The notes under the pieces: generated by a model
The model's input: only the letters and a program-made list of their open reading frames with translations
What the model was told of the DNA's origin: nothing
Database searches by the model: none
In this document: one piece after another, positions 1 through 593 of the stretch
Layout: the number at the start of each line of letters is the position of its first letter
How positions within the stretch are numbered: the stretch's first letter is position 1
Translations under genes and position numbers: made by a program
DNA from: Escherichia coli
Lineage (GTDB): Bacteria; Pseudomonadota; Gammaproteobacteria; Enterobacterales; Enterobacteriaceae
Assembly (NCBI RefSeq): GCF_003334255.1
Contig: NZ_QOWU01000218.1
Length of the DNA: 593 nucleotides
Reading direction: 5' to 3' (one strand)

Positions 1-4
1 GCAT
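1..4 (-). CDS. Rz1: Start of embedded Rz1-type outer-membrane lipoprotein spanin (o-spanin); only the ATG at 4..2 and one further base are inside the window
   Basis: ATG at 4..2 on the minus strand is in the +1 frame of Rz, 220 nt downstream of the Rz ATG and inside the Rz codons for ELADA. This is the same offset and motif at which lambda Rz1 initiates. A GAGGG ribosome-binding site lies 9 nt upstream (18..14), and the +1 frame has a TAG stop at 10..8 immediately before it. The lipoprotein signal and lipobox cannot be seen because they lie beyond the window. Confidence 0.5.
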
Positions 5-224
5 CGGCTAATTCCCTCGAGTATTTTGCATCGAGCGCAGCAACATCGCGCTGGCGCACCTGCATATCAGTAATGGTGGCGTTTGCCAGCTCCAGCTCTC
101 TGGCTTTTTTATCGCGCTGCGCTTTGTAGGTGATGGCGTTATCGCGGTAATGGTCTGTTGCCAGCCACAGCGCACCACAGCCACCCGCCAGGACAATAAT
201 CACCACACACAGAACACGGCTCAT
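1..224 (-). CDS. Rz: Rz-type inner-membrane spanin (i-spanin), N-terminal 74 codons; partial, the 3' end of the gene runs past position 1
   Basis: Reverse-complement translation from ATG at 224..222 gives [74 protein letters not shown] with no stop to the window edge. It has an N-terminal hydrophobic signal-anchor segment followed by a charged segment that matches, from memory, the phage lambda Rz N-terminal region ([51 protein letters not shown]) nearly residue for residue. Not in the supplied ORF track because it is open-ended. Confidence 0.9.
14..18 (-). promoter_or_regulatory. Shine-Dalgarno ribosome-binding site (GAGGG) for the embedded Rz1 start
   Basis: Plus-strand ccctc at 14..18 is GAGGG on the minus strand, 9 nt upstream of ATG 4..2. 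From memory, lambda has AAGGAG at the equivalent position upstream of Rz1. Confidence 0.4.
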
Positions 225-231
225 CTCTCTT

Positions 232-363
232 TCACCCCACCAGTCCCGATAACGTCAGGACTCGCCAGGCGGTGGAAAAGAAAATGGCAACCAGCATTAG
301 TGAAAATGAAATGCCGACAATTACACAGAGGATCTTCGCCAGCGTTATGAGTTTGTCTGACAT
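232..363 (-). CDS. Hypothetical 43-aa small membrane protein (one predicted transmembrane helix), translationally coupled to Rz
   Basis: ATG at 363..361 is preceded by AAGGGAGG (378..371) with a 7-nt spacer. Translation is [43 protein letters not shown], then TGA at 234..232, which is 7 nt before the Rz ATG. A hydrophobic stretch of about 22 residues ([24 protein letters not shown]) fits a single membrane helix. The track's longer version (start 453) begins with GTG directly after a stop, has a Gly/Cys-rich N-terminus and lacks a ribosome-binding site. Confidence 0.5.
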
Positions 364-370
364 GCTTAAT

Positions 371-378
371 CCTCCCTT
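371..378 (-). promoter_or_regulatory. Shine-Dalgarno ribosome-binding site (AAGGGAGG) for the 43-aa ORF; overlaps the TGA stop of the upstream ORF
   Basis: Plus-strand cctccctt at 371..378 is AAGGGAGG on the minus strand, a near-perfect complement to the 16S rRNA 3' end, 7 nt upstream of ATG 363..361. Confidence 0.6.
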
Positions 379-560
379 CACGATTTCAACGCAATGACCA
401 GTTTTGCCAGCCCATACAGCATCGGGGACACAGCAACACCGACCGCCACCCACTTAATGGCAAAAGCCAGTGCTCTGCTGATGTCATCAGTTACAGGCGC
501 TTTCAGTTCAAGGCCATTTTTCATAGTCAACCTCAACAGAATTCGTTTATACTTTTCCAT
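378..560 (-). CDS. Hypothetical small tail-anchored membrane protein (60 aa if ATG 560; 48 aa if ATG 524); 5' end unresolved because the frame is open to the window end at 593
   Basis: Frame translates MEKYKRILLRLTMKNGLELKAPVTDDISRALAFAIKWVAVGVAVSPMLYGLAKLVIALKS, then TGA at 380..378. ATG at 560..558 is preceded by AGGGAG (569..564, short 3-nt spacer); the alternative ATG at 524..522 is preceded by GAGG (534..531, 6-nt spacer). The N-terminal part is charged (K/R/E/D) and the C-terminal 25-30 residues are hydrophobic. The stop abuts the ribosome-binding site of the next ORF. Confidence 0.45.
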   Translation of the reverse strand: MEKYKRILLRLTMKNGLELKAPVTDDISRALAFAIKWVAVGVAVSPMLYGLAKLVIALKS

Positions 561-593
561 GTTCTCCCTTGCCTTATCCAAGGTCAGAAACAC

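Follow-up and report, generated by a model that had tools for sequence, protein, structure and literature searches.

The locus studied here raises the question of how a lysis gene whose periplasmic segment is close to that of phage lambda comes to carry a membrane anchor that is not. The DNA analysed, hereafter the window, is 593 bases long, and its genes are read on the minus strand, a detail that the initial annotation had left unstated. We conclude with high confidence that the minus-strand segment running from position 224 to position 3 is the 5' part of the spanin gene Rz of a lambdoid, Stx/933W-like Escherichia coli prophage, and that its anchor is a recombinational module joined to the rest of the gene at codon 24/25. 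The full gene has 155 codons, 74 of which lie in the window (Table 1); features of the C-terminal part were taken from identical database records (L001).

Table 1 Features of the window, listed in the order in which the minus strand is read.
Feature	Coordinates	Strand	Remarks
ORF60	378..560	-	60 aa; small membrane-protein ORF; phrog_1115; alternative start at 524 (48 aa)
ORF43	232..363	-	43 aa; small single-pass membrane protein; phrog_4906; 7 nt upstream of Rz
Rz gene, first 74 codons	3..224	-	ATG at 224..222; ORF leaves the window edge at codon 74
Predicted cytoplasmic N-terminus, codons 1-4 (MSRV)	213..224	-	Protein identical to lambda; positive charge at R3
Transmembrane anchor, codons 5-24, non-lambda module	153..212	-	2/20 residues as in lambda; hydropathy; AF2 helix
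Mosaic joint, codon 24/25 (AAC/GAC then CAT)	150..155	-	Four-way DNA alignment; 5' and 3' sides follow different lineages
Juxtamembrane start of periplasmic coiled-coil CC1, codons 25-74 (...SRELAD), lambda-like module	3..152	-	44/50 residues as in lambda
Rz1 ATG (embedded o-spanin gene)	2..4	-	+1 frame of Rz; remainder of Rz1 beyond the window

Along the minus strand the window holds ORF60, ORF43, a 7-nt purine-rich spacer and the start of Rz. Escherichia phage PhiR12_3 (PV340552.1 29476-30068) and several E. coli chromosomes carry its entire length at 100% identity; of 5426 complete E. coli genomes, 1822 contain related sequence, as do 274 phage records, mostly of Stx-converting phages. Gene order in the identical records runs from a class II holin (71 aa) and a lysozyme (177 aa) through ORF60, ORF43 and Rz (155 aa) to terminase genes. 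The N-terminus of the lysozyme looks like a signal-anchor-release sequence. Because holin, lysozyme and Rz follow one another in this order, the window is a piece of a lambdoid lysis cassette, in which Rz lies downstream of the holin and lysozyme genes without directly adjoining lysozyme gene R. Deposited annotations of the full-length Rz (CDS at locus 4370-4837) read 'endopeptidase Rz' or 'lysis protein'. Two plus-strand ORFs (150..350 and 272..397) were rejected: they run antisense to conserved genes, and nothing supports them. An Rfam scan of both strands of the window (E up to 1) gave no match, a repeat search of the window gave nothing meaningful beyond one weak 25-nt inverted pair judged to be chance (72% complementarity, 353 nt apart), and the literature on PhiR12/ECOR13 held nothing relevant.

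Placement of the gene in the lambda Rz family, as proposed in the initial annotation, was borne out by profile and pairwise searches. The full-length protein matched Pfam PF03245 (Bacteriophage Rz lysis protein, Phage_lysis) with E=8.5e-50 over residues 29-153, covering model positions 1-125 of 126, and matched PHROG 13 (phrog_13, Rz-like spanin) with E=1.5e-75. BLASTP against lambda Rz returned 68% identity (E=1e-32) for the 74 residues encoded in the window and 70% identity (E=4e-76) for all 155. An embedded Rz1 gene and the site after holin and lysozyme genes agree with this placement. No NCBIfam model matched Rz, Rz1, ORF60 or ORF43, and a PDB sequence search with Rz found no solved relative.

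The protein also has the domain layout of the family. With a 19-residue window, Kyte-Doolittle hydropathy reached a maximum of 2.59 from residue 4 (2.63 for lambda), which identifies the N-terminal segment as a transmembrane anchor; the initial annotation had called for such a prediction. Hydropathy and the helical AlphaFold2 (AF2) model agree on a single N-terminal transmembrane segment. That model, built from a 35-sequence alignment, has a mean pLDDT of 81 and shows a continuous helix over residues 3-87 (pLDDT 89-96 over residues 21-70), a low-pLDDT linker over 88-121 and a helix over 122-153. Two helices joined by a linker match the published layout of lambda Rz, which comprises a transmembrane domain (TMD) at 1-24, CC1 at 27-87, a linker and CC2 at 121-150 (PMC5295617); the first 48 residues of CC1 lie inside the window. 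Outside it, as read from L001, C99 and C153 align with C99 and C152 of lambda, the cysteines of its homodimer disulfides, and C99 hardly varies across the 35-sequence alignment. Residue R3, N-terminal to the transmembrane segment, is invariant in 113 anchors of the window type; on the model of lambda Rz (PMC5295617), a type II arrangement (N-in, C-out) in the inner membrane is predicted. Every computationally testable feature of the lambda Rz i-spanin family was found in this protein.

The gene for the o-spanin partner is present as well. Rz1 lies in the +1 frame of Rz (L001 4590-4772), at the position corresponding to that of lambda Rz1, and its 60 codons translate to MRELKMKLCVLMLLLVVSACGSTPPAPVPCVKPPAPPAWIMQPAPDWQTPLNGIISPSESG. 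The product has a VSAC lipobox (Cys20) and a proline-rich region, and it matches phrog_3198 (Rz-like spanin) with E=9.3e-31. Rz1 is intact in the identical records yet annotated in neither the phage nor the RefSeq record.

Compared codon by codon with lambda Rz, the window's coding sequence falls into three blocks. The two proteins agree throughout residues 1-4 (MSRV), at only 2 of 20 positions (L19 and A22) in residues 5-24, and at 44 of 50 (88%) in residues 25-74. At the DNA level, identity is 26% over codons 5-23 and 87% over codons 25-74, with the step falling within a few bases. The codons of the last block differ from lambda by 12 synonymous and 6 replacement changes. The lambda anchor that the initial annotation quoted, MSRVTAIISALVICIIVCLSWAV, is exact against true lambda Rz (J02459 45966-46427). 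Its claim of a divergent anchor stands, with a corrected extent: it had assigned the divergence to the first ~22 residues, and the divergent block is in fact residues 5-24, including V23T and N24D. The near-lambda segment that it described after the anchor is present, and the six substitutions that it listed there (N40K, K45E, A50T, M56V, T69S and K70R) are the sole differences in residues 25-74.

We then found both anchor types attached to nearly the same periplasmic domain. Three of the 120 closest database clusters (P0113, P0117 and P0118) have an anchor of lambda type (87.5% identity with that of lambda) in front of a periplasmic domain that is 96-98% identical to the window type and ~78% identical to lambda. 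In one recombinant prophage (L006), the DNA follows lambda up to ...GCTGTTAAT and from CATTACCGCGATAACGCCATCACC onwards follows the window sequence, synonymous sites included. As the four-way alignment switches lineage at this point, the joint lies at codon 24/25, the boundary between the transmembrane and periplasmic parts of the protein. The recombinant prophages (L005-L007) have the same holin and lysozyme; their Rz overlaps the stop codon of R, and ORF60 and ORF43 are absent. Homology between an Stx1a phage and the window starts at ORF43, so the anchor module reaches upstream through ORF43, which we saw upstream of Rz with a window-type anchor in every inspected locus, including the Stx1a phage L004. 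These observations support replacement of the anchor by recombinational exchange. Lambdoid mosaicism, which the initial annotation had offered as the typical source of such a pattern, is here seen directly in the natural recombinants. Stx phages and E. coli prophages often carry the window-type anchor: most of the same 120 clusters have variants of it, ending in N or D and with N or S at position 2.

A different history would be that the anchor is homologous to that of lambda and diverged in place under relaxed constraint, with no module exchanged. The transmembrane segment is indeed the least constrained part of the family, with a mean pairwise identity among 35 diverse members of 20% in residues 5-24 against 42-49% in the helices; both anchors are 24 residues long, and MSRV, L19 and A22 are common to the two. 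Such drift would nevertheless have to bring codons 5-24 down to a random level of identity while the adjoining codons 25-74 accumulated no more than the 18 codon changes given above, with an abrupt change between the two. It would also have to accommodate the presence of both anchor types on periplasmic domains that are 96-98% identical, with the crossover at codon 24/25, and the fact that anchor type tracked upstream gene context in the inspected loci. We rejected in-place divergence on the identity step and the recombinants, the latter having already largely refuted it, and regard it as very unlikely. Even less credence is due to the view that this is a cryptic-prophage gene in decay, which has ceased to function in lysis. 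Many E. coli copies do sit in prophages of unproven viability, a neighbouring DUF6645 gene is frameshifted in one host record, and K-12 rzpR is just such a remnant; yet the identical sequence is found in a deposited phage genome, PhiR12_3, in which Rz (155 aa) and Rz1 (60 aa) are intact, with the conserved cysteines and the VSAC lipobox, as are the holin and the lysozyme.

Exchange of the anchor by recombination also agrees with what is known of the tolerance of spanins to such replacement. Cahill et al. found that an artificial TMD in place of lambda Rz residues 5-24 leaves the allele fully functional (PMC5295617), and Kongari et al. described other i-spanin pairs that are homologous everywhere except in the N-terminal TMD (PMC6139136). 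Among representatives of clusters formed at 50%, we likewise found very varied anchors, all of them abutting a conserved (N)HYRDNAI motif. One family member (P0093, 164 aa, on a 41.9-kb contig) is a natural in-frame fusion in which the transmembrane segment of ORF43 serves as the Rz anchor; its junction lies at about residue 16-17 (...LCVLVGISF/CALWLATNHYRDN...), so that the first two-thirds of the Rz anchor are replaced. Anchor exchange is common and harmless in the Rz family, and it is tolerated because the transmembrane segment of Rz serves only as a membrane tether.

The window-type anchor contains one motif that could be read in another way. Rz residues 6-16 (window 177-209, minus strand) match a PROSITE PS51257-style pattern, which the lambda anchor does not, and the N-terminus of this anchor lineage might on that basis be a lipoprotein signal peptide (lipobox L-A-G-G/C16), leaving Rz lipid-anchored after cleavage instead of held by a type II helix. 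Conservation within the lineage lends this some appeal: all 113 anchors have G17, 111 have C16 and 106 have G or A at position -1, and the canonical lipoboxes LVAC and LLGC are found in many variants. The hydrophobic stretch, however, runs six residues beyond Cys16 (GALWLA), giving a normal TMD of ~19 residues; position -1 is V in 7 of the 113 anchors and C16 is replaced by Y in 2; and, the sequences in this set being close relatives, R3, L5 and L19 vary just as little. Nor is a match to the pattern rare once a TMD with many small residues contains a Cys, and TMDs of lambda type or of artificial origin perform the same task. By the usual sorting rule, Gly at +2 directs a lipoprotein to the outer membrane, and the Gly at +2 here would send Rz there and defeat i-spanin function. 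We rejected a lipoprotein anchor as the main explanation because the motif is confined to one lineage and absent from most of 57 diverse full-length family representatives, and we consider it exceedingly unlikely. Given this restricted distribution and its absence from lambda, the Cys16 motif is probably incidental or serves in helix packing. It is scarcely credible that the near-invariant Cys16-Gly17 pair reflects recognition by the lipoprotein pathway and a lipid or mixed lipid/helix tether of this Rz lineage to the inner membrane; if that were true, it would add a previously undescribed mode of i-spanin anchoring.

Returning to Rz as a type II i-spanin with an exchanged helical anchor, the proposed product would consist of a cytoplasmic MSRV, a single N-terminal transmembrane helix (residues ~4-23) and a long periplasmic alpha-helix, continued beyond the window by a flexible linker, a second helix and the two conserved cysteines. 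Its partner would be Rz1, an outer-membrane lipoprotein whose gene occupies the +1 frame of Rz. Once holin and endolysin had destroyed the peptidoglycan, the Rz/Rz1 complex would disrupt the outer membrane, probably through fusion of the inner and outer membranes, and this disruption would be the last step of lysis. We infer the topology, complex formation and membrane-fusion function of the window Rz from work on lambda. The window-type anchor module is found together with ORF43, whereas a lambda-type anchor is carried by prophages whose Rz gene overlaps the R terminus.

Two uncharacterised small membrane genes, ORF60 and ORF43, are located between R and Rz. ORF43 matches phrog_4906 (E=2.5e-27) and ORF60 matches phrog_1115 (E=1.4e-42), both phrogs of unknown function; ORF43 is annotated as a hypothetical protein, and ORF60 as a hypothetical protein with two different annotated starts. 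Searches of Pfam, NCBIfam and PADLOC with the two proteins gave nothing significant. The ORF60 product (MEKYKRILLRLTMKNGLELKAPVTDDISRALAFAIKWVAVGVAVSPMLYGLAKLVIALKS) is a single-pass membrane protein with a C-terminal hydrophobic segment. Relative to a copy of the locus that is ~92% identical (L013), ORF43 has 10 synonymous codon changes and 1 replacement, a ratio that makes it probably a real gene, and the mostly synonymous changes in ORF60 (4 synonymous, 1 replacement) suggest the same for that ORF. ORF60 occurs in PhiR12 phages and many E. coli prophages; in Stx1a phages an antirepressor gene stands in its place.

A terminator-like hairpin (L001 3968-4000), with a 14-bp stem and a T-run after it, is located between the R (lysozyme) gene and ORF60. 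It is on the coding strand, inside the late lysis operon, and ends one base beyond window position 593. Its location fits the idea that the inserted block is a moron-like module; in a scan for terminator-like hairpins, such sites were no commoner than expected by chance.

Several deposited relatives of the window Rz differ from it in sequence or in annotation. In E. coli ES5 (L013 1068-1535), the N-terminal 110 residues of Rz are of the window type and the C-terminal segment is different (...GVGNDAAVELSPVAGRNVLGIRDGIISDQAALRMLQEYIRTQCIN), resembling that of family members P0155 and P0257; the sequence suggests that this protein has a further mosaic joint within the linker/CC2 region. The Rz CDS deposited for phage PhiR12_1 (L012 1063-1532) begins at an internal ATG and encodes 135 aa; only translation from a GTG overlapping the stop codon of ORF43 yields the complete anchor, (V)NINRMLSAFIVILLVACGALWMATD. 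The opposite error is found in many database Rz entries of 164-183 aa, which are N-terminal over-extensions from gene calling.

Set beside lambda Rz, the window Rz is of the same length class (155 aa compared with 153 aa) and shares the TMD-CC1-linker-CC2 layout, the two periplasmic cysteines and the embedded Rz1, but its anchor residues 5-24 are unrelated in sequence. The surroundings differ too: lambda Rz overlaps the end of R, whereas the window Rz lies ~490 bp from R with two small membrane ORFs between them, and where lambda has S and R as partners, the window-type cassette has a class II holin and a 177-aa lysozyme. A closer relative is the Rz of Stx1a phage Stx1_14040 (BCI49071, 'phage endopeptidase'), which has the same anchor type and the same upstream ORF43, with 94.8% base identity to window positions 1-363; it differs by S2N, G14V, D24N and other substitutions, and by an antirepressor gene upstream of ORF43 where the window has ORF60. 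The initial annotation had named three cryptic-prophage Rz homologues for comparison, all of them found in K-12. RzpD (DLP12) is a lambda-family Rz with a lambda-type anchor, 65% identical to the 74 residues in the window (E=3e-31). RzpR (Rac) is a 5'-truncated pseudogene that begins at the equivalent of lambda M56, lacks an anchor and aligns to the C-terminal 100 residues, and RzpQ (Qin), whose similarity is no more than borderline (18.9 bits, E=0.028), belongs to DUF2514, a different i-spanin family.

The window Rz is a common allele that has already been deposited. It matters little beyond the correct recognition of an Rz spanin allele of Stx phages and of a large share of complete E. coli genomes. 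What is instructive is the clean natural mosaic joint, which coincides exactly with a domain boundary: the recombinants found in nature confirm the result obtained with an artificial TMD in lambda, that the Rz anchor is an interchangeable tether.

Follow-up and report, generated by a model that had tools for sequence, protein, structure and literature searches.

An embedded Rz1 o-spanin gene very probably starts at the edge of a 593-nt window of Escherichia coli DNA

The ATG at positions 4..2 on the minus strand of the DNA analysed here (the window, a stretch of 593 nt) is very probably the start codon of Rz1, the gene for the o-spanin, or outer-membrane subunit, of a lambda-type two-component spanin, which lies inside the gene for its partner, the inner-membrane i-spanin Rz. 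Rz1 at the window edge is an ordinary feature that falls within the embedded spanin family of lambda Rz/Rz1. In effect, it is a known feature in a textbook arrangement, and its protein is already present in public databases. The features of the window on which the argument draws are the following.

1..4, minus strand: first 4 nt (ATG C) of the Rz1 o-spanin gene, with the start codon at 4..2
8..10, minus strand: +1-frame TAG, two codons before the Rz1 ATG, which closes the upstream +1-frame ORF
14..18, minus strand: GAGGG, a Shine-Dalgarno-like (SD) element, with a spacer of 9 nt to the Rz1 ATG
1..224, minus strand: 5′ part of the Rz i-spanin gene (74 codons + 2 nt), with the ATG at 224..222
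232..363, minus strand: 43-aa ORF directly upstream of Rz (phrog_4906)
378..560, minus strand: 60-aa ORF between the endolysin gene and the 43-aa ORF (phrog_1115)

Since the window contains just 4 nt of Rz1, the remainder of the gene was read from identical or related records and not from the window's own molecule. Coordinates beyond the window are those of Escherichia phage PhiR12_3 (locus L001), in which window position p corresponds to 4594-p and the remaining 182 nt of Rz1 occupy 4594..4775.

An earlier note on this DNA had placed an ATG at 4..2, in the +1 frame and 220 nt 3′ of the Rz start, and these coordinates were confirmed by script. The codon lies, as had also been claimed, within the codons GAA TTA GCC GAT GC, which encode E-L-A-D-A in Rz. 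The GAGGG described 9 nt before it is found at 18..14, and the TAG reported at 10..8 is indeed in the +1 frame, where it is made by Rz codons 71-73 (GAA TTA GCC). The minus strand of the window thus ends ...AAATACTCGAGGGAATTAGCCGATGC-3′, and the translated +1 frame near this end reads ...NTRGN*PM. A search of Rfam at E ≤ 1 gave no match anywhere in the window and, consequently, there is no RNA element competing for positions 1..20.

Taken alone, the window's own features of Rz1 do not exceed what chance could produce. The anti-SD duplex at the Rz1 site has a free energy of -6.4 kcal/mol and ranks 28 of 468 positions across Rz. An ATG-initiated ORF of at least 61 aa is observed in the +1 frame of 12,024 of 20,000 synonymous-codon shuffles of Rz; as 60% of the shuffles are equally open, the openness of this frame was dropped as evidence for Rz1. 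A lipobox-type ORF is found in just 299 of the 20,000 shuffles, which themselves retain much of the real sequence. An open frame with a ribosome-binding site is, therefore, merely a lead, and the proof must lie outside the window, in its extension, in homology and in conservation.

With regard to extension, Escherichia phages PhiR12_3 and PhiR12_4 match the window at 100% identity across its 593 nt, and so do prophages of E. coli G1/2, G6/7 and G8. Of 5,426 complete E. coli genomes, 1,822 contain a match to the window, with a median of 2 places per genome, and most of these places are on chromosomes. A literature search on PhiR12 returned unrelated matches only, and no paper on these phages was found. 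The exact 593-nt window is present in three fetched loci (L001, L002 and L006), and one downstream sequence is common to all of them. The relevant genes in PhiR12_3 are listed below.

L001 3124..3877: class II holin (71 aa) and lysozyme (177 aa)
L001 4370..4837: full Rz gene, 155 codons
L001 4590..4775: Rz1 ORF, in the +1 frame inside Rz, 61 aa

The earlier note had predicted an o-spanin lipoprotein gene continuing past position 1, and an ORF of 61 aa, MRELKMKLCVLMLLLVVSACGSTPPAPVPCVKPPAPPAWIMQPAPDWQTPLNGIISPSESG, is found there in L001, L002 and L006. It ends inside Rz, also as anticipated, with its stop 62 nt ahead of the Rz stop. In none of these three loci does the +1 frame reach an early stop, and in none does the product lack a lipobox.

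The predicted protein has the organization of a lipoprotein precursor that had been foreseen. A PS51257-like match, ending at Cys20, marks a signal peptide with a lipobox cysteine. Its n-region is basic (R2, K5 and K7); after it come a hydrophobic core free of D, E, R and K and then VSA and the cysteine. This lipobox, V-S-A-C20, satisfies both the PS51257-type pattern and the lipobox consensus [LVI][ASTVI][GAS]C given in PMC6139136. The mature part, for which a proline-rich stretch of about 40 residues had been expected, comprises 42 residues, 12 of which are Pro (29%), and carries a PPAPP motif and a periplasmic cysteine, C30. Its N-terminus is C-G-S, so that the +2 residue is Gly and not Asp. 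By the Lol-avoidance rule, lipoproteins with no Asp at +2 after the lipidated Cys are sorted to the outer membrane, a destination that Gly at this position of Rz1 would suit.

Homology places this protein firmly in its family. Rz1 matches Pfam PF06085, 'Lipoprotein Rz1 precursor', at 3.7e-21 and over model positions 1-40 of 41, and phrog_3198, 'Rz-like spanin', at 1.7e-31, with the profile aligned from residue 1. Compared with lambda Rz1, 43 of its 61 residues are identical (70%), and there is a weak similarity to Pfam LysC (E = 0.16). No model of NCBIfam matches Rz1, Rz or the two small ORFs, which is a gap in that library and no argument against membership of Rz1 in the family; PADLOC likewise gave no match for Rz1 or for either small ORF. 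NCBI already lists the exact 61-aa protein, with no difference along its whole length, under the name 'Rz1 family lipoprotein' from Escherichia coli (for instance, EED0594897.1 and EEQ7190119.1), and its cluster at 90% identity has 852 members. In PV340552.1 and NZ_CP060083.1, both of which were fetched and contain the window, Rz1 is unannotated. It is known that embedded o-spanins are under-annotated by gene callers (PMC6139136).

The host gene gives a concordant picture. Rz matches Pfam PF03245 at 8.5e-50 and phrog_13 at 1.5e-75 and is 70% identical to lambda Rz; a search of PDB sequences with Rz gave no solved relative. Its N-terminal transmembrane segment is at about residues 4-20, where hydropathy has its maximum (2.57, residues 4-20), and the part of Rz in the window spans this segment and the first helical periplasmic region. 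Judging from these similarities, the gene around Rz1 is a genuine Rz. Its label in the phage record is 'endopeptidase Rz', a legacy name that is ill-suited to an i-spanin.

Rz1 (4590..4775) lies wholly within Rz (4370..4837) in the +1 frame, which is the embedded architecture, and covers Rz from 0.47 (start) to 0.87 (end) of its length. In about 70% of embedded spanins, the start lies at 0.4-0.5 L and the end at 0.9-1.0 L (PMC6139136), and the placement of Rz1 is thus within or close to the modal range. Other spanin architectures are represented by LysB/LysC of P2 (overlapped), PseT.3/PseT.2 of T4 (separated) and gp11 of T1 (unimolecular). Because the o-spanin gene is entirely inside the i-spanin gene, the pair described here is of the embedded class, which sets it apart from the P2, T4 and T1 types. 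All of these architectures disrupt the outer membrane through a lipoprotein and an inner-membrane anchor (PMC6139136).

The prototype of the embedded two-component spanin is lambda Rz1 (YP_001551744.1) in Rz (NP_040646.1), and in lambda both proteins are required for disruption of the outer membrane, where the lipidated Rz1 is located (PMC5295617, PMC6139136). The claim that the window follows the lambda register holds: RefSeq places lambda Rz at 45966 and Rz1 at 46186, which is also an offset of 220 nt, and in a pairwise DNA alignment both ATGs share one column, base for base there. The two systems also have in common the +1 frame, the position of the ATG in the E-L-A-D-A codons, the TAG two codons before it, the lipobox Cys at residue 20 and the end of Rz1 inside Rz. 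The C-terminal half of lambda Rz1 is nearly identical to that of the present protein (AWIMQP.PDWQTPLNGIISPSE). Moreover, the cysteines of lambda that form intermolecular disulfides, namely Rz C99, Rz C152 and Rz1 C29 (PMC5295617), are all conserved, as Rz C99 and C153, which align with lambda Rz C99 and C152, and as Rz1 C30, the equivalent of lambda C29.

There are also differences from lambda. Rz1 has 61 aa here and 60 in lambda, and the extra residue is in the linker, which reads GSTPPAPVP here and TSKQSVSQ in lambda. The lipobox is VSAC instead of VVGC. The proline stretch is PPAPP, whereas in lambda it is PPPPP; the lambda penta-proline is essential although one position tolerates alanine (PMC5295617), and this is where the Ala sits in the present protein. 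As regards the surroundings, two small ORFs separate the endolysin gene from Rz here, while in lambda the R and Rz genes share 4 nt. In the signal peptide of Rz1, at L001 4626..4634 and so outside the window, LLL replaces the LPL of lambda and most relatives. This is because of a GCC-to-GCT change that keeps Ala in Rz and turns Pro into Leu in Rz1, a substitution that is silent in one frame yet not in the other.

Conservation was assessed in 83 loci, made up of 80 IMG/VR loci with relatives of Rz (86-100% identity), L001, L002 and lambda, from which the Rz regions were taken by blastn-anchored extraction. An intact Rz1-like lipobox ORF is present in 83 of the 83, in 22 distinct protein versions. 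The loci were reduced to 46 distinct Rz-region DNA sequences, which were used for diversity, and the Rz1 ATG at 4..2 is kept in all 46. At the place of the GAGGG, lambda has AAGGAG, and the relatives have GAGGG or AAGGG.

These data bear on the choice of the start codon. It is unlikely, although the best-surviving of the alternatives, that Rz1 is real but starts at the ATG of codon 6 (L001 4605..4607, outside the window), with the ATG at 4..2 unused or of minor use; the window would then contain just leader sequence of Rz1, and the mature lipoprotein would be unchanged. The codon-6 ATG is found in every Rz1 variant listed, including lambda, and a start there would leave a 15-residue signal peptide, MKLCVLMLLLVVSA before the Cys, that still has a basic residue, a hydrophobic core and the lipobox. 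The mature protein cannot tell one start from the other, because the signal peptide is cleaved off, and no direct mapping of the Rz1 start site was found in PMC5295617 or PMC6139136. Nevertheless, SD pairing is stronger at the first ATG (-6.4 kcal/mol) than at that of codon 6 (-3.0), and in all relatives the first ATG is invariant and at canonical spacing from GAGGG, AAGGG or AAGGAG. In addition, the first ATG is the one used by the RefSeq annotation of lambda and by the residue numbering of the literature (C20, C29 and P32-36; PMC5295617), and it is from residue 1 of the protein started there that the phrog_3198 profile aligns. These points favour the ATG at 4..2 as the start, with a small chance that the codon-6 ATG serves in its place or alongside it.

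A second alternative concerns the source molecule, in which the spanin pair could be broken past the edge of the window; a prophage remnant in decay might still have 5′ ends that look intact. The window does end 4 nt into Rz1, its matches in complete genomes are, as described above, mostly chromosomal, and some such prophages are degraded; for instance, a neighbouring gene is frameshifted in L002. Against this, what follows the exact window is intact and the same in all three loci that contain it, none of the 83 loci showed a disrupted copy, and one of the identical records is a complete phage genome with a named host. A broken pair is, thus, very improbable, and an intact Rz1 past the edge is the preferred reading.

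The effect of dual coding in the overlap is visible in the third codon positions of Rz, which are summarized below for the 46 distinct sequences.

Rz nt 73-219, before the overlap: 61% of third positions variable, mean diversity 0.163
Rz nt 220-405, inside the overlap: 32% of third positions variable, mean diversity 0.033
Rz nt 406-465, after the overlap: 70% of third positions variable, mean diversity 0.230

In the overlap, 20 of 62 third positions are variable, whereas the flanks have 44 variable ones out of 69 (Fisher p = 4e-4), and diversity at third positions is about five-fold lower within the overlap. Fewer variable third positions are to be expected in this region because the third position of Rz is the second position of Rz1. 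Purifying selection acts on both frames, that of Rz and that of Rz1. In the stretch of the overlap that encodes the Rz1 signal peptide, it is the third positions of Rz that vary most, while in that encoding Rz1 residues 32-61 the wobble positions of Rz1 vary at 12 of 31 sites and those of Rz at 5 of 31 (p = 0.086). As this is only a trend, a switch of codon phase within the overlap is not claimed. In lambda, genetic analysis has shown that sensitive domains of one frame overlie silent domains of the other (PMC5295617), and both the drop in third-position variation and the phase trend fit those genetics of Rz and Rz1.

The least tenable alternative, in which the +1-frame ORF is a non-coding by-product of the amino-acid composition of Rz, can appeal to the frequent openness of this frame in shuffles, to another +1-frame ORF of 62 aa further upstream in Rz and to an SD that is merely in the top 6% of Rz sites, but it has next to no probability. 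Homology and the pattern across codon positions in effect refute it, through the Pfam Rz1 match at 3.7e-21, the 70% identity to the experimentally characterised lambda Rz1 and the suppression of Rz third-position variation in the overlap (p = 4e-4), to which the rarity of lipobox-type ORFs in shuffles and the intact ORF in every one of the 83 loci are added.

A further trait of the region is the stop that precedes the Rz1 ATG. Codon 72 of Rz (window 8..13, minus strand) is the sole TTA among the 15 Leu codons of the gene, and the +1-frame TAG is invariant in the 46 distinct sequences, including lambda, while codons 71 and 73 vary synonymously. Perhaps this TAG at 10..8 is under selection, either as a 'guard' stop or as the keeper of an A/T-rich, unstructured spacer between the SD and the ATG, but this is a speculative reading that we hold to be improbable. 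If the guard stop were real, it would end upstream +1 translation, and no N-terminal extension would bury the signal peptide of Rz1.

The neighbourhood of Rz is that of a lysis cassette. The class II holin and the lysozyme are encoded 0.5-1.2 kb upstream of Rz on the same strand. Near the N-terminus of the lysozyme (residues ~5-27) there is an Ala/Gly-rich segment of weak hydrophobicity, and the 71-aa holin and 177-aa lysozyme of L001 may resemble the pinholin and SAR-endolysin pair of phage 21. Of the two small ORFs, that of 43 aa encodes a single segment of strong hydrophobicity and is preceded by the best SD of the window (-11.3 kcal/mol); given its place in a lysis cassette, it might conceivably act in lysis timing or in exclusion. 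The 60-aa ORF has a C-terminal hydrophobic segment and alternative starts at 593 (GTG) and 524 (ATG), and GenBank and RefSeq differ on its start (48 aa vs 60 aa). Its exact sequence occurs on 987 contigs, where it is named only 'hypothetical protein', and one member of its 90%-identity cluster is called 'Transmembrane protein'. At the junction of endolysin and Rz (L001 3877..4370 and its equivalents in L004-L083), the gap ranges from 302 to ~1000 nt among relatives, and the presence of either of the two ORFs, of 60 aa and 43 aa, does not depend on that of the other. This junction is a variable slot and looks like a hotspot of small accessory genes. ORFs on the plus strand of the window (for instance, 150..350) have nothing to support them and were taken as antisense artefacts of the lysis genes.

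The steps by which Rz and Rz1 may act can be proposed by analogy with lambda, from which they are all taken (PMC5295617, PMC6139136). Late transcription of the holin, endolysin and Rz cassette would produce one mRNA carrying two separate initiation sites for ribosomes, the ATG of Rz and the internal one of Rz1. Rz would be anchored in the inner membrane. The Rz1 precursor would be exported, lipid-modified at Cys20, cut by signal peptidase II and sorted to the outer membrane, and its 42-residue proline-rich part may then bind to the C-terminal coiled-coil region of Rz, so that the two proteins would meet at their C-terminal regions and form a complex across the periplasm. Once the endolysin had removed the peptidoglycan, the spanin complex would fuse the inner and outer membranes in the last step of lysis.

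The significance of these observations is slight and lies mainly in the quality of annotation, as they add another o-spanin that had been missed, inside an Rz gene that still carries the obsolete 'endopeptidase' label. They also show that, even without tools, the start of an embedded gene can be placed correctly from the register alone, and the set of aligned sequences provides a clean illustration of dual-coding constraint.

Follow-up and report, generated by a model that had tools for sequence, protein, structure and literature searches.

Two predicted small membrane-protein genes lie between the endolysin and Rz genes of a phage-21-type lysis cassette in Escherichia coli

The lysis cassettes of phage 21, DLP12 and Qin have a class II holin (phrog_20), an endolysin near 3HDE/3HDF (which we take to be the phage 21 SAR endolysin R21) and RrrD, an embedded Rz1, and a gene order that are all shared by the locus described here. 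In the K-12 prophage Qin the endolysin gene R overlaps Rz directly, and in lambda R presumably abuts Rz, with small ORFs absent. Accessory DNA is nonetheless found at the R/Rz junction of 933W and of the Sakai prophages Sp9, Sp10 and Sp12, which are arranged S - R - ant - Rz/Rz1. Phage P2 carries a non-essential gene, lysA, between the endolysin gene K and the spanin genes lysB/lysC, and its product is a membrane protein that affects the timing of lysis. That a cassette with a SAR endolysin can include accessory membrane proteins has a precedent in phage Mu: its releasin gp25 (DUF2730), encoded a few genes downstream of the SAR endolysin, is a non-holin membrane protein that modulates endolysin release, and DUF2730 proteins consist of an N-terminal TMD followed by an acidic cytoplasmic domain of roughly 70 aa (PMC9239132).

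The window analyzed here, by which we mean the whole 593-nt stretch (positions 6001-6593 of L001), matches E. coli chromosomes and part of the complete genome deposited for phage PhiR12_3 with 100% identity, and all of its genes are on the minus strand (Table 1). The genes around the identical sequence are annotated as holin, lysozyme, two hypothetical genes and Rz. The preliminary description, made from the window itself, reported that no endolysin gene lies upstream of Rz, but a gene for a 177-aa lysozyme (L001 5344-5877) has its stop codon just 123 nt outside the window, past position 593. The apparent lack of an endolysin is thus an artefact of where the window ends; the endolysin position is normally filled, and the small ORFs do not replace the endolysin but follow it, ahead of Rz. 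In contrast to Qin, 492 nt separate R from Rz, made up of a hairpin and two small membrane ORFs.

Table 1. Positions of predicted features in the 593-nt window, numbered from its first base
Feature	Position	Strand	Details
Rz, i-spanin, 5' part (74 codons)	1..224	-	ATG 224-222; runs off window; full gene 155 aa
Rz1, o-spanin, first bases	1..4	-	ATG 4-2, +1 frame of Rz; L001 6590-6775
ORF2, 43 aa, predicted single-pass membrane protein	232..363	-	ATG 363-361, TGA 234-232
ORF1, 60 aa (or 48 aa)	378..560	-	ATG 560 or ATG 524; TGA 380-378
Predicted sigma-70-like promoter antisense to ORF1	524..553	+	-35 TAGTCA 524-529, 18-nt spacer, -10 TATACT 548-553
T-rich tail GTGTTTCTGA of GC-rich bidirectional terminator-like hairpin	584..593	-	stem-loop L001 5968-6000, just outside window

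The remaining members of the cassette are readily assigned. The holin gene S, just upstream of the endolysin gene, is a 71-aa ORF (L001 5124-5339) that carries a class II holin annotation; its PHROG matches are to phrog_20 and phrog_9876 ('holin'). The endolysin matches phrog_7 ('endolysin'), and among solved structures it is closest to 3HDE/3HDF, which were deposited as 'Lysozyme', and to 4ZPU (RrrD), with E values of ~1e-18 to 5e-19; its N-terminus, MSRKLHYGLSVAVLALIATGASAP, is weakly hydrophobic and SAR-like (KD 1.78). Judged by its sequence this protein is a SAR-type endolysin with a lysozyme fold, and its release from the membrane is predicted. Rz, annotated as endopeptidase Rz or lysis protein, matches phrog_13 ('Rz-like spanin', E=1.5e-75), and Rz1, a 61-aa lipoprotein with the lipobox VSAC that is embedded in Rz and lies almost entirely outside the window, matches phrog_3198 ('Rz-like spanin', E=1.7e-31). 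The features of a phage-21-type cassette are therefore all present, with a class II holin upstream of the endolysin, a SAR-like lysozyme, and Rz1 in the +1 frame of Rz.

Two of the explanations proposed for the supposed lack of an endolysin were that the muralytic enzyme is encoded elsewhere, and that the locus is a decayed prophage similar to Rac that has retained only Rz/Rz1. Only the 593-nt window itself, which holds no endolysin-sized ORF, speaks for either of them. The class II holin and SAR-type lysozyme genes lie immediately upstream in all identical contexts and in related ones, including 78 of 94 loci that likewise read R>ORF1>ORF2(>Rz), and unlike in a Rac-like remnant the holin and endolysin genes adjoin the spanin region. 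The sequence moreover sits in deposited complete phage genomes, PhiR12_3 among them, and the close relatives PhiR12_1, _2, _4 and _5, for which K-12 or E. coli C is the listed host, also have holin, endolysin, Rz and Rz1. Since all four genes are present the cassette is intact and both explanations fail, with next to no chance that either is correct. The third explanation, that small membrane proteins have been inserted at a module junction, fits the evidence. We conclude that the window almost certainly comes from within an intact lysis cassette of the phage 21 type, belonging to a lambdoid E. coli phage or prophage. The gene order of this cassette would be class II (pin)holin S, SAR endolysin R, terminator-like hairpin, ORF1, ORF2, and Rz with embedded Rz1.

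The interval from 225 to 593 contains no ORF much above about 70 codons, the longest on both strands having 73 and 71 codons, and the two small ORFs, each with a single predicted membrane helix, are arranged in series before Rz as the preliminary description had it, including their coordinates, Shine-Dalgarno sites and tight spacing. ORF1 can start at ATG 560, which is preceded by the Shine-Dalgarno site AAGGGAG at 570-564, or at the nearly invariant internal ATG 524, with GAGG at 534-531. Its product has one hydrophobic segment (best 19-residue Kyte-Doolittle window 1.88) and is predicted to form a basic N-terminal helix and a long, weakly hydrophobic C-terminal membrane helix; an AlphaFold2 model has helices at residues 3-15 and 22-59 with a pLDDT of 78. 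The TGA of ORF1 overlaps the Shine-Dalgarno site of ORF2, AAGGGAGG at 379-372, and the stop codon of ORF2 is separated from the ATG of Rz by 7 nt (AAGAGAG), a placement suited to translational coupling between ORF2 and Rz. The single hydrophobic segment of ORF2 is the stronger of the two, with a best 19-residue window of 2.87. The possibility that ORF2 is a duplicated Rz membrane helix was rejected, as BLASTP gave no alignment between them.

Full-length homologues with 63-100% identity are present in E. coli, E. marmotae and Salmonella, and a spacer carrying both small ORFs is found in 1,004 of 5,426 complete E. coli genomes. ORF1 matches phrog_1115, phrog_4493 and phrog_3246 and ORF2 matches phrog_4906 (E=2.5e-27), all of which are families of unknown function. 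A deep profile search recovered only 19 clusters of ORF1 relatives at 50% identity, and the family is therefore narrow and enterobacterial; ORF2 homologues form 106 protein clusters. Neither ORF matches Pfam, NCBIfam or PADLOC, and a match to DUF3930 with an E value of 0.22 was disregarded. A profile-profile match between ORF1 and ORF2 at 98% probability does not reflect homology, and is artefactual because the alignment used (A1) includes a chimera, P0094, in which the N-terminus of ORF2 is fused to the C-terminus of ORF1. Nothing on ORF1 or ORF2 turned up when the literature was searched by topic, phage name, locus tag or accession, and since Qin lacks both ORFs the small-protein literature on K-12 leaves them uncovered.

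Several features could suggest that the ORFs are non-functional as proteins, serving as translated spacers that feed ribosomes to Rz or being decaying gene fragments. They are very short, the C-terminal third of ORF2 is variable, chimeric or truncated copies occur (a 40-aa ORF1' in L082 and the P0094 fusion), and one near-identical pair of ORF2 sequences, with only 5 differences, has a dN/dS of 1.54. Apart from that pair, in-frame dN/dS is 0.05-0.60 for ORF2 and 0.04-0.30 for ORF1, and the other two frames give values mostly of 0.5-11 at appreciable divergence, with lower values in a few closely related pairs. Purifying selection on the amino acid sequence extends from E. coli to Salmonella, where dS is above 1 and the ORF1 ratio is ~0.1. 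Moreover, 17 columns of the ORF1 alignment are invariant, and length and membrane segment are retained down to 63% identity. It is thus very unlikely that the proteins have no function. On this evidence ORF1 and ORF2 are real accessory genes, conserved and predicted to encode tiny, single-pass inner-membrane proteins, and the earlier view that they are expressed and not the scar of a deletion is probably right, given the purifying selection and the PHROG families. Two findings had been named in advance as telling against that account taken together: an endolysin gene directly upstream, which was found, and small ORFs that are merely unconserved fragments, which was not, their frames being conserved.

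The hairpin between the endolysin stop codon and ORF1 has T-tracts on both sides and is conserved in every context examined, with compensatory changes in the stem. The interval between it and ORF1 contains no sense promoter-like site, a weak result in that it comes from a consensus scan only. As no sense promoter was detected, we infer that the ORFs are transcribed only within the Q-antiterminated late operon, and with the hairpin directly upstream their expression in lysogens looks unlikely.

A promoter-like site is predicted in the opposite orientation, within the first codons of ORF1 and directed at the hairpin, from which a predicted RNA of ~78 nt, with its start near 559-561, would extend past the end of the window. 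This raises the possibility that ORF1 supplies the toxic peptide of a type I toxin-antitoxin-like or otherwise antisense-controlled module, in which the ~78-nt RNA, ended by the hairpin, would mask the ORF1 ribosome binding site until late transcription overwhelms it. Such an arrangement would be similar to the type I loci hok/sok, ibs/sib and symE/symR in having a gene for a small hydrophobic peptide whose 5' end is overlapped by a short antisense RNA that has a promoter of its own and a Rho-independent terminator, the RNA and both signals being predicted in this case; it differs from them in that no promoter was found for the peptide mRNA and the module is inside a phage late operon. The site is present at the homologous position in 6/6 diverged ORF1 loci scanned, with hexamers that vary yet keep a promoter-like character (L098 has TATAAT, whereas TTGGCC and a 16-nt spacer are seen in L013), although the match is 9-10/12 to consensus, a level at which about one match per region is expected by chance, and because the six loci are homologous their matches are not independent. 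Synonymous change is reduced in the 15 overlapping codons of ORF1, at 36/172 (21%) versus 204/378 (54%), but this could equally come from the internal Shine-Dalgarno site and ATG (a dual start), from constraints on the 5' end of the mRNA, or from recent recombination. The predicted RNA folds into two hairpins with a fold z-score of -3.1, and the terminator-like hairpin travels with ORF1 in all contexts. The absence of a detectable sense promoter for a toxin mRNA argues against the module, as does the lack of an Rfam family, the sole match being a sub-threshold 'rimP leader' (27.5 bits against a gathering score of 47) that corresponds to the terminator hairpin. For the four Sakai prophages that were examined, no peak of Hfq-bound sRNA is on record between R and Rz, and Sp4 has none at its junction either, although this negative is weak because all four lack ORF1; the Sakai Hfq peaks EcOnc10, 11 and 12 lie roughly 75-365 nt past the Rz stop codon. 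At the smallC locus L009 there is no antisense promoter at the homologous place, and the only match is ~130 nt further in. Overall we regard an antisense-controlled toxin module as improbable. The predicted RNA is CA-rich, and an identity with AgvB-like sRNAs was considered and rejected, since the published AgvB, AsxR and EcOnc03 sequences differ and the Pas sRNAs, like these three, are located upstream of the holin gene.

The R/Rz junction varies greatly among related prophages, which carry differing inserts at this position. Two to four small membrane ORFs are present in packed arrays that draw on ORF1, ORF2, 'smallC' and 'smallD', sometimes with the antirepressor gene ant, and this variable array, to which ORF1 and ORF2 belong, is found in many lambdoid phages of E. 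coli and Salmonella, most Stx phages among them. ORF1 is located downstream of four types of endolysin (SAR lysozyme, GH108, GH19, and a further PF00959 lysozyme beside a Phage_holin_2_3 holin), usually just before Rz, and its diverged relatives are also found downstream of tail-fibre or tail-assembly genes, remote from lysis genes. In 276 phage records, the majority from Stx phages, ORF2 immediately precedes Rz, nearly always at a distance of 7 nt, and in 255 records the DNA match covers ORF2 and Rz as a single collinear piece. In 933W and Sakai the block of ORF2 and Rz is ~95% identical in DNA; the Sakai homologues of ORF2 just upstream of Rz are ECs_1966, ECs_5722 and ECs_5732, and in 933W a homologue fills the unannotated gap between ant and Rz. 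These phages differ from the present locus in having ant in place of ORF1 and in lacking the hairpin associated with ORF1.

Since the ORFs are missing from functional cassettes in which R abuts Rz they are dispensable, and they would act as modulators rather than as core components of lysis. Our tentative best guess, which we hold to be somewhat less likely than not, is that ORF1 and ORF2 encode late-expressed accessory membrane proteins that tune lysis. Late in infection their products would enter the inner membrane and may there adjust the membrane-associated stages of lysis, through the triggering of the pinholin, the SAR endolysin's release or the action of the spanins. We counted in favor of this role the position of ORF1 behind the four endolysin types and the packed arrays of small ORFs, and in favor of expression confined to late infection the hairpin immediately upstream together with the missing sense promoter. 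Counted against a lysis role is the lack of any match to holin, antiholin or releasin families, the PHROG matches being solely to families of unknown function with none in the lysis category, and the lack of the charged C-terminal tail that is typical of holins, the C-terminal flanks (ALKS in ORF1) having a net charge of +1 each. The close linkage of ORF2 with Rz, too, could mean no more than that the two are inherited together in a single recombination block. Mu gp25 differs in that ORF1 and ORF2, at 43-60 aa, have no Pfam match, do not fit the DUF2730 definition, and lie in a cassette that already has a holin. P2 LysA is larger and has several membrane helices, and no sequence relationship to it was detected.

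Alternatively, the small ORFs could be morons with a role outside lysis, for example in superinfection exclusion, in blocking of receptors or injection, or in anti-defence, expressed late or in the lysogen and found between R and Rz only because the junction tolerates insertions. The presence of an unrelated gene, ant, at the same junction in Stx phages, the highly variable content of the junction and the many working cassettes without ORF1 or ORF2 are consistent with this. Exclusion genes are often near tail or receptor-binding genes, and the relatives of ORF1 that are linked to tail-fibre genes fit a generic late moron as well as they fit a lysis factor. In the sense of Juhala et al. (2000), a moron is extra DNA between genes that are adjacent in relatives, and this is what is seen here, as R and Rz overlap in Qin; an own promoter and downstream terminator were not found by the consensus scan, itself weak, the hairpin being upstream of ORF1 and ORF2 running into Rz. 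Lack of a promoter behind a terminator-like hairpin argues against a moron, and so do the almost constant 7-nt spacing of ORF2 and Rz and the lack of a PADLOC match. A moron function appears possible but rather unlikely. Taken as a whole, the explanation that combines an intact cassette with late accessory membrane proteins that tune lysis is the best available, and we give it about an even chance of being correct.

A broader proposal is that in Stx-type phages and their lambdoid relatives the R/Rz junction houses an unrecognised class of lysis regulators, namely an exchangeable array of single-pass membrane peptides of 28-60 aa (ORF1, ORF2, smallC and smallD) that would time the action of pinholin, SAR endolysin or spanins, with ORF1 also gated by a cis-antisense RNA that would arise from a promoter within its first codons and end at the hairpin. 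We consider this speculative and unlikely.

A spanin module without an endolysin, as the locus was first framed, is unimportant, because it was a product of the window edge. The finding that is left is modest, though real: two families of very small predicted membrane proteins, under purifying selection, inside a lysis cassette. Roughly one in five sequenced E. coli genomes, and most Stx-converting phages, carry them, and they are often unannotated, as in 933W. If they have no role in lysis, the ORFs would be late-operon morons of other function. If the peptides tune lysis, or if ORF1 is regulated by antisense RNA, a textbook system would gain a further layer. The timing of lysis controls phage burst size and, in STEC, the release of toxin, and should the junction prove to encode lysis regulators, the timing of the burst, and hence the release of Shiga toxin, would be affected in hundreds of prophages of pathogenic E. 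coli.

The Escherichia phages PhiR12_3 (PV340552.1, 29476-30068) and PhiR12_4 match the window at 100% identity, as do the chromosomes of three E. coli strains, G1/2, G6/7 and G8; sixteen further chromosomes match it at 99% identity or more. In these identical records holin and lysozyme genes lie directly upstream, with products assigned to PHROG holin families and to endolysin family phrog_7 respectively, and the lysozyme gene stops 123 nt past window position 593. The lack of an endolysin upstream of Rz, reported in the preliminary description, is thus an artefact of the window edge, and the proposal that the muralytic enzyme is encoded elsewhere falls with it. The closest solved relatives of the lysozyme are RrrD (4ZPU) and 3HDE/3HDF, which we take to be the phage 21 SAR endolysin, and its N-terminus (MSRKLHYGLSVAVLALIATGASAP) is basic and then weakly hydrophobic, resembling a signal-anchor-release domain. 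The cassette has all three features that define the phage-21/Qin/Stx-phage type, and is an ordinary, complete phage-21-type cassette. The same arrangement is present in PhiR12_1, _2, _4, _5 and PhiR5_2, close relatives with K-12 or E. coli C as host; because these are deposited as complete phage genomes, the alternative of a decayed prophage retaining only Rz/Rz1 is also refuted.

Upstream of the cassette in PhiR12_3 and the G1/2 prophage (L001 1-1812 and L002 1-1816 respectively) there are restriction-modification-like genes, encoding an HsdM-family or BcgI-like methyltransferase and an S subunit, which precede a DUF6645/CP-933V-like gene in the late-promoter-proximal accessory region. Many relatives have a YdfR/DUF1327 gene between the holin and endolysin genes (L006 1572-1916; L004 1515-2024), which makes the S/R junction another site of accessory genes in this cassette.

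All coding features of the window are on the minus strand, and re-derivation of the ORFs confirmed the positions and description of the two small membrane-protein ORFs, ORF1 and ORF2, that separate the endolysin gene R from Rz; the longest ORF in 225-593 on either strand has 73 codons. The ORF1 stop codon (TGA 380-378) overlaps AAGGGAGG, the Shine-Dalgarno site of ORF2, and only 7 nt separate the end of ORF2 from the Rz ATG, which is within coupling distance.

Coordinates of the lysis cassette, small ORFs and associated elements (L001, PhiR12_3 locus, in which the window is 6001-6593; L102, 933W; other L numbers, other compared loci)
Feature	Window	Other record	Strand	Description
Class II holin		L001 5124-5339		71 aa
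Lysozyme		L001 5344-5877		177 aa
Spacer, lysozyme to ORF1				156 nt
ORF1, long form	ATG 560	L001 6034-6216	-	60 aa; SD AAGGGAG 4 nt upstream
ORF1, short form	ATG 524		-	48 aa; SD GAGG
ORF2	ATG 363-361, TGA 234-232	L001 6231-6362	-	43 aa
Rz	start 224-222, off left edge	L001 6370-6837	-	i-spanin gene
Rz1	ATG 4-2, last bases of window	L001 6590-6775	-	o-spanin gene embedded in Rz, +1 frame; merely clipped by window (L001 6590)
Sigma-70-like site antisense to first codons of ORF1	-35 TAGTCA 524-529, -10 TATACT 548-553		+	consensus scan
933W ant-Rz gap		L102 2921-3070 (record about 27420-27569)		unannotated in classic record
Further small junction ORFs		L009 2659-2797; L007 2578-2790, 3055-3141; L082 2426-2646
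EcOnc candidates		NC_002695.2 1946819-1946867, 1779522-1779569, 2234239-2234287		outside the window's homologous span

ORF1 and ORF2 are conserved protein-coding genes inside the late operon, and their products are tiny and hydrophobic. Homologues form 121 clusters for ORF1 (E. coli, also E. marmotae and Salmonella) and 106 for ORF2 (E. coli), with 63-100% identity, lengths mostly kept, and every one named 'hypothetical protein'. Nei-Gojobori estimates on codon-aligned DNA give dN/dS of 0.04-0.30 for ORF1 (~0.1 between E. coli and Salmonella, at dS 1.0-2.6) and 0.05-0.60 for ORF2, except for 1.54 in one near-identical pair, a value based on just five differences; in the two alternative frames the ratio is mostly 0.5-11 where divergence is appreciable, and lower in a few closely related pairs. 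That the small ORFs have no peptide function is very unlikely indeed. ORF1 matches phrog_1115, phrog_4493 and phrog_3246 and ORF2 matches phrog_4906, all of unknown function, and neither has a match in Pfam, NCBIfam or PADLOC. When an ORF1 profile was searched against 1.84 billion representatives, only 19 clusters were returned, and the family is therefore narrow. Each protein has one hydrophobic segment, strong in ORF2 (Kyte-Doolittle 2.87) and weaker in ORF1 (1.88), where it is C-terminal and Gly/Ala/Ser-rich; an AlphaFold2 model of ORF1 (mean pLDDT 78) has a short basic helix (3-15) and a long helix (22-59). ORF1 may be a dual-start gene with two isoforms. Its in-frame starts (window 560 and 524, minus strand) are separated by 12 codons, and both have a Shine-Dalgarno site of their own; conservation of the internal MKNG start is at least 90%, and the basic extension (x)YKRILLRLT is kept in most relatives, not all.

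Of 5,426 complete E. coli genomes, 1,004, O157:H7 among them, contain the R-to-Rz spacer and its two ORFs at coverage of at least 80%. The order R, ORF1, ORF2 (then Rz) is found in 78 of the 94 loci compared, a count biased towards this order by the 80 loci that are IMG/VR hits picked by ORF1 similarity. ORF2 occurs in 276 phage records, nearly all of Stx-converting phages, and in 255 records the DNA match is one collinear piece of ORF2 and the 5' part of Rz. Insertions at this junction are already known from annotation, such as the antirepressor gene ant in 933W (AF125520), and the small ORFs are already recorded as hypothetical proteins and assigned to PHROGs; we found no study of ORF1 or ORF2 in the literature. 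The ant-Rz gap of 933W contains a 44-49-aa ORF2 homologue, and many Stx phage records likewise have 'none' annotated under the match. The Sakai copies of ORF2 are ECs_1966, ECs_5722 and ECs_5732.

The R/Rz junction is a variable array. Stx phages have ant and ORF2 there; locus L007 has ORF2, a truncated ORF1 (a 40-aa copy is among the junction's small ORFs) and smallD, a 28-aa paralogue of the ORF1 helix matching phrog_4493, before Rz; L082 has four small ORFs in series; and some prophages (L009) have smallC alone, a different, single-pass 45-aa membrane ORF (phrog_6632, unannotated in L009) ending in IRWW. Chimeric frames joining the ORF2 N-terminus to the ORF1 C-terminus (the 83-aa protein P0094; L007 2771-3043) indicate recombination within the array, and they account for a spurious profile-profile match between ORF1 and ORF2. 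ORF1 also follows endolysins of the GH108 type (in company with two other holins) and of the GH19 type (with a lambda-S-type holin), as well as ant and a further PF00959 lysozyme beside a Phage_holin_2_3 holin, where no Rz comes after it; more diverged relatives come after tail-fibre genes, away from any lysis gene. At L008 (1178-3361) the ORF1-ORF2 pair is in a different cassette with two holin-like genes and a GH108 endolysin, followed in place of Rz by a 65-aa lipobox protein (phrog_7528) and a 69-aa protein (phrog_3909), and no recognisable spanin was found nearby.

The variable junction and the tail-fibre contexts speak for the main rival to a lysis role, a late-operon moron with another membrane function such as exclusion, whereas the near-invariant position of ORF2 7 nt before Rz and the lack of a promoter for the small ORFs speak against it; we consider it somewhat unlikely. 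Directly upstream of ORF1 is a GC-rich hairpin flanked on either side by T-tracts, and a consensus scan found no sense-strand promoter-like site between it and the small ORFs. We tentatively suggest instead that ORF1 and ORF2 tune lysis: their expression would depend on readthrough from pR' by Q-modified polymerase and occur at no other time, their products would insert in the inner membrane beside the pinholin, SAR endolysin and i-spanin, and they would adjust the timing or efficiency of one of these steps. Phage Mu offers a precedent in its releasin, a membrane protein that is not a holin and modulates a SAR endolysin (PMC9239132); ORF1 and ORF2 belong neither to its family nor to any holin family.

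The hairpin is present in all contexts of ORF1, whether with a SAR lysozyme, GH108 or GH19 gene, with ant, with a tail-fibre gene or on two metagenomic contigs, and has differing loops and compensatory stem changes (ACCCCG/CGGGGT, CGCCCG/CGGGCG, GCCCCG/CGGGGC). It is terminator-like, bidirectional and covarying, and the antisense element spans L001 5958-6070. The one sigma-70-like antisense site found has an 18-nt spacer, is directed at the hairpin, and recurs at the homologous place in 6/6 diverged loci, with hexamers that vary and are promoter-like throughout (TATAAT in L098; TTGGCC with a 16-nt spacer in L013). Where the encoded amino acid is the same, synonymous differences, counted over pairs that are not independent, amount to 21% in the 15 codons overlapping the site versus 54% in the rest of ORF1; this conservation could alternatively stem from recent recombination, from constraints on mRNA 5' ends in general, or from the internal SD and ATG, which may be part of a dual start. 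The predicted 78-nt antisense RNA would cover the ORF1 SD and long-form start, run past 593 and end at the hairpin; its predicted fold has two stem-loops (z = -3.1). It differs from AgvB, AsxR and the Pas sRNAs, no Rfam family matches it, and published Hfq-CRAC peaks in Sakai include none over the R/Rz junction, the four prophages checked being without ORF1. The Hfq-bound sRNA candidates EcOnc11 and EcOnc12 lie ~75 nt past the Rz stop in Sakai Sp10 and Sp9, and EcOnc10 ~350 nt past it in Sp12, partly within ECs_2255; all three are antisense to the late operon. The predicted antisense promoter and RNA over the ORF1 ribosome-binding site are a lead. That Stx phages encode a novel class of antisense-gated peptides regulating lysis we regard as improbable, and that ORF1 is a toxic peptide gated by the antisense RNA as quite improbable.

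With the endolysin-less appearance put down to an artefact, what is left are two accessory genes for membrane proteins, widespread and uncharacterised, which join the known accessory genes inserted into the late operons and lysis cassettes of lambdoid phages.

Follow-up and report, generated by a model that had tools for sequence, protein, structure and literature searches.

A compact junction between two small membrane-protein genes and the spanin gene Rz in a lambdoid late lysis cassette of Escherichia coli

The stretch of Escherichia coli DNA considered here (593 nt, hereafter the window) carries on its minus strand three closely spaced genes, and the question that it raises is whether this compactness reflects a shared transcript, a coupled translation or a common function of the encoded proteins. 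According to the sequence, the ORF list and the anti-Shine-Dalgarno (anti-SD) duplexes, the first gene (O1) ends with a TGA stop codon at 380..378 and is followed by a 14-nt spacer, AGGGAGGATTAAGC (377..364), which contains the Shine-Dalgarno (SD) sequence of the second gene (O2), AGGGAGG (371..377), directly 3' of the O1 stop. O2 runs from an ATG at 363..361 to a TGA at 234..232, and a spacer of 7 nt, AAGAGAG (225..231), separates it from the ATG of Rz at 224..222. The SD of Rz, GGTGGGGTGA (241..232), includes the O2 stop codon as its final three bases. The positions given by a first-pass annotation for the O1 and O2 stops, the 7-nt AAGAGAG gap and the Rz start all match on the minus strand. 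This annotation had also described the O1 stop as overlapping the ribosome-binding site of O2; the stop abuts the SD core GGAGG (375..371), without overlap. AAGAGAG is a spacer and not the SD of Rz, the best anti-SD match upstream of this gene being GGTGGGGTGA (-11.4 kcal/mol).

A segment of Escherichia phage PhiR12_3 (PV340552.1, 29476-30068) matches the window at 100% identity, as do prophages of E. coli chromosomes, and at least 80% of the window is present in 987 of 5,426 complete E. coli genomes. Public records already contain this sequence, with its ORFs listed as hypothetical proteins. Both annotated records show the order class II holin (S), 177-aa lysozyme (R), spacer, O1, O2, Rz and packaging/terminase genes. 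The holin and endolysin genes lie directly upstream of O1-O2-Rz on the same strand, as indicated by PHROGs and annotation. S (locus L001, 4133-4339) matches phrog_9876 and phrog_20 and is named 'class II holin' by PGAP, a pinholin-type protein, while R (L001, 4344-4877) matches phrog_7 and belongs to the type called SAR endolysin in Stx phages (PMC8136144). The spacer between R and O1 measures 156-192 nt, depending on the annotated O1 start. With Q at positions 20537-20962 of the record and terminase at 31446-33152, the cassette is located between both, and no stx gene was found in the fetched region of this phage. The locus belongs to the lambdoid late-operon lysis cassettes (S-R-Rz/Rz1), of the Stx-phage type.

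Upstream of the cassette, an STnc100 RNA that ends in a terminator was detected with Rfam (L001, 999-1215, 149 bits), and also in a second locus (L083, 1653-1860, 68 bits). This far-upstream element was the sole match in Rfam scans of the window and five loci at gathering threshold. In PhiR12_3, it overlaps an annotated 46-aa 'hypothetical protein', and Q is separated from the element by approximately 4.5 kb of cargo, among which are restriction-enzyme-like and hok-like genes. In a Salmonella prophage, STnc100 sits between Q and the holin. We infer that STnc100 is the promoter-proximal PR'-tR' leader of a Q-antiterminated late operon. In Stx phages and lambda, the lysis genes are read by Q-modified polymerase from PR' through tR' (PMC7547250). 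A single mRNA across O1, O2 and Rz is the default expectation from gene content and lambdoid biology, because these genes lie in a lambdoid Q-antiterminated late lysis cassette. The location between S-R and terminase, with Q and an STnc100-type leader upstream, supports the previous proposal of a single transcript for the three genes, and the accompanying claim that no space is left for a promoter or a terminator agrees with a consensus scan of the window, whose coding strand holds neither type of site. The operon proposal is probably right but textbook, lambdoid lysis genes being densely packed in one Q-dependent late transcript.

The spacing itself, with same-strand gaps of 14 nt between O1 and O2 and 7 nt between O2 and Rz, is real but ordinary for phages and not above chance for a phage, because similar gaps are common in PhiR12_3, in K-12 operons and at the R/Rz junction of lambda. 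In PhiR12_3, 42% of the same-strand adjacent genes are separated by gaps of at most 14 nt, and both gaps are of this size in 13 of 49 consecutive gene triplets. Half of the intra-operon distances of E. coli K-12 (50%) are of 10 nt or less (PMC4538824). Two plus-strand ORFs of the window (150..350 and 272..397) were rejected as antisense to conserved coding sequence, and so was the sole promoter-like match (524..553, plus strand), the score of which was also at chance level.

In the lambda cassette, holin, endolysin and i-spanin follow each other as they do here, the o-spanin is likewise embedded, and the position between Q and the packaging genes is the same. R and Rz overlap by 4 nt in lambda, and the phage of the window likewise links Rz tightly to its preceding gene. 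However, R and Rz are here 492 nt apart, with a hairpin and two tiny membrane-protein genes between them, and the cassette differs from that of lambda in having a class II (pinholin-type) holin and a SAR-endolysin-type lysozyme of 177 aa. A closer relative is the region of Stx phages of the Sakai Sp5/933W type, with the order S, R, ant, ECs_5707, Rz, Rz1. Sp5 shares with the window the Rz family, the first 85 nt after R, and the O2 homologue ECs_5707 before Rz, with an identical 7-nt AAGAGAG and an identical 60-nt leader. In contrast to the window, an antirepressor gene replaces in Sp5 the hairpin and O1, and the O2 homologue has a different start (48 or 44 aa). The Qin prophage of K-12 harbors a different type of Rz, which overlaps rrrQ directly, and no comparable small ORFs.

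The hairpin just mentioned follows R and resembles a terminator. It has a 14-bp stem, AAAACCCCG...CGGGGTTTT, and a T-rich tail, with the stem at 4968-5000 of L001, between R and O1; the tail, GTGTTTCTGA, enters the window at 584..593 (minus strand), leaving the stem just outside. The same hairpin follows R in L083 (2909-2945), and it is kept in most architectures of this region, with E. coli variants that differ almost only in the loop. Salmonella also keeps the stem, with two double changes that preserve pairing. The hairpin did not match any Rfam family. If Q modification is incomplete, it could partition transcripts. A T-run also follows the hairpin on the opposite strand, and it may act in both directions.

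O1 (378..524, minus strand) belongs to the beta family (phrog_1115, 6.5e-47) and encodes 48 aa when read from the ATG at 524..522. Annotation of its start is inconsistent: the phage record gives 48 aa, PGAP uses the ATG at 560..558 (60 aa), and the longest ORF begins at a GTG at 593 (71 aa), which is located within the T-tail of the hairpin after R. Alignment of divergent homologues, together with Salmonella and type-G DNA (see below), places the beginning of the conserved core at M13, that is, the ATG at 524..522, and the forms of 60 and 71 aa represent variable N-terminal extensions. Judging from this alignment, the start is probably ATG 524..522 and not GTG 593. Compared with the Salmonella and type-G DNA, this allele appears to have acquired the ATG at 560 through a deletion. 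O1 contains one transmembrane (TM)-grade hydrophobic 19-mer. Its homologues occur in an Escherichia/Shigella setting and in Salmonella, always annotated as hypothetical. The Salmonella O1 is directly contiguous with Rz (TAAgaaggttgccATG), in a cassette whose holin and lysozyme are different.

O2 (232..363, minus strand) encodes a single-pass membrane peptide of 43 aa from the gamma family (phrog_4906, 2.5e-27), with one TM-grade hydrophobic stretch. It has 106 homologues, all of them 'hypothetical' and the named ones from Escherichia/Shigella only, and among them is ECs_5707 of Sakai Sp5. Selection was examined in 80 viral contigs encoding Rz relatives of 86-100% identity. The dN/dS values, pooled over non-independent pairs of mosaic alleles, were 0.14 for O1 (0.84 and 1.83 in the shifted frames) and 0.38 for O2 (0.67 and 1.46), with 0.10 for R and 0.27 for Rz at the same loci. 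In addition, the length of O2 is exactly 43 codons in 11 distinct alleles. Owing to these low ratios relative to the shifted frames and to the preserved length of O2, O1 and O2 are genuine conserved coding genes for tiny membrane peptides, predicted to cross the membrane once. Neither of them had a significant match in Pfam, NCBIfam or PADLOC, their PHROG families are all of unknown function, and no homology to characterized small lysis regulators or defence proteins was detected in these four collections. No paper mentioning the name ECs_5707 was found in the literature, nor any relevant one on the PhiR12 phages (text matches to 'PhiR12' were unrelated), and the survey of Stx-phage cassettes does not treat the small ORFs between R and Rz (PMC8136144).

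The window holds the 5' part of Rz (1..224, minus strand; phrog_13 'Rz-like spanin', 6.7e-32), an i-spanin of 155 aa in full that continues past the window. A TM-grade 19-mer is present at its N-terminus, records annotate it as Rz or lysis protein, and the Rz gene that occupies the same place beside O1 in Salmonella carries the PF03245 Phage_lysis domain. Embedded in the +1 frame of Rz, and outside the window (L001, 5605-5775), is the gene for the o-spanin lipoprotein Rz1, a proline-rich protein of 56 aa that begins with MKLCVLMLLLVVSAC and has the lipobox VVSAC. Rz1 is unannotated in both PV340552.1 and the RefSeq chromosome record.

The possibility that translation of Rz is tied to that of O2 was addressed through the initiation signals and the predicted structure of the mRNA. 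The anti-SD duplexes of O2 (-11.3 kcal/mol) and Rz (-11.4 kcal/mol) are the two strongest SDs in the cassette, within the top ~2% of the positions of the locus, and are spaced approximately 6-7 nt from their start codons. Initiation de novo is feasible at both genes because each has its own strong SD. The O2 stop codon lies inside the SD of Rz, 7 nt from its AUG, and an mRNA hairpin of 81 nt is predicted over the Rz start (212..292, minus strand; -33.7 kcal/mol, z = -3.12), which only 1 of 200 shuffled sequences equalled. Its 5' arm, UUUUCUUUUCCACCGCC (284..268), is inside O2 and pairs with the SD of Rz and the spacer, and its inner stem has 8 bp (263..242). The initiation region of Rz (-20..+13) shows a predicted unpaired probability of 0.18, compared with a locus mean of 0.43 (sd 0.11), which corresponds to the 1.25th percentile; the other annotated starts tested have accessibilities of 0.40-0.61. 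The low accessibility is due to the 81-nt hairpin formed with the 3' half of O2, and it is predicted to increase to 0.50 once all upstream pairing is blocked.

This structure is a local feature of certain alleles. The fold of the whole 221-nt junction has a z of -0.01, and the 81-nt element alone stands out. The helix that sequesters Rz is confined to the alleles of two of the architectures described below (A and B), which share one 60-nt leader, and the accessibility of the Rz start in other architectures is mildly low (0.25-0.40). RNAalifold analysis of seven junction alleles yielded a weak consensus (-4.4 kcal/mol), with one uninformative double change and no informative covariation, and the O2/Rz junction did not match any Rfam family. 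Since the consensus is weak and the covariation uninformative, a conserved RNA element is not claimed. Structural coupling between O1 and O2 was also considered and dropped, as the hairpin at the O2 SD is no better than those of shuffled sequences (z = -0.74). This hairpin would form between the SD (AGGGAGGAUU) and GAUCCUCU, located ~30 nt downstream inside O2 (336..377, minus strand). The latter sequence resembles the anti-SD of the 16S rRNA.

Studies on reinitiation in E. coli help to assess both junctions. Reinitiation has been reported to drop steeply with distance, 2 nt costing 5-70% and 38 nt 80-100%, so that a gap of 14 nt is already marginal (PMC10666635), while in another study its rate was low and flat from 0 to 25 nt, with a contribution of ribosome-assisted unfolding (PMC4538824). 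Coupled gene pairs (PMC4538824, PMC10666635) resemble the window in their short same-strand gap, in a stop beside or inside the SD and, for Rz in this allele, in a hairpin predicted to be inhibitory that reaches back into the preceding coding sequence. Unlike the classic coupled pairs, which overlap by -4 or -1, the genes of the window show gaps of +7 and +14 nt and strong independent SDs. The coupling of O2 to Rz that had been deduced from the gap is plausible, with partial support in silico. In the allele of the window, translation of O2 probably enhances that of Rz without being obligatory for it, a prediction held with slightly better than even confidence, and the coupling of O1 to O2 is estimated to be weaker.

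The region between R and Rz was compared, from the stop codon of the former to the start of the latter, in 75 related loci with Rz alleles of 86-100% identity. This slot shows at least eight architectures, with intervals of 298 to 2132 nt. The window represents type A (492 nt; six loci plus L060), with O1 and O2 ending 7 nt from the Rz ATG. Both genes also occur in type C (487 nt, eight loci), at most 11 nt from this ATG, and in type D (478 nt, five loci), where O2 has a frameshifted C-terminus and overlaps Rz by 4 nt. Sakai Sp5 belongs to type B (993 nt, 17 loci), with an antirepressor gene and O2 (ECs_5707), 7 nt from Rz, and type H (1197 nt, five loci) combines a 231-aa antirepressor-like ORF, a 37-aa ORF and O2, at most 11 nt from the Rz ATG. 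In type E (642 nt, four loci), the order of O1 and O2 is reversed: a 31-aa ORF, O2, an O1 remnant and a 28-aa ORF that ends 1 nt from Rz. The shortest slots hold a single ORF that ends 1 nt from the Rz ATG, either an unrelated one of 32 aa (phrog_6632; type F, 298 nt, 14 loci) or an O1-like one of 37 aa (type G, 335 nt, 12 loci). In one additional locus, the Rz ATG is overlapped by a methyltransferase gene. In total, the slot houses tiny TM ORFs of three unrelated families (phrog_6632, phrog_1115/4493 and phrog_4906), as well as genes for antirepressors and for a DNA methyltransferase, and the first 85 nt after R are common to nearly all architectures.

Of the 75 loci, 72 have an intact ORF, small and hydrophobic, whose end is no more than 11 nt away from the start of Rz, and the spacer from the last ORF to Rz is of 1 nt, 7 nt or up to 11 nt, or is replaced by a 4-nt overlap, depending on the allele. 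This pattern is partly trivial, because the SD of Rz in the tiny-ORF architectures of E. coli consists of related motifs, GGTGGTGA or GGGGTGA, whose TGA, which is mostly the stop of the upstream ORF, ends any ORF in frame. The C-termini shared by these peptides (IRWW, and AIK followed by S, G or R) correspond to leader DNA of the downstream gene. Rz is intact in L026, in which O2 is frameshifted from codon 5, in L072, in which the O1-like ORF is frameshifted, and in L095, which retains O2 with a broken O1 and a broken leader ORF. As O1 and O2 are found separate, reordered, decayed or absent beside near-identical Rz alleles, the slot appears to be a recombination hotspot in which both genes would be exchangeable modules and not obligate partners of Rz. 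Some alleles show further peculiarities at Rz. L045 and L057 (~2495-2512; architectures C and H) have an ATA at the position aligned to the Rz ATG, and in architectures C and H translation of Rz must begin either 9 nt downstream of this position, with an ATG, or with a GTG that shares bases with the O2 stop (GTGA). In the E. coli contigs L091 and L092 (~2118-4141), a Tn3-family transposon truncates the cassette right after O1-O2, removing Rz.

Taken together, these data are likely to be best explained by the O1-O2-Rz junction of a lambdoid (Stx-phage-like) late lysis cassette with exchangeable small genes, in which Rz is boosted by O2. O1, O2 and Rz would be carried on a long late mRNA synthesized from PR' by the Q-antiterminated polymerase, with S and R upstream and Rz1 and the packaging genes downstream, as suggested by the context and by lambdoid biology. 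O2 and Rz would initiate with their own strong SDs, which the upstream stop abuts (O1/O2) or falls into (O2/Rz). Ribosomes ending O2 would stop 7 nt before the Rz AUG and melt the predicted hairpin that buries the SD and AUG of Rz, and from this termination and melting we infer that translation of Rz is probably boosted by O2. O1 and O2 would be exchangeable modules housed between R and Rz, in a slot prone to recombination.

The claim of the first-pass annotation that O1, O2 and Rz function together goes further, and adjacency does not establish it, the slot being a mosaic in which O1 and O2 assort independently of the Rz alleles. A dedicated functional unit, such as an envelope-spanning complex or a set of spanin accessory factors whose stoichiometry is set by coupling, would fit the TM-grade segment found in each of the three products, the small hydrophobic ORF that ends at most 11 nt from Rz in 72 of 75 loci, the fact that O1 neighbours Rz even in cassettes of Salmonella whose holin and lysozyme differ, and the enrichment of complex subunits among close or overlapping gene pairs (PMC10666635). 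However, O1 and O2 assort independently also of each other, their order is reversed in type E, copies are decayed or frameshifted next to an intact Rz (L026, L072, L095), ant and a methyltransferase gene occupy the same slot, and the late operon also holds unrelated cargo such as stx. Moreover, Rz/Rz1 of lambda functions without any small ORF of the O1/O2 kind, and we consider such a unit improbable. Still less probable is that the tiny ORFs are mainly cis-acting leaders, which would bring ribosomes to the Rz start and unfold it, with a secondary role for the peptide. The location of the upstream stop, mostly inside the Rz SD (GGTGGTGA or GGGGTGA), with an ORF overlapping the Rz ATG elsewhere, is consistent with this idea, as are the unrelated ORF families in the same position, the frameshifted O2 variants (type D and L026) that stay open and end overlapping the Rz ATG, and the predicted burial of the Rz start in the A and B alleles; these leaders would act after the long spacer and the hairpin that separate R from Rz. 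Nevertheless, a dN/dS below 1 for O1 and O2 and the strict length of 43 codons of O2 argue that the peptide sequence matters, all three tiny-ORF families stay membrane-like, the TGA inside the SD would end any in-frame ORF, Rz has a strong SD of its own, and O1 is not adjacent to Rz in the window.

A very improbable explanation is that O1 and O2 were inserted as a moron-like unit driven by a promoter of their own, which would be active in the lysogen irrespective of late transcription and serve purposes such as exclusion or host fitness. Membrane peptides of small size are typical of morons, ant and the methyltransferase gene exemplify the cargo for which the slot is a hotspot, and a terminator-like hairpin parts R from the small ORFs. 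However, no sigma-70-like promoter was found from R to Rz on the coding strand, the hairpin is upstream of the ORFs and not downstream, no terminator precedes Rz, and PADLOC gave no match. The preferred reading thus remains that of a late-operon junction with exchangeable small genes. Beyond it, the tiny membrane peptides of the slot might be unrecognised accessory lysis factors or dedicated coupling leaders that would set spanin translation past the terminator-like hairpin that follows R, a proposal that we regard as doubtful; as accessory factors, they could tune the timing of the pinholin or the SAR endolysin, or spanin activity. Small membrane regulators of lysis, such as the antiholins RI and RIII of T4, LysA of P2 and the releasin gp25 of Mu, are found in holin cassettes with or without a SAR endolysin. 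No sequence similarity of these proteins to O1 or O2, which are smaller, was detected with Pfam, NCBIfam or PHROGs.

What is still new in this locus are the R–Rz slot's tiny, uncharacterised membrane peptides and the conserved hairpin after R, and the useful by-product of the analysis is a map of this slot in Stx-type phages, including ECs_5707 of O157 Sakai Sp5. If the peptides modulate the timing of lysis, phage burst and Shiga-toxin release would be affected. Apart from the hairpin that follows R, a second terminator-like hairpin (12-bp stem and T-run) sits just upstream of the holin (L001, 4057-4085). A 2026 preprint places the prophage sRNAs PasA/PasC upstream of the holin and not after R, and this second hairpin occupies the position given there for PasA/PasC.

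Follow-up and report, generated by a model that had tools for sequence, protein, structure and literature searches.

The 593-base window of Escherichia coli DNA analysed in our study covers, in reverse orientation, part of the lysis cassette of a lambdoid prophage. A region of the E. coli G1/2 genome (NZ_CP060083.1, 1483943-1484535) and Escherichia phage PhiR12_3 both match it with 100% identity. According to these two records, the order on the coding strand is class II holin, R, an ORF of 60 aa (orf60), an ORF of 43 aa (orf43), Rz and the terminase genes. Within the window, the minus strand carries the 5' part of the gene for the i-spanin Rz (first 74 codons, 1..224, identified by translation and by the RefSeq and phage annotations), orf43 (232..363) and orf60 (378..560), a small membrane ORF upstream of orf43 with a C-terminal TM segment and assigned to phrog_1115. 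The full Rz gene matches phrog_13 (Rz-like spanin, E=1.5e-75). The first-pass annotation of this DNA mentioned neither the prophage lysis cassette nor the adjoining Rz gene, nor the catalogue entries under which orf43 is found (WP_001280930.1, phrog_4906, XECs191).

The holin gene of the cassette encodes a class II (S21-like) holin of 71 aa with the dual start MYQMEK, which matches phrog_20/9876 and PF04971. The R lysozyme comprises 177 aa. Since its N-terminus is Gly/Ala-rich and weakly hydrophobic (GLSVAVLALIATGASAP) and an E-x8-D-x5-T motif is present, R is an R21-type SAR endolysin. According to a published survey, a SAR endolysin and a pinholin occur in almost all Stx phages (PMC8136144). 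We found a class II holin and a SAR endolysin in all orf43 loci with 2.5 kb of upstream sequence. The start of orf60 is uncertain: translation from ATG 560 gives 60 aa (PGAP), translation from ATG 524, which has a better-spaced GAGG, gives 48 aa (phage record). The omega value of orf60 is 0.11 (7 alleles).

A consensus scan, which is weak evidence, did not reveal anything resembling a promoter on the coding strand between the holin gene and Rz. Upstream of orf60, between R and orf60, there is a terminator-like hairpin that only antiterminated (Q-modified) transcripts are expected to pass, and no terminator was found downstream of orf43. Our data show that, in Stx-type lambdoid phages and prophages of E. 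coli and Shigella, orf43 is one of the genes of the Q-dependent late operon.

orf43 extends from ATG 363 to TGA 232 on the minus strand and comprises 43 codons plus the stop codon, as given by the ORF list, the translation, the annotation and phrog_4906. These are the same coordinates and the identical product that the first-pass annotation had proposed, and the strong ribosome-binding site described there was found as well: the Shine-Dalgarno sequence AAGGGAGG occupies positions 371..378, 7 nt before ATG 363. Thereby, base 378 is at the same time the first A of AAGGGAGG and the last base of the orf60 TGA. At the other end, a spacer of 7 nt (AAGAGAG, 225..231) separates the orf43 stop codon from the ATG of Rz, and the ribosome-binding region of Rz consists of this spacer and the final orf43 codons. 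Because the Shine-Dalgarno sequence overlaps the orf60 stop and the orf43 stop lies 7 nt from Rz (or overlaps its start in a GTGA), orf43 is made together with the lysis proteins, and translational coupling to its neighbours is probable.

The orf43 product exhibits a GRAVY value of 1.63 and a Kyte-Doolittle hydropathy maximum of 2.87 at residues 11-29. AlphaFold2, run on a 22-sequence family alignment, returned one continuous helix of residues 2-38 with a mean pLDDT of 90.3, in agreement with the earlier description as a single-pass hydrophobic helix. Codons 1-10 (334..363) encode a conserved, predicted cytoplasmic N-terminus (alignments, charge count). Codons 11-33 (265..333) form the hydrophobic TM core, in which C13, G17 and S21 make up a conserved face of small residues (hydropathy, AlphaFold2, column conservation). 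The approximately 10 residues after W33 represent the predicted periplasmic tail. K4 and K10 are present in every allele and the last 11 residues have a charge of 0-1 in all alleles; by the positive-inside rule, an N-in/C-out topology is therefore predicted, from the charge distribution only. Taken with the structural model, the product is predicted to be a single-helix inner-membrane peptide with a short, mostly uncharged periplasmic tail.

The existence of this gene is already known: PGAP annotates it, PHROGs contains it as a cluster, and its translation was reported in 2017. Its product is identical to RefSeq WP_001280930.1, an entry without assigned function, and public labels for it are hypothetical, uncharacterized or 'putative membrane protein'. 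It matches phrog_4906 with E=2.5e-27, residues 1-43 aligning to positions 7-49 of the 49 profile positions. phrog_4906 is the family to which orf43 belongs, with no difference between them, and carries no functional annotation. phrog_4906, WP_001280930.1 and the E. coli Sakai genes ECs_5707 and ECs_1966 are the same in length, and also in being located between Rz and either the endolysin gene or ant. A match to phrog_4906 was likewise obtained for P0118 and P0121, two divergent homologues. No significant match for orf43 was obtained in Pfam, NCBIfam, PADLOC, PDB sequences or Rfam; the best Pfam match was the insignificant DUF3930 (E=0.22), and Rfam gave none at orf43 even at E<=10. An exhaustive profile search of 1.84 billion representatives yielded 29 clusters, all of them Escherichia-type variants or fragments, and thus no distant relatives. 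Homologues at 63-100% identity were detected in Escherichia and Shigella only. The first-pass annotation had suggested that so small an ORF may be unannotated. This does not apply to the matching RefSeq genome and phage record, in which it is annotated, but is true of many GenBank phage records, which have no feature at this position.

In shuffles of the 129 nt of orf43, 15% contained no in-frame stop. An open frame of this length is thus not rare by itself, and the case for orf43 rests on the comparison with its relatives. Among 165 loci collected by protein similarity (32 DNA alleles, 25 protein variants), 164 have exactly 43 codons, in a sample that is biased towards intact frames. We therefore sampled IMG/VR again with a 26-nt exact pattern from the 5' end of Rz and obtained 113 loci with enough upstream DNA. 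An intact 43-codon ORF was present in 98 of these 113. Seven loci contain a frameshifted orf43 (a 10-nt deletion common to six and a 1-nt insertion in one), and in eight no orf43-like DNA was found within 400 nt. orf60 and orf28 replace orf43 in 5 loci of this sample.

Across 38 alleles, the length is fixed at 43 codons and S2, K4, I6, C13, V14, S19, F20, M23 and W33 are invariant. The Nei-Gojobori omega of these alleles is 0.54 (codon-bootstrap 95% CI 0.38-0.76), similar to that of Rz in the same loci (0.48), compared to 0.87 and 1.07 for the shifted sense frames. The value for codons 1-26, i.e. the N-terminus and TM core, is 0.42 as opposed to 0.65 for the C-terminal third. The first-pass annotation had tied the gene to frame conservation in relatives with a synonymous-site pattern and to detectable translation; the former is present in these samples, and for the latter ribosome footprints have been reported for the Sakai homologue XECs191.

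These values do not tell the two strands apart. On the plus strand an antisense ORF of 41 aa (272..397) lies opposite orf43, and it could in principle be the true gene with orf43 as its shadow. Its frame contains no stop in 38 of 38 alleles, and its pN/pS of 0.47 resembles that of the sense frame (0.44). However, the two frames have their third codon positions in common, so that the same omega is inherited and sense and mirror frame cannot be separated by dN/dS. Moreover, an antisense stop requires a sense codon with A as its second base, which is rare in a hydrophobic ORF. BLOSUM scoring of the substitutions did not discriminate between sense and antisense either (-0.24 vs -0.32). Because dN/dS cannot tell the strands apart, the coding strand has to be decided by start codons, operon direction and published footprints. 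The antisense frame has no conserved start codon, its ATG positions varying between the alleles, and it runs into variable upstream contexts. It opposes the direction of the operon, no promoter is predicted for it, and the published footprint-supported ORF lies on the strand of the lysis genes. We give practically no credence to an antisense gene and treat this frame as a by-product of the sense gene.

The start of orf43 is supported by its recurrence, as a Shine-Dalgarno sequence and ATG are found in three unrelated upstream contexts. Following orf60, AAGGGAGG or AAGAGGA precedes the ATG, and following orfU it is AAGGGG. After the antirepressor gene of Stx phages, the sequence reads GGAGTGGTGGCTA ATG ATA TCR GAT (MISD...). 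SD-like motifs in the other upstream contexts are thereby AAGAGGA, AAGGGG and GGAGTGGTGG. In two loci of the antirepressor context, a TAG stands in frame behind the more distal ATG, which argues for the proximal ATG as the real start there. A GTG-extended ORF of 73 aa (232..453), annotated as such in E. coli ED1a, was rejected since it overlaps orf60 and ignores the conserved Shine-Dalgarno sequence and ATG.

Translation has been reported for the homologue in E. coli Sakai, listed by Hücker et al. 2017 as the translated novel gene XECs191 (PMC5597208). In LB, XECs191 exhibited a transcriptome RPKM of 30.0, a translatome RPKM of 12.6, an RCV of 0.43 and a coverage of 0.55; it was classed 'real' and predicted to be located in the inner membrane (PMC5597208). 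XECs191 corresponds to ECs_1966 of prophage Sp10 and lies on the same strand as holin, endolysin and Rz, while the second Sakai copy of the family, ECs_5707, belongs to the Stx2 prophage Sp5. These footprint and RNA signals, obtained from uninduced Sakai, are low (translatome RPKM 12.6, RCV 0.43). Spontaneous induction in part of the population would lead to such a level, but expression in the lysogen could be the source as well. From the comparison of relatives, the recurring start and the published footprints, orf43 is almost certainly a genuine protein-coding gene.

The gap between R and Rz contains a variable set of tiny membrane ORFs belonging to three families. The first is orf43 itself (phrog_4906). 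The second consists of orf60, a 38-codon C-terminal remnant and a 28-aa paralogue (phrog_1115, phrog_4493, phrog_3246), and the third of orfU (phrog_6632). Cargo unrelated to lysis, i.e. antirepressors and DNA methyltransferases, is also located in this gap, and position alone is therefore weak evidence for a role of orf43 in lysis. The upstream neighbour of orf43 is orf60 in 71 loci and an antirepressor in 67 (two kinds of ant); in 18 loci R lies upstream after a gap of more than 100 nt that contains orfU. Rz follows 2-7 nt downstream in 140 of 154 loci, and one of the junctions, to a second type of Rz, is an overlap of stop and start as GTGA. In 46 loci orf43 lies 218 nt from Rz and is still intact, and so it is in 9 loci with a DNA methyltransferase gene inserted between orf43 and Rz. 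Altogether, orf43 occurs in three or four upstream and at least four downstream contexts. Homology breaks off precisely at the ATG of orf43 and immediately past its stop, so that the gene behaves like a mosaic unit complete in itself.

A divergent homologue, P0118 (44 aa), is located in a phiP27-like cassette without Rz, which comprises Phage_holin_8, holin_3_7, a GH108 endolysin, ANT, orfU, orf44 and a lipoprotein of 51 aa (phrog_7528). Since this cassette differs, the constant feature of the orf43 family is the distal end of a lysis cassette and no single holin, endolysin or spanin.

The tight junction to Rz could also mean that the peptide itself is functionless, orf43 being a leader whose translation brings ribosomes to the start of Rz, or a frame hitch-hiking with Rz. 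The stop lying 7 nt from the Rz start or overlapping it (GTGA), the supply of the Rz Shine-Dalgarno sequence by the last codons, the C-terminal third as the most variable part (omega 0.65) and the loss or frameshift of orf43 in some loci in which Rz remains would all agree with this. However, omega is significantly below 1 (0.54, CI 0.38-0.76), and the part with the lowest value (0.42), N-terminus plus TM core, is remote from the junction to Rz. Both the length of 43 codons and the invariant residues are kept across 38 alleles. Furthermore, the frame is intact at distances of 218-940 nt from Rz and in the 9 loci in which a methyltransferase gene separates it from Rz, and a homologue is kept in a cassette that has no Rz at all. 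We consider a mere leader improbable.

The mosaic structure suggests another explanation, namely that orf43 is moron-type cargo unrelated to lysis, a small inner-membrane peptide benefiting the lysogen or the infected cell, e.g. by superinfection exclusion at DNA entry or by modulation of a host membrane protein in the manner of AcrZ or MgtS. It would then be located in the R-Rz gap only because this gap tolerates insertions. Such a role is possible, though in our opinion unlikely. It would account for the mosaic junctions exactly at both orf43 boundaries and for the presence or absence of the gene between conserved neighbours. The gene is non-essential and sometimes frameshifted, accompanies an unrelated lysis cassette in phiP27-like phages, and has for company in the gap antirepressors, methyltransferases and, by this count, three other families of tiny membrane ORFs. 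The footprints, moreover, were seen in uninduced lysogen cultures, but their low level is as expected from spontaneous induction in a subpopulation. Against cargo of this kind stand the lack of a sigma-70-like promoter on the orf43 strand and of a terminator downstream of the gene, as well as its embedding in the late operon and coupling to its neighbours, from which expression in the lysogen would be low. There is also no match of orf43 to the PADLOC defence families.

In size and hydrophobicity, orf43 resembles the type I toxins Hok, TisB, Ldr, Ibs and Zor, which likewise comprise about 20-50 aa and form a single hydrophobic helix in the inner membrane. The first-pass annotation had accordingly listed type I toxin-like peptides and very small holins as candidates, with no preference among its suggestions. 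Both are disfavoured by our results. Type I toxin genes stand alone, each with a promoter of its own and an antisense RNA as the antitoxin, whereas orf43 is an operon-internal late phage gene; it is packed into the lysis operon, and we found no promoter-like site, no Rfam match and no match to a toxin family. orf43 does not fit a type I toxin well, as it is small and hydrophobic but a free-standing locus, an RNA partner or a toxin-family match was not found. Although orf43 is small, membrane-located and part of the cassette, an assignment as holin is disfavoured as well, since it has no similarity to a holin family and its C-terminus is uncharged and hydrophobic with no charged C-terminal domain; in addition, a class II holin is already present in the cassette.

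More generally, orf43 might be a membrane-damaging peptide acting on its own, toxin-like, as a mini-holin or as a depolariser, the latter collapsing the proton-motive force and thereby helping pinholin triggering and SAR endolysin release. Depolarisation is indeed known to trigger SAR/pinholin systems (PMC9239132, PMC8136144). The single hydrophobic helix is similar in size to toxins of the Hok/TisB type, and the small-xxx-small face (C13, G17, S21) could support oligomerisation. Nevertheless, we regard this as very improbable. No antisense RNA family, promoter or free-standing locus architecture belongs to orf43, neither the NCBIfam type I toxin models nor any holin PHROG or Pfam family is matched, the charged C-terminal tail typical of holins is missing, and a dual-start class II holin is encoded by the same cassette. 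Furthermore, up to 11 orf43 copies per genome are tolerated.

The position next to Rz also called for a comparison with spanins. Like the i-spanins of the Rz family, which have an N-terminal membrane anchor, orf43 is predicted to insert N-in/C-out, and it lies directly upstream of spanin or lipoprotein genes, i.e. Rz/Rz1 here and the phrog_7528 lipoprotein in the phiP27-like locus. phrog_7528 is the family of the published phiP27 o-spanin. According to Kongari et al. 2018, phiP27 has the shortest two-component spanin, the pair totalling 62 residues (PMC6139136). In contrast to i-spanins, however, orf43 has a tail of about 10 residues and no coiled coil, and a complete Rz/Rz1 pair follows downstream. 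A periplasmic tail of approximately 10 residues cannot bridge the periplasm, and orf43 therefore cannot be a spanin. The lead from the phiP27 pair was dropped for this reason and because phiP27 itself contains no orf43 homologue. The published 64-aa i-spanin of phiP27 is a TTG-initiated ORF that is overlapped by a more protein-like antisense ORF of 90 aa; the i-spanin call is itself doubtful.

A precedent for an additional membrane factor in SAR-endolysin systems is the Mu releasin gp25 (DUF2730; PMC9239132), like orf43 a membrane protein other than a holin encoded close to SAR endolysin and spanin genes. gp25 comprises 99 aa, is oriented N-out/C-in and has an anionic cytoplasmic domain of 73 aa (PMC9239132), whereas orf43 has 43 aa, a predicted N-in/C-out orientation, no soluble domain and no DUF2730 match. 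Mu, moreover, has no holin, unlike the orf43 cassette. Size, topology and domain rule out that orf43 is a Mu-type releasin.

The first-pass annotation had also considered antiholin components and membrane-protein regulators, and the position of orf43 in the cassette is compatible with either, antiholins being defined only by what they do, namely binding the cognate holin and delaying its triggering. T4 RI, P1 LydB and P2 LysA are antiholins or accessory membrane proteins of lysis cassettes. Such proteins are, like orf43, small, membrane-located, encoded in the cassette, co-expressed with the holin and non-essential, and they act by membrane contact, as would be expected for orf43. orf43 shows no sequence relationship to T4 RI, P1 LydB or P2 LysA, is much smaller, and consists of one helix with almost no soluble domain. 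The cassette holin already has its own antiholin form due to its dual start.

Our preferred explanation, which we put forward tentatively and with somewhat less than even confidence, is that orf43 encodes a non-essential accessory membrane peptide modulating the membrane steps of lysis via helix-helix contact. The peptide would be made late, together with the lysis proteins, from the Q-dependent operon. Its helix would contact another bitopic lysis protein inside the inner membrane; TMD2 of the pinholin, the SAR domain of R and the membrane anchor of Rz are candidate partners. This contact would tune the timing or the efficiency of the membrane steps of lysis, and the peptide would not be lethal on its own. 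The column conservation of the TM core exceeds that required of a generic anchor, and since C13, G17 and S21 lie on one face of it, a specific helix-helix contact is the probable mode of action. Bitopic lysis proteins are the most likely partners because of when and where orf43 is made.

The accessory lysis role is further supported by the position and strand of orf43 within the order holin-endolysin-orf60-orf43-Rz, by Rz adjoining orf43 in most loci although the upstream neighbour varies, and by the divergent homologue, which again occupies the distal position, in a lysis cassette of another kind. This same phiP27-like homologue argues against a fixed lysis partner, as it accompanies different holins and a GH108 endolysin and has no Rz. 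The phage records that encode orf43 do not include lambda, phage 21 or P22, phages which are not known to need an orf43-like gene for lysis, and this implies that orf43 is dispensable. A search of the literature by locus tag, peptide sequence and topic retrieved no functional study of this gene.

An extension of the accessory role to the whole gap, in which orf43, the orf60/orf28 family and orfU would represent a class of regulators, so far undescribed, that act within the membrane on the pinholin/SAR-endolysin/spanin lysis of Stx phages, is rather speculative and in our view distinctly unlikely. If true, the tiny membrane ORFs between R and Rz would set the timing of lysis and with it the timing and amount of Shiga toxin release.

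Regardless of its function, orf43 is an ordinary accessory phage gene. The cassette in which it is located governs host lysis, and in Stx phages lysis also serves as the exit route of Shiga toxin. If the peptide tunes the timing of lysis, both toxin release and phage burst would be affected, and the pinholin/SAR-endolysin model would gain a very small intramembrane regulator; as mere cargo, orf43 would be one more small membrane protein without characterisation. The exact orf43 sequence was found on 977 contigs, and the gene is present in 1750 of 5426 complete E. coli genomes (about 32%) with up to 11 copies per genome. It was also detected in 276 phage records, all of Stx-type or related lambdoid phages, and essentially all sampled Stx-converting phage lineages carry it.

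The antisense strand of orf43 carries a frame of its own (window 272..397, plus strand), which was open in 38 of 38 alleles and did not differ from the sense frame in pN/pS. A start codon conserved across the alleles was not found for this frame. Both the openness and the equal pN/pS are explained by mirroring of a coding sequence for a hydrophobic product, as the two frames share their third positions and there is no A at the second positions of the sense codons. In E. coli ED1a, a longer form of orf43 is annotated as "conserved hypothetical protein" (protein P0002). This 73-aa, GTG-initiated extension (window 232..453, minus strand) overlaps orf60 and is probably a start-site mis-annotation.

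Directly upstream of orf43 lies orf60, a second small membrane ORF (window 378..560, minus strand; phrog_1115), whose TM segment is C-terminal and which has no match in Pfam. An omega (dN/dS) of 0.11 for 7 alleles indicates strong constraint. The start of orf60 is ambiguous: ATG 560 would give a protein of 60 aa with an SD spacer of 3 nt; with ATG 524 the length would be 48 aa and the spacing to GAGG 6 nt. Just beyond window position 593 we detected a strong terminator-like hairpin with 14 pairs (AAAACCCCGTTTGTTGGCTGCAAGCGGGGTTTT; 5968-6000 in locus L001), placed inside the late operon with the endolysin gene on one side and orf60 on the other. Expression of orf60, orf43 and Rz would thus need Q antitermination.

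Tiny single-TM ORFs form a variable cluster in the R-Rz gap, with several orders and combinations between loci (in L171, L177 and related loci, the 400 nt preceding Rz; in L095, 3130-3250). The cluster consists of a paralogue (28 aa) of the C-terminal part of orf60 (MSAELIRAMAFAIRIVAIAVLVWAIRWW; phrog_4493/3246), an orf60 remnant of 38 codons with a GTG start 2 nt past the orf43 stop, and a further ORF, orfU (..WKFLLVWSIPFLWVVSQLIVAIKG; phrog_6632).

For phage phiP27 (NC_003356.1, our locus L291), an "i-spanin" is listed by Kongari et al. 2018 (PMC6139136), which comprises 64 aa after correction of a coordinate offset of 76 (2037-2231). This ORF has a TTG start, lacks an annotation in NC_003356.1 and is covered almost fully by a more protein-like antisense ORF of 90 aa (2021-2293). 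The published i-spanin call may thus be wrong. In a phiP27-like prophage (L288, 4001-4322) a divergent orf43 homologue of 44 aa (P0118) is followed by a 51-aa lipoprotein with the lipobox LLVGC (phrog_7528), and no Rz-type spanin was found anywhere in this cassette.

In some prophages, a DNA methyltransferase gene is inserted between orf43 and Rz (L017, 3140-4075; L095, 3253-4020; also L197, L272 and L273). The inserted methyltransferases, of 311 aa and 255 aa, both contain DPPY motifs, and the insertion junction carries a duplication of the first Rz bases, indicating that the orf43-Rz junction is a hot spot for accessory-gene insertion. Six loci (L175, L176, L196, L200, L243 and L244) have a frameshifted orf43 in common, caused by a 10-nt deletion after codon 27, with the TGA stop of the new frame overlapping the Rz ATG; in one locus, L231, the frame is shifted by a 1-nt insertion in codon 5. 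These frameshifted copies show that at least some prophages can do without orf43.

Follow-up and report, generated by a model that had tools for sequence, protein, structure and literature searches.

A small predicted membrane-protein gene of a lambdoid lysis region appears to travel with a terminator-like hairpin among Enterobacterales prophages

The window analysed here is a 593-nt stretch of DNA that represents, in reverse complement, part of a lambdoid lysis region, and it is 100% identical to Escherichia phage PhiR12_3 (PV340552.1) and to E. coli G1/2. Read in the phage orientation, it corresponds to positions 6001–6593 of the PhiR12_3 locus (L001). Upstream of these positions, L001 encodes a class II holin (5124–5339) and a lysozyme R with a hydrophobic N-terminal segment (5344–5877), followed by a 90-nt spacer and a terminator-like hairpin, AAAACCCCGTTTGTTGGCTGCAAGCGGGGTTTT (5968–6000), which lies just beyond the window and would occupy positions 594–626. 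The minus strand of the window contains ORF1, a complete 60-aa CDS (378..560; ATG 560..558, TGA 380..378; end at L001 6216), and ORF2, which encodes a 43-aa single-TM protein belonging to PHROG 4906 (232..363; L001 6231–6362) and has a strong Shine-Dalgarno sequence, AAGGGAGGA (378..370). It also contains the N-terminal 74 codons of Rz, a lambda-type i-spanin that is cut by the window edge (1..224; L001 6370–6837). The full Rz ORF in L001 is 155 aa long and is annotated as endopeptidase Rz / lysis protein, with an Rz1-like frame embedded in it.

A number of short features surround the start of ORF1. On the minus strand, the Shine-Dalgarno sequence AAGGGAG serving ATG 560 occupies 564..570 and is kept in the E. 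coli short-leader copies. It is partly occluded by a small leader stem (567..583), predicted from fold and alignment, in which CCUUG (583..579) pairs with CAAGG (571..567); this stem is conserved, without covariation. The GTG at the window edge (591..593) falls in the U-rich tail right after the terminator hairpin and is not a start codon. An internal candidate start (522..534), which would yield a 48-aa isoform if used, consists of GAGG (534..531), a 6-nt spacer, and ATG 524..522 (Met13). On the plus strand, a hypothetical antisense promoter-like site (524..553), comprising TAGTCA (524–529), 18 nt, and TATACT (548–553), points across the ORF1 start to the hairpin.

The first-pass annotation of this window had rightly observed that the minus-strand frame ending at TGA 380..378 is open to the window edge (GTG 593..591) and had therefore considered it either a complete small gene or the C-terminal part of a larger protein starting outside the window. 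Extending the sequence past position 593, as that annotation had proposed, settles the matter: in the 100%-identical phage an in-frame TGA (L001 5956–5958) lies 45 nt upstream of the edge GTG, just before the hairpin, and the frame does not enter a large protein. The lysozyme gene, which occupies another frame, ends at 5877, 124 nt short of the window edge, with the hairpin in between. The same holds in 97/97 copies, and in all of these fetched loci the distance from the conserved Tyr4 back to the nearest in-frame stop is at most 42 codons. Apart from read-through or fusion artefacts, the searches gave no long homologue, and an exhaustive profile search returned small proteins only, except for one 5,994-aa match. 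That match covers only profile positions 25–48, in four stretches, and is a suspected composition artefact. Because the in-frame TGA precedes the conserved hairpin, ORF1 is not the C-terminus of a larger protein; the open frame at the edge was the sole support for that reading, the probability of which is now negligible. Genomic comparison thus shows ORF1 to be a complete, independently translated small gene.

The length of its product is called inconsistently in databases: GenBank gives 48 aa, RefSeq 60 aa, many sources 71 aa, and the related Sakai copy, ECs_1094, is given as 37 aa. Both ATG 560, with the SD-like AAGGGAG (570..564), and ATG 524, with GAGG (534..531), are present as the earlier reading of the window had described them. 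The comparisons favour ATG 560, giving 60 aa, as the main start. Every lineage has ATG or GTG either here or at the adjacent codon, with unrelated leaders in front. In Salmonella and in Sakai Sp4 the leader differs by a 25-nt insertion that supplies a separate SD (GGGAGGT) and a leader ORF of eight codons (MCREVCSL or MGREVLSL), whose TGA overlaps a GTG (GTGA) exactly at the ATG 560 codon. GTG is also found at this codon in the 60%-identical copies L086 and L088, while the Klebsiella and Serratia copies have a GTG start one codon later.

Codon-level comparison with homologues of approximately 60% identity revealed five synonymous changes and one non-synonymous change in codons 3–18. Relative to L001/L089, pN in these codons is no higher than 0.03, compared with 0.32–0.37 across the remaining gene. 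This almost exclusively synonymous change indicates translation of the first 12 residues, where the protein is most tightly constrained. Pairwise dN/dS values of 0.08–0.22, where computable, from E. coli to Salmonella to the ~60%-identical homologues show purifying selection on ORF1 as judged from the alignments. A 71-aa form initiating at the edge GTG was rejected: this codon sits in the terminator U-tail, lacks an SD, and is not conserved. Moreover, in locus L095 the frame is interrupted by a TAG that lies two codons before the ATG, between it and the GTG, and the upstream sequence is unrelated in Salmonella.

It is very unlikely that the 48-aa product from ATG 524 is the sole product and that the in-frame codons upstream of it are untranslated leader. 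This reading matches the GenBank annotation of PhiR12_3 and the Sakai annotation at the equivalent Met of ECs_1094, and ATG 524 is the start chosen by many gene callers. Met13 is invariant in all subtypes, including the remote ones ('...RISMNAG...', '...WNMKDG...'), and the GAGG preceding it is kept, via an AGG Arg codon, in 14/15 unique sequences. However, codons 3–12 bear the mark of protein-level selection described above, the pattern Y-K/R-K/R...L/F-R-L is retained even in remote members, and a codon-1 start with its own SD persists behind three unrelated leaders. The GAGG is, in addition, lost (AGA) in the O157:H7 copy. Based on the conservation of Met13 and GAGG, a second, 48-aa product from ATG 524 is possible alongside the favoured 60-aa product.

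The 60-aa product is MEKYKRILLRLTMKNGLELKAPVTDDISRALAFAIKWVAVGVAVSPMLYGLAKLVIALKS. Its N-terminus is cationic and amphipathic (hydrophobic moment 0.71 for residues 1–11; net charge of the protein +6), and its C-terminal part is hydrophobic, the best 19-residue Kyte-Doolittle window (1.88) spanning residues 38–56. AlphaFold predicts helices at residues 2–14 and 24–59, with a mean pLDDT of only 65.5. The first-pass description of a small protein with a charged N-region followed by a C-terminal hydrophobic helix is therefore borne out by hydropathy, charge, and the AlphaFold helices. These, with a positive-inside charge pattern, fit a tail-anchored protein with a predicted C-terminal TMD, albeit one containing two lysines; because Lys36 and Lys53 lie within the hydrophobic helix, it is not certain that the model represents a classical transmembrane span.

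A profile search of the complete protein, another check that had been suggested at the outset, gave a full-length match to PHROG 1115 (E = 1.4e-42; residues 1–60 on profile positions 8–67). The PHROG 1115 profile has 67 columns, including seven upstream residues that are not conserved as coding sequence in the present comparison. This is the only catalogued family matched, together with the related phrog_4493 and phrog_3246, and none of the three has an assigned function. Pfam gave no match at E ≤10 for the ORF1 protein and none at E ≤0.1 for any of nine family members; NCBIfam and the PADLOC defence-system search likewise gave none for ORF1, and no related solved structure was found in the PDB. 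Searches of the literature by peptide string, accession, and locus tag, and of the Sakai ribosome-profiling supplements by coordinate, returned nothing on ORF1. Homologues occur only in Escherichia, Salmonella, Klebsiella, and Serratia, where they are named 'hypothetical' or 'membrane protein', and form 27 clusters at 50% identity in an exhaustive search among 1.84 billion representatives. The family has roughly 200 members, and its subtypes differ chiefly in the hydrophobic helix and its ending (...ALKS versus ...IRWW). These profile and homology searches show ORF1 to be a member of a narrow Enterobacterales phage family, comprising PHROG 1115 and its relatives.

ORF1 is part of a conserved unit of approximately 250–300 bp, in which a G+C-rich hairpin flanked by A- and T-runs is followed by a 33–85-nt leader and then by ORF1. 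In the lineages inspected, the A-runs precede the hairpin and the T-runs follow it, which makes it terminator-like in either direction. Its consensus stem has 10 pairs, nine of which are invariant while the tenth covaries (U-G, G-C, A-U, U-A); the inner stems are lineage-specific yet self-complementary. The hairpin accompanies ORF1 in almost all contexts, whereas the DNA upstream of it is unrelated between contexts. The majority of copies lie between endolysin and spanin genes. The upstream neighbour in these lysis cassettes is a PF00959, GH19, GH108, or phrog_873 endolysin gene or Ant (antirepressor), and the downstream neighbour is a PF03245, phrog_214, or phrog_312 spanin gene or one for a small lipoprotein. 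Outside lysis cassettes, ORF1 is found between baseplate V-like and W/gp25-like genes in L106 (Klebsiella), L107 (Serratia), and L120, and between the major tail protein gene and tail genes in L112.

Presence and absence can be compared at a single junction, which reads R-[ORF1]-ORF2-Rz in some phages and R-Ant-ORF2-Rz in others (Stx1a phages; Sakai Sp9, Sp11, and Sp12). The GC content of ORF1 is 47%, compared with 54% for R and 56% for Rz, a modest gap measured on only 183 nt. The many junctions, the presence or absence in close relatives, the companion hairpin, and the slight AT-richness together show that hairpin, leader, and ORF1 move as a moron-like mobile late-operon cassette, as far as can be read from genome comparison, and ORF1 does not appear to be a fixed component of the lysis cassette.

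The slot between hairpin and Rz is itself variable. The earlier note had remarked that two successive tiny transmembrane proteins before a spanin are not a standard described arrangement. This holds for the literature, in which we found no paper on it, but not for the genomes, where ORF1, ORF2, and Rz occur together in 72/97 sampled copies. The linkage of ORF2 to Rz extends to Stx1a phages and Sakai prophages without ORF1. The slot can carry other tiny membrane ORFs as well, such as one 45-aa FSKLIRE-type ORF (phrog_6632) in L098 and four in a row in L100. ORF1 showed no detectable homology to ORF2 or to the FSKLIRE-type ORF of the same slot.

The first-pass annotation had described the layout of the protein as the reverse of that usual for holins. 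A reading as an inverted holin is not supported: there is no holin Pfam match, there is no profile similarity to the adjacent class II holin (hhalign probability 0.5%), and copies occur far from any holin. In place of a charged C-terminal tail, the helix is the last element of the protein, with only K-S (RWW in other subtypes) after it, and the baseplate and tail copies have no endolysin nearby to which they could be linked. Derivation of the ORF1 helix from pinholin TMD2, an idea that came from the chimeric protein P0119, was also considered and rejected (hhalign probability 0.5%). Nor does ORF1 resemble a spanin, as it lacks an N-terminal TMD and a lipobox and has next to no periplasmic residues, and its PHROG matches are not spanin families.

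We consider the best account of ORF1, with a probability of roughly 0.4, to be that of a late-expressed, membrane-active accessory protein. In the lysis-cassette loci scanned, ORF1 is never preceded by a promoter-like site on the sense strand, and Serratia L107 has one weak 9/12 sense site, upstream of its extra hairpin. Given the upstream terminator and the lack of any consistent sense promoter, we infer that ORF1 is transcribed by read-through of late transcription, which would be Q-antiterminated in this lambdoid phage, while the upstream terminator would keep it silent in the lysogen. For the same reasons, autonomous expression in the lysogen is not supported by the sequence. Once translated, the protein would be inserted post-translationally via the helix at its C-terminus, so that the N-terminal helix, cationic and amphipathic, stays at the cytoplasmic face of the membrane. 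Acting at the inner membrane late in infection, it may perturb or tune membrane integrity or energisation, and hence lysis timing. The 48-aa isoform from internal Met13, which would lack the N-terminal helix, may also be made. The read-through model may not hold everywhere; it is less certain in the baseplate and tail contexts, because a strong upstream terminator would be polar in the absence of antitermination. A role specific to lysis is also weakened by the occurrence of ORF1 outside lysis cassettes.

The distribution of the cassette could instead suggest a moron for lysogenic conversion or superinfection exclusion, that is, an inner-membrane protein made in the lysogen that protects it. 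HK97 gp15 is an example of a protein that blocks DNA entry of other phages. Such a role would be in keeping with the presence/absence polymorphism, the mobility between unrelated late-operon sites including tail modules, and the slightly deviant GC. It would also fit the high frequency of ORF1 in prophages compared with its rarity in deposited phage genomes: hairpin and ORF1 occur together at ≥80% coverage in 1,041/5,426 complete E. coli genomes, or about one in five, O157:H7 included, but in only 14/50,697 deposited phage genomes. However, no consistent sense promoter lies between hairpin and ORF1, and the adjoining upstream terminator would block transcription in the lysogen. The tight spacing and coupling to downstream late genes and the lack of a PADLOC match also argue against such a role, which we regard as distinctly unlikely.

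A further alternative arises from the antisense promoter-like site within the first codons of ORF1. Here ORF1 would be a small toxic membrane peptide held in check by a cis-antisense RNA, in a module resembling type I toxins. An RNA of ~75–115 nt would start from a promoter in codons 3–13, run across the start, SD, and leader, and end at the bidirectional hairpin; it would block leaky translation in the lysogen and be out-titrated by late transcription. In the L001 region the only sigma-70-like site is indeed the antisense TAGTCA-18-TATACT inside codons 3–13, which points at the hairpin. A corresponding site with a constant 18-nt spacer is present in every lineage and is the sole promoter-like site in most scanned regions. 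It reaches 10–11/12 with a perfect TATAAT in L088, L106, L107, L112, L120, and L177; the match is 11/12 (TTGTCA-18-TATAAT) in L088 and L177 and 10/12 in several others. Two controls reduce the weight of this recurrence. Random synonymous recodings of the same peptide give a qualifying site in 26–41% of cases, leaving only the improved versions of the site mildly unusual (p ~0.02–0.05), and a site-specific entropy test showed no greater conservation of third-codon positions within the putative hexamers than within the spacer. These recoding and entropy controls did not support the antisense promoter, which stays hypothetical and is largely a by-product of the peptide sequence.

Other observations bearing on an antisense-controlled toxin are similarly divided. 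The hairpin has A-runs and T-runs, as a bidirectional terminator would, and the predicted RNA has a fold (z = -3.4) in which a 5' stem-loop is followed by a terminator and a U-tail. ORF1 itself is small, cationic, and hydrophobic (60 aa, KD 1.88, net charge +6), and the leader mini-ORF with its GTGA overlap is present in Salmonella and Sp4. On the other hand, no toxin promoter is apparent, as no sense site was found between hairpin and ORF1 in any of the lineages scanned. There is no Rfam family match, with sub-threshold terminator look-alikes only; no Pfam match, and hence none to any type I toxin family held there; and no NCBIfam match. A further point in favour is that synonymous divergence between E. 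coli and Salmonella in codons 3–18 is 5–7-fold below that of the rest of the gene. However, this reduction in pS becomes weaker in comparisons with distant lineages and could, from the alignments, be explained by a recombination breakpoint or by the internal translation-initiation region.

Published small RNAs from this part of prophage genomes were compared with the locus. The Pas sRNAs are located upstream of the holin gene and not at ORF1, and EcOnc10 and EcOnc12 lie downstream of Rz in prophages without ORF1. None of the published EHEC/EPEC prophage sRNAs maps to the ORF1 unit, no EcOnc peak was found at the Sakai Sp4 copy, and no Hfq-bound sRNA has been reported there. Because the controls temper the site, no Rfam family matches, and no published sRNA falls here, we keep antisense regulation as a rival and not as the lead, and consider it unlikely. 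A more elaborate version would combine these elements in an unrecognised, self-contained mobile cassette, encoding an antisense-guarded, tail-anchored membrane toxin with two isoforms and a shared bidirectional hairpin, which would set, or make sharper, the time at which the host is killed and lysed. If this improbable scenario is correct, such a cassette would enter the late operons of unrelated temperate phages (lambdoid phages, P2-like and other myoviruses, and siphoviruses), Stx-type prophages included.

ORF1 is abundant in E. coli and also present in Salmonella, Klebsiella, and Serratia, and is annotated as 'hypothetical' with its start called at 71, 60, 48, or 37 aa. Stx-type lambdoid prophages carry it within their lysis cassette, and in these the timing of lysis would be expected to influence the release of phage and toxin. 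Because of this position, any influence of ORF1 on timing or on the integrity of the membrane could be relevant to the biology of pathogens. The analysis also provides a corrected gene model (60 aa, ATG 560) and a definition of the mobile unit as hairpin, leader, and ORF.

Among known systems, a parallel in start-codon arrangement is provided by the dual-start holin/antiholin genes, lambda S107/S105 and phage 21 S71/S68, in which the two starts are 2–3 codons apart. Like these, ORF1 encodes a small membrane protein in a lysis cassette from a gene with two candidate in-frame starts, each with an SD, and its longer form carries extra N-terminal positive charge. Unlike holins, ORF1 has a single C-terminal hydrophobic helix with no charged C-terminal tail, shares no similarity with them, and is also found outside lysis cassettes, and its candidate starts are 12 codons apart.

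The symE/symR and hok/mok/sok loci are type I toxin-antitoxin systems with 5'-overlapping cis-antisense RNAs, the latter with leader-ORF coupling. They resemble the ORF1 unit in encoding a small hydrophobic cationic protein, with which are found here a candidate antisense promoter within the first codons, a terminator where the antisense RNA would end, and, in some lineages, a leader ORF coupled to the start. The ORF1 unit differs in that its antisense RNA is putative and lacks support from the controls, and in having no toxin promoter and no toxin-family homology. Accessory lysis-cassette peptides include phiKT gp28 ('disruptin') and Mu gp25 ('releasin'). By description only, ORF1 can be set beside these peptides, which are likewise small, either cationic or membrane proteins, with genes that adjoin those for endolysin and spanin; however, ORF1 loci have canonical spanins and several endolysin families, and neither role is obviously needed there.

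In classic Hendrix-type morons, the gene is preceded by a promoter and followed by a terminator. The ORF1 unit departs from this plan, with a terminator upstream of the gene and no evident sense promoter or downstream terminator. In other respects it is similar to morons such as HK97 gp15 and lambda bor/lom: it is a small accessory membrane-protein gene that is absent from the same junction in close relatives, and occurs at several unrelated late-operon junctions. Its GC content is, over 183 nt, modestly below that of its neighbours, in the manner of a moron. As a type of gene ORF1 is unremarkable, encoding a small accessory membrane protein of phages that is uncharacterised but has a PHROG entry, and it is noteworthy for its wide spread, its mis-annotation, and the distinctive mobile unit in which it is found.

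ORF2, a 43-aa single-TM ORF with a very strong Shine-Dalgarno sequence (window 232-363, minus strand; PHROG 4906, no function catalogued), is flanked in the window by ORF1, the 60-aa membrane-protein gene, and by the i-spanin gene Rz. Its counterparts in Sakai are ECs_5722, ECs_5730, and ECs_5732. In Stx1a phages, and in those Sakai prophages where an antirepressor gene replaces ORF1, the linkage between ORF2 and Rz is kept, so ORF2 and ORF1 are separate units. On the plus strand, antisense to the ORF2/ORF1 region, there are open frames of 66 aa (window 150-350) and 41 aa (window 272-397), both of which are probably chance frames.

Across the compared loci, tiny membrane ORFs occupy the slot between the conserved terminator-like hairpin and Rz in variable sets. 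The slot of L098 (1841-2016) holds a single 45-aa ORF of the FSKLIRE type (phrog_6632), while that of L100 (1452-2015) holds four ORFs in tandem: one each of the FSKLIRE and ORF2 types, a copy of ORF1 truncated at its N-terminus, and an AFAIR...IRWW ORF of 28 aa. A 60-aa lipobox protein directly follows ORF1, in the place of Rz, in L177 (~3170-3352) and in L086 and L088. This protein (MKRKHWTH...LLVGC...; phrog_7528, no function catalogued), seen in some GH108-type cassettes, might be an outer-membrane lysis component.

Several database proteins (P0094, P0099, P0100, P0119, and P0021) join pieces of neighbouring genes: the N-terminus of ORF2 with the C-terminus of ORF1, the N-terminus of the holin with the C-terminus of ORF1, or a frameshifted ORF1-ORF2 read-through. 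These fusions point to frequent rearrangement at the ORF1 locus, or to assembly or annotation artefacts.

In the long-leader copies of ORF1, found in Salmonella and Sakai Sp4, an 8-codon leader ORF (MCREVCSL or MGREVLSL) begins at the conserved Shine-Dalgarno sequence; it lies at ~2985-3010 in L089 and L092 and at 5292-5266 (minus strand) in Sakai Sp4. Because its TGA overlaps the GTG start of ORF1 as GTGA, the sequence suggests that the two are translationally coupled. L088 and L177 instead carry a 17-codon, out-of-frame leader ORF. ORFs of the IRWW type in L086, L088, L098, L100, L105, and L106 finish in CGN TGG TGG TGA (RWW-stop), 1-4 nt before the ATG of the next gene. These codons appear to serve as that gene's Shine-Dalgarno sequence, GGTGGTGA, and such a putative double role would account for the strong conservation of the RWW ending.

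EcOnc10, EcOnc11, and EcOnc12, three Hfq-bound candidates from the literature whose scores are almost the same, map to the Sakai chromosome at 1779522-1779569 (Sp9), 1946819-1946867 (Sp10, the EcOnc11 site), and 2234239-2234287 (Sp12). EcOnc12 and EcOnc10 are close to the region but are distinct from the ORF1 element; they lie just downstream of Rz, adjoining or inside a small gene on the opposite strand (ECs_1788, ECs_2255). In the Escherichia phage PhiR12_3 locus, beyond the window, the interval that separates the esterase-side genes from the holin gene contains another strong terminator-like hairpin, AGGGCCATCAGT...ACTGATGGCCTTTTTTT (L001 5057-5085), upstream of the holin gene; the prophage sRNAs PasA, PasC, and PasD have been placed in the esterase-side/holin interval (2026 preprint).
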